A stretch of 64,000 bases of DNA from Myxococcota bacterium (GTDB lineage Bacteria > Myxococcota_A > UBA9042): assembly GCA_049317445.1 (NCBI GenBank), contig JBMOIG010000004.1, positions 5,182 through 69,181 on the forward strand, given 5' to 3'. The notes beneath the pieces were generated by a model. It had not been told where the DNA came from and made no database searches. It saw only the letters and a program-made list of their open reading frames with translations. The position numbers and the translations under genes were made by a program. Shown in pieces: positions 1 through 64,000 of this stretch. How positions within the stretch are numbered: position 1 is the stretch's first letter; every line of letters begins with the position of its first letter.

Positions 1-1
1 C

Positions 2-61
2 GCACCTCAGGAAGCGCCCGCCGCTCCCGCCGCTGAGGCTGCCGTCATTCCGCAGCCCTGA
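2..61 (+). CDS. 3' end of a gene entering from the left edge (Ala/Pro-rich tail APQEAPAAPAAEAAVIPQP*)
   Basis: Open frame 2 with GC-rich codon usage, ending at TGA 59-61. Only 19 codons are visible. Confidence 0.4.
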   Translation, partial: APQEAPAAPAAEAAVIPQP

Positions 62-220
62 CGTCGGTTGCGCGGGCGATTGCAGCTCGCGGGCAAGTGC
101 TTGCGCCGGCGATAGCGCCAACTCCACAACACACGAAACCAAGCGGGGAAGCGCTCGCACACCAGCGACCGGAGGCCGTCGACGCCGCATCGGGGTCAAC
201 GATCGCCGGGCGGCTGCCCA

Positions 221-327
221 GCCAGTGAACTGGCCGGCTATCTTTGCGGCGTCCACCGCCGTGGACGCCCCGGGCCCGAGCCGCCCGCTGAGGCGGTCGG
301 CGCCACCATGGCCCGGGGTTCAGCCCC
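221..327. repeat. Cluster of short palindromes (REP-like or bidirectional terminator) between convergent genes
   Basis: Hairpins GCCAG-tgaa-CTGGC (221-235), GGCGTCCAC-cgcc-GTGGACGCC (248-269, perfect 9-bp stem), CCGCC-cgctga-GGCGG and GGGG-ttcag-CCCC. Confidence 0.5.
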
Positions 328-366
328 TGAGATCCGGCAACCGGTCAAATCCACCGTGACGAGGGA

Positions 367-2982
367 CTAGTTGAACTCGACCTTGTCGACCAGCACGGCG
401 GTGTCGTAAATCGAGTCGCCGACGTCGGTGGTGAACAGGCGCAGCATCACGTTGCCGTTGCCAGCAAACGGCGAAACGTCGGCCGTCGAGTTGACCCACG
501 GCGTCATGAACACGCCGCCCTGGTCGAACTGGACGTCAGACGGGGTCAAGCCCTTGGCCTGACTGCCGCAATTGAAGCAGCCGTTGTCGCCCTTGCCGCA
601 CAGGTCGTCGACCTTGGTGTTGACGACGGTCTTGGCACCGACCTTGCCCTCGAGCTTGCAGAGGAACGCATCCTGATAGGTGGTGCCGCAGTACTCCTTG
701 AATTCCTCGCTGTAGAAGCGCCACCAGAACGAGTACGTCTTCTTGCCGGCGGGGACGCAGAACTTCTGGCTCAGCTCGCCGGTCTGCGTCGTGTAGCCAA
801 GACCCGTCGAGATGATGCCCATGAACTTGCCGGCCACCGGAACTGACGAACCCAGCTTGGCAATCACACGCCCGTCGCCCTTCTTGGTCCAGCCCTGCAG
901 GTTGCCGCTTTCCCAGCTGGGATTGATGACGTCTGAGCTTGCCGCATCCAGATTCTGCGCGCCGACCAGAGAGAAGTAGGTGCCGGCGTTCTTGTCGTCC
1001 TCGATTTTCACGTGCGCCACGCCGGACAACTGCTTCTGCGTGATGACGTTGGCGAAGAACGACGTCCCCCACTTGGTTGCAAACTCGTTGGCCACCGGGC
1101 CGTTGTAGCCCGCAACCGCCGCCGCACCAGCCGCGAAGAACTCGCCGGCCATCGAGCCGTTCCACAGCGACTTGCAGGAGCCCAAGTAGACCAAGCTGCG
1201 AGGGTAGGACTGCTCGGCGTGGCGCCGGACGAAGCCGGGCGTGATGCCGTAGGTGCCGTCGCTGCCGAGAATTGCGCGCCCACGCCGCAGGTCGGCCGTC
1301 AGGTGGTCGACGCACACGCCGGTGCCGCCCGTCTTGTTCAGGAAGCACTCGGACTCTGGGCCGCACGCCTGGGACTCGCTGCAGGACTTGACGGTGCTGC
1401 TGGTCGCGAAATACGCACAGCTGATGGCATGGCCGGTCCAGACAACCTCCTGCGAGCCCTGATGGTGGAAGTCGTAGGTGGCCTTGGCGTCGGCAGCCAT
1501 GTCGCGGAAATAGGCGTCGCCGTGGCTGGCGACCGCAACGACACCGTAGTCGCCCATCCGGCGGAAGGCGCTGAAGTTCGCGCTGCTATCCTTGTAGGTG
1601 TCGACGGTGTACGCGGGGCAGTTCTGGGCGCTCATCTGCGCGGCAGCCGCAGAGATTTCCGTCGCTCCGAGAGACGCTGCGAACGGGTCGAGCATCAGTG
1701 CGTTCTTCGACTGGACCTGCACGGTCGACAACCCAAGCTCTGCGGTCGGAACATGTACGCCACTGGGGTCGGCCGGAGCACCGCGCTGACCGGCGGCGCC
1801 CAGTTGCACCGCACCCAACAGGCCAGACTTGAATCGGACCCACACCGCCGTGCCAGACGCCGTACCCGAAGCCGCGCCCACCTCTGCGACTGCGGCGTTG
1901 CTCTTCAGTGACGTCAGCGCCTCGTTCTGACCGTCGACCGGATTGCCGGCGCCGACAGCCATGTCGCGCGCCGCCTTCAGAGCATCCACGGCCGCCTCGC
2001 ACTCGATCTTCAGGATGTCTTCGACCACCTCAAGCGCGAGGATGTCGGTGTACGCCGTGTAGACCTGGCCACCCAAGTCGACCTGAACCGACGCGCGCAG
2101 GCGCAGAAGGCCGGCCATCGCGGGATTCACCGTGACCTTGCGCGAGTAGAGGCCGTCGCCCGAGATCTCGTCGCCCGACGTGTTGACCTGCCCGTCGTCG
2201 ACCATGGGGCCGTCGGGAATCATCGACGTCTTGTTGCCGTCTTGGTCCACGCTGAAGAGCTTGATGCTGTTCTTGACGATGTTGCTGGCCTTGCCCAGCG
2301 CCAGCACCGCGTTGATGGCCGTTGCCGCGCCCTTCTTGATCACGCGCGGGTTGGCGCGCAGGCGATCCTGAAAGGCGAATGCGGGGTTGTACGTGATGGT
2401 GATGGTGTCGGTGACGGTCTCTTCGGCGTTCTTGGCGGTCACGGTGACGACGTTGTCGCCGGGTACGAGTGTGATCGGGCTGGTCTGGAAGAACGGGCTC
2501 CCCGAGGCCGAGCCGGAGCCCGTGGCGCTGGACCAAGAGATGTCGTCGGCGTTGCCGAACAGCACACCGTTGACCTCGGCAATCGAGCCCGACACCGTGG
2601 CGTGGCCGCGTCCACTCGGGCCGACGATGCGCAGCCGAAGCTCGGCCGACGGGTAGCCGGTGAACTTGGAGCCGGGGCCGACCGCGTCGGGGTTGGTGGT
2701 GCCGTCAGGATTCACGGTGCCGTCGGGATTGGTGGTGCCGTCCGGGTTGGTGGTGCCGTCGGGCGAGGTCGTGTCGCCGACCGTGTCGGTGCCGCCTTGC
2801 GTATCGGTGGGCGTGATCGTGCCGTCGTTGCCGGTCGTGTCAGCACCCGTGGCACAGCCCGGTGTTCCCGGAATGCAGTAGGTGGTGATCGGAGTCGTCG
2901 TGTCCGAGCAGGCCGCGCCGGCGCCCGCGAGGACGACGAGAAGGGCGCGGGCGATGACGGCAGGCGTCGAACGTGCGAACAT
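367..2982 (-). CDS. Large lipoprotein (871 aa): acidic linker, Ig-like domain, choice-of-anchor-X-like motif, caspase/CHAT-like domain and C-terminal jelly-roll domain
   Basis: Start reassigned to ATG 2982 (MFARSTPAV...LAGAGAAC, lipoprotein-like signal). Motifs: DDGQVNTSGDEISGDGLYS, ASHG...YLGSC, and C-terminal DVGDSIYDTAVLVD. Confidence 0.8.
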   Translation of the reverse strand: MFARSTPAVIARALLVVLAGAGAACSDTTTPITTYCIPGTPGCATGADTTGNDGTITPTDTQGGTDTVGDTTSPDGTTNPDGTTNPDGTVNPDGTTNPDAVGPGSKFTGYPSAELRLRIVGPSGRGHATVSGSIAEVNGVLFGNADDISWSSATGSGSASGSPFFQTSPITLVPGDNVVTVTAKNAEETVTDTITITYNPAFAFQDRLRANPRVIKKGAATAINAVLALGKASNIVKNSIKLFSVDQDGNKTSMIPDGPMVDDGQVNTSGDEISGDGLYSRKVTVNPAMAGLLRLRASVQVDLGGQVYTAYTDILALEVVEDILKIECEAAVDALKAARDMAVGAGNPVDGQNEALTSLKSNAAVAEVGAASGTASGTAVWVRFKSGLLGAVQLGAAGQRGAPADPSGVHVPTAELGLSTVQVQSKNALMLDPFAASLGATEISAAAAQMSAQNCPAYTVDTYKDSSANFSAFRRMGDYGVVAVASHGDAYFRDMAADAKATYDFHHQGSQEVVWTGHAISCAYFATSSTVKSCSESQACGPESECFLNKTGGTGVCVDHLTADLRRGRAILGSDGTYGITPGFVRRHAEQSYPRSLVYLGSCKSLWNGSMAGEFFAAGAAAVAGYNGPVANEFATKWGTSFFANVITQKQLSGVAHVKIEDDKNAGTYFSLVGAQNLDAASSDVINPSWESGNLQGWTKKGDGRVIAKLGSSVPVAGKFMGIISTGLGYTTQTGELSQKFCVPAGKKTYSFWWRFYSEEFKEYCGTTYQDAFLCKLEGKVGAKTVVNTKVDDLCGKGDNGCFNCGSQAKGLTPSDVQFDQGGVFMTPWVNSTADVSPFAGNGNVMLRLFTTDVGDSIYDTAVLVDKVEFN
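2686..2763 (-). repeat. 18-bp in-frame tandem repeat (PDGTTN x4)
   Basis: Units gtcggggttggtggtgcc / gtcaggattcacggtgcc / gtcgggattggtggtgcc / gtccgggttggtggtgcc. Confidence 0.85.
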
Positions 2983-3171
2983 GGGGGGCCTCGTGGCAAC
3001 TCGGTTGGACACCCGGTGGGGATGCCTGGGGAAACGGAGGAGCGGAGCCGGACTCGCTTGCCGTCCTGAAGGGGGGGCGCCGCTCTGATCCACCGCTGGA
3101 ACAAGGCGCGGCAACGGCCGATGAAGTCTACCGACCGGGGGCAGTAGCGTCAAACCCGCAAGGACGCGGAA

Positions 3172-4398
3172 GTGACGAAGGAAATGGCTGCCCCGGAGGG
3201 CCAAGCGAAGGGCATGGACGACCGCCACCACCACGACCGTCACGCTTGCGCCGCCCAGCTGTGCTTTGCCGCCGCCGCCCCCGGATTCGAGCCGTGGGTC
3301 GCTCAGGAGCTTCGGGAGCTGGGGCTCGCGTCGCGAGAAGTCGAAGGTGGGACGGAATTCCAAGCGAAGATCGAGCAGTTGGCCGCGATCGTGCGCCATC
3401 TGCGGGTGGCGTCGCGCGTGCTGGTCCGCATGGCCGAGGGGCGCGTGGAAGACCCCACCAGCGTCCGAGGGCTCGTCGAGCGCGTGGCCTGGACCGTTCT
3501 GCCCGCCCATCCGACCCGAATCGCACTGAGACTCACCGCGCAGGGGGCACCGCCGGACAGAATTCGTTGGGTGCAAGCGGAGTTGCTACGTGCCTTGGGC
3601 GAGCGGTTCGGTGCTGACCGGGTGGTGGCGTCCGCCGTGACTGAGGCACCGGACGACGTGGCGCTAGTGGCGAGATTGGACGGACGCATTTGTTCGTTGT
3701 CGGTCGATGCTGGCGGCAAGCCCTTGCACTTGCGAGGCTATCGGTTGGAAGCGGGCCCGGCGCCCATGCGAGAGACGGTGGCGGCGGCGATGCTGCGGGC
3801 GATCGGCTATGGCGGTCACGGCACCGTATGGGACCCGATGTGCGGCAGCGGCACAACCTTGATCGAGGCGGCGCTGTGGGGGCGAGAACTGCCGCGAGAG
3901 CTGGGCGACTTCGGTGTAGACCATTGGAGAATCAAAGACTTGTCTGTTCTGTCGGTGCGGCCGGCCGCGGATCCGGTGGACGGTCCAGTGCGGCTGGTCG
4001 GCGGCGACTTGGACCCCGAGGTGCTGCAGATCGCCCGCCGCAACGCTGCGCGCGCTGGCGTCGCGGAGCGCATCACTTGGCTGGACGCTGAGTTGGCGGC
4101 GCAGCGGTTCGAGTCCGTCGAGCCCGGCTTCGTCGTGACCAATCCCCCGTATGGCCAACGGCTAGGCGGGCGCAACGCCGCACGGCGCCTGTATGAGCGA
4201 TTGGGGGCCGTGCTGGCGCGACGCTGTGGCGGGTGGCGAGCGGCGGTGCTGGTGCCGGAGCAGGAGTTGGCGCGAGCCCTGCCGTTTCGAGACCTGCAGC
4301 TTTGCTCCGTCGACAACGGCGGGCTGAAGGTCTGGCTGGCGACCGGCGAGCTTGCGGCCGGCATCAGGCGCGGCCACGCAAGAACGCGACGTCCTTGA
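3172..4398 (+). CDS. THUMP-domain class I SAM-dependent RNA methyltransferase (RlmL/YpsC-like); start uncertain
   Basis: Motifs LHLRGYR, APMRETVAAAML, WDPMCGSGT and VVTNPPYGQRL. Confidence 0.88.
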   Translation: MTKEMAAPEGQAKGMDDRHHHDRHACAAQLCFAAAAPGFEPWVAQELRELGLASREVEGGTEFQAKIEQLAAIVRHLRVASRVLVRMAEGRVEDPTSVRGLVERVAWTVLPAHPTRIALRLTAQGAPPDRIRWVQAELLRALGERFGADRVVASAVTEAPDDVALVARLDGRICSLSVDAGGKPLHLRGYRLEAGPAPMRETVAAAMLRAIGYGGHGTVWDPMCGSGTTLIEAALWGRELPRELGDFGVDHWRIKDLSVLSVRPAADPVDGPVRLVGGDLDPEVLQIARRNAARAGVAERITWLDAELAAQRFESVEPGFVVTNPPYGQRLGGRNAARRLYERLGAVLARRCGGWRAAVLVPEQELARALPFRDLQLCSVDNGGLKVWLATGELAAGIRRGHARTRRP

Positions 4399-4438
4399 GA
4401 GACCTACAGCGTATGGAGCGATGTCGCGGAGAGGCGGA

Positions 4439-5521
4439 TCAGGTATCCCGCTCGCGCACCAGCGTCCGGACATCGGTGGGCGTAATGAGCCGGATGTGCA
4501 CGTGGTCGCGGTGGCCGGGCGACTGGCGGATCAGCGTGCCGCCTCTTGCCGGGCTGGGCGGGTACTGCAACAGGATGTCCAGACGCTCCAGCGGCTCGCC
4601 CTGCTTCTTCGCGTAGGCCTGCAGGCGGCGCTGGATGTCTGGGCTCATGTAGACGGCGGCCATCAGGCCCGTACGCTCCAGCGAGTCAATCAGGAACCAC
4701 AGGCGCTGGTAGTCGATCTCGCCCAGACCCGGACGGCCCCACTGCTTGCGGTTGGACTCGAGCGTTGGGTAGCCGATGTCGATGTCCTGACCCGAGCGGT
4801 GCGACTTGTGGTGGCCGAGTCGGCCGCCTGAGTTGCGGGAGAGCGAGCCGGCGAGCAGCGGATGGCGGGTCGGCCAGCGCTTCTGCATCTCCCGGAAAGT
4901 CCTGCGGAACATCTCGACGGTCTCAGGCCGGCCCCAGTTGCTGTCGGGCTTGCCGGAAACGACGCCAGGACCCGTCAGCAGCTGCACGGCGTTAGGAAGG
5001 CCGGACGGAGCGCCGAATGCCAGCGGCACCTTGACCTTCGTGCCGGGGCGCACCGGGGCGTCCGACGTCGGGTCGAAAGGCAGGGCATTCACTGCGGCAA
5101 TCGCGGCGGGTGAGGTGCAGTAGCGGTAGGCGATGTTCCGCAACGTGTCGCCGGTCTTGGCGTTGTAGGTGGCCAGACTGGTGCGGGTGCGGACGTGGCC
5201 CCGGACGGGCTCGGTCGTCGCCGGCGCCGTGGTGGCCAACGGGGTGTCGAGGTCATCCTCGTCGGCAAACTCGAGCTCGCGCAGGTTGGTGCCGGCGGGA
5301 AGCTGCAGCTCAGACGCGGCCTTGGCGTCGATGCCGTCGGAGTCCTGGATGATCAGCTCGGCGTCCTCGGGCTCAGCCGCAGCGCGTCGCGGTTGGGCGC
5401 CGGCGCAGACCGACCAGAGGAGCAGTGTCCCCATCGCCATCGGTCCCAAGATGCGGCGGTACTGCTCGAGCGGACGCCCGAACAAGTGCGGCATCTGGGA
5501 GGTGGTGGTGGGTGAAATCAC
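4439..5521 (-). CDS. Secreted LysM plus penicillin-insensitive murein endopeptidase (MepA-like); start uncertain
   Basis: LysM-like segment YNAKTGDTLRNIAYRY...AVN. MepA-type Zn motifs HKSHRSGQDIDI and HRDHVHIR. Confidence 0.8.
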   Translation of the reverse strand: MISPTTTSQMPHLFGRPLEQYRRILGPMAMGTLLLWSVCAGAQPRRAAAEPEDAELIIQDSDGIDAKAASELQLPAGTNLRELEFADEDDLDTPLATTAPATTEPVRGHVRTRTSLATYNAKTGDTLRNIAYRYCTSPAAIAAVNALPFDPTSDAPVRPGTKVKVPLAFGAPSGLPNAVQLLTGPGVVSGKPDSNWGRPETVEMFRRTFREMQKRWPTRHPLLAGSLSRNSGGRLGHHKSHRSGQDIDIGYPTLESNRKQWGRPGLGEIDYQRLWFLIDSLERTGLMAAVYMSPDIQRRLQAYAKKQGEPLERLDILLQYPPSPARGGTLIRQSPGHRDHVHIRLITPTDVRTLVRERDT

Positions 5522-5834
5522 GCAAGTCCTTGGAATCGTTTGCGTTTGAGTGAAACCGCCCCTGTGGGCCGGATCGCCACCTTACCCCAGCCCGCGGGGG
5601 ACGATCAATGCTTCGTTGATGGGGGATCGCGTTCCGTCGCTTGCGATCGGACGTTGTTCGGTAATTTCAGCTGGTTGTCGAAATGCGTCCACAGGACGGC
5701 CAGCGCGCGCCGTGGCGGCTCCGAAGGCAGGAGAATGGCTCGCGGTGTCGCGTTTGGCGGTAGAAATGTCGGCAGCGGTCGGTCGGGCTTCAGCGGGCGG
5801 GCGATCCGGACACGACGCGCCTCGGAAAACGGCG

Positions 5835-6578
5835 TCATCCAAGCGGGTTGGGCGGGTCGATGGCAAAACCATCGTGAAAGGCGGCACGGGCGATCGCCAC
5901 TGCGATCATCGCCGCGGTCTCCGCGCGCAGAACGTGGGGGCCGAGCGTGACGGCCACTGCGCCAGCGGTCCGGGCGCGGGCCTGCTCTGCTGCGGCAAGC
6001 CCGCCTTCCGGCCCCACCAGCAAGGCGAGCCGCGCGGGATGCCGGTCCTGCACCAGCTGCAGCAGTGACGTCGGCGGGTCGGTTTCGTCGCACGCGCAAA
6101 GGGTGACGTCGCCAAGGGAGTCGAGCCACGTCTCCAGCTTTGCGGGCGGCAGGATCTGCGGCAGCCGATCGCGACCGCACTGCTCGAACGCCTCGATGGC
6201 CACCGCTTGCCAGCGCTGCACCTTGTCGCCGGCACGGGCGGGGTCCACTCGCACGACGCAGTGGTCCAGCTGCAGTGGAACCAGACGGTCTACGCCGGCC
6301 TCCACGCACTTTTCGACCAGCCACTCCCAACGGTCACCCTTGACCAGACCGATCCCCAGTTCGACCCAGGGACGCTCTCGGCACGAACGCAGCGGGCCAT
6401 CGGGCTCGAAGTGGTCGAAGTGCCAGCGCACCGGCAATCGCCAGCCAGAGCCGTCGGCGACCACCAGCCGGGCACCTTGGGGCAGCCGCAGCACACGCTC
6501 CAGGCGATGCCGCACGACCGACGCTACCGCGAACGGCTGCGCCGGGTCTGCGGGTAGGGGATGGTAGAGCTGCCTCAC
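5835..6578 (-). CDS. rsmE: 16S rRNA m3U1498 methyltransferase
   Basis: Motifs KGDRWEWLVEKCVEAGV, EAFEQCGR, VGPEGG and LGPHVLRAETA. GTG start overlaps the prmA stop (GTGA). Confidence 0.92.
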   Translation of the reverse strand: MRQLYHPLPADPAQPFAVASVVRHRLERVLRLPQGARLVVADGSGWRLPVRWHFDHFEPDGPLRSCRERPWVELGIGLVKGDRWEWLVEKCVEAGVDRLVPLQLDHCVVRVDPARAGDKVQRWQAVAIEAFEQCGRDRLPQILPPAKLETWLDSLGDVTLCACDETDPPTSLLQLVQDRHPARLALLVGPEGGLAAAEQARARTAGAVAVTLGPHVLRAETAAMIAVAIARAAFHDGFAIDPPNPLG

Positions 6579-7537
6579 GCGGGCGACCTCAGCCGCAACG
6601 AGCACCACTCGCCGTCGCGTTGAGTCTCCAGCCAAGAAAGTCCAGCAGTGACATAGGCGTCGCGCACGTCATCGACCTCGCGATACAGGATGCCCGACAG
6701 CACCAGCACGCCACTTGGCGCCAAAGCGGCGACCAGATGTGGCAGCAGCTCAAGCAGCACGCTGGAGATGATGTTGGCGATCACGAGCTCGAACTGCCCC
6801 AATCCCGACGGATCCTCGCAGTGCAGCAGCCGCACGCGGTCGGCCACGCCGTTCAGGCGCAGGTTCACCGCTGCGTTTTCCAGGGCCTCCGCATCGTTCT
6901 CGGTACCGACCGCAGAGCCCGCCCCCAGCAGAACTGCCTCGATGGCCAGAATGCCGCTGCCGGTGCCCACGTCCAACACGCGCTGCTGATGCAGGTTTTC
7001 GCCGGCACCCAGCGCAGCGTCGGCCCAAGCCTCCACTGTGCACAGTGCGAGCCGGGTCGTCTCGTGGGTGCCGGTGCCGAACGCCATGCCGGGGTCAATC
7101 GCAATCGACACGCGCTCTACCGATGCTGCGGCAAGGGCCCGGGCGTCGGCCTGCTGCTCCCATTCCGGCACGATGCGAAGGCGTCGGCCCATGTCAAAGG
7201 CATGGAAATGGGCCTTCCACACGCGGTTCCAGTCTTGGCGCTCGATGTCCTGCAGCTGTGGTGCAAACGGGGCGCCGTGGCGGGCCAGGGCCGTTCGCAG
7301 CTCCTCCAGCGCGACCGGCAGGTCTGCGGGGGGCACATACACCGCGACGCGGCAGTCGCCGGCGGGAAGGTCCCGAGCGCCAAGCGTTCCCGCGTCTTCG
7401 GTCAGAATGCCGCCCGGCGAAAGCACCCACAGGACCGGCTCCAGCAGGGGCAGGGTCGTTGCGGGCAGGCTGAAGCGGACCTCCACGAATTCGGGCAGCG
7501 ACGCGACCTCGTCGGCGGTTTCTTGGGGGGAAGTCAT
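6575..7537 (-). CDS. prmA: Ribosomal protein L11 methyltransferase
   Basis: Motifs DWNRVWK, IDPGMAFGTGTHETT, LDVGTGSGIL and VIANI. Confidence 0.93.
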   Translation of the reverse strand: MTSPQETADEVASLPEFVEVRFSLPATTLPLLEPVLWVLSPGGILTEDAGTLGARDLPAGDCRVAVYVPPADLPVALEELRTALARHGAPFAPQLQDIERQDWNRVWKAHFHAFDMGRRLRIVPEWEQQADARALAAASVERVSIAIDPGMAFGTGTHETTRLALCTVEAWADAALGAGENLHQQRVLDVGTGSGILAIEAVLLGAGSAVGTENDAEALENAAVNLRLNGVADRVRLLHCEDPSGLGQFELVIANIISSVLLELLPHLVAALAPSGVLVLSGILYREVDDVRDAYVTAGLSWLETQRDGEWCSLRLRSPA

Positions 7538-7584
7538 AGAGTTCTCGCGCCTGGCAGCCAGGCAGGGGGGACGCGGAAAGGCGG

Positions 7585-8106
7585 CTACTCGACGACGATC
7601 GGCTCAAGCTGAACCAGAAGGGCTCCGGACTCGACGGCCACGCCCTCTTGCACCACCACGGCAGTGACACGCCCGCCACCCACCGACCGCACGTCGTTTT
7701 CCATCTTCATCGCCTCGAGCACGGCGACCACGGCGCCAGGGGCCACGATGTCGCCAACGGCAACCGACAACCGCACCACCCGCCCGGGCATCGAGGCTGT
7801 GACTCGGCCGCTGCTATCGCCATGCCGTCCACCCGTGCCGTGCAGCCAGCGCTCGCGGGCGTCGGTCAGCTTGAAGGCGTGCTGGGTCCAACCCCGCACC
7901 ACGACGGTCTCTTCGCCCGCACGGAAGGTCCGGTACAGCCGCCGCTGGTCGTCCTGGCTGACGGCGATGCGGCCATCCGGCAGCGTGCGCAACGTCACTT
8001 CCAGCCGTCGTTCGCCGACCTGCAGGACGGCGCGGTCGCCGTGATCCTCCAGGACGGTGACCGACTTGTGGTGCGTGCCGTGTTCGAGCAGGTACTCCGT
8101 AGGCAT
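7585..8106 (-). CDS. Biotin carboxyl carrier subunit of an acyl-CoA carboxylase
   Basis: MPGRVV...LEAMKMEN biotinylation motif. Confidence 0.92.
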   Translation of the reverse strand: MPTEYLLEHGTHHKSVTVLEDHGDRAVLQVGERRLEVTLRTLPDGRIAVSQDDQRRLYRTFRAGEETVVVRGWTQHAFKLTDARERWLHGTGGRHGDSSGRVTASMPGRVVRLSVAVGDIVAPGAVVAVLEAMKMENDVRSVGGGRVTAVVVQEGVAVESGALLVQLEPIVVE

Positions 8107-8133
8107 GACAATTCCTTTCGGCGACGGCGACTT

Positions 8134-9621
8134 CTAGCGGGTGCGCAGGCCAGCTTGGCGCGCGGCGCGGGCCCAGGCGGACTCGTCGGCGGCGGGTTGG
8201 GTCAGCACGGTCTGGCGACGCTGCCGGTCGTGAAGCAGGACGGCAAGCGCCTCGGCGAACTCGTCCTCCTCCGGTTCGCTGTGCAGCGGCGGCAACGTGC
8301 CCACGATGCCCGTGTCGTAGCGCCCGGCGATAAAGCGCTCGCTGCCGACGACCTGCAGCAAGTGCTCAATGTTGTGCTGGATGCCGCCGATCTCGAACGT
8401 GTTCAATGCCGCGCGGATCCGACCGATGCAGGCCGGGCGGTCTGAGGCCCAAGCGCTCAACTTCGCGATCATTGCGTCGTAGTGGTTTGAGACCACGTCG
8501 CCCTCGACCACGCCGTCGTCTACCCGCAACCCGGGACCGATGGGCGGACGATACACGCGCAAGGGTCCGGGAGAAGGCAGGAAACCGCGAGACGGATCTT
8601 CGGCGTACACCCGGCACTCGATGGCGTGGCCGCGCTGCGACAGCGTCGCCTGAGAGACCGACATCGGCTGGCCCATCGCGATGCGCAGCTGCTCGACCAC
8701 CAGATCCACGCCCGTGACGAGCTCGGTGACCGGGTGCTCGACCTGCAGGCGGGCGTTCATCTCCATGAAGTAGAAGCGCTCATCGGGATCGACCAGAAAT
8801 TCGATCGTCCCCGCGCCCACATACTGCACGGCACGCGCCGCCTGAACGGCGACCTCTCCCATGGCCAGCCGGGTCTGGTCCGATAGGCCGGGGGCGGGAG
8901 ATTCCTCAATGATCTTCTGGTTTCTGCGCTGCACCGAGCACTCGCGATCAAACAGGTGCACGGTGTTGCCGTGGCCGTCGGCCAGCACCTGGATCTCGAT
9001 GTGGCGCGGTCGGATGATGGCCTTTTCGATGTACACGGTCGGGTCGCTGAACCACGCCGCTGCCTCGCGCCGGGCGCCGTCGAAGGCCGCCTCCAGCTCG
9101 TGCTCGGCTTGCACCAGTCGGATGCCGCGCCCTCCGCCACCCGCCGCCGCCTTCAGCATGACGGGGTAGCCGATCTCCAGACAGACGCGTCGGGCTTCGG
9201 CGAAATCCCGCAGCGGGCCCTCAGAGCCGGGCACGACCGGGACGCCAGCAGCCTTCATGGTGTCGCGGGCCAGCGTTTTGATGCCCATCTGGCGCATCGC
9301 GTAGCTGCCAGGCCCCACGAAGGTGACTCCAGCGGCGTCGCACTCCTCGCGGAAAGATGCGTTTTCGCTAAGGAAACCGTAACCCGGGTGGATCAGCGTC
9401 GCCCCGGTGTCCCTGGCCGCCTGCAGGATGCGCGGGCCGGACAGGTAGGACTCGGCAGATGCGGCGGGACCCACACGCACGGCTTCGTCGGCGAGCCACA
9501 CGTGACGGGACTGAGCGTCCGCGTCCGAGTAGACGGCGACGGACGGCAGCCCCAGCTCCTTGCAGGCCCGGATGACGCGACAGGCGATTTCGCCACGGTT
9601 TGCGATCAGCACCTTGTGCAA
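8134..9621 (-). CDS. accC: Biotin carboxylase subunit (acetyl/propionyl/methylcrotonyl-CoA carboxylase)
   Basis: Motifs KVLIANRGEIA, HPGYGFLSEN, GGGGRG, RECSVQRRNQK and EMNARLQVEHPVTE. TTG start with AAGGAG RBS upstream. Confidence 0.92.
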   Translation of the reverse strand: MHKVLIANRGEIACRVIRACKELGLPSVAVYSDADAQSRHVWLADEAVRVGPAASAESYLSGPRILQAARDTGATLIHPGYGFLSENASFREECDAAGVTFVGPGSYAMRQMGIKTLARDTMKAAGVPVVPGSEGPLRDFAEARRVCLEIGYPVMLKAAAGGGGRGIRLVQAEHELEAAFDGARREAAAWFSDPTVYIEKAIIRPRHIEIQVLADGHGNTVHLFDRECSVQRRNQKIIEESPAPGLSDQTRLAMGEVAVQAARAVQYVGAGTIEFLVDPDERFYFMEMNARLQVEHPVTELVTGVDLVVEQLRIAMGQPMSVSQATLSQRGHAIECRVYAEDPSRGFLPSPGPLRVYRPPIGPGLRVDDGVVEGDVVSNHYDAMIAKLSAWASDRPACIGRIRAALNTFEIGGIQHNIEHLLQVVGSERFIAGRYDTGIVGTLPPLHSEPEEDEFAEALAVLLHDRQRRQTVLTQPAADESAWARAARQAGLRTR

Positions 9622-9824
9622 CGGGGGGCTCCTTGGCGCAGTGTTGGGGGGGAAAGCGGGCGGTATCCTGCCGATGCGCAAGGTTCGCTGTCAACGAGTG
9701 CGCGTCATCGGGACCCAGAACCGCTCACCAGTGCTTGAATTGCCAAGGGAGTCGACCTACCTTGCTGGCCCTCCGAACGCCCGGGTCGCCCGAACACGCC
9801 CCGCCCAACAAGGCCTGCGACGAC

Positions 9825-11171
9825 ATGCTCGATTCCCTGCAACTCTTTGTCTCTTTGCCGCTTCTTCCCGCTCAGGCGGCGACAGACGGCGCTGTCGACT
9901 CGACCGGCTTGGCGATCGGCCTTGCCGTTCTGGTCGGTGCGGCCATCGCGGCCTACGCGATGCTGAAGTCGAAGTCTGGCCGTGTTGCGCCGACGGACGA
10001 CACGCAGAAGGCGGCGCCCGCGGCGGTCGTGGACGTCCCGAGCGACGAAGCGCGTCAGGCGGCCAAGGCCCTGCGGCGTGCGGCCCGCGGCGGCGTAAAG
10101 GTGGGTGCCGACGGCGAGCTGAAGCGGCTGGATTCGTTCGATCTGGACCAGCAGACCCGTCGCGAGCTCGAGGATTCGGCGACCCGACGTTCGCAAGTGC
10201 GCGCCCCGCAAGCGGATGATGGGGAGCAGCGTGCCTATCTGGAGGCCGGGCTGTCCAAGACGCGGTCCGAGGGCTTTGTCGCGAGGCTGGGCAAGCTCTT
10301 TCAGGGCAAGCAGATCGACGCAGCCCTGCTGACCGAGATCGAAGAGGTGCTGTATCGCGCAGACCTGGGCGTGAAGACCGCCGATCGGCTGCTGGACGCG
10401 CTGAAGGTGGCGTCCTCGCGCAAGGAGCTGGAGGACACCGAACACGTCTGGAAGACCCTGCGCCAGAAGTCGCTCGAGATCTTGCGATCCGTCAGTGAGC
10501 GGCCGCTGCAGGTCGAAAACGACTCCGGACCTGCCGTGCTGATGGTGGTGGGCGTCAACGGCTCGGGAAAGACGACGACGATCGGCAAGCTTGCCCATCG
10601 CTATGCCGCTGAGGGCCGCAAGGTCATCGTGGCCGCCGCCGATACCTTTCGCGCGGCTGCGGTCGACCAGCTGGAAGTGTGGTGCCAGCGCGCCGGCGTC
10701 GAGCTGTTCCGCGGCAAGGAGAACGCCGACCCCGCCAGCGTGGTTTTTGCCGCCATCGAGAAGGCCAAGGCGGACGGCGCCGATCTGGTGATCATCGACA
10801 CAGCGGGTCGCCTGCACACGAACTCGAACCTGATGGAAGAGTTGCGCAAGGTGGGCCGGGTCGCCGCCAAGGCGCAGGCGGGAGCCCCGCACGAGGTGTT
10901 GCTGGTGCTGGACGCGACCATGGGGCAGAACGCGGTGAAGCAAGCCGAGCTGTTCCGCGAGGCCATCGACGTCACCGGGATCGCGTTGACCAAGCTCGAT
11001 GGTACGGCCAAGGGTGGCGTGGTTCTGGCGATCGCCGAAGCCCTGAAGCTGCCCGTCAAGCTGGTGGGGGTTGGCGAGCGGATGCAGGATCTCCGCGATT
11101 TTGATGCGGATCTCTTCGTCGAGACGCTGTTCGACGGCAAGGACGGCCATGCCGTGGGTCCCGTCTCTTGA
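9825..11171 (+). CDS. ftsY: SRP receptor FtsY with an N-terminal membrane anchor
   Basis: Motifs GVNGSGKTTT, DTFRAAA, DTAGRLH, TKLDGTAKGG and GVGE. Confidence 0.95.
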   Translation: MLDSLQLFVSLPLLPAQAATDGAVDSTGLAIGLAVLVGAAIAAYAMLKSKSGRVAPTDDTQKAAPAAVVDVPSDEARQAAKALRRAARGGVKVGADGELKRLDSFDLDQQTRRELEDSATRRSQVRAPQADDGEQRAYLEAGLSKTRSEGFVARLGKLFQGKQIDAALLTEIEEVLYRADLGVKTADRLLDALKVASSRKELEDTEHVWKTLRQKSLEILRSVSERPLQVENDSGPAVLMVVGVNGSGKTTTIGKLAHRYAAEGRKVIVAAADTFRAAAVDQLEVWCQRAGVELFRGKENADPASVVFAAIEKAKADGADLVIIDTAGRLHTNSNLMEELRKVGRVAAKAQAGAPHEVLLVLDATMGQNAVKQAELFREAIDVTGIALTKLDGTAKGGVVLAIAEALKLPVKLVGVGERMQDLRDFDADLFVETLFDGKDGHAVGPVS

Positions 11172-11203
11172 CCGGCCGCTGCGTGAATCCGAAGCTCCGG
11201 GCC

Positions 11204-13081
11204 ATGCGCACCTCGAACCTTGCCGCAAAGGCCCTTCTTGCGACGACCACCATTCTGGCCGCTTGCCTGCCGTCGGCTGCTTTCGCCGCGCCGGCCGAGT
11301 CGTGCAAGACGTGGATCGTCTTTCAGAATCCGTCCAAGTCGCCCGTTCGGCTGGAGCCTACCGGCGAGTCGGCCCGGGTGCTTGGGCCTGGGCAGACCGC
11401 GCGCATTTGCCCGTCGGCGCCGGGCGACAAGCTGACGTATCGCGTCGTTGCGGACGCTGGCTGGGTCTACGAGGGAACCGTCGACCTGGCCGGGCTGCAG
11501 TCGCGTGAGGTGCCGGTTCTGGTCCCCTGCGCCGGTGTGCGTGTGCGCAATCGCACGGGTGAGCCGCAAATCCTGGAGATCGCCGGGCGACCGATGGGCG
11601 AACTGGACGACGGCGCCCAGCGGACCGTGACGCAGCTGGAGCCCGGCACCGTGACGGTCGTCGCCCACGGCACCCGCAGTGCGTCCTTGACCGCGCTGCG
11701 CTTCAACGTCGCCGCGGGAGCGGTGGCTGAGGCCGATCTGCCGCCCCCCGCCTCGCGCATGGCGGTGGTCAACCCCTTGTCAGAGCTGGCAACCCTGCAC
11801 GTCGACGGCCATGCCTACGGTCGCATTGGCCCGGCGCCCGCGACGGTGGACGTGGTGGGTCTGGCCCCCGGGATGCACCGAGTCCGTCTGGTCGGGGTGA
11901 CGTCTGGCGACGTGCGTGAGTTCGAGGCCAAGGCGACCCTGACGACGGAACCGCCCGGGCTGTCCCCTGACATCCGCATTCGTGTCCAAAACCAGACGGG
12001 CGAAGTGCTGGAACTCGTTGCCGCGATGCGGGATCTGGGCTCGCCGATCGCGCCTGGTGCCAAGGCGGAGTGGGTTGTACCGCGGTCGGCGTTTGGTATC
12101 TCGGCTACGGGCGTCGATTCGGGGCTGACCTATCGGCTGGAGGTGCAGCCCGATGGACCCGCGTTGCTCGACTGGCGCATCGAGCGCCCGCGCGCGAGCG
12201 TGAAGCTGATGAACGTGACGGGCGAGCCGCTGTCGGTGCAGGTGGGGCCGTGGGGCAAGGTCGAGGTTCCGGCGAGCGCCCAGCGGGTCGTCGGCGTGCC
12301 GGCGGGGCGTCTTGCGCTAACGGCCGAGGCCAAGACCAGCGGGCGCAAGCACGAGACGGGTCTGTTTCTGGAGGCGGCGGCGCAAGCGGCATGGTCGATT
12401 CGCGCCGAAGAGACAACGGTGACACTGGTCAACGGCCATGACGAGCCGGCGACCGTTGCCGTGGACGGTGCTGTGCGCGGCACCATTCCTGCTCGCGGAG
12501 AGTTGCGGACGGCCGTGACCCCCGGCAAGCACCGGATCACCTTCGTAACGCAGTGGACCGGGACCCGATTGGCGGCCGAGCTGCAGGTGGCCGACGGCGC
12601 GCGGGCGCTGGTCGGTTTCGAGCCTCCGTCCGGTGCCTTGCATCTGGACCAGCGCACGGGCGAACACACCTTGGTCGTGCTGGTGCGGGGCGTGCAGGTG
12701 GCCGAGGTCGCGCCGGGGAGTCACGCGGTGCTGCCGGTCGTTCCTGGCCGCGCGACGGTCGAGGTGCGGGACCCGAAGACCGGACGGTCCGCGTTCTACT
12801 CCGACCCGATCACGCCCGCCGAGCAAGTGCTCCTCCCGAAGCCGCCGCTCGTCAAGGCGGAGCTGGAGATCGCGCTGGCTGGCGAGGCGTCGGTGACCGT
12901 GGCGGTCGACGGCGGAGAGGTCCAGCCCTTGAAGCCCGGCGAGACGCTGAAGCTGTCTGGCGTGGCCGTGGGCGAGCACCTGATCGACGTGATGGTCGGT
13001 GGCAAGTCCCTGCGGCGGCGGGTGGAAGTGCGCCCCGATCGCCCCGTGACGCGTGTGGAGCTGCGGCCTAATCGCCCGTAA
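11204..13081 (+). CDS. Secreted protein made of repeated PEGA-like beta-sandwich domains
   Basis: Signal peptide ending AFA, followed by about seven repeats starting V/IxNxTGE/NP. Alternative TTG start at 11168 overlaps the ftsY stop. Confidence 0.7.
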   Translation: MRTSNLAAKALLATTTILAACLPSAAFAAPAESCKTWIVFQNPSKSPVRLEPTGESARVLGPGQTARICPSAPGDKLTYRVVADAGWVYEGTVDLAGLQSREVPVLVPCAGVRVRNRTGEPQILEIAGRPMGELDDGAQRTVTQLEPGTVTVVAHGTRSASLTALRFNVAAGAVAEADLPPPASRMAVVNPLSELATLHVDGHAYGRIGPAPATVDVVGLAPGMHRVRLVGVTSGDVREFEAKATLTTEPPGLSPDIRIRVQNQTGEVLELVAAMRDLGSPIAPGAKAEWVVPRSAFGISATGVDSGLTYRLEVQPDGPALLDWRIERPRASVKLMNVTGEPLSVQVGPWGKVEVPASAQRVVGVPAGRLALTAEAKTSGRKHETGLFLEAAAQAAWSIRAEETTVTLVNGHDEPATVAVDGAVRGTIPARGELRTAVTPGKHRITFVTQWTGTRLAAELQVADGARALVGFEPPSGALHLDQRTGEHTLVVLVRGVQVAEVAPGSHAVLPVVPGRATVEVRDPKTGRSAFYSDPITPAEQVLLPKPPLVKAELEIALAGEASVTVAVDGGEVQPLKPGETLKLSGVAVGEHLIDVMVGGKSLRRRVEVRPDRPVTRVELRPNRP

Positions 13082-13850
13082 ACTTCGCGGGACGCTTTTT
13101 CAGGAACGCCGTCATCCCTTCGCGCTGGTCCGGCGATCGGAAGCACTGGGCAAAGGCGGCAGCCTCGAGCTTGAGCGCCTCGTCCAGCGGCACATCTTCT
13201 CCCTGTAGGATCACACCCTTGGCCTGAGCCACTGCCACCGGACCGCGCTGCCCCATGCGGTCGGCCAGCGCGACGGCGGCATCGAGCAGCGCCTCGGGCG
13301 CGTGAAGCTCGTGTGCGACGCCCAGACGCAGCGCCTCTTCAGCCGGGAACACGTCGCCGGAAAGCACCCAGCGGCGAGCGGCGTTGCGTCCGATCAGTCG
13401 TGCGAGCCTTTGCGTGCCGCCAAATCCAGGGATGACGCCCAAGGTGACCTCAGGCAGGCCAAACTTGGCGCGAGTCGACGCGAGGATGACGTCGCAGGCG
13501 AGCGCGAGTTCCGTGCCGCCGCCCAGCGCGTAGCCGTTGACCGCCGCGATGACGGGCTTGGGCATCTGCTCGATTTTGCTGAGGATCGCCTGCCCAGCCA
13601 AAGCAAAGGCCAAGGCCTGTTCCGGCGTCAGATGTGCCATCTCGCCGATGTCGGCGCCCGCGACGAAGGACTTGTCGCCGGACCCGGTCAGCACGACCGC
13701 GCGTACCGAACGGTCGGCCGCAACCTCGTCCAGCCGCTGCGCCAACACGGTGAGCACTTGCCGATCGAGGGCGTTGAGCGCCTTGGGTCGATGGATCGTC
13801 AGCAGGGCCACGGCCCCGCGACGTTCGAGGAGCACGAGGTCGCCGTCCAT
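13068..13850 (-). CDS. Enoyl-CoA hydratase/isomerase (crotonase family)
   Basis: Motifs FVAGADI, AAVNGYALGGGTELALACD and LPEVTLGVIPGFGGTQRL. Confidence 0.93.
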   Translation of the reverse strand: MDGDLVLLERRGAVALLTIHRPKALNALDRQVLTVLAQRLDEVAADRSVRAVVLTGSGDKSFVAGADIGEMAHLTPEQALAFALAGQAILSKIEQMPKPVIAAVNGYALGGGTELALACDVILASTRAKFGLPEVTLGVIPGFGGTQRLARLIGRNAARRWVLSGDVFPAEEALRLGVAHELHAPEALLDAAVALADRMGQRGPVAVAQAKGVILQGEDVPLDEALKLEAAAFAQCFRSPDQREGMTAFLKKRPAKFTGD

Positions 13851-13864
13851 GACCCTTTCCTTGA

Positions 13865-14131
13865 CTAGTTGCCGCCGCGCTTCGAGGCCTTCAGCGGGTT
13901 CAGCATCTTCGAGGACTTCACCTTCTCGATCTTGGCGTGGGTCGCGAAGTTGCACATGCCGGCGGCCCACTTGCCCGTGGGGCTGGCGTACGCGTGGCAG
14001 TAGCCGACTTCGCCGAGCAGGCGCACGTGCGCGCAGCCGACGCACTGGTCGACGATGGGCGTGAAGCCGTTGCTCTGGATACGGGCGGCGACGGCGGCTT
14101 CGGCGGCCGGGGCGTTGATCGGGTCAGCCAT
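13865..14131 (-). CDS. PxxKW family small cysteine-rich protein
   Basis: 88 aa containing CVGC...YCHAYASPTGKW...CNFATH...LNPLKASKR. Confidence 0.85.
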   Translation of the reverse strand: MADPINAPAAEAAVAARIQSNGFTPIVDQCVGCAHVRLLGEVGYCHAYASPTGKWAAGMCNFATHAKIEKVKSSKMLNPLKASKRGGN

Positions 14132-14212
14132 GTCTCGTTCCTCGGAGTTCGCAGTGAAGGTTCGTGCACGGGGTCGTCGGCCTGGATGGCACCTGACCCT
14201 GAAGCGCGCGGC

Positions 14213-14241
14213 AGGATAGGGACAAGTTGCCCCGGTGTCAA
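14213..14241 (-). promoter_or_regulatory. Sigma70-type promoter for the PxxKW/enoyl-CoA hydratase unit
   Basis: TTGACA-17 bp-TATCCT on the minus strand. Confidence 0.65.
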
Positions 14242-14334
14242 CGCGCAAGCAGGCTCGGCGTCATCTGGAAGGCATCATCAGGACTGCGGAAAACTCAGCA
14301 GCCGACCGGACATGCGACAGACAATAGGCCGCGG

Positions 14335-15363
14335 CTAGGCCTTCTCGGCCCGCAGACCATCGACCGTGTCGGCAAGAACGCCCAGCGCGCGGGCAAGCTC
14401 ACCGTGGATGGCCTGGATCTCGTCCTTGCCCCACTCGGCGGTGTCCTTGCGGATGAAGCTGGTCTTGTCGATGCGGTTGTCGAAGCGGGCGACCGGAATG
14501 TACCACTTGCGCAGCACGTACTTCTTCTGGCCGTTCTCTTCGACCTGAAGGATCCGCTCGACCTTGACGGTGTTCGGCTTGTCGGACTGCGACATCAGCC
14601 ATTCCATGTCGTCGCAGCCGTAGTCGGCGAGCATCACTTCCCACGGTGCCGAGTGGTGCAGGATCGATCCCTGACCGTCGGGGCGACCGCGGGCGATGTT
14701 CTTGCGGCGCGATTCCTCAGGACTGACCCAGATGTAGAGGATCACGGCGCGGTCCAGGATCTCTGGACGCAGCTGGTGGAACTGGTTGAGGTAGCCACGG
14801 GGCGGGGTCAGCGGGAACGCCGCGCCGTTCGGGCCACCACGGGCGGCTTCCATGAACAGGGTCTTGCCGGCGCGGTCCTGGCTGACGTTGCGGTTCTTCG
14901 CCGCGAGTTCCTCCGCGCACTCCGCTTCCATCGCGGCGGCGATCTCGCAGCGGATACGGTACGGGACGTTGCCAAGGGCGGGGGCGACGCCGGCACGGAC
15001 GCGGGCGGCGTCGAGACGGTCGAACAGCAGCTGCGCGGCAGAGGCCGGATGGGCCGTGCGGCCGGCGACCAGGTCGGCGTAGTCCTCGTTCAGCATCTCG
15101 GTCAGCGTCAGCCAGTCGAAGGGCTCGCGGAACGGGCGGCTGGAGCCGTGGTAGAACACGTAGTCTTGGCCGCGCTGCTTCAGCTCGTCGTCGATGCGAT
15201 GCATGAAGTGCACGTACGGATAGTCGTCGAGCTGCAGCGTGGGCCCGATGTGGAACTCCTCGCGGCATTGGGTGGGCGTCAAGTACTCGAGGTAGCGGCG
15301 CACTTCGGACTTGCCGGAAGCGGGCAGCGAGAAGAGGAGCACGGTATCGAGCAGGGTCGTCAT
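14335..15363 (-). CDS. Uncharacterised P-loop protein, NMP-kinase-like fold
   Basis: Walker A-like SLPASGKS, FMEAARG, and lid-like ILYIWVSPEESRRKNIAR. GGAGG RBS and strongly biased codons. Confidence 0.7.
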   Translation of the reverse strand: MTTLLDTVLLFSLPASGKSEVRRYLEYLTPTQCREEFHIGPTLQLDDYPYVHFMHRIDDELKQRGQDYVFYHGSSRPFREPFDWLTLTEMLNEDYADLVAGRTAHPASAAQLLFDRLDAARVRAGVAPALGNVPYRIRCEIAAAMEAECAEELAAKNRNVSQDRAGKTLFMEAARGGPNGAAFPLTPPRGYLNQFHQLRPEILDRAVILYIWVSPEESRRKNIARGRPDGQGSILHHSAPWEVMLADYGCDDMEWLMSQSDKPNTVKVERILQVEENGQKKYVLRKWYIPVARFDNRIDKTSFIRKDTAEWGKDEIQAIHGELARALGVLADTVDGLRAEKA

Positions 15364-15459
15364 GTCGATTCCTCCGGGGGGGATGTGCGCTTGCGCGGGC
15401 GAAGCGTCGTCCAGCCTCGCGCCCTAGTCAATGGCCCGCTTGATGGCGGTTTGGCGGGT

Positions 15460-16335
15460 TCAGGTCGGCTTGCACAGGCCGTTGACGCAACTGGTGCCGT
15501 CAGGACAGATGTGCGTGAGGCAAGCCTTGAAGCCCAGGCACTGGAACGCGATGGGCGGGGCACAGATCATGCCGATGTCCGAGGGGACGCAGAACGTGGC
15601 ACCTTCGCTGGCGTAGGGGCAGTCCTTTGCGGCGGTCTGGGGTGTGCAGCTGCCGGGCTGGACGCAGAAGCTCTCTCCCTCCTTGGTAGCGCAGCGCCGC
15701 GACCCGCACTCCCATGCCTCGTCGCAGTGGTCGCAATAGCCCTTGTCGCCGCCCTGGCAGGTGGCGATCAGGCCATAGGGGTCCTCGAACTTGCGCAGGC
15801 ATACCGACGAAGCGGCACCCATGACCTTGCCGCAAGTGAATCCGGCGGGACAAGTCACCCCGGCCAGGCCGCAGGTGGCCGCGCAGTAGCGCTCGTTGGT
15901 GTCGGGCGAGGTGATGCACAGGTTGCCGGTGGCGCACTGGGCTTGCGAGGCGCACGGGCTGCAGTGTTCGCCGCCACCTGAGCACGCGCCGTAGTCGGGA
16001 CGACAAGCAAATTCACCAAGCCCCGTGCCGTATTGCGCGCACGATGATCCCGACGCGCACTGGGCGCTGGAGGAGCACCCCTTCGTGCAGTAGCCCTTGC
16101 CGTTCTTGTCCTGTCGGCATTCAGGGGTCGCGGGGCTGCAGTCCTTGGGGCTGAGGCACGGCGCGCAGTAGGGACCTGTTCCGGGGACGGCGTCTGCGGT
16201 GGTCGCGTCCGTGCCGATGGGCGGATTGTCGATGGTCGACTGCGCGTCGCTGGGGCCGGCGGCGGTCTCGTCGGAGCATCCGACGAACAGAAGCAGCGCG
16301 AGCGCGACGGGCAGGACGGGCAGGCGGTGGCGCAT
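15460..16335 (-). CDS. Cys-rich lipoprotein
   Basis: Lipobox LLFVGC, D/T-rich linker, then CxPC...YCTKGC-type repeats. Confidence 0.8.
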   Translation of the reverse strand: MRHRLPVLPVALALLLFVGCSDETAAGPSDAQSTIDNPPIGTDATTADAVPGTGPYCAPCLSPKDCSPATPECRQDKNGKGYCTKGCSSSAQCASGSSCAQYGTGLGEFACRPDYGACSGGGEHCSPCASQAQCATGNLCITSPDTNERYCAATCGLAGVTCPAGFTCGKVMGAASSVCLRKFEDPYGLIATCQGGDKGYCDHCDEAWECGSRRCATKEGESFCVQPGSCTPQTAAKDCPYASEGATFCVPSDIGMICAPPIAFQCLGFKACLTHICPDGTSCVNGLCKPT

Positions 16336-16513
16336 GGGTGGCAGTTTCCGAGCAGTGGGGCCAGCAGGGCGCCCGCGGTCGGCGACGTGCGAACGCGGGG
16401 GCAAGCACCGGAGCGTAGTCGCGCCCGCGTCCGGCGGCAACCCGCCGTCGTTCCTGCGGCTTGTCCGCATCGGCTTGGGGCCGTATCATCCGCGGGTTCT
16501 TTCCGGCGGGACC

Positions 16514-17152
16514 ATGGCGACGCTCTACCACTACATGGACTGCCCCTACTGTTTCCGCGTTCGCGCCTATTTGGCCGAGCGCGGCATCCCATACGCCAGC
16601 AACGCCGTCGAACGCGGAGCCCCGCCTCCGGAGCTGCCCAGCCTGAACCCCTTGGGGCGCCTGCCGATTTGGGTGACGGACGCAGGGCGGCCGGTGTTCG
16701 GGTCCTCGACGATCCTCACTTTCCTGGACGCAACCGAAACGGCTTCACCCGGTCTGTTGCCTCTCGACCCGCTCGCACGCGCTCGCTGCGCCATGGCGGA
16801 GCAGATGGTCGAAGAAGGGCTGCTGAACCCGCTGATGCACATCGACCGAGAAATGGTGGGCCGCGAGGGCCAAATGTGGAGCCTCGAGGTCTATCGCACC
16901 GAGACGCGCCGAGTGCGCCAGATGCTTCACGTCTTCGAGCAGTTGCTGGGTGGTCGGCAGTGGCTCGTCGGCGACGCGCTGACCCCGGCGGATCTGGCGC
17001 TGGCACAACCCCTGACGATTCTGGAGCGATTCGGTCTCGACCTTCAGGGCCTTCCGGGTCTTGCTGGTTTGGCCGAACGCCTGAACAAACGCACTTCGAT
17101 TGTCTCTGCCCGCAAGAAGCCCGAGACCGAGTTGACCCGCGCCGAGGGCTGA
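16514..17152 (+). CDS. Glutathione S-transferase family protein (CPYC type)
   Basis: Motifs LYHYMDCPYCFRVR, LNPLGRLP and WLVGDALTPADL. Confidence 0.88.
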   Translation: MATLYHYMDCPYCFRVRAYLAERGIPYASNAVERGAPPPELPSLNPLGRLPIWVTDAGRPVFGSSTILTFLDATETASPGLLPLDPLARARCAMAEQMVEEGLLNPLMHIDREMVGREGQMWSLEVYRTETRRVRQMLHVFEQLLGGRQWLVGDALTPADLALAQPLTILERFGLDLQGLPGLAGLAERLNKRTSIVSARKKPETELTRAEG

Positions 17153-17206
17153 CCTGCCCGCGCCGCCCTCGCCCGTTGCGGCCGCTGCCGCCATCCGGAG
17201 TCCACG

Positions 17207-18055
17207 ATGTTCTTGTCTCGCCTCGATTTTGCCAAGGTCGGCGTCGCGACCGCGTTGTGCGGACTGGCGATTTGGCCCGCTGCCGCTCGCGCCGAGCCGC
17301 CTCCGTCGCCTGCGTCCGCCGTTGTCGAAGTCGCACCCGCTGCGCCGGGCACGCTTGTGGTCGTCGTCGATGTGGACGGGCTCGCCGCCGACGTTGCCGG
17401 GGCGGTCACCGCCTTGAAAAAGGGCGAGAACGCGCTGCAAGTCGCCGCCGGCACCGCGAAGGTGGTGGTGCGTACTGCCGCCGGCGCCGTCGTCAAGGAG
17501 GCTGAGGTCGCCGTGGCGTCTGGTGCGACTGCGCGCCTGGACGTCACCACCCGCGGCAAGATTGAGGTCGCGACGGTGCGCGGCGCCAAGATCGAGCTGG
17601 ACGGCAAGGAAGTGCCCACCAGCGACGGCAAGGCAGAAGTCGACGTCGACATGGGCAAGCACAGTCTTGTGATCACCCGCTCCGGCTACTTTGGTCGCAA
17701 GGGCGACGTCGAGCTGGGGGCCGGACAGCGCGCGTCCGTCACCGCCGATCTCGCGATGTTCGAGCCTGAGAACGACCTGCGCGCCTACGCGTGGGCCGGC
17801 ATTGGCGGCGGCGGTGCGTTGATTCTGGCCGCTGTCGCGATCGATGCCTTCGCCAACTACGACTCGCTGGGCGGCGACACGGTCCGCTGGACCTTGATGG
17901 GTTTGGGCACCGCGGGCTTCGTCGGAGGCACCATCCTGCTGAAGCAAGGTGCCGAGGCCAGCGCCAGCCCGCCGGTGCAGGACACGCCGAAGTTCGACAT
18001 CCGGCTATCGCAGACGCAAGGCGGCGCAGTGGCCCGCTTGGGCATGCGGTTCTAG
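17207..18055 (+). CDS. Exported PEGA-domain protein with C-terminal hydrophobic segments
   Basis: Signal peptide, GAKIELDGKEV...GKHSLVITRSGY, two hydrophobic stretches and a terminal Phe. Confidence 0.7.
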   Translation: MFLSRLDFAKVGVATALCGLAIWPAAARAEPPPSPASAVVEVAPAAPGTLVVVVDVDGLAADVAGAVTALKKGENALQVAAGTAKVVVRTAAGAVVKEAEVAVASGATARLDVTTRGKIEVATVRGAKIELDGKEVPTSDGKAEVDVDMGKHSLVITRSGYFGRKGDVELGAGQRASVTADLAMFEPENDLRAYAWAGIGGGGALILAAVAIDAFANYDSLGGDTVRWTLMGLGTAGFVGGTILLKQGAEASASPPVQDTPKFDIRLSQTQGGAVARLGMRF

Positions 18056-18535
18056 ATGGAACCCGCCTTTGATTTCAACGAGGTTGACTCGGGTCTGTGG
18101 GTCGGGCCCTGTCCCAGCTCTCCCCAGCGCATCCAGCAGCTGCGCAAGGCCGGGATCGACGGGCTCGTCAGCCTGCAGACCGACGACGACCTGATGGGGA
18201 TGGACCTCGACTGGAACTTGCTGTGGCGGTTCATGATGGGGCAGGGCATCGCCGCCCGCCGTCAGCCGATCACCGACTTTGACGACCGAGCCCTCATCCA
18301 AGGGCTGCCCGCGGCCATCGTTGCCATCGCTGAGCTGCGGGCCGCCGGGCGTGTCACCTACGTGCACTGCTCTGCCGGGGTCAATCGCAGTCCGACCGTG
18401 GCCATCGGTTACCTTATGCAGCACAACGGGTTGAGTCTGGATCAAGCGTGGCAGCAGGTCACCACGCGTCGTCCTTGCGACCCGAATCGCGCGGCTCTCG
18501 AACGCTGGCATCTGGGGCCGCCCAAGCGCGGCTAG
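18056..18535 (+). CDS. Dual-specificity phosphatase (laforin/SEX4-like)
   Basis: Catalytic loop VHCSAGVNRS and acid loop PITDFD. Confidence 0.88.
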   Translation: MEPAFDFNEVDSGLWVGPCPSSPQRIQQLRKAGIDGLVSLQTDDDLMGMDLDWNLLWRFMMGQGIAARRQPITDFDDRALIQGLPAAIVAIAELRAAGRVTYVHCSAGVNRSPTVAIGYLMQHNGLSLDQAWQQVTTRRPCDPNRAALERWHLGPPKRG

Positions 18536-18619
18536 CCGCTGCACATACAGAAATTTGCCGGTCAGTGGAAAGACCCTAGGCTCCGTCTTGGCCTTTGGGG
18601 CCGTGTTGCGGAGGGTGCG

Positions 18620-18733
18620 ATGGGCGGCTTGGTCTTGGTTGGAACGATTGCGGCGGGAGTCGGTTTGGCGCTGTTGACCGCCAAGTGGTCGTTGGCGCTG
18701 CTCATTCAGCACATGCCGCAGCGCAAGCGCTAG
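18620..18733 (+). CDS. Putative 37-aa small membrane protein (below the ORF-track cut-off)
   Basis: GGAGGG RBS 4 nt before the ATG. Translation MGGLVLVGTIAAGVGLALLTAKWSLALLIQHMPQRKR*. Confidence 0.5.
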   Translation: MGGLVLVGTIAAGVGLALLTAKWSLALLIQHMPQRKR

Positions 18734-18752
18734 GTCGGCGAGCCGGGGCCCG

Positions 18753-19841
18753 TCAGAAGCCTTCGCACGTGCCTTCGGGCCGCTCCTGGTGCACAAAGTC
18801 GCCCATCCGGCTGAAGGTGGGGCTGTACCAAGCGTCGGCGTCGAACGCCCACCAGAGAAAGCCTGCCTTGCCCTTGACCGTGTCCAGGGGAACAAGGCCA
18901 AAGAACCTGCCATCCTGCGAGTTGTCGCGGTTGTCGCCCATCACCAACAGGTTGCCGGGCGGCACGACGTAGTCCGGGAAGTCCTTGTTGTCCGCTCGGC
19001 CATAGCCCTTGGCGTGCGGGAACTGTGGGTCGGACTCCTCCATCGGCCAGTCCTTGACGTCGCCACCGGTGCCGTGTTGCGTCGTGTAGACGATGCCGTT
19101 GATGCACTCCTGCTCGGCAACGTAGGGCCAGCGCGCGCGACCGATGTCGTGAAATTCACCGGGGTTGGCGATGGCCTTGCGTGGCACCGGCTTGCCGTTG
19201 CGGAAGATTTGGTAGTCGACCATGCGGATGCGGTCGCCGGGGGCACCGATGACGCGCTTGATCAGGTCGTTGCCGGTCGACGAGTCGTTGTCGTACGGGT
19301 ACTCGAAGACGATGACCTCACCGGGGCGGGGATCGCGGAAAGTCAGGAACTTGACGCGTGTAAACGGGATCTTCAGGCCGTAGATGAACTTGTTGACGAA
19401 CAGGTGGTCGTGGATCTGCAGCGTCGGGATCATCGAGCCCGTCGGGATCTTGAACGCCTCGAAGACGAAGGCGCGGATCACGAGCGTCAGCAGCACCGCC
19501 CAGAAGATGGCCTCGGCGTACTCGCGCACCACGGACTTGCGATAGCGGCCCAGGTGCTCGTCCAGCCCAGCCTCGAATGCGTCAGCCGCCGTCGTCAGCG
19601 CCGCAGCGTCGATGTCCTTGAGTTCCTTGGGGCGGGCGGAGCTCAGGGTGGCGAGCTGCGTCTGCAGGGACTCGCGCACCGGCTCGGACAGCTTGGCCCC
19701 GTGCTTGCCCAGCAGGGATTTGCCCACCGACAGCAGCTGGTCGGCACGCTCGGCTTGGTCGCGAATGAAGCGGCGCAACGCCTTGGGAGCACTGGGGATG
19801 ACGGTCCGTTCTGGAGGGCGTGGGGCGGGGCTCTGGCTCAT
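18753..19841 (-). CDS. lepB: Signal peptidase I with N-terminal helical extension
   Basis: Motifs FKIPTGSMIPTL, LIKRVIG and MGDNRDNSQDGR. Confidence 0.93.
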   Translation of the reverse strand: MSQSPAPRPPERTVIPSAPKALRRFIRDQAERADQLLSVGKSLLGKHGAKLSEPVRESLQTQLATLSSARPKELKDIDAAALTTAADAFEAGLDEHLGRYRKSVVREYAEAIFWAVLLTLVIRAFVFEAFKIPTGSMIPTLQIHDHLFVNKFIYGLKIPFTRVKFLTFRDPRPGEVIVFEYPYDNDSSTGNDLIKRVIGAPGDRIRMVDYQIFRNGKPVPRKAIANPGEFHDIGRARWPYVAEQECINGIVYTTQHGTGGDVKDWPMEESDPQFPHAKGYGRADNKDFPDYVVPPGNLLVMGDNRDNSQDGRFFGLVPLDTVKGKAGFLWWAFDADAWYSPTFSRMGDFVHQERPEGTCEGF

Positions 19842-19863
19842 CGGACCTCGGGTGGGCAAAACG

Positions 19864-19907
19864 TGCGCCGGCGGCTGCGGGCAAGGGAGCCTACAGCCGC
19901 CGGTGCA
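19864..19907. terminator. Strong stem-loop between the giant lipoprotein gene and lepB
   Basis: TGCGCCGGCGGCTG ... CAGCCGCCGGTGCA, a 14-bp inverted repeat with one G-T pair. Confidence 0.55.
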
Positions 19908-19930
19908 GGAATCAACTCGCTAAAGCCGGG

Positions 19931-22900
19931 CTACTTGTCCGCGCGGACCATCACGTCGTCGATGAAGACGCCCGCGCCGGCGTTGATGCTGCAGTCGCTT
20001 GAGTCGAACGCGAAGGCCAGCGTGACCGTGAGACCCTGCATCGCGGTGACGTCATAGGTAAAGGTCGTCCACTTCTTCACGGCCGCTGTCTTGTCGACCG
20101 CTACGGCCCAGGACTTCGGCTGGATCGGCGCAATCTCTGTCAGACCCACCACGAACTTGTCGTACAGCGGGTTGGTCTCTGCGTCCACGTAGGCGGAGAA
20201 CGTCAGCAGCGTCTTCGCTCCCAGCGTCGCCGGAACCGGGATCTGGAACTTGCCGGAAGTAGCCGTGCCCTGAACCTTGGGCGAGGCGGAGCACGCATAG
20301 TCCTTGCCGTTGTTGAAGTTCAACGAGCAATCGGGGCTAAGGGCGGTCACGCCGTTGTTGTCGATGGCCCAGTGGGGGCCCGCCGGGTACGCGCTGGCGA
20401 CGGTCCAGCCGCTGGTGTCGCCGCAGGTGATACCGTCGGCAAAAGAAGGAACCGGCCGATGTTCCAGCACCACGTCGTCGATCAGCCAGCCCACGCCGTC
20501 GTTGTAGTTGAGGTCGACCGAGTCGAACACGAAGCGCAGGCGGATCTTCTTGCCCTTCATCTGCGTGAGATCGACCGTGTTGTAGCGCCAGCCCGACATG
20601 ACGTTGGCCGAGTTGACGAACAGCGGCTTGATTGGGACGGTGACGAAGGCGTCGCCGCTGATCTCGACCCAGCGCTTGTCGTACGAGCCCACGTTGTCGA
20701 CCTCAGTGCCGATCCACTCGCGGAACACGATGCTGACGTTGCCGGTGGCCGCCTCGAGGTCGATGACCGGCGAGAGCACGCTGCCCGACACCGTCCCCGC
20801 GTAGTCCGTGCCGTTGTTGAAGTTCATGCTGGCGGGCGCCGACAGCGGCGCAGGAACCGCAGGCGTCGCGTCGATGGCCCAGACCGAGCCGTTGACCGCG
20901 GCAGAGGACTGCCAGCCGTTGACGTTGTTCGCAAAGCCCTCGATGTAGGTCTTGCCGGCGGCGACGACGGCGACGGGACCGGCGTAGACGTTCAGTTCGT
21001 CGACGAACCAGCCGGGACCAGAGGCGCCCACGGCCACCGAGTCGAAGCGGAAGCGAACCTGGAAGGCCTTGCCGACCAACGAGTTCACGTCCAGCGTCTC
21101 CATGTGCCAGACCTTGGAGAACTTGGTGTTGTCCAGCATGTAGGCCTTGGCGATGGTGTTGAAGCCGTCGGTGCTGAACTCCACGACGCGCTTGTCCAGC
21201 GTGTTGGAGGTGGACATGCCGTGGTACGAGTAGAAGACGAACGTCAGGTAGGTGCCGGTCACCTTGGTCGCATCGACCAGGAACTTGCTGTAGGCCGTCG
21301 CTTGGACGGGGATGGTATCGGCGTAGTTGGTGCCCTTGTTCACGTTCAGCGAAGCCGCGCCCGTCAGCTTGCCGGGGATGGCAGGCGTCGCGTCGGTCAT
21401 CCACTTCACGAACGTGCTGTTGGTGACGCCCGTCCACAGCGGGTCGGCATAGTCGATGGCCAGCGAAACAGGAACCGGCAGGGCGGGGCAAGCCGACTTG
21501 CCGACGGCCAAAGCGAAGGAGCACGCACCCGACGTCGTGTTGCAGTTGTCGAGCGTGCAGGGGTTGCCGTCGTCGCAGTCCTTGGGGGCGCCAGCGCCGC
21601 AGCTGCCGTCCTTGCAGGTGTCGATCAGCGTGCACGCATTGTTGTCGGAGCACGGCGCGAGGTTGTTGCCGTACACGCACTTCTTGGCGATCTCGTCGCA
21701 CTTGTCGTTGGTGCAGACGTTGCCGTCGTTGCAGTTGGGGACAGAGACCTGGCACTTGCCGTCCTTGCAGGTGTCGGTGACGGTGCAGAACTTGCCGTCA
21801 TCGCAAGCGGACGTGTTGTTGACGTAGAGGCAGCCGAGCTTCGGGCTGCAGCTGTCGTTGGTGCACGGGTTGATGTCGTCGCACTTGACCGGATTGGCGC
21901 CCACGCACACGCCCTTGCCGTTGCACGTGTCGGTCGCGGTGCAAATGTTGCCGTCGTTGCACGTCAGCGTGTTGGCCGTGAACGTGCAGATGTTGTTCGA
22001 GCAGGTGTCCGTCGTGCACGGGTTGACGTCGTCGCAGATCTTGCCGATGCCGACGCACTTGCCGGCACTGCAGGCGTCGCCCTTTGTGCAGGTGTTGCCG
22101 TCGTCACACTTCGAGCCGTTCACCGTCGATGCGTACTGGCAGGCCAGCTTGGGATCGCAAGTGTCGATGGTGCAGGCGTTGTTGTCATTGCAGTCCATCG
22201 TCGCACTGCCCGCGCACTTGCCGTCGGTGCACTTGTCGTCGAGGGTGCAGATGCTGCCGTCGGTGCACTTGACCGTGTTGGCGGCAAACAGGCAGCCCTT
22301 CGCCGGGTCGCAGGCGTCGTCGGTGCAGACGTTGCCGTCGTCGCACTTCTTGGCGGTGCCGGCGCACGCTCCGTCGGCGCACTTGTCGTCGATGGTGCAG
22401 AGATCGTTGTCGTTGCAGACCTCAGTGTTGTTCGCGTTCACGCAGCCCGCGGCCGGGTCGCACGAGTCGGCGGTGCAGGGGTTGGCGTCATCGCACTTGG
22501 TCGGTGAGGCTCCGGCCTTGCAGGTGCCGTCGAGGCAGGCGTCGCCCGCCGTGCACGCGTTGCCGTCGTCGCAAGCAGCCGTGTTGTTCTTGGCCGCGCA
22601 ACCGCCCACGGGGTCGCAAACGTCGTCGGTGCAGGGGTTGCCGTCGTCGCAGGTGATCTTGACCCCGACGCAGCTGCCCTTGTCGCAGGCTTCGTTCTGG
22701 GTGCAGACCGAGCCGTCGTTGCAGCTGGAGCCATCAGCGCGCGCCACGTTGCTGCACTTGCCTGTGTCGGCGGTGCAGGAGTCGAGGGTGCAGTCGTTCT
22801 GGTCGTCGCACACCTTGGGCGTGCCCGAGCACAAGCCGCTGGCGCAGATGTCGCTGGCAGTGCAGCCGTTGCCGTCGTCGCAGGCAGCGGTGTTGTCGGC

Positions 22901-24121
22901 AAAGCCGCACGCGCCGGTCGCCGAGTCGCACTTGTCGGTGGTGCAGGGGTTGCCGTCGTCGCAAGGGATGGGCTTGCCGGGCGCGCAGGCGGTCTTGGCG
23001 CACACGTCGTTCTCCGTGCACTTGTCGCCGTCGTCGCAAGGCTGGGCGTTGGCCACGAACACGCAAGCATCGTCCTTGCAAGAGTCGTCAGTGCAGGCGT
23101 TCAAGTCGTCGCAGACCTTGCCGTTGGTGCCCTCGCACTTGCCGCCCTTGCACAGGTCGGTCTTGGTGCAGGAGTTGCCGTCGTCACAGGTCAGGGCGTC
23201 GTCCGCCGTGTTGATGCAACCCTTTGTCTTGTCGCAGGTGTCGGCGGTGCAGGACTCCTTGTCGTCGCAGGACAGGACGGCTCCGGTGCACTTGCCGGCC
23301 GCACACTTGTCCTCGATCGTGCACGCGTCGCCGTCGCTGCAGAGCGCCCCTTCTTCCACGGAAACGTGCGCGCAGCCCTTGACCACGTCACAGCTGTCCA
23401 CCGTGCAGGGATTGGAGTCGTCGCACACGGTAGGGGCGCCGCCGACGCACACGCCCTCCAGACACTTGTCGTCCGAGGTGCACGCGTTGTTGTCCGAGCA
23501 CGCTGCAGTGTTCTTCGTGTACTGGCAGCCCTTCGCGGCGTCACAGGTCTCGTCGGTGCAGGGGTTGCCGTCGTCGCAGTCCTTCACCTTGCCCTGGCAC
23601 TTGCTGTCGGCGCAGCCGTCGTCGGTGGAGCAGGCGTCGCCGTCGTTGCAAGCCAGCGTGTTCGCGGTAGCCACGCAACCGGTCTTGGGATCGCACGTGT
23701 CGTCGGTGCAGGGGTTGGCGTCGTCGCAGGTCACAGGCGTGCCGAGGCACTGGCCTTCCTTGCAGGTTCCCTTCTCCGTGCAGGCGTCTTCGTCCTCGCA
23801 CGCGCCGCCGTTCTCAGCGTCGGCCAGACCGCACAGGCCGGTCGCCAGACACACGGCCTTCTGGCACGCGGGCTCCGTGATCTTGCCCGTGCAGTCCGCA
23901 TCGACCTTGCATGAGGGCACCGTGGTGTCTTCGGCTGGGATCAGGTCGGAGTCGGTGCCGTCGGGCTGCTCAGCGTCGCCGAACTGGACGTCGGTCGAGC
24001 CGCTGCCGTCGGCGTCGGGAAGGGTGACGTTGCCGGAGGGGAGGGTGTTCGTATTGCCGCAAGCCGAGAAGGCAAGAGCGAGCGTTGCAAGACACACTGC
24101 AGCCCAAAAGCGCTTAGACAT
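19931..24121 (-). CDS. Giant Cys-rich repeat lipoprotein (1396 aa) with three tandem C-terminal jelly-roll (MAM/immune-inhibitor-A-like) domains
   Basis: Lipobox LAFSAC. About 30 CxDGNxCT units. Three repeats of SLNFNNGxDY...FxFDSxD...GWxxDD. Confidence 0.85.
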   Translation of the reverse strand: MSKRFWAAVCLATLALAFSACGNTNTLPSGNVTLPDADGSGSTDVQFGDAEQPDGTDSDLIPAEDTTVPSCKVDADCTGKITEPACQKAVCLATGLCGLADAENGGACEDEDACTEKGTCKEGQCLGTPVTCDDANPCTDDTCDPKTGCVATANTLACNDGDACSTDDGCADSKCQGKVKDCDDGNPCTDETCDAAKGCQYTKNTAACSDNNACTSDDKCLEGVCVGGAPTVCDDSNPCTVDSCDVVKGCAHVSVEEGALCSDGDACTIEDKCAAGKCTGAVLSCDDKESCTADTCDKTKGCINTADDALTCDDGNSCTKTDLCKGGKCEGTNGKVCDDLNACTDDSCKDDACVFVANAQPCDDGDKCTENDVCAKTACAPGKPIPCDDGNPCTTDKCDSATGACGFADNTAACDDGNGCTASDICASGLCSGTPKVCDDQNDCTLDSCTADTGKCSNVARADGSSCNDGSVCTQNEACDKGSCVGVKITCDDGNPCTDDVCDPVGGCAAKNNTAACDDGNACTAGDACLDGTCKAGASPTKCDDANPCTADSCDPAAGCVNANNTEVCNDNDLCTIDDKCADGACAGTAKKCDDGNVCTDDACDPAKGCLFAANTVKCTDGSICTLDDKCTDGKCAGSATMDCNDNNACTIDTCDPKLACQYASTVNGSKCDDGNTCTKGDACSAGKCVGIGKICDDVNPCTTDTCSNNICTFTANTLTCNDGNICTATDTCNGKGVCVGANPVKCDDINPCTNDSCSPKLGCLYVNNTSACDDGKFCTVTDTCKDGKCQVSVPNCNDGNVCTNDKCDEIAKKCVYGNNLAPCSDNNACTLIDTCKDGSCGAGAPKDCDDGNPCTLDNCNTTSGACSFALAVGKSACPALPVPVSLAIDYADPLWTGVTNSTFVKWMTDATPAIPGKLTGAASLNVNKGTNYADTIPVQATAYSKFLVDATKVTGTYLTFVFYSYHGMSTSNTLDKRVVEFSTDGFNTIAKAYMLDNTKFSKVWHMETLDVNSLVGKAFQVRFRFDSVAVGASGPGWFVDELNVYAGPVAVVAAGKTYIEGFANNVNGWQSSAAVNGSVWAIDATPAVPAPLSAPASMNFNNGTDYAGTVSGSVLSPVIDLEAATGNVSIVFREWIGTEVDNVGSYDKRWVEISGDAFVTVPIKPLFVNSANVMSGWRYNTVDLTQMKGKKIRLRFVFDSVDLNYNDGVGWLIDDVVLEHRPVPSFADGITCGDTSGWTVASAYPAGPHWAIDNNGVTALSPDCSLNFNNGKDYACSASPKVQGTATSGKFQIPVPATLGAKTLLTFSAYVDAETNPLYDKFVVGLTEIAPIQPKSWAVAVDKTAAVKKWTTFTYDVTAMQGLTVTLAFAFDSSDCSINAGAGVFIDDVMVRADK

Positions 24122-24332
24122 GCCGGTACCTCTGTAGTCGAATGGTGCGGAAGGGGTCGCCGGGCGACGCACACCCGGTGTGGCGGCGAGGAATCCAAGA
24201 ACCCCCGATCCCTGCTCCAAAAAGCGGCGCAGATCATAATCCGACATGCGATGGTATGTCCACATGAATTCGCGCAGTCTGGGTCCAGACGGCCAGAATC
24301 GAGGCAACGTCAGCGTGCCGGGAAACGGCTGC

Positions 24333-24361
24333 TTGACACGATCGCGCCGCCGGTCTATCCG
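24333..24361 (+). promoter_or_regulatory. Sigma70-type promoter for the zapA unit
   Basis: TTGACA-17 bp-TATCCG. Confidence 0.55.
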
Positions 24362-24409
24362 CCGATCGACGCACCGGCGCCCCGGTCGTCCCGCCACGGA
24401 GGAGCGATC

Positions 24410-24697
24410 ATGTCCAAGGCAGTCAAGGTCACGCTGATGGGCAAGCCCTTCACGCTGCAGACCGATGAGGACGAGGCCCATGTGCAGCGGGTTGCAGCAC
24501 TGGTCGACGCCCGCGTGGCCGAGCTTCAGGTTCGCGCGGCTTCCTTGCCTCCGCAGTCGCTGGCGCTGCTGGCCGCGCTGACGATCGCCGATGACCTCGA
24601 GAAGGAGCGTGCTGGCCACGCCCGACGCGACGACGGTCTGCGCGATCAGGTGCAGCGGTTGCGCATGCGGATCAAGTCCGCGGTGGGTGACGCCTAG
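24410..24697 (+). CDS. zapA: Cell division protein ZapA
   Basis: Sequence VKVTLMGKPFTL...VAALVDARV...LALLAALTIADDL. GGAGGAG RBS. Confidence 0.9.
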   Translation: MSKAVKVTLMGKPFTLQTDEDEAHVQRVAALVDARVAELQVRAASLPPQSLALLAALTIADDLEKERAGHARRDDGLRDQVQRLRMRIKSAVGDA

Positions 24698-24733
24698 GCG
24701 CCTCGCCCCCTGCCACACCCCACGAGAGGACCC

Positions 24734-25429
24734 ATGCGTGAGTTCCCGGCGGCGATGCCACCTGCCTCGAACCCTACCGTGCGCCAGGCCTGGCTGGCGT
24801 CGCTGGCTGCAAGTCCGGTCGAGGTCTCGGCTTCACGCGGTGCGGCTGCCGACGCGGCAGGTTGGCGAGCGTTGGCCGACGCGGAGTTGCGCTCTCGCCC
24901 AGCACCGGTCCGTCAGGCTCACGCGGTGCGCTTGGCCGAAGCCGGGCTGGCTACTGCACAGGCACTGGGCGCCCGCCGCGTCGGACTGTACAGTCCCGTC
25001 GGTGCAGAGGTCGACACCCGCGAGCTGGCCAACCGTTTGCTTGCCAACGGTTTTCTTCTTGCGTATCCCAGACTTCGGCCCCGGGGCGAGGCGCTGGACC
25101 CGGCCGCTTGCGACGGTCCCACGTTCCTTGCGCCTCGTCCACGGACGCGGCTGCTCGAGCCGACGGGTCCCGTGCTGGACCCGCGAGAGCTGGATTTGGT
25201 GTTTGTGCCTGCGCAGGTTGTGCGGGGTGATCTGGGCCGCTTGGGACGACCGGACGACCTGCTGGACGCCTACCTTGCCGGACTGCGACCCGAGTGCGTC
25301 GCGGTGGGCGTCGCGGCCGCAGCTTGCGTGCTGGACTGGACGCCGCGCTCACCCTCCGACCGTCGCGTGACCGCAGTGTGCACGGAGCACGGGCTGTTCG
25401 GCCCGGCGGCCCAAGAGGCGACGGCGTGA
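24734..25429 (+). CDS. 5-formyltetrahydrofolate cyclo-ligase family protein (YgfA-like) with degenerate motifs
   Basis: Motifs VGLYSPVGAEVDT, LAYPR, LLEP, LDLVFVP and DRRVTAVCTE. Located after zapA. Confidence 0.75.
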   Translation: MREFPAAMPPASNPTVRQAWLASLAASPVEVSASRGAAADAAGWRALADAELRSRPAPVRQAHAVRLAEAGLATAQALGARRVGLYSPVGAEVDTRELANRLLANGFLLAYPRLRPRGEALDPAACDGPTFLAPRPRTRLLEPTGPVLDPRELDLVFVPAQVVRGDLGRLGRPDDLLDAYLAGLRPECVAVGVAAAACVLDWTPRSPSDRRVTAVCTEHGLFGPAAQEATA

Positions 25430-25980
25430 ACGAGGTCCAACCCCAAGGAATCCTGGGCCGCATGGCCGCCATCCCTCTGCGCCACAAGCAGTTTCTGGTC
25501 TTCTGCGCGGTCGGGGCGTCAGGCGTGCTCGTCAACCTAGTGGTGTTTGGCAGCCTGAGCGCGGCGTTGGAGGCGACCGGCAGCCCGGACCGCTGGTTGG
25601 CGGCGAATGCAGCCATGGTGGGCGGCTGGGCCGTGTCCGTGGCGACCAACTTCCTGCTGAACGATTGGCTGACGTTCCGCGACCGCGCTGGAGACTACCA
25701 GTCGTCGCGCCGCCGCCGTGTGCTGCGCTACTACGTCATGGCGTCGATCGGTCTGGCCCTGCAGTCGCTGGTCTTCAACGCGCTGTTCTGGACGCTGGCA
25801 TGGGTGACAGACCAGTGGACAACCGCGCAGTGGACGGCGCTGCATCAGGGTCCGCCGGGTGCGGTCGGGTGGGTCTGGCAGCGGCTGGTCGAGCACTGGC
25901 TGGCGTGCGCGAACCTGGTCGGCATCGGCCTTGCGACCATCGTCAACTACCTGATGTCCAAGCGTTGGGTGTTCCGCTAG
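25426..25980 (+). CDS. GtrA family membrane protein
   Basis: Motifs FLVFCAVGASGVLVN, NFLLNDWLTFR and VNYLMSKRWVFR. GTGA overlap with the upstream gene. Confidence 0.88.
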   Translation: MNEVQPQGILGRMAAIPLRHKQFLVFCAVGASGVLVNLVVFGSLSAALEATGSPDRWLAANAAMVGGWAVSVATNFLLNDWLTFRDRAGDYQSSRRRRVLRYYVMASIGLALQSLVFNALFWTLAWVTDQWTTAQWTALHQGPPGAVGWVWQRLVEHWLACANLVGIGLATIVNYLMSKRWVFR

Positions 25981-25989
25981 GCCGCGCCC

Positions 25990-28900
25990 CTACGGCAGCG
26001 GCAGCGCATACGTCACGCTTCGCAGGAGCGGAGGCGAGATCGTCGACGAGTTCGCGCAGACGTTGCCGACGAACAAGGCACCGCCCGACCGTGCGTCGGC
26101 GGCGACGGCGGTAAAGGCGCTGTTGGTGCAGGCCGTTCCGCTGAAATTCGGAGTGGCCAGCACGCGAACGGTCCATGTTGCCGGGTCGAGCTGGGTGCCG
26201 ATGGCGTCCTTGTGGATCAGGACGACCGGCTCGATGACACCCTTGATCGTCCGGGAACCCCAAAGGAAGACGTAGCCGTTGTACGTGGTGACGGCGCGGA
26301 TCGCGTACGCGCTGACGATGCTGTTCGCGCTGTAGAATGTCGCAGCGTTGCCCTTCTGGAAGGCGAGGAAGCCCGACGGTCCGATGATCCACCGGGAGGT
26401 GTCGTCCGACAGGAACATCCCTTGGTCGTAGACCACCGCGTCTCCGAACGTTTCCATAGAGTTGGCGTAGGCGCCCGCAGTTGTCTTCGTATACGCGCCC
26501 GTCGATGGGTCCCACACCCAGTCGACGATCGTGGGGTTGAAGGTGGACAGGACAGGCATGGTGGCGACGGCTACGTTGTAGACGGCCGTGGTCGAAGACA
26601 TGCAAGGCGGCAAGCAAAGTGTCTTGTAGGTGGAGACCGTCGCGGCGACGGGAAACTGCTTGCTCGACACTGGCGTCCCCGCGCAAGTGAATTTGACGGT
26701 CCCGGAATCTGGACCGTAGCAGCGCGCAACGGCAGTCGGGCCGGCGAGATGCACGTACAGCGTGGTGCCGACCAACTTTGAGCCAACGGTTCGCCAGTCC
26801 AGGCCACTCAGGCCGGCGCTGTTGAGTCCGGCGACAAGCGGGTTGGAGGTGCTCCAACTGTTCAAGGCAGGCATCCACATCCAGACCGCGCCCTTCAGGC
26901 CGACGACGACTTGGTCTGACGCGTGGAGCAGCGTGCCGGGAATGATGAACCCTGGGTCGACCACTTTGCCGTTGGAAGCGAGGGTGGTGATGGCGTACTC
27001 CGGGCTTGCCGCCGGGTCGGCGACCGGCTTGGGCGCCATGACCGCGGCCCAGCTGTTCTTGAACTTGGACTGATAAGCCAGGCCGACGACGGGTCCGGGC
27101 GTTCCGTCCATCATCGAGAAGCCGACACACGCTGCGTTGACGCAGACATCGCCGGAGGTGGCCGACTTGCCGTCGCTGCACGCGGAGAAGTCGGCGACGG
27201 GCGAGGCCCCAGAGCAGGTCCCGGCGCCGTCGCACACCTCTCCGGAAGTGCAGTCGTTGGCGTCGGTGCACGCCGTCCCCTTGACGAGCGCGGAGTTCTT
27301 GCAGCTCGCCGACGCGTTGTCGCACGCGGCCTGCTGGCAGGTCGGTGCTGCGGGGCAGACCTTGGCGCTGCCGCCGCCGCACTTGCCGTTGCTGTCGCAA
27401 ACCTCGTTCTCCGTGCAGAACAGGCCGTCGCTGCAAGTGGTACCGGTCGCCTTGGGCTTGGTTCCGCAGTTGCCCGTCACCGTGTCGCAGGTTGCATCGT
27501 TGCACTGGTCGCCGTTGCAGACCTTCGCAGCGCCGCCGACGCAGGCGCCCGCAATGTTGCAGGTGTCGCTCTGGGTGCAGGCGTTACCGTCGCTGCACGC
27601 AGCGTTGATCTGCACCGAGTTCTGGCACTTGTAGATGGTCCCCGAGAGGACACAGGCGTCGAGTGTGCACGCGTTGCCGTCGTTGCAGTCTTTGGCTTGG
27701 TTCGCCACCGTGCAGGCGCACGTGTACGAGCCCGACTTGCAGGCACCCGCCAAGCACTGGTCGCCGCTGGTGCAGGCGTTGCCGTCGCTGCAACTGGAGC
27801 CACCGGCCTTGGGATTCAGCCCGCACGCACCGGTGTTCGGGTCGCAGGTAGGGTCGTTGCACTGGTCGCCTGTGCAGGCCTTGACCTGTCCGCCGCCGCA
27901 CACGCCGGCCGTGTTGCACTCCTCAGACGACGTGCACGCGTTGCCGTCCGAACAAGAGGTGCCTAGTGCCGCGGCCGTCGTCGTGCACTTGTCGTTCTGT
28001 TCGTCGCACTGTCCGACCAGACAGTTGCCGCCGGGGCAGGACTGCGTTGCGCCTGCGCACGTGCCCTTGCCGTCACACATGTCGCCGACCGTGCAGAACT
28101 GCCCGTCGTCGCACAGGGTGGCCGCAGCCTTGGGGACCTTCTTGCACTGGTCGGCGCCGTCGTCGCACTGGCCGACGTTGCAGGCGTCCGCAACTTCGGC
28201 GCAAGTCTTGGCCAGGCCGCCGACGCAGGTACCGTTGGCGCTGCAGGCGTCGTTCAGCGTGCAGTACTGACCATCCTCACAGGAGGTTCCCTGAGGTTTC
28301 GGTGACTTGCCGCATTGGTAGGTGGCGACTCCGGTCGACCCGCAGGAACCGGAATTGCACGCGTCATTCTGCGCAGAGCAGTCCGGCGCGTCGCCCGGCT
28401 GGCACTTGCCCGCCTTGCAGCCGTCGTTGACCGTGCAGCCGCTGCCGTCGGCATCGCAAGGGGTGGCGTCCGCCTTCGGGACCGAGGTGCACGCACCCGT
28501 TGCGGCATCGCACGCGCCGGTGTTGCACGCGTTGGCGGACGCGCTGCAGTCCTTCGCCGTTCCGCCCGTGCACGCGCCGGCCTGGCAAACGCCCGACCCG
28601 GGGTTCTGGCACTTGTTGGCGGTGTCGCACGCCTTGCCGTTGGCGGCGGCCGCCTCGTTCTTGCACTTCTTGGTCGCCACGTCGCACGAGTCGACGGTGC
28701 AGGGGTTATTGTCGTCGCAGTCCTTGGCCCCGGTGGCGGGCTGGCACTGGCACTCGTTGATCGAGACACACTTGCCGCCGCTGCACGAGTCCTTGGTGCA
28801 CGCCTCGCCGTCGTCGCACGCGGCCTTGTCGTCGGGCGTTTGCAGGCAGCCCTTGAGCAGGTCGCACGTGTCCACGGTGCAGGGGTTGCCGTCGCCGCAG

Positions 28901-30291
28901 CTCTCTGCGTTGGCGGTCGTGGTGCACTGACCGGTCTTTGCGTCGCAGCCGTCCAGTGTGCACGCAACGCCGTCGTCGCACGCCTTGGCCACGCCCACGC
29001 AGCCGCCCTTGTCACACGCGTCGGCCTGAGTGCACGCGTTGCCGTCGTTGCACGCAGCGGCCATGGGGTTGAACTGGCAGGCCAGCTGGGGGTCGCAAGA
29101 GTCGGCGGTGCAAGCGTTGCCATCGTCACACGGAAGGGGGGCGCCGCCGCCGCACTTGCCCTGCCCGCACTTGGAGCCGGTCGAGCAAGCGTTGTTGTCG
29201 TCGCACGCGGCACCCTCGTTCACGGCCGTCGGCACGCATTGGCCGGTGCCCTTGTCACACTGCGACGTCATGCACGCGTTGTCGTTCGCTGGGTCGCACT
29301 TGACGGCAAGCGCGGGGTCTGCCTCGCATTTCTTGGCAACGCACTTCAGCGCGCCCAGACACTTGTTGTTGCTCTGGACCGCACACTCGACGTCCGTTTG
29401 GCAGGCGCAAGTGGACGAGCCGGAGCACTGGCCGTCCGCGCTGCACTTGTCGCCTTCAGTGCAAATGCTGCCGTCGTCGCAGGCCGCGCCGGCTTGGAAG
29501 CCCTCGACGACGCAGCCCTGCGCCGCATCGCAAGTCTGGGTCGTGCAAGGGTTGCCGTCGTCGCACTGTTCGTTCTTCGCTGCGTGGGTACAGCCCAGCT
29601 GCGGGTCACAGGCATCGAGCGTGCAGTCGACGCCGTCGCTGCAATCGGCCGCTTGTCCTTTGCACACGCCGTTCGTGCAAACGTCCGCGACGGTGCACGG
29701 GTTGGCGTCGTCACACGAGCCGGTGACGTCGGTGATCGGCTGGTGCACGACCTCCTTGCCTTGATTGCAGAAGTCTTTGGTGCAGGGATTGCCGTCCTCG
29801 TAGTCCGCGTCGCTGGCCGCCACGCACTGACCGGCCGTACAGCGGTTGCCGCAGGCCCCGAAGCCGCAAGGGGTCGCCTCGTCCCGGTCGCGCTGGACGC
29901 ATTGGCCCACGTCGTCGCAGGCGAGCTTGCGGCACTCGGAGACAGGACCCTGCGCGTCATCCACGCATATGTCGCCGACCGCCTTCAGCTTCTTCTTGCA
30001 GTAGCCGTTGTCACACACGGGCAACGTACACGGCGTCTTGCCCAAGACCTTGTCGTTGCAGTCGTAGTTGGTCTCGCACTCGTTGCCTTGAACGATGTCG
30101 ACCGGATTGACGTCGTGGTCCGTGGTATCGGGTTCCAGCGCATCGACGCTGGTGTCCGAGCCTGCCGCGTCCGTCGTGGTGTCGTCGGCATCCGCCACAG
30201 CGTCGGGAGGGGACCCGGCCGGCACGACGAGCTGGCCGCAGCCAGCAAATCCGAGGACGATGACGAACGGCACGAGCCACAGGGTGCGCAT
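25990..30291 (-). CDS. Giant Cys-rich repeat lipoprotein (1433 aa) with a unique beta-rich C-terminal region
   Basis: Lipobox LGFAGC, D/T linker, more than 20 CxDGNxCT units, then about 370 aa of non-repetitive C-terminus. Confidence 0.85.
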   Translation of the reverse strand: MRTLWLVPFVIVLGFAGCGQLVVPAGSPPDAVADADDTTTDAAGSDTSVDALEPDTTDHDVNPVDIVQGNECETNYDCNDKVLGKTPCTLPVCDNGYCKKKLKAVGDICVDDAQGPVSECRKLACDDVGQCVQRDRDEATPCGFGACGNRCTAGQCVAASDADYEDGNPCTKDFCNQGKEVVHQPITDVTGSCDDANPCTVADVCTNGVCKGQAADCSDGVDCTLDACDPQLGCTHAAKNEQCDDGNPCTTQTCDAAQGCVVEGFQAGAACDDGSICTEGDKCSADGQCSGSSTCACQTDVECAVQSNNKCLGALKCVAKKCEADPALAVKCDPANDNACMTSQCDKGTGQCVPTAVNEGAACDDNNACSTGSKCGQGKCGGGAPLPCDDGNACTADSCDPQLACQFNPMAAACNDGNACTQADACDKGGCVGVAKACDDGVACTLDGCDAKTGQCTTTANAESCGDGNPCTVDTCDLLKGCLQTPDDKAACDDGEACTKDSCSGGKCVSINECQCQPATGAKDCDDNNPCTVDSCDVATKKCKNEAAAANGKACDTANKCQNPGSGVCQAGACTGGTAKDCSASANACNTGACDAATGACTSVPKADATPCDADGSGCTVNDGCKAGKCQPGDAPDCSAQNDACNSGSCGSTGVATYQCGKSPKPQGTSCEDGQYCTLNDACSANGTCVGGLAKTCAEVADACNVGQCDDGADQCKKVPKAAATLCDDGQFCTVGDMCDGKGTCAGATQSCPGGNCLVGQCDEQNDKCTTTAAALGTSCSDGNACTSSEECNTAGVCGGGQVKACTGDQCNDPTCDPNTGACGLNPKAGGSSCSDGNACTSGDQCLAGACKSGSYTCACTVANQAKDCNDGNACTLDACVLSGTIYKCQNSVQINAACSDGNACTQSDTCNIAGACVGGAAKVCNGDQCNDATCDTVTGNCGTKPKATGTTCSDGLFCTENEVCDSNGKCGGGSAKVCPAAPTCQQAACDNASASCKNSALVKGTACTDANDCTSGEVCDGAGTCSGASPVADFSACSDGKSATSGDVCVNAACVGFSMMDGTPGPVVGLAYQSKFKNSWAAVMAPKPVADPAASPEYAITTLASNGKVVDPGFIIPGTLLHASDQVVVGLKGAVWMWMPALNSWSTSNPLVAGLNSAGLSGLDWRTVGSKLVGTTLYVHLAGPTAVARCYGPDSGTVKFTCAGTPVSSKQFPVAATVSTYKTLCLPPCMSSTTAVYNVAVATMPVLSTFNPTIVDWVWDPSTGAYTKTTAGAYANSMETFGDAVVYDQGMFLSDDTSRWIIGPSGFLAFQKGNAATFYSANSIVSAYAIRAVTTYNGYVFLWGSRTIKGVIEPVVLIHKDAIGTQLDPATWTVRVLATPNFSGTACTNSAFTAVAADARSGGALFVGNVCANSSTISPPLLRSVTYALPLP

Positions 30292-30359
30292 GAGAGACTC
30301 CTCGCTGAGGATGGGGCCACCTGCGTGGTGCCCAGACAGACGTGTCGGGGGGACCTCAA

Positions 30360-30388
30360 ACGATAGCTTCCTGCTTGCGGCGCGTCAA
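30360..30388 (-). promoter_or_regulatory. Sigma70-type promoter for the 1433-aa lipoprotein
   Basis: TTGACG-17 bp-TATCGT on the minus strand. Confidence 0.55.
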
Positions 30389-30561
30389 AGAGGGCTGGAC
30401 GTTGGAGGGCGCACTGGCCCCACCGCGGCGCTTCATCTCCGTCACATCCAGGGCGCGGGCACAATCGCTTGTCGCATCGTGGCCTTTGCACGCATCGTTG
30501 ACCGGTCCGCCGTCGGCGGCGATGCTACCCATCGGTCCTTCGGCCCACCAAGGAGTGCGCG

Positions 30562-30804
30562 ATGTACAACGTCAAGCTGGTCTCGCTGCCGCACCACCGC
30601 CATGAGCGCGCTGAGCGCGTCGTTCAGAAGCACAATCCGGGGTTGGACCACGGCGCGCGGTTGGCCCTGCTGGCCAAGCTGACCGTCGGCCCCCAGAACG
30701 TCGCGCGGTACGAAGAAAAGGCGTCGGCCGAGCACGTCGCCGCGGAGTACCGGCTGTTGGGGGGCGTGGTCCAGATCGTCGCGGCGGGCGGGGAGGCGGT
30801 GTGA
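30562..30804 (+). CDS. 80-aa protein resembling the ribosomal L7/L12 C-terminal (ClpS-like) domain
   Basis: AGGAG RBS and GTGA coupling to moaA. Pattern YNVKLVS...VVQK..PGL...LA...GPQ.V...EKASAE...EYRLLGGVVQIV. Confidence 0.6.
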   Translation: MYNVKLVSLPHHRHERAERVVQKHNPGLDHGARLALLAKLTVGPQNVARYEEKASAEHVAAEYRLLGGVVQIVAAGGEAV

Positions 30805-31928
30805 CCGACCGTCCGACTCACGCACGAAGCGCGTCTCGCACGGCAGTTGCGGACCTCTCGCTCGGGACAAACGCTGCCTCCGATCCAGCATTCAGGCAGC
30901 TCTCGGGGCTGGACGTTGGAAGAAATCCCTACGATCTGGTCGACCTGCACTCGCGCACCGTCACGTACCTGCGCATCAGCGTGACCGACCGCTGCAACTA
31001 CCGTTGCGCGTACTGCATGCCGGTCATGGGCGTGGACGTCGTGCCCCGCGCCGACTTGCTCTCCTTCGATGAGATTGAGCGGCTGACCCGGCTGTTCGTG
31101 TCGCTGGGCGTGCGGAGGGTGCGCCTGACCGGCGGCGAACCACTGGTACGGCGAGGGGTTGTCGAACTGGTGGCGCGGCTGTCGGCGATCCCAGGGGTCG
31201 AGGACTTGGCGATGACGACCAACGGCCACCTGTTGGGCGGGCTGGCGGGCGACTTGCGTCGGGCGGGACTGCAACGGCTGAATGTGTCGATCGACACGCT
31301 GGACCCCAAGCGATTCGCTGAATTGACACGGCAGGGCGACGTTGCCGCCGTGTTGGAGGGGCTGAAGTCGGCGCAGTCGGCGGGCTTTCGCGACATCAAG
31401 CTGAACATGGTCGTGTTGCGCGGGATCAACGAGCGCGACGTCCTGCCGCTGGCCGACTATGCCGCGGCGAATGGCCATATCCTGCGTTGTATCGAGTACA
31501 TGCCGGTCGGCATCGACGCCGCTTGGGGGCCGGACAAGTGGTTCCCCGCCGCAGACGTCCGCGCGTTGCTGGCGGAGCAGTGGGAGCTCGCGCCTGAGTC
31601 CGGGCCGCCACCGGTCGGCGGTGGACCCGCAGTGGCGTGGCGCGGGCGACGGCGCAACGACGGGGTCGAAGTACGGCTGGGCTTCATCTCGGCGCTGAGC
31701 GAAAAGTTCTGCCAGACGTGCAACCGCGTGCGCCTGTCTTCGACGGGTACGTTGAGGGAGTGTCTGTCGGCTCCGGGGACGCTATCGCTGCGGGACCTGA
31801 TGCGCGCAGGTCGAGACGATGCAGACATTCAAGCGGCGATCCGGGGGGCGCTGACGGGCAAGGTCGACGCGCATCGGTTCGAAGTCGCCGTTGCCACGCC
31901 AGAGTCGATGAGCGCGATTGGCGGTTAG
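30801..31928 (+). CDS. moaA: GTP 3',8-cyclase (molybdenum cofactor biosynthesis)
   Basis: YLRISVTDRCNYRCAYCMP, LTGGEP, FCQTCNRVRL...ECL and the C-terminal MSAIGG. Confidence 0.95.
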   Translation: MTDRPTHARSASRTAVADLSLGTNAASDPAFRQLSGLDVGRNPYDLVDLHSRTVTYLRISVTDRCNYRCAYCMPVMGVDVVPRADLLSFDEIERLTRLFVSLGVRRVRLTGGEPLVRRGVVELVARLSAIPGVEDLAMTTNGHLLGGLAGDLRRAGLQRLNVSIDTLDPKRFAELTRQGDVAAVLEGLKSAQSAGFRDIKLNMVVLRGINERDVLPLADYAAANGHILRCIEYMPVGIDAAWGPDKWFPAADVRALLAEQWELAPESGPPPVGGGPAVAWRGRRRNDGVEVRLGFISALSEKFCQTCNRVRLSSTGTLRECLSAPGTLSLRDLMRAGRDDADIQAAIRGALTGKVDAHRFEVAVATPESMSAIGG

Positions 31929-31949
31929 GCAATTCGTCAGGAAGTCAGG

Positions 31950-33212
31950 CTACATCCGCACCAGGCTGGAAGCGAACTGGAACGCGATGCCCAGCACTAC
32001 CAGACACGCCGACACGGCCGCGGCTCGGCGGATGCGGCTGGGCTGTGGGGCCGGCGGCAGGTCGCGCGACAGGACCACGCCCGAGGCAAAACCGACCACG
32101 AGCCCGCCGATGTGGGCGGCGTTGTCGATCATGGGAAAGCTAAGTCCAAACGCAACGTTGACTACGGTGAACATCAAGGCTGATCGCGTCAGCCCGCGGA
32201 ACACCTGGGCCGGCACAGAGCCTCGCCGCGACAGGGCGAATCCCAGCAGGCCACCGATCAGGCCGAACACGGCTCCAGAGGCACCCAGACTGGGCAGCTG
32301 CGGCGAGTCGGCGAGCGTCCACCCCAGCGAGGCGATCGAGCCGCCCAGGCCCGCAAGCAGATAGAGCACACCGAACATCGCGGACCCGAACAGCCGCTCG
32401 GCCGTGTCGCCGACCGACTTCAACACCCACATGTTCATGCCGATGTGCAGCAGGTTGGCGTGCATGAACGTGCACGTCAGCAGGCGCCATGCCTCGTTGG
32501 CACCCACTGTCAGCGCCGCGATGTTCGCGCCGGTCGCTGCGAGCTGCTTGCCGCCAAATTCGCCCAGAAACCCTGAGAACGCGTCGGGGCGCATCGCCAT
32601 CATCGCCACAAAGACCAGGACGTTCACGGCAATGAGGCCGATGGTCACCGGCGAGCCACGGCCAGTCCGCCGCAGGCGCTCGAAGAACACGTCGGGGTTG
32701 CGGGGATCCCCCAGTGCCGCAAGATGGTCCAGAGGGTTGATGTTGTTCAGGGCCTGCAGCTGCTGCGGGTGAAACAGCGTCTGCACCGCCGCCGCAGCCG
32801 TCGGATCTCCGTAGGCCATCGCGTCGATCGCCGACACTGCGACGATTCGTACGCCGAACTGCCGGGCCAGCTGCATCAACGGCGCCTCGCGCAGCACGGG
32901 AGTCAGCAGCACGAGCACGAAAACCGTTGGCATCATCCGGGCGTCGGCCAGACGCTGCAGCCAGGCGTCCACCTGCTCGTAGCTGGGGGCGTCCCACGGC
33001 AGCACCAGCCAGGCGCCCGGCGGCAGCGGCGGGGCGGGCAGGCGAGCGGTGTCGGCGTCGTCTACGTTGGGGGGCGGCACCTGAAGGGTCACGGGCACCC
33101 GCTTCCAATTGTCCTCAGACGCGCGGCTGACATAGCGTGCGCCGTGGTAGAGCAAAAAATGCTGCACCAAGGCTGAGGTGTCGGCGGTCGTCGTCGGCAT
33201 GGTGGGGGACAT
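31950..33212 (-). CDS. Rhomboid intramembrane serine protease with an N-terminal soluble domain; start uncertain
   Basis: Motifs WRLLTCTFMHANLLHIGMNM, LGASGAVFG and DNAAHIGG. Confidence 0.88.
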   Translation of the reverse strand: MSPTMPTTTADTSALVQHFLLYHGARYVSRASEDNWKRVPVTLQVPPPNVDDADTARLPAPPLPPGAWLVLPWDAPSYEQVDAWLQRLADARMMPTVFVLVLLTPVLREAPLMQLARQFGVRIVAVSAIDAMAYGDPTAAAAVQTLFHPQQLQALNNINPLDHLAALGDPRNPDVFFERLRRTGRGSPVTIGLIAVNVLVFVAMMAMRPDAFSGFLGEFGGKQLAATGANIAALTVGANEAWRLLTCTFMHANLLHIGMNMWVLKSVGDTAERLFGSAMFGVLYLLAGLGGSIASLGWTLADSPQLPSLGASGAVFGLIGGLLGFALSRRGSVPAQVFRGLTRSALMFTVVNVAFGLSFPMIDNAAHIGGLVVGFASGVVLSRDLPPAPQPSRIRRAAAVSACLVVLGIAFQFASSLVRM

Positions 33213-33377
33213 CGGCCTGCTTTGCGCCCGGACAGGACGTCTGCAAAGAGAAGCAGCCCCGAGGGCGGCGCGCAAGGTCATCCTTGACGAATAGCCCATG
33301 CGGCAGGGGCTCCCGGTGTTGGCGGCTTGGGTGTATCCTCTTGCGGTCGGCCCGCCCCCGGGCCATGGGAGCAGACG

Positions 33378-33866
33378 ATGATCAAGCTGCCTTTCGCCGT
33401 GCAACACGCGGCGGCCGTGTTCCTGGGGATCACTCTTGCCGTCGCGTGCGGCAATCCAATGGTGCAGCCCGCGCCCGATCCATCGACGGTCCAGAAGCCC
33501 GCCCCGCGTGAAGAGGCCCCGCCCAACGCTTGGAATTCCTTCCGTGGCGAGAAGTTCCAGCTGGGCGACGTGTTCCGTGTTGGTCGCCACCCGGTCGGCA
33601 TCGACGGGCCCAAGGTCGTGGTCTCGCTGGTGCGGACCGACTGGCAGACGATGCAGGCGCCCAACGGCAAGGAACTGCGGACGGCCACCGCGTCGCTTGT
33701 GGTCCAGCAGGGCGAGGACGATCGCAAGGTCGTGATCAACGAAAAGGACGACCGAGTCGTGTTCGACGTCCGCATCGAAGTCGTCGCAGCGGGCGAGGAC
33801 TATGATGCTGAGCACTTGCTGTATCTGCCCTGGGTTGACTTGAAGGTGACGATGGCCGCTCGCTAG
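33378..33866 (+). CDS. Hypothetical lipoprotein
   Basis: GGGAG RBS, lipobox LAVAC and a beta-rich body. Confidence 0.65.
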   Translation: MIKLPFAVQHAAAVFLGITLAVACGNPMVQPAPDPSTVQKPAPREEAPPNAWNSFRGEKFQLGDVFRVGRHPVGIDGPKVVVSLVRTDWQTMQAPNGKELRTATASLVVQQGEDDRKVVINEKDDRVVFDVRIEVVAAGEDYDAEHLLYLPWVDLKVTMAAR

Positions 33867-33911
33867 AGTGCGCGAGCTGTTCCATCCGCGACCCTGAATC
33901 TACGGAGTCCC

Positions 33912-34967
33912 ATGACCGAGACGAGACGCATGCGGTGCCTGTCGGGCATCAAGCCGACCGGGCAGCCGCACTGGGGTAACTATTTCGGGATGATCCGGCC
34001 CGCGCTGGAGCTCGCCCGCGAGCACGAGGCGTACTACTTCGTCGCCGACCTGCACGCGCTGACGACGGTGCGAGACGCCGCCCAGCTGCGCAAGGACAGT
34101 CTGGGCATCGCCGCGTCGCTGCTTGCTAGCGGTCTGGACCCGGCGAAGTCGGTGCTGTGGCGGCAGTCAGATGTGCCCGAAGTGCTCGAGCTGACTTGGG
34201 CCCTGTCTTGCGTGACCGGCATGGGTCTGGTCGAGCGGGCGCACGCCTACAAGGACGCGCGGGCCAAGGGCAAGGACCTGAACTTGGGCGTCGTCACCTA
34301 TCCCGTGCTGATGGCGGCCGACATCCTGTTGTACGACTCGGACTTGGTGCCGGTCGGCAAGGACCAAGTGCAGCACTTGGAGATGGCACGCGACATGGCC
34401 ACCTACTTCAACGTCGCCTTCATGGGCGCGCCAGAAGGGGGGACGGTCGAAGACGTCGCGTGGGACGGTCGGTTGCTGAAGCGTCCACAGGCGCTGGTGC
34501 AGCAGGCGTCGGCGGTGGTGCCGGGGCTGGACGGCCAGAAGATGTCGAAGTCGTACGGGAATACCATTCCGATGTTCGCGGGTTCCAAGGAACTCAAGCA
34601 GCGGGTCATGGCCATCAAGACCGACTCGACGCCGCTGGAGGAGCCCAAGGACCCGACCACCTGCAACGTCTTCGCGCTGTATGCGCTTTTCGCGACTCCG
34701 CAGGAGCGGGAGGCCCTGGCTGAGAAGTACCACGGTGGAAATTTCGGCTATGGACACGCCAAGTTGGCGTTGCTGGAGCTTGCTGAGCGCCACTTTGGCC
34801 CCGCCCGCGTGCGTTACGACGAGCTGATGGCGCGTCCCGACGACCTGGAAGACATTCTGGCGGACGGTGCGGCCCGTGCTCGCCTTGTCGCGCGCGGCGT
34901 GCTCGAGCGCGTGCGCGCGGCGTGCGGCCTGTCGTCTGTCGCCCACACCCGGCCCCCAGTGGCCTGA
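33912..34967 (+). CDS. trpS: Tryptophan--tRNA ligase
   Basis: Motifs SGIKPTGQPHWGNY, YPVLMAADIL, VPVGKDQ and KMSKSYGN. Confidence 0.96.
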   Translation: MTETRRMRCLSGIKPTGQPHWGNYFGMIRPALELAREHEAYYFVADLHALTTVRDAAQLRKDSLGIAASLLASGLDPAKSVLWRQSDVPEVLELTWALSCVTGMGLVERAHAYKDARAKGKDLNLGVVTYPVLMAADILLYDSDLVPVGKDQVQHLEMARDMATYFNVAFMGAPEGGTVEDVAWDGRLLKRPQALVQQASAVVPGLDGQKMSKSYGNTIPMFAGSKELKQRVMAIKTDSTPLEEPKDPTTCNVFALYALFATPQEREALAEKYHGGNFGYGHAKLALLELAERHFGPARVRYDELMARPDDLEDILADGAARARLVARGVLERVRAACGLSSVAHTRPPVA

Positions 34968-34982
34968 GCCGAACCGGAACCG

Positions 34983-35876
34983 ATGCAGAACGGACCGCGC
35001 CACCCCGAACGTGACCCTGACGTCGAGATCCTGCCCGCCGACCCACGGTGGCGTCAGGCCCGGCCGTCCGTCGTGTATGAGGTCGACCCCGCCGACCAAG
35101 CCGCGCCAAGCGAGCCCCACACTGTCCGCCGCGTCGAGACTGCCCCCAGCCGTCCGCTGGTCGTCTCGCAGCTGTGGAAGGTCGCGAAACGCTTCGCGAT
35201 GTTCCTGGCGCTTGCGCTGTTCGCCGTGTGGCTGTTCGAGCCTCTGGGGCCGGAGCCCTTGGCTCGCGCAACGGTGCTGCTGCGCGACGCGGGGTGGATG
35301 GGCAAGGGCATCGTGGTGTTGAGTGTGGCCGCCTTGGTGCCGACGCTGGTGCCGGTCGGACCCTTGGCGATCGTTCCCGGCTATGTCTGGGGCACCGTCG
35401 AGGGCACGGCGCTGGCGATTCTGGGTGCGGTGCTGGGCGGCCTGCTGAACCTGTGGATCTCTCGCCGCTTTCTTGGGCCGCATGTGCAAGCGTGGACCGG
35501 CACGAGTGAGTTGCTGGCCTCGCTGGCGGACACGATTGACGCCCGCGGCCTGCGCATCCTGTTGGGCCTGCGCCTGTCGCCGGTGATGCCGTATGGGCTG
35601 CTTTCGTACCTGACGGGTGTGACCCGCATCGTGTGGTGGCGATTTGCGCTCGCAGCGGCGCTGGGCGGCATCCCTTGGACTTCGGTCTACGGCATGGCAG
35701 GGGCGATGATGGCCGAGTCGGCCCGCGCGGTGTCCCTCGATGGGGTCGTGGCCAGCCCAGAGACGACGTGGCTGCGGTGGATCGGGCTGGGCTTCACCGT
35801 GCTGGTCGCCGTCTGGATTGGCCGGGTGGCGCGTGCGGACCTGACGCGCAATCGAGCGATGCGGAGGCCCGCATGA
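34983..35876 (+). CDS. TVP38/TMEM64 (DedA/VTT) family membrane protein
   Basis: Multiple transmembrane segments and LRLSPVMPYGLLSYLTGVT. Confidence 0.88.
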   Translation: MQNGPRHPERDPDVEILPADPRWRQARPSVVYEVDPADQAAPSEPHTVRRVETAPSRPLVVSQLWKVAKRFAMFLALALFAVWLFEPLGPEPLARATVLLRDAGWMGKGIVVLSVAALVPTLVPVGPLAIVPGYVWGTVEGTALAILGAVLGGLLNLWISRRFLGPHVQAWTGTSELLASLADTIDARGLRILLGLRLSPVMPYGLLSYLTGVTRIVWWRFALAAALGGIPWTSVYGMAGAMMAESARAVSLDGVVASPETTWLRWIGLGFTVLVAVWIGRVARADLTRNRAMRRPA

Positions 35877-36619
35877 CCAGCGCAGCGCCGGTGCGGTCCG
35901 AGCCTGCCCGCCGCGCGCTCGACCAGACCTGCGTGACCGTGTTGGGCTGCGGCGGTCTGGGCGTGCCGGCCGCGTGGACGTTGGCGCTGGGCGGGGTGAA
36001 GCGGCTGCGGCTGGTGGACCCCGACGTGGTCGAACTGGCCAATCTGCATCGGCAAGTGGCGTTCGGGCAGAGCGATTTGGGCGTTCCCAAGGTCGATGCG
36101 CTGGCCCGCTGGCTGCAGTCCAGGGTGCCGGGGCTGGCCATCGAACGCGTGGTCGCCCGAGTGACGGCCGACACCCTCGACGAGGTGCTGCGGGGCTGCG
36201 ACGCCGTGGTCGAAGGGACCGACGACACGCTCTCGAAATTCCTGGTGAATGACTGGGCCATCCGTCCCGGACCGGGCGGGCGCACCCGAGTCGCCACGAT
36301 CGCCGCCGCCATCCAGCGCAAGGGCCAGGTGTTCACCGTCACGCCCCACGGCGCCTGCTACCGTTGCCTGTTCGAGGAACCGCCCCCGCCGGAGTGTGTC
36401 GGTACATGCGCCGTCGCCGGCGTGATGGGACCCGCAGTGGGGCAGGTCGGCGCTTGGGCCGCGCGGTCACTGCTGGCCGTGCTGCAGGGGCAGGCGGACC
36501 CGGCCGAGTCGGCGTTGCTGCGGCTGGACCCGCGCGGCGTGCACCGCACGGCGGTTTCCCCAGCCGGCGACTGCCCTTGCGCAGCGTCACGGCTGACCGG
36601 CGGGAGGGTCCATGCGTGA
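35873..36619 (+). CDS. HesA/MoeB/ThiF (E1-like) adenylyltransferase lacking the N-terminal RYxRQ helix
   Basis: Motifs GCGGLG, DPDVVELANLHRQ, PKV, EGTDD, CYRC...GTCAVAGVMGP and terminal DCPC. ATGA overlap with the upstream gene. Confidence 0.9.
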   Translation: MTSAAPVRSEPARRALDQTCVTVLGCGGLGVPAAWTLALGGVKRLRLVDPDVVELANLHRQVAFGQSDLGVPKVDALARWLQSRVPGLAIERVVARVTADTLDEVLRGCDAVVEGTDDTLSKFLVNDWAIRPGPGGRTRVATIAAAIQRKGQVFTVTPHGACYRCLFEEPPPPECVGTCAVAGVMGPAVGQVGAWAARSLLAVLQGQADPAESALLRLDPRGVHRTAVSPAGDCPCAASRLTGGRVHA

Positions 36620-37604
36620 CCCGCGCCAAGTCTTCGCGCGCTATGGTCGGCAGCTGCTGGTGCCGGGCGCGGCTTTCCACGGCCAAGCCGCACTGCACGG
36701 CTGGGCGGCCGTGTTCGGGCACGACGGCTCCCCCGTCGCCGCGGAGGCCGCTGCCGTTGCCGCCCGCTATCTGGTCGGTGCCGGACTGGGACATGTGGCG
36801 ATTCCGCAGGCCGAGCTGCTGGCCCTGGCCGACTTGGACCCCGCAGTCGAGTTGATCGACGGACCCGGGCAAGCGGTTCCTCCGGCCGCGCACTTCTTCT
36901 TTGCCCAGCGCGGGTTTGGCATGACGGTCGATGTCGTGCGGCTGACCTCGGCGGACACCTCGCCCACGGTCTGCACGCTGCGTTGGGACGTTGGCCATCC
37001 CGCCGGAATGGTCGACGCGGTCGCCGTGGGCGCTGCGGCGGCCGGACTTTTGCTGGACGAAGTGTTTGAGCTGGCGCCGCTGCCCTCGTCGCTGTGCTGG
37101 GACTGGACGGACCCGGTCTTGCCCCGCCTGTCGCGAAAACCCCAGCCTGCGCAGCGGGTTGGCACGGTACGGGCCGACGCGGTGTTGCAAGGCGAGCTGC
37201 TGGCCGACGCCGACGCGATGCTGGTGCTGGAGCACGAGTGTCAGACCCGCGCGCCCGCCGAGGCCTGCGGTCTGTTGGTGCGAAACGGGGCAGGGCGGCT
37301 CGAAGTCGTGCCGACGAGGAATCTGCAGGACGAACGCCATGTTGCGGATCCAGACAGCCATCCCCGCACTTCGCGGACGGCATGGCAACTGGACACCCGG
37401 GTCGTGGCGAGGCAGGCCGAGCAGGGGCGGCCGCTGGTCGCGTTCTGGCACTCGCATGTGGACACCGACGCACACTTTTCGGCCGACGACCTGGCCGGAG
37501 CAGCCCCGGACGGTCAGCCCCTGTACCCCGGAGTTGCCCACGTCGTGGTGGCCGTGATTGCGGGCAAGTGCTCGGAAGTCAAGGTGTATCGTCTGGACGA
37601 CTAA
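36612..37604 (+). CDS. Fusion of an inactive ThiF/E1-like domain and a JAB/MPN (M67) metalloprotease
   Basis: N-terminal RYGRQLLVPGAAFHGQAAL...ARYLVGAGLG. C-terminal EACGLL...HSHVDTDAHFSADD. GGGAGG RBS. Confidence 0.85.
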   Translation: MRDPRQVFARYGRQLLVPGAAFHGQAALHGWAAVFGHDGSPVAAEAAAVAARYLVGAGLGHVAIPQAELLALADLDPAVELIDGPGQAVPPAAHFFFAQRGFGMTVDVVRLTSADTSPTVCTLRWDVGHPAGMVDAVAVGAAAAGLLLDEVFELAPLPSSLCWDWTDPVLPRLSRKPQPAQRVGTVRADAVLQGELLADADAMLVLEHECQTRAPAEACGLLVRNGAGRLEVVPTRNLQDERHVADPDSHPRTSRTAWQLDTRVVARQAEQGRPLVAFWHSHVDTDAHFSADDLAGAAPDGQPLYPGVAHVVVAVIAGKCSEVKVYRLDD

Positions 37605-37616
37605 CGGGGCCTTGGG

Positions 37617-38561
37617 TCACCACTCGGTGTCGCTGTCCAGCTCGTCGCGCAGCCGCTCGCGGGTTCGCGCGTGCGTCGCAGCTTCCGTGGGGGTGTCCGG
37701 CGCCGCAGCGGCGGCGACAAGGTCCTTGGTCGCCTTGTCGCGCCGCCCCTTGCGCACCCACCCTACCAACAGGAACAACAGCAACAGCGCGCCGCCGGGA
37801 ACCACCACCGCGGGAACGAACCATCCGTACTCCTTCTGCTTTTCGGGCAGCAGCCAGTCGCGGCTCGCCTGTTCGCGGGGCGGCTTGTCGGCGTTGTACT
37901 CAGCCAGGTAGTAGTCCACGAGCTCGTCGCGGGAGAAGCCCATCGCCATGAACACCCGCGCCCGCAGCTTGTACAGGATCGCGGGCGTACAAGTCAGCTG
38001 GCACTTGCTGAAGAAGACCGTGGCCTTGCAGCCCTCACACACGCAGCGGACATGCTCCATGAACCACAGGTAGTCCGCCTGCGGATAGCGGAACACCCGC
38101 TCGTACTCGGGACGCAGGGGCACGAACGTGCCTTCCAGCGCCTCAGCCACCTGCCGCTTGTCCGCCAGCTGGGGCGTGGATAGGGGCGCGACGCTGCGCT
38201 GGAGGTCCTCCCGAACGATCTGCGCCTGCGGGCAAGCGCACTCCTGAGGCAGCACGCTTTTGTCCACGTCGATGACAAGGTCGCCGTCCTTGTAGCAGGT
38301 GCAAGCGATGTGTTTCATCACCGCGGCCATCGCGTCGGCACGGCTGCCTTCGCTTGTCGGCACGGCGACGCCGGTCAGGGACACGGCCTGACGCTTGCGG
38401 ATTCCGGTGGCCTCGTGGAATGCAGGGTCCTCGGTCCCCGGCAGCGGGGCAGGTCCCGGGGCGGCGGGTGCATCGGTGGCCATCGCGGTCGCGGACCAGA
38501 CGGCGGCGGTCAACGACAGGGTGAACCACACGGCAAGACGGGGCGACGGTCGAACGATCAC
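37617..38561 (-). CDS. CcmH/NrfF-like periplasmic Cys protein with a duplicated domain and C-terminal TM helix
   Basis: Signal peptide, then IACTC...ECACPQA and VRCVCEGC...CQLTCTPA, GFSRDELVDYYLAEY, a W-x-x-P TM helix and an RLRDEL tail. Confidence 0.65.
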   Translation of the reverse strand: MIVRPSPRLAVWFTLSLTAAVWSATAMATDAPAAPGPAPLPGTEDPAFHEATGIRKRQAVSLTGVAVPTSEGSRADAMAAVMKHIACTCYKDGDLVIDVDKSVLPQECACPQAQIVREDLQRSVAPLSTPQLADKRQVAEALEGTFVPLRPEYERVFRYPQADYLWFMEHVRCVCEGCKATVFFSKCQLTCTPAILYKLRARVFMAMGFSRDELVDYYLAEYNADKPPREQASRDWLLPEKQKEYGWFVPAVVVPGGALLLLFLLVGWVRKGRRDKATKDLVAAAAAPDTPTEAATHARTRERLRDELDSDTEW

Positions 38562-38688
38562 AGGGACCTCGCGGGCAGGGAAGCGACGTCGCGGACTGTG
38601 CGGGCACCCCACGGCGATTGCAAGTCGATCGCACGCAAGGCAGCGGGTCTGCGGGCCTGTCGGCGATCAAACGACCACCATTTCGGGC

Positions 38689-38717
38689 TTGAGTGATGGG
38701 CCGGTGAAGCCTATTCT
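38689..38717 (+). promoter_or_regulatory. Sigma70-type promoter for the 38771 lipoprotein
   Basis: TTGAGT-17 bp-TATTCT. Confidence 0.45.
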
Positions 38718-38770
38718 ATTGGGCCCGTTAGGCGGCGGGTGCACGACATGCCGCCAGGAGACGACTCGAC

Positions 38771-40090
38771 ATGCAGAGATTCACCCAGTGTGCGGCGTTC
38801 TGTGCCCTCTCCGTAGCCTTCTTCAGCGGCTGCGGCAGCTCAGCTGGCGGTTACGGCGGCGGCTTTGTCACCGACGTGACGAACGACCAGACGACGGGCG
38901 ACACCACCATCGTCACCGACACGAAGGACACGACGACGCCGGGTGACTCGACCACGCCGCAGGACACCACGCCGGGAGGCCCGACGGCTGCCCTGAAGTG
39001 CGTCCAGACCGCCTGTGCGTCGCAGTGGGACGGCTGCAAGAGCGATGCGTCCTGCACCAAGGGCATCACCTGCATGGATGCCTGCCCCCTGAGCAATCAG
39101 GCGTGCGTGCTCGCGTGCTACGACACTTCCGGCAAGCCCCAGGCGCTGACCAACCTGCTGATGTGCGCCCAGAACACCGACTGCATCGGTCAGGGCCCCA
39201 CCTGCGGCGATGGCAAGTGCGAGACCGGCGAGACCCAAGCCAACTGCGCCGCCGACTGCGGGGCCGCCAACCAGTGTGGCAACGGCAAGTGCGACACCAA
39301 CGAGACGTCGTCGACCTGCCCGCAGGACTGCGGCACGACCGGCCCCGTCTGCGGCAACGGCAAGTGCGAGTCGGGCGAGAGCAAGGCCAACTGCGCGTCC
39401 GACTGCGGCTCCACCGGCCCCGTCTGCGGCAACGGCACTTGCGAGTCCGGCGAGACGAAGAGCAACTGCGCGGCCGACTGCAGCACCATCACCCAGTGTG
39501 GCAACGGCAACTGTGAGTCCGGCGAGACGGCCGTGAACTGCCCGGCCGATTGCGGCGGCAGCACCGGTTCCTGCGGCGACGGCACCTGCAGCGCCGATGA
39601 GACCGCTCAGACCTGCCCTCAGGACTGCGACCAGGTGATGGCGTGCGTCGCCCAGAAGTGCGCCGCCGAGTACAGCGGCTGCTTCAATAGCGCGGCGTGC
39701 AAGGGCATCTTCAGCTGCTTCGACACCTGCCCGGACGGCTCGTGCTATCAGGCCTGCTATGATCAGGGCACCCCGGCGGCTCAGGCGGGCTACGACGCGC
39801 TCGCCTCCTGCGCGCAGGCACAGGGATGCGTCAGCGGCGGCGGCGGCGACTCGTGCCAAGGCCTGTGCGACAGCCAGCCGGCGTCGGGAGCCTGCTACTG
39901 TGACGCCGGCTGCGTAGACTACGGCGATTGCTGCGCAGACTACGAGCAGTATTGCGGTGGCGGCGGCACCCCTCCCGGCGGCGATTCGTGCAAGGGCGCT
40001 TGCGGCGGCCAGTCCGGCGCCTGCTATTGCGACACGCAGTGCGCGCAGTACGGCGACTGCTGCCCGGACATCTCGCAGTATTGCCCGTAA
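38771..40090 (+). CDS. Cys-rich lipoprotein: two helical Cys modules, six CG(N/D)GxC..E...CPxDC repeats and two somatomedin-B-like domains
   Basis: Lipobox FFSGC. C-terminal SCxGxC...CYCDxxCxxYGDCCxDY/I occurs twice. Confidence 0.83.
   Translation: MQRFTQCAAFCALSVAFFSGCGSSAGGYGGGFVTDVTNDQTTGDTTIVTDTKDTTTPGDSTTPQDTTPGGPTAALKCVQTACASQWDGCKSDASCTKGITCMDACPLSNQACVLACYDTSGKPQALTNLLMCAQNTDCIGQGPTCGDGKCETGETQANCAADCGAANQCGNGKCDTNETSSTCPQDCGTTGPVCGNGKCESGESKANCASDCGSTGPVCGNGTCESGETKSNCAADCSTITQCGNGNCESGETAVNCPADCGGSTGSCGDGTCSADETAQTCPQDCDQVMACVAQKCAAEYSGCFNSAACKGIFSCFDTCPDGSCYQACYDQGTPAAQAGYDALASCAQAQGCVSGGGGDSCQGLCDSQPASGACYCDAGCVDYGDCCADYEQYCGGGGTPPGGDSCKGACGGQSGACYCDTQCAQYGDCCPDISQYCP
39190..39630 (+). 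repeat. In-frame tandem repeats of about 72-75 bp (CGNGKCESGE...NCxxDC x6)
   Basis: Near-identical units, e.g. accggccccgtctgcggcaacggc at about 39338 and 39413. Confidence 0.8.
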
Positions 40091-40360
40091 GAACAGCCGG
40101 TTCCTCGACAATCCCCAGCCTTGGCGACGTGTTCAGCGGGGCCAAGGCCAGCTGAGGTGCAGTCCTTGTCGCCTCTGCCCCTGCGCTGCTGCGCGTCCGC
40201 CCCCACATTCCGTAACCATTTGGAACGCCTGACCATTGCGATGGCGGAACGGGGATGGCAACTCCCCGATCCACACGCGATGATTCATGACGTGGGGCTG
40301 AGGACTGGCGCCCGCTTCGAGGACGGGGGAGGCGAGCTTCGTCCGCCGCCTCGACCGTGA

Positions 40361-43300
40361 CTACAGCGCCTTGATGACCGTCTTGGTGCCCTGCTGACCC
40401 GACACCGGCGGGCGGTCGGCGAACACGTCCGATACGCTCATCTTCTTCTTGGTCGGATCCTTGGTGATCTCGATGCCGCGCTCGGTCAGGGGGAACTCTT
40501 CGGTTCCCGCCCACTGGCCTTCGTTCTCGGGCAAGCCAATCGTGTACTTGTACTTCAGGCTTGCACCCTGCGGGAACGCGAACACGCCTGACCAGATGCT
40601 GTCGCCGGCCTTCTCGTCTCCCGACAGACCATCGTCTCGCAGGCCGATCTTGTTCGGCACCCACTTGGCCTTCATGCCCAGCTTGGGGTCGTTGCCCGTG
40701 ATGTAGACGATGCCCTTTCCGTTTGGCGGCGGCCAGTTGTAGATCGGTCCGAAGGCGTCCAGCGGGGGATTGCCTGCCGTCGCTCCCCTGGCGTCGCACT
40801 GGAAGGTCACGAACACGGCCAGCGTCGGGTCCTCGACCAGCAGCCGGGCTTCCAGCGACGGGGCCAGGTCCTTGGTCACGCCGTCCTTGGTAAACACCAG
40901 CTGCATTTGCAGCGGATCGCCGGCCGAGATCCCCAGATCCGTATACGGGATGAAGACTTCCAGCAGCTTGCCGCCGGTCACCGGGCCTCCGACCTTGCCG
41001 CCGAACGCCGACGCCGCGATGCCTGTCCAGTTGGCCGTGCCGTCGCTCTTGCGCCACTCAGGCGTCGCCTTGCCGCTCTTCAGGTCGATCCACAGCTCGC
41101 GAGCGGCGCCCTTGCCCTTGAAGTTCAGGGTGTCGCCGTTGCGGCTCTTGTTCACGCCGGCTTCCTCCGTCACTTGCCCGGTTGCGGCGTTCACGATGTG
41201 CTTGTTCGAGAAGTACAGGCCGATGCCACCCTTGGACAAGGTCGTCAGGTTCCAGTTGTGGGCCAGACCGACGAAAACGCCTTCCTTGGCGTCCTGCTTG
41301 CCGAAACCGTAGTAGACGGTCGCAAACCAGTCGTCGGGCGATGCCTCTGCCCCCGAGGTGTCGGAGTCGAAGAAGAAGCCACCGTCAACGGTCCACTCAC
41401 CCTCGTTCGGCGTGAACAGACCGTCCAGCGTCGGCGGCGGATCCAGAGGCGCGAGCGGGGCTTGCGGGTTGGCCTGGATGATCGGCTTGAACTCTGGCGG
41501 CGTGATGGTCGGCTTGCCCTGCAGCGTCAGCGCCTGATTCATGTGCAGGTACATGCCGCCCAGATGTGCGCGGAAACCCTGGTCGAACGGCGAGTCGTCG
41601 TTGCTGGGTGAGGTCATGTCCGACCCGTACCACCAGAACCAGTCCGACCCCTCTGCCGCGTAGATTTCGTCGAAGGCGACCCAAGTGTGGTAGTCGGCGG
41701 ATTTGGTGTCGACCGGGCGCTTCAAGTACGGGTCGGGCTGCAGAAGTCCGCTCTTGGCCAGATCATTGCGCGCCTGCAGCAGGTAGCCCCACGCGACGTT
41801 CTCCTCGCCCTCGCCGATCCAGGTCGAGAACGTGCCGCCAATCCACGATCCCGGGAACAGCGGCTCGAGTTCCTTGAGCTTCTCGACCGGGTGAGCGGGC
41901 ACACCGCGCTCCGGGTTGCCCATCAGGTACTCGCTGCCGGTGACGGTGACGATCTCGCCGGTTTGGAAGGCCAGTTCCAACTTGCTGTACAGCTTGTGGA
42001 AGAAGCCCTTGCCGTCGTGCTCGATCACGAACGTTTCCCACGCGTTCTCACCGTCGAGGATCAGCGTGATCACGCGGTCTTCCGACGAGCCGAACGACGG
42101 GGCTTGGGCGTTGACGTTCTTGATCAGGTCGTTGGACGAGTCCTCGCCCGCCATGCCCTGGTACTTGAAGCCGATGTCGTTGGACATCTGGGTGTTGCGG
42201 AAATAGACGCCCAGGACGTCGTCGGTCGACCCTCCGGAACCCGACACCGTGTCCACGTCGACCTGGAAGGGGTTCTGTGGGGCGCCGCCGGGCGACTGGC
42301 CGCTTTGCGCCATCACCTGCTGGTCGGTGGCGACCCACATGACCTTGTGCTGGACGAAGTGCTGCACCACTGCCTCTGCGACCGACCCTTCGCCCGGCCA
42401 CATGCCCCGCGGCTTCTCGCCGAACAGGTCCTCGAAGTACGCCACCGCACGGCCGACCTGCGCTGCGGCGTCCTTGGGATAGCTGAACGGGGACGCGGGC
42501 TTGGCGTCGAAGGGCTGGCCCTGGCTCATCAGGTTCGTGTCCTGCACCAGCGGCAGGATCGGGTGGTAGAAGGGGGTCGTCGTCAGCTCGATCTGGCCCG
42601 TGTGCTCCACCGGGTGATAGGCCAGCTTCTTGTGGATGGGGACCACGGCCTTCATGATCTTGAACTCTTCCACGACGACACGGCGCGCCAGCTCGTCGGT
42701 CAGCGGCACCTTCAGCCCGTACTTGCCGCCGGCAAGCGGCTGCAGAAAGTCCGTCAGGTTCACCACGTCGCCGGTCGCCAGGGTCACCGGACCTTGCAGG
42801 AAGTCGGGGTCCATCCAAGCGATCTCGAACCAAAACTTCAGCCCCAGGAAGTCGGCCTGGGTGTAGGTCGCCGGGTTCTTCTCGCGCAGCTTCTTGTAGT
42901 CGGGAAAGCGGTCCATCAGCACGGGCGCAGTCGACACGCAGCTCCACGGGTCGGCGTACAACAGGCCCAGCTGCTTCTCGGTCGCCGTTTCGGGCGACGG
43001 CGTGGGCTCGAGCAGCAAGTCGACCCACGGGTCGGTGTGCCCCTTCCACTTGGCCAGAAAGCCCGCGACATCCATGGTGGTGGCCTTGGTGTCGACGTAA
43101 GGACCCATGCGGTCGACGTAGTAGGGCAGCAGCTGGTTGAGCAGCACGGCCGTCAGGTTCATCGTCAGGTGCACGTTCGGATAGCCCTCGAGAATCGAGG
43201 CCATGTCGTAGTAGTCCTTGGTCGCGTGCTTGCGGACCCAGGGCGACATCAAAACGTCGCCGACCGGGTCCAGATAGGTAGGTTGGTGCTGGTGGAACAG

Positions 43301-44011
43301 CAGCTGCAGGTAGACGGTGCGCGTGATCTTCAGCTTGGTTGTCGAGGACGAAAGGGCCTGTCCGTCCGCGGCCTTGAGCTTGGCCTTGCTGGGCAGCAGG
43401 TAGTACGTCACCGCGGGGTTGGGCTTGGCGTTGGCGGCCAGCGTCAGCTCGGCGATCGGCTTGTCGATCAGGACCTTGACGGAGGCCACGGCCAACGACG
43501 AGTTGTCGGAACCGGTGATGCTCCACGCAGTGGGGTCCTGGCCTTTCTGCGCGTCCAGCGGCTTGTTGAAGCGGGCGCGCACCTGAACGCCGTCGGGAGA
43601 CGCAGCGCTGAGGAACGTCGCGGGTCCTGTCGGCCATGTCACGGTGTCGGTGTCGACGATGTCGGTGTCGAGGATGTCGGTGTCGAGGATGTCGGTGCCG
43701 AGGATGTCAGTGTCGGGCAGGGCGGTGTCGGAGCCGTCGACGAGATCCGGGGTCGAGTCGGGCAGATCGGTGCCGTCGGGCAGGGCGTCCGTCAGCGTGT
43801 CCTGAGGCCAATCCACATCGGTGACCGGCACGTCCAGCAGCGGGCCGCCGTCCAGCGTGGCGTTGTAGTCGGCGGCAGGCGAGTGCCAAGGGTCACCCGA
43901 GGCGTTGCGCGCGAGCTCATCGGGCGTGCGGACGCAACCCATGGAAAGCAGAAGGAGCGCCAGCGTCGTCAGGGCAGCGGTCCGGGCGAGCGGGAGGAAG
44001 ATCTTGGCCAC
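40361..44011 (-). CDS. GH57 glycoside hydrolase (amylopullulanase-like) lipoprotein with accessory domains
   Basis: Lipobox LLSMGC after a GTG start. GH57 motifs HQHQPTY, ELTTTPFYHPILPL, GMWPGEG, LILDGENAWE and AAEGSDWFWW. C-terminal LRDDGLSGDEKAGDSIWS. Confidence 0.88.
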   Translation of the reverse strand: MAKIFLPLARTAALTTLALLLLSMGCVRTPDELARNASGDPWHSPAADYNATLDGGPLLDVPVTDVDWPQDTLTDALPDGTDLPDSTPDLVDGSDTALPDTDILGTDILDTDILDTDIVDTDTVTWPTGPATFLSAASPDGVQVRARFNKPLDAQKGQDPTAWSITGSDNSSLAVASVKVLIDKPIAELTLAANAKPNPAVTYYLLPSKAKLKAADGQALSSSTTKLKITRTVYLQLLFHQHQPTYLDPVGDVLMSPWVRKHATKDYYDMASILEGYPNVHLTMNLTAVLLNQLLPYYVDRMGPYVDTKATTMDVAGFLAKWKGHTDPWVDLLLEPTPSPETATEKQLGLLYADPWSCVSTAPVLMDRFPDYKKLREKNPATYTQADFLGLKFWFEIAWMDPDFLQGPVTLATGDVVNLTDFLQPLAGGKYGLKVPLTDELARRVVVEEFKIMKAVVPIHKKLAYHPVEHTGQIELTTTPFYHPILPLVQDTNLMSQGQPFDAKPASPFSYPKDAAAQVGRAVAYFEDLFGEKPRGMWPGEGSVAEAVVQHFVQHKVMWVATDQQVMAQSGQSPGGAPQNPFQVDVDTVSGSGGSTDDVLGVYFRNTQMSNDIGFKYQGMAGEDSSNDLIKNVNAQAPSFGSSEDRVITLILDGENAWETFVIEHDGKGFFHKLYSKLELAFQTGEIVTVTGSEYLMGNPERGVPAHPVEKLKELEPLFPGSWIGGTFSTWIGEGEENVAWGYLLQARNDLAKSGLLQPDPYLKRPVDTKSADYHTWVAFDEIYAAEGSDWFWWYGSDMTSPSNDDSPFDQGFRAHLGGMYLHMNQALTLQGKPTITPPEFKPIIQANPQAPLAPLDPPPTLDGLFTPNEGEWTVDGGFFFDSDTSGAEASPDDWFATVYYGFGKQDAKEGVFVGLAHNWNLTTLSKGGIGLYFSNKHIVNAATGQVTEEAGVNKSRNGDTLNFKGKGAARELWIDLKSGKATPEWRKSDGTANWTGIAASAFGGKVGGPVTGGKLLEVFIPYTDLGISAGDPLQMQLVFTKDGVTKDLAPSLEARLLVEDPTLAVFVTFQCDARGATAGNPPLDAFGPIYNWPPPNGKGIVYITGNDPKLGMKAKWVPNKIGLRDDGLSGDEKAGDSIWSGVFAFPQGASLKYKYTIGLPENEGQWAGTEEFPLTERGIEITKDPTKKKMSVSDVFADRPPVSGQQGTKTVIKAL
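43646..43715 (-). repeat. 15-bp in-frame tandem repeat (DTDIL, about 4.5 copies) in the acidic linker
   Basis: Repeated gtcggtgtcgaggat units. Confidence 0.85.
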
Positions 44012-44220
44012 GGGATTGCCTCGCGGGGGGAGGGAGATTCGCGGTCGCCAAGTATAGCCCACGGCAAGGCGGCGCACAGGGCGCAGTGACGCTTTCGGTG
44101 CGGATTCGGGGGGCGCGTACCCCGGCGGGCCGTGGGCTCGTCCGTTGCCTTTCCCGCCAAGCATCCGCATGATTCGGGGCACCGGCCCGGCCGGCGTCCA
44201 TTCTGGGGGAGCGTTCCGAC

Positions 44221-45744
44221 ATGCGACTTGCCACCTGTGCCGTGCTGGCCCTTGCCATGTCCGCTTGCGGAAACGAGATCGTCCTGTGTCCGGCGGGCTA
44301 TTATGCCGTCGGCAAGGAGTGCCGCGAGATCGCGTCCGAGCCACAACCCGACGTCAAGGATGCCACGGACATCAAGAAGGACACCACGCCGACCGACACC
44401 ACCATCGTCGACAGCTTCAACCCCAAAGACGGCCAGGACACTGAGGAAACCGCGGAGGACGTCGACCTCGACGCCACGGACGACGCCGTCGATACCGGTC
44501 CTGACCTGAAGCAGGACGTCAAGGAGCTGCCCCCGACCGGCACCATGGCCGTGGGCTCTGCGTGTGTCGACGACTTCGACTGCCTGCCCGGCCTGTCGTG
44601 CTTCAACTGGCCCAAGGGCTACTGCACCATCACGAATTGCGACGCGCCCGGCACCTACTGCCCCGGGTCGTCGGTGTGCTGGGGCCAGACCGAGTTCACC
44701 CAGTCCTGTGCCCAGGGCTGCGACACCGACGCGGACTGCCGCAAGGGTGACGGCTACGGCTGCAAGCGCATGACCCAGGACTTTGGCGGCATCGAGGCGT
44801 CGATGTGCCTGCCGGGCGGTTCCAGCCCTCTTGGGTTTGCGTGTGAGAAAGCGCTCGACTGTGCCGGCTCGTCCACCTGCCTGACGGACATCCCCGGCGG
44901 CTACTGCGCGCGAGTCGGCTGCGGCGTCGACGATCCGTGTGACGCGGGCTCTGCGTGCGTGTTGCGCAACGGCAAGCCCATGTGCCTGAAGTCGTGCGCG
45001 GTGGACGGCGACTGCCAGATCCCCAGCAAAGACCCGCGCTCCTGCGTCGCCAAGACCGACCTGGGGAAGAAATCGGTCAAGGTGTGTCTGGACACGGCCA
45101 AGGCGTCGCCCGTCGGAGGCCCCTGTCTGGCCGATCTCGATTGCGAGTCCAAGCTGTGCAGCATCTTTGCCAAGGGCACGTGCACGATTGGCGGTACCTC
45201 ATGCCTCAACGACGCCCAGTGCGGCGCCGCAGGGCCATGCAAGCTGGCGGCCGCTGCAGAGAAGGGCATCTGCGGCGCACCATGCTCCGGCGACAAGCCG
45301 TGCCCGTCGGGCGGTGTGTGCGTCCCCGCCAGCGGCTCCAACTACAACGGCAGCTGTCAGCCGAATTGCCAGGGACCGGGTGATGTTGCGAGCTGTGGCG
45401 GCGTGCCCGACCTCGAGTGCCTGTACGGACAGCCGATTCCGCCCCCAGGCACCCCGGCGATGCTGGGGTACGCCTGCGCTCCGCGACCCAAGTCCACCGC
45501 CGGAGCGCCCTGCACGGCCTCGTCCGACTGCCTGTCCAAGAACTGCTTTGCCAACAAGCCAGGCACCGCGGGCTACTGCGCGGCGAACTGCGGCGGTGCG
45601 GTGGCGTGTCCGTTCGGCACGATCTGCGTCGACATCGGCGTGTCGCTGTGCCTGCGCACCTGCAGCGTGGACTTCGACTGCCCGGCGCTGATGACGTGTC
45701 AGTCCAGCGCCTCAGCCAGCTCGAAATTCTGCATGAATCCGTAG
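44221..45744 (+). CDS. Cys-rich lipoprotein
   Basis: Lipobox AMSAC, D/T-rich linker, then GxxCxxxxDC...GYC repeats. Confidence 0.82.
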   Translation: MRLATCAVLALAMSACGNEIVLCPAGYYAVGKECREIASEPQPDVKDATDIKKDTTPTDTTIVDSFNPKDGQDTEETAEDVDLDATDDAVDTGPDLKQDVKELPPTGTMAVGSACVDDFDCLPGLSCFNWPKGYCTITNCDAPGTYCPGSSVCWGQTEFTQSCAQGCDTDADCRKGDGYGCKRMTQDFGGIEASMCLPGGSSPLGFACEKALDCAGSSTCLTDIPGGYCARVGCGVDDPCDAGSACVLRNGKPMCLKSCAVDGDCQIPSKDPRSCVAKTDLGKKSVKVCLDTAKASPVGGPCLADLDCESKLCSIFAKGTCTIGGTSCLNDAQCGAAGPCKLAAAAEKGICGAPCSGDKPCPSGGVCVPASGSNYNGSCQPNCQGPGDVASCGGVPDLECLYGQPIPPPGTPAMLGYACAPRPKSTAGAPCTASSDCLSKNCFANKPGTAGYCAANCGGAVACPFGTICVDIGVSLCLRTCSVDFDCPALMTCQSSASASSKFCMNP

Positions 45745-45756
45745 AGAGCTAAGCGG

Positions 45757-46335
45757 TCACCGCTGCCACAGCGGCTCAGGCTCGCCGTTGCGTCGGGCGA
45801 TCCACCGACTGGCGACGAACAACAGGTCGCCCAGGCGGTTCAGGTACATCAGATCGTCGGGGCTGACCGGCTCGAGCCGCGACAGATGCAGCGCCTCGCG
45901 CTCTGCCCGTCGGCACACTGTGCGCGCCAGATGCAGGGTCGAAGCCACCGGCCCACCGCCGGGCAGCACGAAGGACCTCAGCGGCGGCAGCTCGGCGTTC
46001 AGTTCGTCGATCGCCTCCTCCAACGCAGTGACATCGTCCGCGACCACCACGGGCTGACCGGCGAAGCGGCTCTCCAGACGGGTCGCCAGGCTGGAGCCCA
46101 GATCGAACAGCTTCTGCTGGATGCCGTACAGCAACGTTTCCAGCCGGGCGCGCGCCGGATCATCGTGGCCGTACCGCACGTTCTGGTCGCGGGCCATGCC
46201 CAGCGTCGCGTTCAGTTCGTCGACCGTGCCGTAGGCGCAGATGCGCGGGTCGTCCTTGCTGACGCGCTCGCCGCCGACCAGCGAGGTGGTCCCGTCGTCG
46301 CCGGTGCGTGTGTAGATGCGATTGAGGAGGACCAT
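45757..46335 (-). CDS. pduO: PduO-type ATP:cob(I)alamin adenosyltransferase
   Basis: Motifs IYTRTGDDGTT, YGTVDELN, FVLPGG, RTVCRRAER and YLNRLGDLLF. Confidence 0.93.
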   Translation of the reverse strand: MVLLNRIYTRTGDDGTTSLVGGERVSKDDPRICAYGTVDELNATLGMARDQNVRYGHDDPARARLETLLYGIQQKLFDLGSSLATRLESRFAGQPVVVADDVTALEEAIDELNAELPPLRSFVLPGGGPVASTLHLARTVCRRAEREALHLSRLEPVSPDDLMYLNRLGDLLFVASRWIARRNGEPEPLWQR

Positions 46336-46345
46336 ACGGCTCCGG

Positions 46346-47521
46346 CTAGCGCAGGATGGAGATCCTGGCGAGATCGTTCGTCATGTTCTTGTGGTGCGCC
46401 TCATTGGTGCCGCCGCCGATCTCGAGCAACTTCGCGTCCCGCCACAGCCGCTCGACGTCGTACTCGCCGACATAGCCGTAACCCCCCAGCACCTGAATGG
46501 CGCGGTCAGCTACGTTCTTGGCCATCGCCGCGCAGTACAGCTTCACGCCGTCCGAGTCGATGCGGTTGCCGGTGCTGTGCAGGTCCAGCGCTGCGGCGGT
46601 TGCGTAGGCATACGAGCGTCCCGCCTTCCACTCCGCATACGACTCTGCGATGTGGCGCTGGATCTGCCCAAACGACCGCAGCGGCTGACCGAACGAGTGG
46701 CGCTCGCTGGCGTAGCGGTTCATCACCTCGACGCAACGGCGGGCGATGCCCAAGCTCATGGCGGCCAGGGTCAAGCGTTCGATCTCCAGGTTTCGCATCA
46801 TGTGCAGCGTCGACTCGCCCTCGGCCCCCAGCAGGTTGGCCACCGGAACCTGACAGTCCTCGAACACGAGCTCGGCCGTGCCGGACGCCCGCATCCCCAG
46901 CTTGTCCTTGATCTTCTGGCCCAGACGGAAGCCGGGCATCCCCTTCTCCACCAGAAAAGATGAGATGCCTCGATGGCCCGCAGAGGTGCGCGCGTAGATC
47001 AGGAAAACGTCGCCCAACGCGTGGTCGTCGATCGCGCCGTTGGTGATCCACATCTTCGCGCCGTTCAGCACGTACACGTCGCCCTTGCGCACCGCAGAGG
47101 TCGTCATCCCCAAGGCGTCGGTGCCGTACTGCGGCTCGCTCAGGCCCATGCCGGCGACCCACTGGCCCGAGATCACCTTGGGCAGCACACGCTTGCGCTG
47201 ATCGTCGTTCGCGTTCTGGAAGAAGTTGTGCACGAACAGCATCGAGTGGGCCAGGTACGCGAGCGTGAAGCCCGGGTCCACGGCCGCCAGCTCCTCGTGC
47301 GCGATGACGGCTGCCGTCGCGTCCATGCCGGCGCCACCCCACCGATCCGGCACCGTCAGGCCCAACAGCCCCAGATCGCCCGCCTTGCGGAACAGGCGCA
47401 GGTTGAAGCGCTCTTCGCGGTCGAATTGGGCGGCTTGCGGCTGCAGCTCGCGCTCGGCGAACTCGCGGACCATGGCCCGCAGCGCAACATGCTCTTCGGA
47501 GGGTTGAAACAGGTCGGACAT
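46346..47521 (-). CDS. Acyl-CoA dehydrogenase (isovaleryl-CoA dehydrogenase-like)
   Basis: Motifs LSEPQYGTD, NGAKMWITNG, KLGMRASGT, LGGYGY and EIGGGTNE. Confidence 0.92.
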   Translation of the reverse strand: MSDLFQPSEEHVALRAMVREFAERELQPQAAQFDREERFNLRLFRKAGDLGLLGLTVPDRWGGAGMDATAAVIAHEELAAVDPGFTLAYLAHSMLFVHNFFQNANDDQRKRVLPKVISGQWVAGMGLSEPQYGTDALGMTTSAVRKGDVYVLNGAKMWITNGAIDDHALGDVFLIYARTSAGHRGISSFLVEKGMPGFRLGQKIKDKLGMRASGTAELVFEDCQVPVANLLGAEGESTLHMMRNLEIERLTLAAMSLGIARRCVEVMNRYASERHSFGQPLRSFGQIQRHIAESYAEWKAGRSYAYATAAALDLHSTGNRIDSDGVKLYCAAMAKNVADRAIQVLGGYGYVGEYDVERLWRDAKLLEIGGGTNEAHHKNMTNDLARISILR

Positions 47522-47617
47522 GGGGGACCTCGGCCTTGCGAAAAGGTCAAACGGCTCTGCCGCCGGCCGGGGGGAAGCGGTGCGGGAGATCTCCTAGCAC
47601 GAAGCGGGGGTTGGCGG

Positions 47618-49042
47618 CTAGCGGTCGCGGCCTGAGAGGATCAGGGCCACGTGCTCGCCCGCCGACAGGCCGCCCTGCAGCGCCAGCAAGCCGCCAAGGC
47701 CAGCGGCGCCGGTCGCGCTGATCGTCACGCCGGTTGCGTCGCGGCTGAACGCGCGCGCGCGCACGATGGTCGGATCGTCGATCACGATCGGCCAGCCTCC
47801 GGTCCGCAACATCGCTTCGACCAGCACGCGCCAGTCATACGTCTCGTCGTCCAGAATGCCGTGGGCCACGCTGTGCGGCACTTCCTCCCAGGGCCACATG
47901 AAGTCGGAGCGATGGGTGCGCATCCGCTCCAGCACGCGGTCGGTGCAGGAGTTGTCGAAGTGCCTGTGCAGCCACGCTGCCCGCTGCGGTAGCGGGGCCG
48001 TCGTGCCCGGCAGCTTCTCGCCACAACCGCACTTGTCGACCTCCGCCTCGATGGCCGCTGCCGCCCTTTCCCAAGCGCGTGCAAGGGGATAGCAGCCGCG
48101 GGTTTGCACGGCGTGGATGCGGGGCAGCGCAGGCAGGGCGCCCACCGCAACCGCGTGCTCCAGACCCTGCACAATGGCGCTCATCAGCGCGCCGCCACCC
48201 ACCTGAACCAGCAGGCGGTCCAGTCGCGCGCCCTGCTCGTGTAGCTGTTCGACCAGCTCGTAGCCCAAGGTCTCGCCACCTTCGACGGTCAGACCGTTCT
48301 CGTTGCCCTGACAGCAGAACGGCAGCGCCCCTGCCACCACGGCCTCACGGAAGCGCAGCACGGTGGGGTCGCCCGCCTGACCGGGCTGGCGCGCACACAG
48401 CTCGACCGAGGCACCCAGCGTGGCCAGCCGGTCCAGCACGACGGCCTCGGCGTCCGGCGGCACGAACACCTGCAGCGGCCAGTCCGCCGCGCGTGCGACC
48501 ACTGCCGCTGCCAGGGCCGCGTTGCCACAGCTGGCGATAGCGAGCGGCTTGCGCCCGACGGTATCGCCCAACCGCTCCCGCACCAGCAGCGTCAGCATGA
48601 TCCCGAACAGATGCCGTGCCTTGTGCGACCCCGACACGCTCGTCGCATCGACCTTGCCGAACAGCCGACCGTCCGGGCCCAGATTCAGCAGGGCCTCGAC
48701 CTCGCCCAAACGCACCAGCGGGGTGCGCGTGAACGTGGCCTCGTCAACCTGGACGATGCGGGCGTCCAAGTCCTGAACCAGCTGAACGAATTCCGCGTCC
48801 GACAGCCCCCGCGCCCGCGCCACCGCGTAGCTGTACAGGCGATGGCGGTAGCGCAGGAACGGCTCGAATGTCCCCGCGTCGGTCCACAAGGAATCGCCAG
48901 GGATGGACGGAAGGGTTCGGAACAACAAGTGATCTGCGTCATCGCCTGCGTCGGCTTGGGCACAGCGAAACGGCAGAACGACGTCAGACCCGACCGGCTG
49001 TTGGCAGCCGGCGCAGGCGACGCGCACATCGAGGTGGCTCAT
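47618..49042 (-). CDS. PLP-dependent fold-type II enzyme, threonine-synthase-like
   Basis: N-terminal CxxC...RC. Motifs TPL, SGSHKARH (PLP lysine), IASCGNAA, VQVGGGAL and LILSG. Confidence 0.82.
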   Translation of the reverse strand: MSHLDVRVACAGCQQPVGSDVVLPFRCAQADAGDDADHLLFRTLPSIPGDSLWTDAGTFEPFLRYRHRLYSYAVARARGLSDAEFVQLVQDLDARIVQVDEATFTRTPLVRLGEVEALLNLGPDGRLFGKVDATSVSGSHKARHLFGIMLTLLVRERLGDTVGRKPLAIASCGNAALAAAVVARAADWPLQVFVPPDAEAVVLDRLATLGASVELCARQPGQAGDPTVLRFREAVVAGALPFCCQGNENGLTVEGGETLGYELVEQLHEQGARLDRLLVQVGGGALMSAIVQGLEHAVAVGALPALPRIHAVQTRGCYPLARAWERAAAAIEAEVDKCGCGEKLPGTTAPLPQRAAWLHRHFDNSCTDRVLERMRTHRSDFMWPWEEVPHSVAHGILDDETYDWRVLVEAMLRTGGWPIVIDDPTIVRARAFSRDATGVTISATGAAGLGGLLALQGGLSAGEHVALILSGRDR

Positions 49043-49067
49043 GGTGCATTTCCCTGTCGGGTGAGGA

Positions 49068-50558
49068 TCAGAGTACGCCTGACTCGGCGTTGAACTCGTT
49101 GATCAGGCGGTCCCACTCGGGGACGACCTTGCGCAGGTCGCGCCAGAACTTCTGGTCCCGGCGGGCGATGAACTCGGGCAGCGAGACGCCCTGCTGCTCG
49201 ACCCAGGTGAAGTAGCCGAGGTTGAAGATGCGCTCACGGTCCTCGCGCGTCAGCTCCTGCAGCCAGTCGACGCCCTGACCCAGCATGTACTGGCCGAACA
49301 CCTGGCCCGCGTCGACGTCGTCGAAGCGGTTGTGGAAGCGCTGCTCGAGGATCTTCTGCTTCTCGGTCGAGTACATGGCCGAGCCGTCGGTGGCCACCGT
49401 GATCAGCGCCTGGTCCGGGCCGAGATCGTAGTACTTGGCGACCTTGATCGCGGCCAGCACGTTGGCGATGCCCGAGAAACCGAACGATGGCAGGGCGGCG
49501 AGGATCTCGGCGGGCACGCCGCGGCGCTGGGCCAGGTACTTGCGGCCCACGTCGGTATTGAACAGGTAGAACAGGCTGTCCGACGCGGCATCCGACACGC
49601 CGACCGCGAAGTCGGTGTTGAAGACGTTGTGGACGTACGGCACGTGCTTGTCGCCGATGCCCTGGATGTTGTGGGCGCCGAAGCCGTTCTTCAGCAGTGT
49701 GGGGCACTCGGCGGCTTCGACGGCGACGATGCGCGCGCCGTAGTCGTCCTTCAAACGGTCACCGGCAGACAGGGTGCCCGCCGAGCCGGTCGCCGATACG
49801 TAAGCGAACAACTCGAGGCCGGGGTGGCTGTTGCGCACGTCCTCGTAGATGTGACCCAGCGCCTTGCCGGTGGCGGTGTAATGCACCAGCACGTTACCGA
49901 ACTCGCAGAACTGATTGAAGATCACGTTCTCAGGCTGCGCGTCCAGTTCGGCACATTTGTCGTAGATCTCCTTGACGTTGCTCTCGCTGCCGAAGGTCTT
50001 GATGACGTCTTCGGGCTGCGAAACCCAGCGATCCAGCCAGGCAAAGCGCTCCTTGCTCATCTCTTCGGGCAGGATCGCGACGCCGCGGCAGCCCATGATG
50101 CGCGACACGGCCACACCGCCGCGGCAGTAGTTGCCCGTCGACGGCCAGATAGCGAGGTTGTGGGTGGGGTCGAACTGGCCGGTCACCAGCCGGGGCGCCA
50201 GACAACCGTACGCCGCAAGGACCTTGTGGGCCTCGATCATCGGAAAGCGCTCGCCCAGGGCGACCAGAATCGGGGCCTTCACGCCGGTCAGCGACGGTGG
50301 CAGCACCACGTAACCCGGCACATCGGCAAGGCTTTTGCGATCCGCGCTGTTGTACCAGTGGATGCGGAACAGGTTCAGGGGGTGCGCCGCATCGGGCTCG
50401 ATCTTGGCCAACTGCTCACGGATGCGGGCGGGAATGGTCGAGGGGTTCTCGAGCTGAGCGAACGTCGGCAGGGCGATGCCCTTGTCGCGGAAACGCTGCA
50501 CGGTCCGCTTGTGGACGCCCTGGTCGACGATGTGGGATTCGAGTCCAAGCTTTGCCAT
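49068..50558 (-). CDS. PLP-dependent fold-type II enzyme (cysteine synthase/TrpB-like, long form)
   Basis: Motifs [27 protein letters not shown] and [10 protein letters not shown]. Confidence 0.85.
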
Positions 50559-50625
50559 GAAATGCCTCTAGTGGGGGGTGGCGATTGCCAACGGGGCGCC
50601 TGCCTACACGCGGTGGGCGTCTGCG

Positions 50626-51780
50626 TCAACTCTGCGAGGGGTCACGTTCCAGATCTTCCTTGCGCGGCACCGGCGAGCCGGTGGCCGGGGTCTCGTCGTT
50701 TGCACGAACCCGCTTCACACCGTCCACGGGGGTCTTGGCGAACGGGCGCACCATGCGAAGGGTTGGCTCCACCGACGTGGGCGTCGGCGGGGCGGGGGCG
50801 CTGTCCGGCAGCTGCAGCGGCTGGCTGCTTGGGCGCGGTGGGGCGATATCGGTGCGGGCAAAGCCCCAGTTCGGTTGCCGCGGCCTCACATCGGGGGACG
50901 TGCCTGTCATCGTGTCGCCGAACGCGGACTTGCGGACATCGAAGCCAGGACTGGTGTCGCCGAAACTGGCCTTGTAAGGCTCAGTCTTGCGGCGATGCGA
51001 GGCGACGGGAACGTGGACGATGATGCGAGCAAGCAGGACCGAGACGTTGTCTTTGCCCCCGGCCTCCAGCGCCAGTCGAATCAGCTCGTCAGCACCTTCC
51101 TGCAACACCTCAGAGCGGTCGCGGAGCACCTCGGCGATCTGCTCGTCGCCCACCATGTCCGTCAGGCCGTCCGTGCATAGCAGGTACAGGTCGCCGGCCC
51201 GGTAGGGGATCGACTGCACCTCAGGCTCCACCGTCTCGTGCAGTCCAACTGCGCGCACGATCACGTTCTTGCCTTGGAACGTGCTGATCTGCTCCGCCGT
51301 CATCGCGCGCGTTCGCAGGTAGTGGTTCAGCAGGCTGTGGTCGTCGGTGACCTGCTCCAGCTCGCGGTCGCGCATCCGGTAGATGCGACTGTCCCCGACG
51401 TGGACGACACCCAGCGCGTCGGTGCCAGCCAGCAGGCTCACGATCGTCGTACCCATGCCCTTGTGGGCCGGGTGGCCCAGCGAATGGACGTAGACCTCGA
51501 GGTTGGCCTGACGCACGGCAGCGTCCAGCGTCCGCGCTTCTTCTGTGGGCATGTGGCGCGAGGCGACCGGCCACTCGAAATCGGGGCGATGCCGGTCCAA
51601 GGCGACAAAGCGCACCATCGCGTCGGCCGCGATCTGGCTCGCCACTTCACCAGAGGCGTGTCCACCCATGCCGTCGCAGACCAGAAAAAGGCCGGCGTCC
51701 GGGGCCAGGCGGAACGTGTCCTCGTTGTTCTTGCGCACGCAGCCGACGTTGGTCGCGCCATGTGCGAGGACCTTGTACAT
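50626..51780 (-). CDS. Stp1/IreP-family PP2C Ser/Thr phosphatase with a Pro/Thr-rich C-terminal tail
   Basis: Motifs RKNNED, VCDGMGGH, GMGTT, HVGDSR, LCTDGL and GGKDNVS. Confidence 0.93.
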   Translation of the reverse strand: MYKVLAHGATNVGCVRKNNEDTFRLAPDAGLFLVCDGMGGHASGEVASQIAADAMVRFVALDRHRPDFEWPVASRHMPTEEARTLDAAVRQANLEVYVHSLGHPAHKGMGTTIVSLLAGTDALGVVHVGDSRIYRMRDRELEQVTDDHSLLNHYLRTRAMTAEQISTFQGKNVIVRAVGLHETVEPEVQSIPYRAGDLYLLCTDGLTDMVGDEQIAEVLRDRSEVLQEGADELIRLALEAGGKDNVSVLLARIIVHVPVASHRRKTEPYKASFGDTSPGFDVRKSAFGDTMTGTSPDVRPRQPNWGFARTDIAPPRPSSQPLQLPDSAPAPPTPTSVEPTLRMVRPFAKTPVDGVKRVRANDETPATGSPVPRKEDLERDPSQS

Positions 51781-51807
51781 CGCTCGATCTTCCTCGCGGG
51801 GGCTCGC

Positions 51808-52713
51808 CTAGGCGAGCAGGCCCAGGGCCTTCATGTCCTTGCGCAGCTGTTCAGTCGTCGCAGGCAGGGCGGTCAGCAGGGGCAGCCGCGTCACCGGCTC
51901 CATCAGCCCCAACAGGTGCATCGCCATCTTGGCGGGCTGCGGATTGGGCTCCGAAAACAGGGTTTTGATAAAGCCGTGCAGGGCCACCTGGCCGCGTCCC
52001 GCCTCTGCCGTTCGACCGGCGCGGAACAGGCGGTACAGGGCCGTCGTCAGGGTCGGCGCCGGGTTCGACGCGACTGAGATCGCGCCACGGCCGCCCACCG
52101 AGTAGATCGGCACGTTCAGGCCGTCCTCTCCCGACACGACGCCAAAGTCCTCGCGGCCCAAGGCGGCCACCCGCCCCACGATTTCCTGCACCTGATCGAG
52201 CGAGCCCGAGGCCTCCTTGACGCCCACGAACCGCGGATCCTTGGCCAGCTCGGCAGCGGTGGCCGGCAGCAGGTTGCAGCCCGTACGGCCCGGGACATTG
52301 TAAAGGATGATTGGGGTCTTCACGGCGTCGGCGACCGCGCGGAAGTGCGCCAGCAGGCCCGCCTGGGTCGGCTTGTTGTAGTACGGCGTCACCACCAGCA
52401 GGGCATCGACGCCCAGCGACTCGGCCAGGCGCGCATTGGCGATCGTCTTGGCCGTGCTGTTCGAGCCCGCACCCGCGACGACCGGAACGCGACCGTGCGC
52501 CAGCTTGACCACGCCGCCGACCACCAGAGCGTACTCCTCGTCCGACAGCGTCACCGCCTCACCCGTGGTGCCGCACGCGACCAAACCCTCGATGCCGCCT
52601 GCGATTTGCTGCTCAACCAGACGCGCCAAGGCCGGCAAGTCCAGACTGCGGTCCGCGTCGTCCCGCATCGGGGTGACGAGCGCGGTCATCGTGCCTTCGA
52701 GTCGAAAGGTCAT
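51808..52713 (-). CDS. dapA: 4-hydroxy-tetrahydrodipicolinate synthase
   Basis: Motifs ALVTP, CGTTGE, PYYNKP, LYNVPGRTG and GVKEAS. Confidence 0.95.
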   Translation of the reverse strand: MTFRLEGTMTALVTPMRDDADRSLDLPALARLVEQQIAGGIEGLVACGTTGEAVTLSDEEYALVVGGVVKLAHGRVPVVAGAGSNSTAKTIANARLAESLGVDALLVVTPYYNKPTQAGLLAHFRAVADAVKTPIILYNVPGRTGCNLLPATAAELAKDPRFVGVKEASGSLDQVQEIVGRVAALGREDFGVVSGEDGLNVPIYSVGGRGAISVASNPAPTLTTALYRLFRAGRTAEAGRGQVALHGFIKTLFSEPNPQPAKMAMHLLGLMEPVTRLPLLTALPATTEQLRKDMKALGLLA

Positions 52714-52794
52714 GGGGGCAGGCTCCTGAGCGTGGTGACCCGGCTGCATACCGGAGGGGGAGAGAGGACAACAGAGAATCCGTGGATTCGCAAG

Positions 52795-53421
52795 TCAGCG
52801 ACCGCGGTTCGTGGGGGCGGCCGGGCTGGGGCGGGCGCGAGCGGCCTCGCGGTCCTCGATACGCTGCAGGCTGGCCATCACGGCATCGCGCACGGTGGCA
52901 TCCTTTTCGCGGTCCACGTGGTCCATCAGGATCTCTCGCACCCGCAGGTCGTCGATGTCGCCCAGAGCCAACGCGGCGGCCTCGCGCACCAGCGGATTGC
53001 GGCTCTCGAGATGCTCGCGCACCACTGGAAGCACCTCGACACCAAACGCGGCAGAGAGGGCGCGCAGGCAGATCCGCTTCTCCGTCACACGCGCATCGCG
53101 GGCCCGCAGGATGTCGAGCAGCACGGCGCGGGTCTGCGGGGTCGGGAAGTGCTGCAGCCACGCCATCGCGCGCAACCGGACTGGAGGTTCGGCAGTGGTC
53201 GAGGTGGCGAATTCTACAAGGATTGTGTTGACGTCCGGACCGATGCGCTGCAGGTGGCGCGCCTCGACCTTCGGGTGTGGCGCCTGCAGCAGGGCCAGCA
53301 CTGCGCCGGTCTGCGCCGAGCGCGACGGAGGCGGTTCGATGGACGGGGCTTGGGCGAATGCCGTCCCCAGCCACGCCACGCAACACACCACAACGGCGGG
53401 AATCAGAAGCTTGCGGTTCAT
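52795..53421 (-). CDS. Exported HEAT-repeat protein
   Basis: Signal peptide ending AFA. Repeats VRLRAMAWL, VREAAALALG and VRDAVMASL. ATGA overlap with the M16 gene. Confidence 0.8.
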   Translation of the reverse strand: MNRKLLIPAVVVCCVAWLGTAFAQAPSIEPPPSRSAQTGAVLALLQAPHPKVEARHLQRIGPDVNTILVEFATSTTAEPPVRLRAMAWLQHFPTPQTRAVLLDILRARDARVTEKRICLRALSAAFGVEVLPVVREHLESRNPLVREAAALALGDIDDLRVREILMDHVDREKDATVRDAVMASLQRIEDREAARARPSPAAPTNRGR

Positions 53422-56411
53422 GGGCTCTTCCTGGGCGGCAGCTTCGGCGCGGGGGGCGCGGCGGGGCGACTGGGGGCGGGGACGATGTGTCCACGTGCGT
53501 CGTGATGAACAACCTTGGGGCACGCCGCATTCAGATCGGCGCCCATTTCGCTGATCGGTCCGACGATCACAGCCGTTTCCGGGCCCTGACCCAGATGGTC
53601 GCGTGTCGCCGCCAGCACCCGCTCCGGCGTCGCTGCTCGCAGCGTTTCCGGCAGGCGGGTCCAAGCGTCTGGCGGCAGATCATACAGAGGAATCGCCGCG
53701 AGTCGATCCGCGACTTCGTCACCCGCCGCAAGGGCAAACGCAAACTGTCCCCCAAGGTACCGCCGGGCTGCCAGCACCTCGTCCGGAGACGCCGCGACTT
53801 CGCGCGCCCGACGCACCTCTGCGCGAATCGCTGCCAGCGCCTCTCCCGCAGAGTCTGGCCGCACCGAACCCGTTACTGACCACTCGCCCGCGTGGCGACG
53901 TCCTGACCAGCTGCTGTAGATGCCGTACGAGAGGCCGCGTTTCTCCCGCAGTTCCTGAAACAGGCGCGACGAGGCCGATCCGCCCAAAACCTGATTGGCC
54001 ACGGCGATGTCCACCCGATTCTGCACCTGACGCGGCGGCGCCGGCCACGCGATCACCAGCGCCGCCTGACCCGCGTCGGCCACGTCGACCACATGGCACG
54101 CGGCGGCTTCGGCGACTGGGGGCGGTGGTGCAGGGGGCACGGGCACCGTTCGATCGAGCGCCTTGCCGAATGCACGCTGCAGCTGCGCGGCCAGATCCGC
54201 GGCGTCGACGTCGCCCACCACGACCAGCGTGCTGCCGCTCAGAGACAGCGCATCCAGTGTCGCCGCGCGGACTTGCGCTGATCCGATGGCCGCCAGTGAG
54301 TCTAGCGTCGGACCCGACGAACCGTAGGGGTGCGGCGCACCGGCCGTCGTGACACCGAACACCAGCCGCTGCGCCAGCTTGTCCGCGACGGTGGCCGGGT
54401 CGGCCTCGTCATTCTCCAGCGACGCGTGATAACGCTGCTTCAGGCTTGCGAGATCCTTTGCGGCAAGCGTCGGCTCCGTCAGCACTTCGCGCAGCAGCTC
54501 CAGATAGGGCGTCAGCTGATGGCTCAGCACCTGCCCGTCGACGACGACCGCGTCGGCCAGCGCCGTCAGCGAGATCGCGCCACCGTGGGCCCCCAGCGTC
54601 TCGGCAAACCGGGTCCCGGGGTGGCTGCGCGTACCCTGCAGCGCCAGATCGGCAGCCAGCTCCAGCGTGCCCTCCGGCCATCGCAACTTGCCGTCCTTGC
54701 CCGCGAACTCCCGGGTCTTCCCGCCCGGCAACACCCAGCGCACGAACACCGCCGGCGCTTGGTGGCGCGGCACGATCACCAACCGCACCCCGGCCACTTG
54801 TTGAACGACGGGCGTGGGAAAGGTCGCGTCAGCGAGGTCGGCCACCGTCGGTCTGGGTGCATCCACGGGCGGAATCCGCGCAGGTACTTGCTCTTGCCGA
54901 TGTTCGGCGGCGCGTCGTGTGGCCAGATCACGGGCGAGGATCTCGCTCAGGGCGGCCGACGGAGGCGGCGGCGGTGCCATGCGCGGCACGACGGCTCCTT
55001 GCGGCGTCGGGAAACCTTGAGGCAGCGCCTGCACTTCCACACCAAGGTCCCAGTCCAGCAGGTCACGCGCGACCCGCTGCACGTCGGCCGCCGACACCGA
55101 GCGGTAGCGTCGCAGCACTTGGCCCAACGCATGGGCGTCGCCGGTCGTCAGCTCAAAGGTCGCCAGCAGCTCTGCCCGCCGCCCCACGCCCAACGACGCG
55201 AAGACATAGCCGGTCTCGAAGGCCACCTTGGCGCGGTCGAGCTCAGCGGCGGTCGGCCCACGAAGCGCCAGATCCTCGAGTTCCCTGCGAATCCGCTGCC
55301 GGACCTCGGCCAGCGCCTTGGGCCTCGCGTCTGCCAGCTCGACGTAGATCTGGAACAGGTCCAAGTCGCGCCGACCATGGGTGGTTGCATAGTAGCGTGT
55401 CGCAAGGGGTTTCTCGCGCACCAGCCGCTTCTCCAGTCGACTTGCGTCACTGCCCGCCAGCAGCTCGGCCAGCAGGTCCAGCACCAGCGCGTCGTCGTGC
55501 GGATACGCCGGCACCCGCCAGCCCAAGTGCAGGGCGGGGGTCTTGCCCAGCTTCTCCTCATGGACGCTCACGACATGCGTGCGCGTCGGCGCCGACGGCA
55601 GGTAGACCGCAGCGGGAGTCAGGTCCTTGGGCAGCGGCGGCCGGTTGACCGTCGCACGATTCGGCAGCAGTCCCAAGGTCTTGCCCAACAGGGACTTCGC
55701 CTCGTCGACGGTGATGTCGCCCGCCAGCACGCAGATCACGTTGTTGGGCGAGTACCACCGCTCCCAGAAGGCCTGAAACGCCTCGACGGGCGCGCGCTCC
55801 AGATCCTGCGGCTCGCCAATGACGGGGTGCCCTTGCGCCCACGACGTGAAGGCCAGGCGCTCCAGCGTCTCCTGCGAGGCGGCGTAGGGCGTGTTCTCGT
55901 TGCGCTCCTTGCGCTCCTCCAGCACCGTCGCCCGCTGGTTGTCGACGTTGGCGGGGTCAATCTGCAGGGCGGCGAAGCGGTCGGCCTCGAGCCACAACGC
56001 CAGCTCCAGCGCGGGCTTGGGCACCACCTCGTAGTACCAGGTGCGGTCGGTCGAGGTCGAAGCATTCAGGTCGGCGCCGACGGCCTCCAGCGCGGTGAAG
56101 TGCTCCATCTTCGCGACCCGTCGCGACCCTTGGAACATCATGTGCTCGAAGAAATGCGCAAGTCCGGACAATCCGGGCGTTTCGTCGCGGGCGCCCACGT
56201 CGACCATCAGGCCAAGCGCGACCACGGGTGCCGACCGGTCGGTCTGCACGACGACGCGCATACCGTTGTCCAGCGTGAAGCGGTCGAGGGCCAGCGGCGG
56301 GGGCAGTGGCCAGACGGCGGGCGCGGCCGGGGCTGAGATGCCGAGCAGCAGGACGCACAAACCCGCAGCGGCCGAGGCGGTGGTCAAGTGGCGAAGGCCT
56401 TGAATCTGCAA
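53418..56411 (-). CDS. M16 family (pitrilysin-like) zinc protease, fused active and inactive halves
   Basis: GLAHFFEHMMFQGS, and C-terminal SSRLFQELREKRGLSYG. Confidence 0.92.
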   Translation of the reverse strand: MQIQGLRHLTTASAAAGLCVLLLGISAPAAPAVWPLPPPLALDRFTLDNGMRVVVQTDRSAPVVALGLMVDVGARDETPGLSGLAHFFEHMMFQGSRRVAKMEHFTALEAVGADLNASTSTDRTWYYEVVPKPALELALWLEADRFAALQIDPANVDNQRATVLEERKERNENTPYAASQETLERLAFTSWAQGHPVIGEPQDLERAPVEAFQAFWERWYSPNNVICVLAGDITVDEAKSLLGKTLGLLPNRATVNRPPLPKDLTPAAVYLPSAPTRTHVVSVHEEKLGKTPALHLGWRVPAYPHDDALVLDLLAELLAGSDASRLEKRLVREKPLATRYYATTHGRRDLDLFQIYVELADARPKALAEVRQRIRRELEDLALRGPTAAELDRAKVAFETGYVFASLGVGRRAELLATFELTTGDAHALGQVLRRYRSVSAADVQRVARDLLDWDLGVEVQALPQGFPTPQGAVVPRMAPPPPPSAALSEILARDLATRRAAEHRQEQVPARIPPVDAPRPTVADLADATFPTPVVQQVAGVRLVIVPRHQAPAVFVRWVLPGGKTREFAGKDGKLRWPEGTLELAADLALQGTRSHPGTRFAETLGAHGGAISLTALADAVVVDGQVLSHQLTPYLELLREVLTEPTLAAKDLASLKQRYHASLENDEADPATVADKLAQRLVFGVTTAGAPHPYGSSGPTLDSLAAIGSAQVRAATLDALSLSGSTLVVVGDVDAADLAAQLQRAFGKALDRTVPVPPAPPPPVAEAAACHVVDVADAGQAALVIAWPAPPRQVQNRVDIAVANQVLGGSASSRLFQELREKRGLSYGIYSSWSGRRHAGEWSVTGSVRPDSAGEALAAIRAEVRRAREVAASPDEVLAARRYLGGQFAFALAAGDEVADRLAAIPLYDLPPDAWTRLPETLRAATPERVLAATRDHLGQGPETAVIVGPISEMGADLNAACPKVVHHDARGHIVPAPSRPAAPPAPKLPPRKSP

Positions 56412-56577
56412 GGGTTGCGTCCTCTGGCCGGATGCGGTCGGCGTCGAGGCGGCAGCGTAGGTGGTGAGGCAGGGGAAGTCCAGTCAACCGCCGCGGTCCT
56501 GCAGTCCTTCGGGCCGGCAGGCAGGCGCAAGTGGCGGTGCGAGGGCAACGAGATGACTTTCCCGACGACACCAGTGG

Positions 56578-57165
56578 CTACAGGGCCTTGGGCACCAACA
56601 CGCCATCGACGACGTGCACGACGCCGTTGCTGGCGGGCACTGAGGCCACGATCTTGGCGCCATCGACCGTGACGACGCCGTCCTTGACCGCGACCGTGAC
56701 CTTGCTTCCGTCGGCCATCAGCAGCACTTCGCCATCCTTGAACTCGCCAATCTGGCGCACCGGGACCATCGTATGGTGCTTCAGGACCCCTTGCAGGGCC
56801 GACTTGCTCTCCGGCTTCAGCAGGCCCTCGACGGTGCCCGCCGGCAGCTTGGCGAAGGCGTCGTTGGTCGGTGCGAAGACGGTGTATGCGCCGCCAGGGC
56901 TTGCCAGAACTCCCAGCAGGTCGGCTGCCTTGACCGCAGCCACCAACGTCGTGTGGTCCTTGGAGGCGGCCGCGATACCTGCCACCGTTTTGCCGAAGTC
57001 CGGGCGGCTCTCGGGGCCAGGGGCGGGCGCAACCGCGGCAGCCTCCTCAGCTTGCGCCTCGACCTTGGCCGACTCAGTGGCAGTCGCTGCGGGAAGCGGC
57101 TCCTGCTTGCCGCACGCCACGACGCCCATCAGTGCCACGACACATCCCATTCGCTTCCAGTTCAT
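56578..57165 (-). CDS. Fasciclin (FAS1) domain lipoprotein
   Basis: Lipobox VVAC. Motifs YTVFAPTNDAF and ASNGVVHVVDGVL. Confidence 0.92.
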   Translation of the reverse strand: MNWKRMGCVVALMGVVACGKQEPLPAATATESAKVEAQAEEAAAVAPAPGPESRPDFGKTVAGIAAASKDHTTLVAAVKAADLLGVLASPGGAYTVFAPTNDAFAKLPAGTVEGLLKPESKSALQGVLKHHTMVPVRQIGEFKDGEVLLMADGSKVTVAVKDGVVTVDGAKIVASVPASNGVVHVVDGVLVPKAL

Positions 57166-57272
57166 CGTCTTGCTTCCCCCGGGGCCCTCTGGTGAGAACC
57201 TCTTGTCCCTAGCCCGCTTCGCAAGTGTCGCCCCCCTGGACGGCACGTTCCCTTGGCCACACGTCGGTGGTG

Positions 57273-58121
57273 CTACGCCACCGCATCTCGCTTCACCACT
57301 CGCCGCCCAGCCAGCAGCACCGCGACGGTGCCGACGATCGCCGGCCAGCCCAGACCAAGCCCATACGTCCACTGCGGTCCCAGCTGATTCGCGATCCAGA
57401 ATCCGACCGGCCCGAGCAGGGACAGGTCAGGATCGACGGCGGCCAGCACCGCCAGCCGGGCAGCCTCTACAGGGTTGAGTGCCGCAAGTCCGAAGACCAC
57501 CGGAGTCGGCACGCGCCACTGAAGGAGCAGGCCGATCAGCGCAAAGTCGTGCAGCGCCGCCGAAGCCAGCCAAACCAGCAGGGCCAGCACCACGGCGCGC
57601 TCAAGCGTTTTCGCCACCGACGAAATCCACAGGCCGACGCCCAGGTACGCCCACAGCAGCGTCACCGAGACCAGCAGCGCGTGCACCGTCATCGGCACCA
57701 GCGCCTGGTCCAGCGGGTCCAACAGACTGCCGGCCAGTGCCGCCACCGCGAGCATGGCCACCAGAGGCGCGAGCAGCACGGCCGCCCGGGCCAGCACCAG
57801 ACCAGCGAACCAGTCGCTTCGTCGCAACGGCGCCACCAACAGCAGCTCCAAGTGCCCGGATGCTCTCGCCTTCGTCACCGCTTGGCAGCTCGCGACAAGC
57901 GCAACCAGTGGCACGGCCAGTACTGCGGCGTTGGCCATGTGCAGTACAACGCGGGACAAGCCGGTGAAGCCCAGCACCGACGACTCGCGAAGTCCAAGCC
58001 AGATGAACGAACCGAAGACCAGCGCGTAGATTGCTGTCGTGAACTGCAGCCACCGTGACCGCAGCGAGTCCGCCCCTTCCAGACGTGCCACCACCAGAAT
58101 CCGCCGCCAGCGAGGAAGCAT
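57273..58121 (-). CDS. nosY: ABC transporter permease NosY
   Basis: Multi-TM protein with LELLLVAPLRR and LNPVEAARL, located in the nos cluster. Confidence 0.85.
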   Translation of the reverse strand: MLPRWRRILVVARLEGADSLRSRWLQFTTAIYALVFGSFIWLGLRESSVLGFTGLSRVVLHMANAAVLAVPLVALVASCQAVTKARASGHLELLLVAPLRRSDWFAGLVLARAAVLLAPLVAMLAVAALAGSLLDPLDQALVPMTVHALLVSVTLLWAYLGVGLWISSVAKTLERAVVLALLVWLASAALHDFALIGLLLQWRVPTPVVFGLAALNPVEAARLAVLAAVDPDLSLLGPVGFWIANQLGPQWTYGLGLGWPAIVGTVAVLLAGRRVVKRDAVA

Positions 58122-58568
58122 CTACTTCACCCCCAGCCGCTTGTGCACGGCCGCAACGACTTGGGTCCACGAGACTTGTGGTTGGGGGGGGCGAATGGTG
58201 AGGGGATTGGCCACCCCCGCGAAACCAAAAGCCATGGGCGTTCCAGGTACGCGGACGTACGCCGCCTGCTCGGCCGGCAGCCAGCCGGTACCTTGCGGGG
58301 GCTGATCGAACCGGCGCACCCAGCGCGACCGGGTCTTGCGCGGGTGTTCGGCGTCCCAAGCGACCATACAGCCCAGGTCGTCGAAGAACAGACGGTCCCC
58401 CTCAGCGGTCAGCTCTTGCGCTCCATGAAGGCGATCAGAAAGGAGCATCGCGCAGTAATCACACGGCTGCTTGCCCCACACCGGCTGCTCCGGAGTCGGC
58501 GCGTCCTGCCGACATCCCTGCAGCATGAATCCGAACAGCATCGTCAACTCGATGATCTTGCGAACCAT
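58122..58568 (-). CDS. nosL: Copper chaperone lipoprotein NosL
   Basis: Lipobox LQGC. Motifs CDYCAM, FFDDLGCM and TPMAFG. Confidence 0.85.
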   Translation of the reverse strand: MVRKIIELTMLFGFMLQGCRQDAPTPEQPVWGKQPCDYCAMLLSDRLHGAQELTAEGDRLFFDDLGCMVAWDAEHPRKTRSRWVRRFDQPPQGTGWLPAEQAAYVRVPGTPMAFGFAGVANPLTIRPPQPQVSWTQVVAAVHKRLGVK

Positions 58569-58584
58569 CCTGAACCTCCCACCA

Positions 58585-59481
58585 TCACGCGTCCGGTGGC
58601 GACGCATCACACCAGCGCTCATCGTCAACCACCTGCAGGTCCTCGACCTCAGCACCCAACGTCAACACAAGCGCCGTCACTTCGAGTTTCTCTGCCTGCG
58701 TGCACGCCCGTCGCCAAGTTCGCCCGCCCACAGCTTCGAAGCCCCACTGCCGCAATTGCTCATCCGCGCGCAGGGCGTCGGTCTGGACACGTGTTCGGAT
58801 CTGCACGCGGCTCAGCGCTCGGTCGCCCAGGACGTTGGCCAGACGCGCGTCTCGGACCAACCGACCCTCCTGCAACTCCACCACGCGGTCGACCAACTGC
58901 CGGACCTCTTCGCTGCGATGGGAGCACAGCACCAGCACGCTGTCGGCCGGGCGCCGCTCAACCAGGGCGAAGAAGGCCAATCGTGCGGCCTCGTCCAGGT
59001 TGGCGGTCGGCTCATCGCACACCAGAATTGGGCTGTCGGACGCAAGGGCCAGCGCCGCCAGCACCTTTTGCTTGGTGCCGCCGGACAGGTCGCGCAGTCG
59101 CACGTCCGCAACCTTGGCGTAGTCGATGCCCAGGGTCTCTGCCAACTCGGCCACGCGACGGTCACTGCCTCCGCGAAGGCCGGTGCAGGCCCGGACCAGT
59201 TCGCGCACCGGGGCGTCCAGCGGTGGCGCCACCTGGGGGATGTAGGCGACGTCGCGCAGGGCCAGATCCGGCCGCTTCCGCACGTCCACGCCCCCGACAG
59301 TCGCGCGCCCTTGCATGTCCAGCAGGCCCAACATCGCGCGCATCAACGTAGTCTTGCCCGATCCATTCGAGCCCACGAAGGCCACCCGCTCACCAGCACG
59401 CAACTGCACAGACACGTCGGTCAACGCGTGCACCGCGCCGAACCGCTTGCTGACGTGCTGGATGTCGACCAAAGGGTGCAC
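58585..59481 (-). CDS. nosF: ABC transporter ATPase NosF
   Basis: Motifs GSNGSGKT, LSGGTKQK and CDEPTANLD. GTG start with GGAGGA RBS. Confidence 0.88.
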   Translation of the reverse strand: MHPLVDIQHVSKRFGAVHALTDVSVQLRAGERVAFVGSNGSGKTTLMRAMLGLLDMQGRATVGGVDVRKRPDLALRDVAYIPQVAPPLDAPVRELVRACTGLRGGSDRRVAELAETLGIDYAKVADVRLRDLSGGTKQKVLAALALASDSPILVCDEPTANLDEAARLAFFALVERRPADSVLVLCSHRSEEVRQLVDRVVELQEGRLVRDARLANVLGDRALSRVQIRTRVQTDALRADEQLRQWGFEAVGGRTWRRACTQAEKLEVTALVLTLGAEVEDLQVVDDERWCDASPPDA

Positions 59482-59517
59482 GTTCCTCCTCCGCGGCGCC
59501 GGCGCGCCTGTCACCGA

Positions 59518-60879
59518 TCACCGCATCGTGTGGTGCGTTTGCATTCGTGGGCTGGCGTCGATCAAGAGGCGCTGGGATGTCAGCACAGGCACCGCTTGGG
59601 CGATCACGTCCAGGCTGGCGAGGGCGGCCGTGCCCCTCAGCACTTGCAGAGCGGGATGGGCGTCGGTCAGCGCGGCCGACAGTCGGCGGATCTCGTGCGC
59701 GACATCTCCCACCCCGTCGCCGTCCAGATCGAAGCCCGCGTAGTCAGACCAGTAGTTACCACTCACATCGACCGTGGTCGCGTCGCCGCCGCCATCGATC
59801 TGCGCAACTTCAGCGTTCTGCACCAAGTCGTTGTCGCGCAGGGTTACGCCGTGCGGCTGGGAGTGAAATCGCAGGGCAACTTGATTCAGCGCCAGCACGT
59901 TGTCGGCAAGCAGCACCGGGTGCTTGGGGTCGCGCGGACTCGAGTCCAGATAGCTGCCCACGGTGTTTGCCACTAGCCAGTTGCCGGTCACCGTGATGTC
60001 GTCGCTGTCCTTGAACCCCAGTCCCACACCTGCTGCACCGCGAGCCCCGGCCAGCACGTTGCCCTCGACGTGCAGCCGCTCGCTGTACATGACGAACACG
60101 CCGACCACATTGTCCAGCAGCGCCGACCGCAGCATCCGGGCGTCATGCGCGTACATGAAGTGCGTGCCGTAACGGCTTCCGCGCACCACGTTGCCGTCCA
60201 TCAGGACGTTGCGTGAGTACCAGACCACCACATCGCGTACGTTCTCGACCAAGCAGTGACGGACGCTGGAACCGTGAGATTCCCAAAGTTTGATGCCGTC
60301 GCCCCTGGCCTCGGCCTCGCCCTGGATGCCGCGTACGTGCAGCCGCTCTGCGACGCAGTCGTGACACTCGTTCAGCACAGCGCCGAACAGGACGCCGTCC
60401 AGGTCCAGCCTCTCCAACCGATGGCCCTGCCCCTGCGCCTTGATGGCCGAGTCCTCGTGCAAGTGGCTGCCGCCGACGCCCCGCACCGTCAAGTTCGCGA
60501 TCACGCTGTGGCGACCGCGCAGCTCGACCACCGTGCCTCGGCCACTGCCCTGAAGCACGGTGGCTGCACCGGCACCCCGCAGCTCGACCGTTCGCTCGAT
60601 CGTCCAGTCGCCGCGCCAAGTTCGCTCTGGCAGCCAGATGCGTGGCGGACCGTCGGAACGAACCAGCCACTCGCGCAGCTGTTCCTCGTCCCGCGGGACG
60701 ACAAAGCCCTCGGGGCGCTCAGTCCGCACGGGCCCAGCATCCACGTGGCCGTCCCGGAGCAACCCCGAAATGGGCAGGCGCGTCAGGTCCTTGATGGGCC
60801 GCACCGCAGACGTCTCGCCCGCGCACGCCGCCAACAGTCCCAGCAGCGACACGGTCAAGAGGGTGGGGCGCAGGGTCAT
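59518..60879 (-). CDS. nosD: Nitrous oxide reductase maturation protein NosD
   Basis: Beta-helix repeats with RGDGIKLW, SRYGTHFMYA and GNYWSDYAGFDLDGDGVGD. Confidence 0.9.
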   Translation of the reverse strand: MTLRPTLLTVSLLGLLAACAGETSAVRPIKDLTRLPISGLLRDGHVDAGPVRTERPEGFVVPRDEEQLREWLVRSDGPPRIWLPERTWRGDWTIERTVELRGAGAATVLQGSGRGTVVELRGRHSVIANLTVRGVGGSHLHEDSAIKAQGQGHRLERLDLDGVLFGAVLNECHDCVAERLHVRGIQGEAEARGDGIKLWESHGSSVRHCLVENVRDVVVWYSRNVLMDGNVVRGSRYGTHFMYAHDARMLRSALLDNVVGVFVMYSERLHVEGNVLAGARGAAGVGLGFKDSDDITVTGNWLVANTVGSYLDSSPRDPKHPVLLADNVLALNQVALRFHSQPHGVTLRDNDLVQNAEVAQIDGGGDATTVDVSGNYWSDYAGFDLDGDGVGDVAHEIRRLSAALTDAHPALQVLRGTAALASLDVIAQAVPVLTSQRLLIDASPRMQTHHTMR

Positions 60880-61604
60880 TGTTGTTCCCTGCCGGGCGCC
60901 GTCGCGGGCGGTTGGGGCGGCGCGATGACAAAGTGGCTGGGACAGGTGCCACCACAGGTGCTGGTCAGCGGGCAGGTTCGACAGATGCGGTAGCGCCAGA
61001 ACGTAGCGGCCAGCATCGCGGCCAAGGCGGCCAGGCTTAGCCAGAAGCCCGCCAGCGGCATCGCGTAGGTGCTGAATTGGCCAATTCGGCCCCAACCGAA
61101 GAACGCGGGGGTGAACGCCGGGATGTTCAGCGGTGCGTGGCGGTCCAGACTGTGCCCAAAGTGGTAGAGCCAGGCCATGCTGTCGCCCACGAAGCCGACG
61201 GGAAGGCCCAAGGCAGGCAGCAGCACGGCCCAGTTCCATCGCTTGCCCAGCACCAATACCGCCACGACCGACGACAAGGCCACGAAACCGAGGGCGTAGA
61301 CAGCCAGGCGTCGCTCAATCGCTGCCGCCTGGTCCAGACCCTTCATGCCGATGTAGTGATTCAGCATGTTGATTTCGCGGACGTCACGCCCCAGGCCGGT
61401 CAGCGAGATGTCGAGCACCAGACCGTTGGGGTACTGCGGCGCGAACAGGTGCAGCTGCCACCAGGGCTGGAAGAAGGCCGCGACCCAGAGGCCGACCGCC
61501 AGCCCGCACAGCAGCAGGACGAACCGACGCTGCCACGACAGGTGCGGCCGTGTTGGCGGCGGAGACTCGGGCGTGCGGGGCGATGAGTAGATGCGCGTGG
61601 CCAT
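60876..61604 (-). CDS. nosB: Clade II nos membrane protein (NosB-like) with a C-terminal Cys cluster
   Basis: Motifs LFAPQYPNGL, EINMLNHYIGM and WLYHFGHSLD...APL. Tail CRTCPLTSTCGGTC. Confidence 0.82.
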   Translation of the reverse strand: MATRIYSSPRTPESPPPTRPHLSWQRRFVLLLCGLAVGLWVAAFFQPWWQLHLFAPQYPNGLVLDISLTGLGRDVREINMLNHYIGMKGLDQAAAIERRLAVYALGFVALSSVVAVLVLGKRWNWAVLLPALGLPVGFVGDSMAWLYHFGHSLDRHAPLNIPAFTPAFFGWGRIGQFSTYAMPLAGFWLSLAALAAMLAATFWRYRICRTCPLTSTCGGTCPSHFVIAPPQPPATAPGREQQ

Positions 61605-61610
61605 GACGGG

Positions 61611-62042
61611 TCACCGTGTCTTCAAGAACGCAAGCAAGTGCGGCAACTCGGTATCGACCGCGACGTTCTGGTTCGCCATCGCGACCATGTGGATGCCCAG
61701 CAGCAGCTTGGCCTGCGGGTCCTCTTTCACCATGACCTCAGGCTTCAGCATCATCCGCGCCATCCAGCGAACCGACCGGCGCTTGCCGACCCCTTCCAGA
61801 CCGGGACCGACCAGCTTGACTGCGGTCAGGAGGTGGCAGGCTCTGCAGCCCTTCGTAGCAAACAGCGCTTCGCCCTTCTTGGCGTCACCGTCGGCGACCA
61901 GGTCGTCCAGATTGTCCGGCACCACGATGGTGACGGGGCCGTCGGCGGGGTCAGGTGCGTCGCTGCCTGGGGCCTTGCCGCACGCGGTTGTGAGGCTCGC
62001 CGCGCACAGCGTCCACACAAGGGTCATGTATCCGATCTTCAT
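61611..62042 (-). CDS. Monoheme cytochrome c lipoprotein
   Basis: Lipobox LTTAC, CRACH, LVGPGL and a Met-rich distal region. Confidence 0.9.
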   Translation of the reverse strand: MKIGYMTLVWTLCAASLTTACGKAPGSDAPDPADGPVTIVVPDNLDDLVADGDAKKGEALFATKGCRACHLLTAVKLVGPGLEGVGKRRSVRWMARMMLKPEVMVKEDPQAKLLLGIHMVAMANQNVAVDTELPHLLAFLKTR

Positions 62043-62088
62043 GGTGTTCCTGTGCCGACAAGCGCCGACCGGGGGAGACGAAGGCGTG

Positions 62089-62130
62089 GCTGCAGGGGGA
62101 GCCGGGTCCCCCAGGGAACTCCCCCGCAGC
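62089..62130. terminator. Stem-loop immediately downstream of nosZ (terminator or mRNA stabiliser)
   Basis: GCTGCAGGGGGAG ... CTCCCCCGCAGC, a 12-bp stem with one bulge. Confidence 0.55.
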
Positions 62131-62139
62131 CCGCATGTG

Positions 62140-64000
62140 CTATCTGTTTCCAACCGGGGCAGCGGCCGCACCGGGTCCGCCGGGAGCGGTGGCCGGTACA
62201 GCTACCGCCGGCGCAGCGGCAGCTTTGGGCTTGACGAGGAAGTAGCCCGCCATTTCGAGGTGGAGCGCGGAGCAGAACTCCGTGCAGTACATGGGGAACA
62301 CGCCAGCTGAGTCGGCCACGAACGTGACGTTCTCATGCTTGCCCGGCTCCATGCTCAGGTTGATGTTGTACATGTTCAGCGCGAAGCCGTGAGTCTGGTC
62401 CTCGGCCTGTTCCAATGAGGTCAGGTGCAAGTGCACCGTCTCGCCCTCGTCGACCTCGATGCGGTCTGGAGTAAAGTGGCTGCGGATCGCCGTCATGTAG
62501 ACGTGGACGCCGTCCGCCTTGCGCTCGATGCGCTCCTGACCCGACTCGACCGCCAGGGGATCTTTCTCTCCGGTGTAGATGTTGGTGCCCGGCTTGTAGA
62601 TCTTGATGGGATGCAGCTTGTCTGCCTTGATCATCTGCGAATAGTGGGGCTCGCCGATGCCAATGGGGGCGTCCACCAGCAGTCGCATCTTGTCGCCGGT
62701 CGTGTCGAGCAACTGGAAGTTCTGCGGGTACAGAGGTCCCACGTCGTTGAAGCGGTCGATCGCCATCTTGTTCATGGCCACGACGTACTTGCCATCCGGA
62801 CTGACCGTGTCGCCCTCGGCTGCCATGATGTGGCCGATGTTGTAGTGGACCGGCAGCTTCTCGACGACCTTCATCGTCTTCAGGTCCCACTTGGCAACAA
62901 CGGACTCCAGAAACACGCTGGTGTAGGCGAAACCCTTGTCGTCAAACACGGTGTGCAGCGGTCCGAGACCGATCTCGACCTGCCCGTCGATCGCATCCTT
63001 GAAGGCGAGAATCGGGATGCCGTACGCGTCCTTGCCCTCGAACTTCTTCTGGTCGATCAACGCCTTGATCTTGGCGAAGTTGAAGATCGTCCCGTGGGTA
63101 TCCAGCTTGCCGCCGACCACGATCTGCTTGCCGTCCGGCGTCACGTCGCAGCCGTGGGGCGACTTGGGCTCGCCGACCAGCGTCAGCACGCCCTCTGCGG
63201 CGGCGACGCTCATGCGCAGGACCTTCACGCCCTCAATGACCTCGTACTTGCCCGCCTTGACCAGTTCCTCGGCCTTGCGCCAGTTCATGATGTGCAGGTA
63301 GTCCATGTCGTTCTGCGACGCGCCGGCTTCGATGGGAGGCTGCTTCTCAAGCGTGCCGCCGGTCGCCATCTCGGTGTTGAACGAGTTGACGAATGCCCAG
63401 CCGTCCGAACCGATCTTGCCGGCGTCCGCCAGGTCCTGCGTGTACGGAGGCAGTTCGATGGCCCATGAGTTTGCGACGTCGATGCGGCCCTTGGCGCGGT
63501 CGAACTTCCAGTACATCGCAAGTCCGCGATACTTCTCCTTGTACTCGCTGATCGGTGCGTACTTGCGGCCGAACGGCACGGGGTACTGGCTCGTTTCGAT
63601 GATGTAGTTCGTGTTCGGGTCGACGAACGCGCCGCCATGGTCACTGCCGACCAGCGGGTTGGCGACAATCTGCTTGGTGTTGAAGTCTTCGAGGTCGACC
63701 ACCGCCACGCGACCGTTGGACTTGTCATTCACGAACAGGTACTTGCCGTCGTAGTCACCCTTTGTTTCGCTCAAATTGGGGTGGTGCACGTCGGCCCACG
63801 TCAGCTTGTGACCGTTCTGGTTGCCCTGCTCGAGGACCTTGTTCGACTCGCCGCCATAGCCGTAGCCCTGCCAGGGCTCCGGTGTGAAGACGGCGATGAC
63901 CTTCAGCAGGCGCATCGACGGCACTCCCATCACCAGCACCTGACCGCCGTGACCTCCCGAGGCGAAGATCAGGTAGTCGTCGCGTTTGCCCGTGGGTACG
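62140..64000 (-). CDS. nosZ: Nitrous oxide reductase, clade II; 5' end lies beyond the window
   Basis: CuZ-type His motifs DVHH, DHG, SPHG, GPLH and EPH. CuA site THG...CTEFCSALHLEM. VFTPEPWQGYG signature. The frame is open to the window edge. Confidence 0.96.
   Translation of the reverse strand, partial: VPTGKRDDYLIFASGGHGGQVLVMGVPSMRLLKVIAVFTPEPWQGYGYGGESNKVLEQGNQNGHKLTWADVHHPNLSETKGDYDGKYLFVNDKSNGRVAVVDLEDFNTKQIVANPLVGSDHGGAFVDPNTNYIIETSQYPVPFGRKYAPISEYKEKYRGLAMYWKFDRAKGRIDVANSWAIELPPYTQDLADAGKIGSDGWAFVNSFNTEMATGGTLEKQPPIEAGASQNDMDYLHIMNWRKAEELVKAGKYEVIEGVKVLRMSVAAAEGVLTLVGEPKSPHGCDVTPDGKQIVVGGKLDTHGTIFNFAKIKALIDQKKFEGKDAYGIPILAFKDAIDGQVEIGLGPLHTVFDDKGFAYTSVFLESVVAKWDLKTMKVVEKLPVHYNIGHIMAAEGDTVSPDGKYVVAMNKMAIDRFNDVGPLYPQNFQLLDTTGDKMRLLVDAPIGIGEPHYSQMIKADKLHPIKIYKPGTNIYTGEKDPLAVESGQERIERKADGVHVYMTAIRSHFTPDRIEVDEGETVHLHLTSLEQAEDQTHGFALNMYNINLSMEPGKHENVTFVADSAGVFPMYCTEFCSALHLEMAGYFLVKPKAAAAPAVAVPATAPGGPGAAAAPVGNR

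Follow-up and report, generated by a model that had tools for sequence, protein, structure and literature searches.

How eukaryotic E1 enzymes came to split active and inactive adenylation subunits is an open evolutionary question. Two overlapping genes of a Myxococcota genome, here called A and B, raise it in a bacterial setting. From the DNA alone, an original prediction made on the 64-kb stretch that contains them (the window) had proposed that A and B form an obligate E1 heterodimer with one active site, to which a JAB protease is tied. We ask here whether the two proteins fit together in this way, and which ubiquitin-like protein (Ubl) they would serve.

Organization of the locus

Both ORFs were confirmed on the plus strand. 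They close a same-strand run that opens with a tRNA synthetase gene:

33912..34967 (+), class I tRNA synthetase (W/Y type), trpS-like; Pfam tRNA-synt_1b, 1.1e-54
34983..35876 (+), VTT/DedA-type membrane protein gene; Pfam VTT_dom, 2.7e-19
35873..36619 (+), gene A, predicted active adenylation subunit (ThiF/MoeB family), 248 aa; Pfam ThiF, 2.8e-50
36612..37604 (+), gene B, predicted inactive E1-like domain and JAB/JAMM protease in one chain, 330 aa; profile, Pfam and fold
36612..36619 (+), ATGCGTGA, the 8-nt A/B overlap, with the ATG of B and the TGA stop of A

The order trpS-like, VTT, A, B is also found at loci L010, L012, L020 and L022. The start of gene A overlaps the stop of the VTT-domain gene in an ATGA (within 35860-35885), and a GGAGG is present 5' of the starts of both A and B, just upstream in the case of B.

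Gene A, an adenylating subunit lacking the N-terminal helix

The ThiF/MoeB ATP machinery, CYRC and crossover-loop cysteine first read in gene A are all borne out. Pfam ThiF scores 171 bits (cutoff 28.1), aligning protein residues 9-226 with positions 11-225 of the 238-position profile, and the principal motifs could be located:

35945..35962 (+), GCGGLG nucleotide-binding loop, residues 25-30 (motif, family alignment)
36041..36055 (+), NLHRQ ATP-phosphate loop, residues 57-61 (alignment), of which 58-60 are predicted to contact chain B
36356..36367 (+), CYRC, residues 162-165, first half of a probable Cys4 zinc site (alignment)
36401..36424 (+), crossover-loop segment GTCAVAGV, residues 177-184, with invariant Cys179 (alignment)
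36569..36580 (+), DCPC, residues 233-236, second half of the probable Cys4 zinc site (motif)

DPD (49-51) and GTDD (115-118) are further motifs. In the family alignment (n = 16), G25, C26, G27, G28 and G30 are invariant and L29 nearly so; the P-loop as a whole, D49, D51, NLHRQ, K73, D117, CYRC, C179 and C234 are all kept. We take D49, D51, N57-Q61, K73 and D117 to be the ATP and Mg ligands by homology. The family alignment shows no insertion in the crossover loop, and neither Pfam nor the alignment gives a rhodanese or TusA domain in the A proteins of the host's family. Judged by domain match and conserved residues, gene A is an intact adenylating enzyme of the ThiF/MoeB type.

In homodimeric ThiF and MoeB, an N-terminal helix reaches into the ATP site of the partner. 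The RYxRQ of this helix was said to be missing from A, and it is indeed absent from the N-terminus, from a 135-codon in-frame upstream extension, and from all 16 A orthologues with their upstream frames included. In five of these loci (L006, L010, L004, L020 and L005) an in-frame stop lies just 6, 13, 16, 19 and 24 codons, respectively, before the P-loop.

Gene B, a degenerate E1 domain joined to a JAB/JAMM protease

Two regions were distinguished in gene B, the first with two segments of particular interest:

36612..37151 (+), residues 1-180, degenerate adenylation (IAD-like) domain; fold and profile
36639..36653 (+), RYGRQ, residues 10-14; R10, G12, R13 and Q14 invariant in 23/23 homologues
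37014..37067 (+), helix 135-152, central to the interface that the complex model predicts; G140 and A144 invariant
37179..37601 (+), residues 190-330, JAB/JAMM metalloprotease domain; Prok-JAB 1.6e-13 at 208-318

The RYxRQ start and YLxxAGxG stretch predicted for B correspond to RYGRQ and to ARYLVGAGLG (residues 51-60). L16 and V17, like the four invariant residues of RYGRQ, are kept in every one of the 23 homologues; loss of RYxRQ from homologues was the finding that would have pointed to a decaying domain. The HMMER alignment of B to Uba4 confirms both proposed losses, with a longer non-glycine stretch and no GxGGxG at the P-loop position, and the DxD...NLxRQ stretch missing altogether.

No Pfam ThiF match is reported for B, and the single-sequence likeness of its N-terminus to MoeB/Uba4 is not significant (E 0.024-0.03). 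The family profile of the N-terminus is significant (ThiF, 1.6e-5; Uba4, 3.9e-4), as are Foldseek matches of the modelled residues 1-180 (Uba4, 3.4e-5; ThiF, 5.2e-5). VIA-align places the same model on MoeB (Z 10.6, rmsd 3.6, 161 aligned), APPBP1 (Z 11.0, 149 aligned), SAE1 (Z 10.6, 156 aligned) and ThiF (Z 10.4); the scores for APPBP1/SAE1 and for the homodimeric MoeB, ThiF and MccB are tied and thus show no special eukaryotic kinship. Profile and fold together indicate that B 1-180 is an E1 adenylation fold whose nucleotide-binding motifs are lost. The profiles of B and A do not match each other significantly (E 0.27), which leaves no ground for calling this domain a duplicate of A.

The JAB domain scores 51 bits (cutoff 25) and is the sole Prok-JAB match above cutoff in the host genome. 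E217, H280-S-H282, S290 and D293 form the motif expected for an intact domain, and these residues are invariant (n = 23 sequences). By fold it resembles 2kks (Z 12.8, rmsd 2.5, 117 aligned), PfJAMM1 (Z 12.1) and Rpn11 (Z 11.3). By motif and modelled fold, the domain is an intact protease.

Predicted pairing of A and B

The A:B complex model scored 0.90, as against 0.01 for the best of 3 controls; because solved E1 homo- and heterodimers exist, this pass may partly reflect likeness to them. The mark used for complex scores was reached by 58/80 solved complexes and by 2/110 mismatched pairs. Contact agreement between model runs was at least 89%, and partner pLDDT at least 83. The predicted interface, modelled without ATP, includes residues 9-18 (with RYGRQ), 52-58 and 132-155 of B, and residues 32-41, 55-68 (covering L58-H59-R60 of NLHRQ) and 182-201 of A. 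It contains 14 of the 20 invariant residues of the B N-terminal domain while comprising only 49 of 190 residues (Fisher p = 1.3e-5).

Co-occurrence was surveyed in 37 genomes of the host's order: 31 have both genes, 5 have neither and 1 (G050) has only A. The 31 genomes with B include 30 in which A was found by search and one (G049) in which A is cut at a contig end. Where A does not lie beside B, an A orthologue was found elsewhere in 5/5 genomes (~345 bits vs. 134 for the next paralogue).

Fold, complex model and co-occurrence suggest that A and B complement each other as the two halves of an E1 dimer that also carries the protease; this part of the original prediction passed every check that was run, and its further claim, that the heterodimer is obligate, goes beyond these results. 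A could also be a self-sufficient homodimer without an arginine finger, the N-terminal domain of B serving as a docking or regulatory module for the protease, e.g., by binding the carrier or, transiently, A. MoeB and ThiF are reported not to require the finger, and E. coli TcdA to have none (PMC13139853), so that A might work alone; G050 (100% complete, 590 contigs) has A with B and carrier undetected; and JAB-E1 fusions can be homodimers, as described for BubCD (PMC11601596). We nevertheless consider a homodimeric A unlikely, given the complex score, the invariance of both the dimer-interface helices and the R-x-G-R-Q helix in all 23 homologues, the concentration of invariant residues in an E1-type interface, and the recurrence of N-truncated E1s accompanied by a dead E1 domain, seen at 8 other loci and at L023, including where JAB gave no match.

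A ThiS-like carrier gene and related cassettes

In most relatives with both genes, the pair is accompanied by a Ubl gene. A ThiS-family gene (1.8e-12) lies immediately 5' of B in 14/22 loci, and the protein ends in AIAGG followed by C, R, G, AA or AHG. Across the host's order, this carrier is encoded in 21 of the 31 genomes that have the A/B pair, always on the same contig and just upstream of B. The search for a carrier ending in GG or GG-X that the original prediction had called for was thus successful in relatives but returned no orthologue in the host genome.

Similar cassettes occur in other lineages. From a phylum sample of 401 genomes, 14 loci were fetched, and 8 of these encode an N-truncated E1, a carrier (6/8), a small dead E1 protein (123-190 aa, with RYAR[QH]) and then a separate JAB gene. 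By their coordinates, the dead-E1 and JAB genes overlap by 4 nt in L060, L063 and L068. The model of the 129-aa L060 protein is that of a stripped-down E1 domain (pLDDT 82; ThiF E 1.9e-4; TM 0.68-0.72 on query). In both loci tested by Pfam, the E1 carries a fused TusA domain (L056 and L060; 8.5e-14 and 1.3e-14). L023 has an operon in the order N-truncated E1, thrC, carrier, cysM and standalone dead E1 protein, with no tblastn match to the JAB part of B at the locus; its carrier has GG as the last two residues and scores above the cutoff of the SAMP1 model (63.6 bits, cutoff 60). By gene content and order, the cassette recurs in other Myxococcota families, where the dead E1 domain has a gene of its own that overlaps the JAB gene.

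We hold it probable, as the best reading of these sequences and models, that the pair is a sulfur-carrier E1 of two different subunits to which a maturation protease is tethered. In this reading, A would pair with the N-terminal domain of B in an E1-type heterodimer that has one adenylation site. A would contribute every residue that binds ATP or Mg, as well as the zinc site and the cysteine of the crossover loop, and B a catalytically dead dimer half together with the R-x-G-R-Q helix for the ATP site of A. We infer that the two proteins associate physically and that Arg13 of B acts in trans. Since JAB is fused to B, the protease would be held on the activating enzyme. The ancestral client would be a CysO/ThiS-type carrier with one to three residues beyond its Gly-Gly. 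Presumably JAB removes this tail, or frees adducts later, and A adenylates the exposed glycine to give an acyl-adenylate and then a thiocarboxylate that would feed a sulfur-incorporation pathway. The CysO/ThiS-type Ubl, together with TusA or cysM/thrC in relatives, favors sulfur transfer over an E1-E2 cascade, and the label 'eukaryote-like ubiquitin-like activation' given at first was an overstatement.

Dual-use carriers exist in known systems of the SAMP/TtuB type, and protein conjugation of this kind could be the main role, the E1 alone placing the Ubl on lysines, JAB removing it and sulfur transfer being secondary. Along with the SAMP1-like carrier of L023, below-cutoff NCBIfam matches of A to the SAMP-activating E1 UbaA (4.1e-42, 144 bits, cutoff 450) and of the JAB of B to desampylase (4e-5, 23.5 bits, cutoff 130) favor it. 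We judge it improbable in view of the TusA fusions and of cysM and thrC in the L023 operon. The trpS-VTT-A-B run, by its ORFs and Pfam matches, contains no extra gene and no E2-like gene. The locus is chromosomal with conserved housekeeping synteny, and PADLOC gives no match for B and only generic E1-domain matches for A.

Loss of the carrier from the host genome

As predicted, there is no Ubl gene in the window; PF02597 matches occur only on two other contigs of the genome. No carrier orthologue was found in the host genome (95.85% complete) or in 9 other genomes with A and B, which means that the proposed client is missing exactly in the host. Comparison of loci indicates that the Ubl gene normally lies between A and B and is lost from the host genome. 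Set beside CysO/QbsE-type systems, the host locus has neither a linked carrier nor a rhodanese, TusA or cysM-like gene, and the top cysM-like hits of a tblastn search of the genome lie on other contigs, at 34-40% identity.

The genomes with A and B that lack the carrier belong to genera g1, g2, g8 and part of g13. Rough Nei-Gojobori dN/dS values between them are 0.12-0.35 for the N-terminal domain of B, 0.11-0.23 for A and 0.17-0.49 for JAB. To judge from these values, purifying selection acts on A and B in the carrier-less genomes, and the N-terminal domain of B is not decaying. The repeated loss of the carrier with A and B retained hints at a second client; with the dedicated carrier absent, the pair in the host must use another client or have a changed role.

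One candidate is the MoaD-MoaE fusion encoded in the host genome (ThiS, 3.8e-7; MoaE, 5.6e-36), with a ...SGG|SG... junction that the JAB of B could cut after Gly-Gly in carrier-less genomes, A:B perhaps activating the freed MoaD. For MoaX, an 'as yet unidentified protease' has to separate Gly82 from Ser83 (PMC4326299), cleavage of MoaD-MoaE is reported for a Deinococcus JAMM (PMC8832034), and B holds the genome's only Prok-JAB match above cutoff. Distribution shows no correlation: G025 and G039 have the fusion without A or B, and in genera g10 and g12 A, B and carrier are retained although MoaD and MoaE are encoded separately. The host also encodes a canonical rhodanese-MoeB with an intact RYSRH helix on contig C13, and we regard the fusion as a very unlikely client.

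That the pair is a relic decaying after carrier loss, its motifs merely inherited, fits the missing carrier orthologues but is extremely improbable given dN/dS below 0.5 for all three parts, intact catalytic motifs throughout, the spread of carrier-less genomes across genera and the retained overlap of start and stop codons.

Relation to known E1 systems

Further sulfur-carrier systems that combine a ThiS/MoaD protein, a JAB protease and an E1 are CysO/Mec+/MoeZ and QbsCDE. Rows 4b-4d in Table 1 of Iyer et al. 2006 place a ThiS/MoaD-type carrier, JAB and E1 in one neighborhood, as in the cassette of the relatives; row 4b lists a myxobacterium, and rows 4c and 4d are linked to cysteine synthase, as is L023 through cysM (PMC1779556). 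Unlike A, the E1s of these rows are described as full-length, usually with rhodanese, and an inactive E1 domain, whether on its own or joined to JAB, is not mentioned in the available passages of that source (PMC1779556).

In NAE1(APPBP1)-UBA3 and SAE1-UBA2, as in A/B, active and inactive adenylation domains are on separate chains. Unlike these eukaryotic heterodimers, A/B has no catalytic-cysteine domain, no UFD and no E2 at the locus, its inactive subunit bears a protease, and its client would be a sulfur-carrier-type Ubl.

BilD of the Bil anti-phage operons is likewise a bacterial E1 with inactive and active adenylation domains, the inactive one giving Arg9 to the active site, and a JAB peptidase pre-processes its Ubl; it is a single chain, inactive then active, with a CYS domain, an E2 and a role in defence, and all other known bacterial E1s are stated there to be homodimers (PMC10557695). 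A/B differs in having two genes, active then inactive, no CYS domain, no E2 at the locus and housekeeping synteny. BubCD, like B, joins a JAB peptidase to a domain with the E1 fold, and its peptidase exposes the C-terminal glycine of the Ubl; there JAB is N-terminal, the E1 domain retains its full catalytic apparatus and the protein is a homodimer (PMC11601596), while in B JAB is C-terminal and the E1 domain appears dead.

We give slightly less than an even chance to the broader idea that several bacterial phyla hold an unrecognised two-subunit E1 class, in which an active subunit lacking the N-terminal helix pairs with a small dead E1-fold partner that keeps the helix and dimer interface. The A/B arrangement is conserved across a myxobacterial order and echoed in other lineages. 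Such a class, if real, would have arisen within sulfur-carrier metabolism as a prokaryotic counterpart, and possibly a forerunner, of the division of labor in SAE1/UBA2 and NAE1/UBA3, and a two-gene active/inactive E1 in such ordinary metabolism would give a simple bacterial model of the split. In the host's family, fusion of the dead subunit to a JAMM protease would represent a new way to couple the protease to Ubl activation, with one machine maturing, activating and perhaps recycling the Ubl. It would also correct the annotation of dead E1 partners, predicted to be unable to bind ATP and now labelled 'ThiF family adenylyltransferase'.

Yeast Tcd1-Tcd2 is, like the proposed A/B, a ThiF-family heterocomplex in which an arginine finger completes the ATP site of the partner: Tcd1 gives Arg59 to Tcd2, where the finger is non-essential. 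Unlike A/B, it is a eukaryotic tRNA ct6A dehydratase, with no Ubl activation and no protease (PMC13139853).

Locus organization

Gene A, which encodes a ThiF/MoeB-type E1, and gene B, which encodes an E1-like domain (B-N) followed by a JAB/JAMM domain, belong to a head-to-tail run of genes on one strand of the window:

33912-34967, + strand: class I tRNA synthetase, W/Y type (Pfam, 1.1e-54)
34983-35876, + strand: VTT/DedA membrane protein, adjoining A and part of the four-gene run
35873-36619, + strand: gene A, third gene of the run
36612-37604, + strand: gene B, fourth gene of the run

The stop of the VTT gene and the start of A overlap as ATGA, ATGCGTGA is common to the TGA of A and the ATG of B, and GGAGG is found upstream of both the A and the B start. 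The A/B pair is a real, conserved feature. We think it reasonably likely that the two products form an E1 heterodimer with one active site, to which the JAMM protease is tethered, and that this enzyme serves a sulfur carrier of the CysO type; we infer a physical A:B complex, Arg13 acting in trans, and the pathway.

The gene after B is in convergent orientation (window 37617-38612, - strand); this 331-codon ORF has no Pfam match and, by eye, a hydrophobic N-terminal segment and several CxxC-like pairs. A secreted cysteine-rich repeat protein with two C-terminal Somatomedin B domains (2.7e-11) is encoded at window 38771-40090 (+ strand). At 10 related loci (L006:4407-4931, L005, L010, L016, L037-L041 and L054) a conserved protein of ~175 aa is encoded directly upstream of A, its gene often preceded by one for a GH31 glycosidase; neither Pfam nor a tblastn search of the window's genome gives a match for it, and its presence is not strictly parallel to that of the carrier gene described below. 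A PAS-GGDEF gene follows B at L016:6001-8420, comparable to the database protein P0031 (662 aa), where a B homologue is joined to PAS and GGDEF domains; the joined protein could be a true fusion or the product of a gene call that reads through. A defence-system reading was rejected: PADLOC gave no match for B and generic E1-domain matches only for A, and the synteny is housekeeping.

Gene A lacks the N-terminal helix

The product of A belongs to the ThiF family (Pfam, 2.8e-50). Its motifs (GCGGLG 25-30, DPD 49-51, NLHRQ 57-61, K73, GTDD 115-118, CYRC 162-165, the crossover-loop C179 and DCPC 233-236) show little or no variation among 16 orthologues, which bears out the original prediction that A has the ThiF/MoeB ATP motifs, CYRC and the crossover-loop Cys. 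The absence of an RYxRQ helix, also predicted, holds across the family: RYxRQ precedes the P-loop in 0 of the 16 orthologues, and the profile match of A starts at position 11 of 238. At L006, L010, L004, L020 and L005 the helix cannot fit before the P-loop, because an upstream in-frame stop leaves only 6, 13, 16, 19 and 24 codons, respectively. The truncation is specific to A, since a canonical rhodanese-ThiF protein encoded on a different contig of the same genome keeps the helix intact.

Gene B fuses a dead E1 domain to a JAB domain

The C-terminal part of B is a JAB/JAMM domain (Prok-JAB, 1.6e-13) with invariant E217, H280-x-H282, S290 and D293, and the model of residues 189-330 superposes on JAMM proteins (Z 12.8, 12.1 and 11.3). 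Matches of the N-terminus to MoeB/Uba4 as a single sequence (E 0.024-0.03) are too weak alone, and profile and fold evidence was used instead. A profile of 23 B homologues matches ThiF (1.6e-5) and Uba4 (3.9e-4) over residues 10-84. The AlphaFold model of B has two domains (pLDDT 84, pTM 0.72; residues 1-20 score just 53-59), and by structure superposition and Foldseek residues 1-180 match the E1 adenylation domains of APPBP1 (Z 11.0), PaaA (10.9), MccB (10.8), MoeB (10.6, 161 residues aligned), SAE1 (10.6) and ThiF (10.4), tied values that give no ground for placing the domain nearer to the eukaryotic inactive subunits. In the HMMER alignment a longer non-glycine stretch stands at the P-loop position and the DxD...NLxRQ stretch is missing; residues 1-180 are thus a dead adenylation domain, consistent with the earlier claim that B has lost the GxGGLG loop and NLxRQ yet has an intact JAB domain. 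The B and A families do not match significantly in hhalign (E 0.27), and B-N is not claimed as a duplicate of A.

If this domain were merely decaying, B homologues might lack the RYxRQ helix. Residues R10, G12, R13, Q14, L16, V17, V55-G58, G60, D76, G140 and A144 are invariant throughout, both in the window and at the 22 related loci compared (33-96% identity). Between genomes, rough Nei-Gojobori estimates of dN/dS come to 0.12-0.35 in B-N, 0.11-0.23 in A and 0.17-0.49 in the JAB domain. Judged by the invariance of R-x-G-R-Q and by dN/dS, the dead domain is not merely decaying. The B family is small, with 23 matches in 5.8 billion clustered proteins and 20 representative clusters (E <= 1e-10) among 1.84 billion.

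Co-occurrence and predicted complex

Co-occurrence was surveyed in the window's order (37 genomes, one family). B-N is present in 31 of the 37 genomes (22 of the 24 high-quality ones) and A orthologues were found in 31; in G049, A is present though seemingly absent, being cut by a contig end. The final tally is 31 genomes with both genes, 5 with neither (G025, 89% complete; G039, 92%; G044, G045 and G047, 61-69%) and one, G050, with A alone. Because the genomes are kin, this tally does not amount to a statistical test; it suggests that A and B are retained jointly and lost jointly, in line with the proposed pairing. In the one genus where A and B lie apart, an A orthologue is found elsewhere in 5/5 genomes checked (~345 bits vs 134 for the next paralogue).

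In line with the A:B heterodimer of the original prediction, A and residues 1-200 of B, each with its own alignment, scored 0.90 as a complex against 0.01 for the best control, which shows likeness to the E1 homo- and heterodimers already solved and may in part come from those structures. The mark applied to such scores is attained by 58/80 solved complexes and 2/110 mismatched pairs; contact agreement between runs was at least 89%, and partner pLDDT at least 83. The predicted interface corresponds to the classical E1 dimer interface in these models, comprising the post-P-loop helix 32-41, residues 55-68 (including L58-H59-R60 of NLHRQ) and the post-crossover-loop helix 182-201 on the A side, and residues 9-18 (the R-x-G-R-Q helix), 52-58 and 132-155 on the B side. 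Fourteen of the 20 invariant B-N residues are among the 49 predicted interface residues, of 190 (Fisher p 1.3e-5).

The carrier and its absence from the window's genome

Directly before B, 14/22 related loci have a gene of 92-98 codons for a ThiS-family protein (1.8e-12; mean column identity 75%), here called the carrier, that ends in ...PAIAGG followed by C, R, G, AA or AHG. This variable tail after the Gly-Gly is what the JAB domain would remove. A abuts B with no carrier gene between them in 7/22 loci and in the window. Carrier orthologues occur in 21 of the 31 genomes with A and B, in every case immediately upstream of B on the contig that carries it, and were not found in the other 10 (G000, the window's own genome; G023, G024, G015, G028, G038 and G040-G043). 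These carrier-less genomes represent genera g1, g2, g8 and part of g13, with A and B intact. The search across the order recovered both positive controls (2/2). In the window's own genome (95.85% complete) no carrier was found by single protein, six-frame family HMM with filters off, PF02597 or alignment. Of the MoaD/ThiS/CysO-like proteins that the original prediction proposed to look for, PF02597 matches only a MoaD-MoaE fusion and a ThiS whose gene adjoins thiG.

The fusion lies outside the window (L029:1084-1761, - strand; G000:C14:17387-18067) and matches ThiS (3.8e-7) and MoaE (5.6e-36) around an internal ...SGG/SG... junction; 31/37 genomes of the order give a single-frame match to it, and the genes are separate in g10 and g12. 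That the JAB domain of B is kept to cut this fusion has precedents in MoaX, which according to PMC4326299 requires a protease, none being identified there, and in a Deinococcus JAMM said to cleave MoaD-MoaE (PMC8832034). It is nonetheless improbable: G025 and G039 have the fusion and lack A and B, g10 and g12 have separate MoaD and MoaE genes yet retain A, B and the carrier, and the idea is not supported by any correlation in phyletic patterns.

Dead E1 proteins in other lineages

Weak matches of the B-N profile lead to standalone dead E1 proteins of about 190-260 aa (P0054, P0056, P0058, P0075, P0086, P0103-P0125, P0152, P0153, P0182 and P0183), named 'ThiF family adenylyltransferase' in MAGs labelled Nitrospirota, Binatia, Kryptonia and Deltaproteobacteria. 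Their RYSRQ-type N-terminus is invariant, the YLxGAGxG helix and C-terminal cysteines are kept, and the P-loop is degenerate, with neither GxGGxG nor NLxRQ (alignment A5, 28 of these proteins). Gene neighbours were examined at one locus, L023:1840-5809, an operon of another deltaproteobacterial MAG:

Gene 1: N-truncated E1 (match from MoeB profile position 28)
Gene 2: threonine synthase, thrC (317 bits, over cutoff)
Gene 3: SAMP1/CysO-like carrier ending exactly in GG (SAMP1 model, 63.6 bits vs 60)
Gene 4: cysM-like enzyme (351 bits, below the 394 cutoff)
Gene 5: standalone dead E1-fold protein, 203 aa, RYSRQ

The JAB part of B has no tblastn match in L023. By its gene content the operon resembles a pathway to cysteine, and perhaps also homocysteine, that depends on a carrier and uses a two-gene E1; its cysM and thrC have no close orthologues in the window's genome, where the best matches are just 34-40% identical.

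From a phylum sample of 401 genomes, 14 loci were fetched. Six have ordinary full-length E1s, and eight, from five other families, combine an N-truncated E1, a carrier (6/8 loci; C-terminus GG-R, GG-K or GG-WY in the four inspected), a dead E1 protein (123-190 aa, RYAR[QH]) and a JAB gene, whose start overlaps the dead E1 stop by 4 nt in L060, L063 and L068 (from coordinates). Both E1s tested with Pfam match ThiF from profile position 21-22 and carry a C-terminal TusA domain (L060, 8.5e-14; L056, 1.3e-14). In these N-truncated E1s (L056:275-1162; L060:2086-2985, - strand) TusA replaces the usual rhodanese, and carrier, dead E1 and JAB genes then follow. The small dead E1 proteins match ThiF positions 1-49 only, and the other genes of the loci match Prok-JAB and ThiS. 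The model of the 129-aa L060 protein (pLDDT 82.4, pTM 0.79) has E1 domains as all its best structural matches (ThiF, 1.9e-4; TM 0.68-0.72 on the query).

Since these relatives keep the dead E1 and JAB as separate genes, the window's family is set apart by their fusion. The pattern fits a JAB presence that tracks the need for trimming: L023, whose carrier ends in GG and needs no trimming, gave no JAB match, and tailed carriers go with a JAB after the dead domain.

Mechanism and known systems

For the proposed A:B heterodimer we favour thiocarboxylate chemistry rather than conjugation, as relatives fuse TusA to the E1 or have cysM and thrC in the operon. A 2006 catalogue lists operons of ThiS/MoaD, JAB and E1, among them one from a myxobacterium (PMC1779556, Table 1 row 4b). 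In the literature, of which our coverage is incomplete, no account came up of an inactive E1 partner, whether separate or fused to JAB, in sulfur-carrier systems or operons. BilD combines an inactive and an active domain in a single chain, Arg9 being donated in trans, and bacterial E1s other than BilD are stated in the same source to be homodimers (PMC10557695). BubCD is a homodimeric JAB-E1 fusion whose E1 is active (PMC11601596), and yeast Tcd1-Tcd2 is a ThiF-family heterocomplex (PMC13139853). The arginine fingers of ThiF and MoeB are reported not to be essential, and TcdA is without one (PMC13139853, 2026), which counts against the A:B pairing being obligate, as originally proposed.

Two more adjacent JAB-like and E1-like pairs occur on short contigs of the window's genome (L036:805-2567 on G000:C295; L034:675-1891 on G000:C414). 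Their PADLOC JAB match is weak (1.8e-5) and their E1-E2 matches are generic; the pairs may be modules of a defence type, with no relation to A and B.
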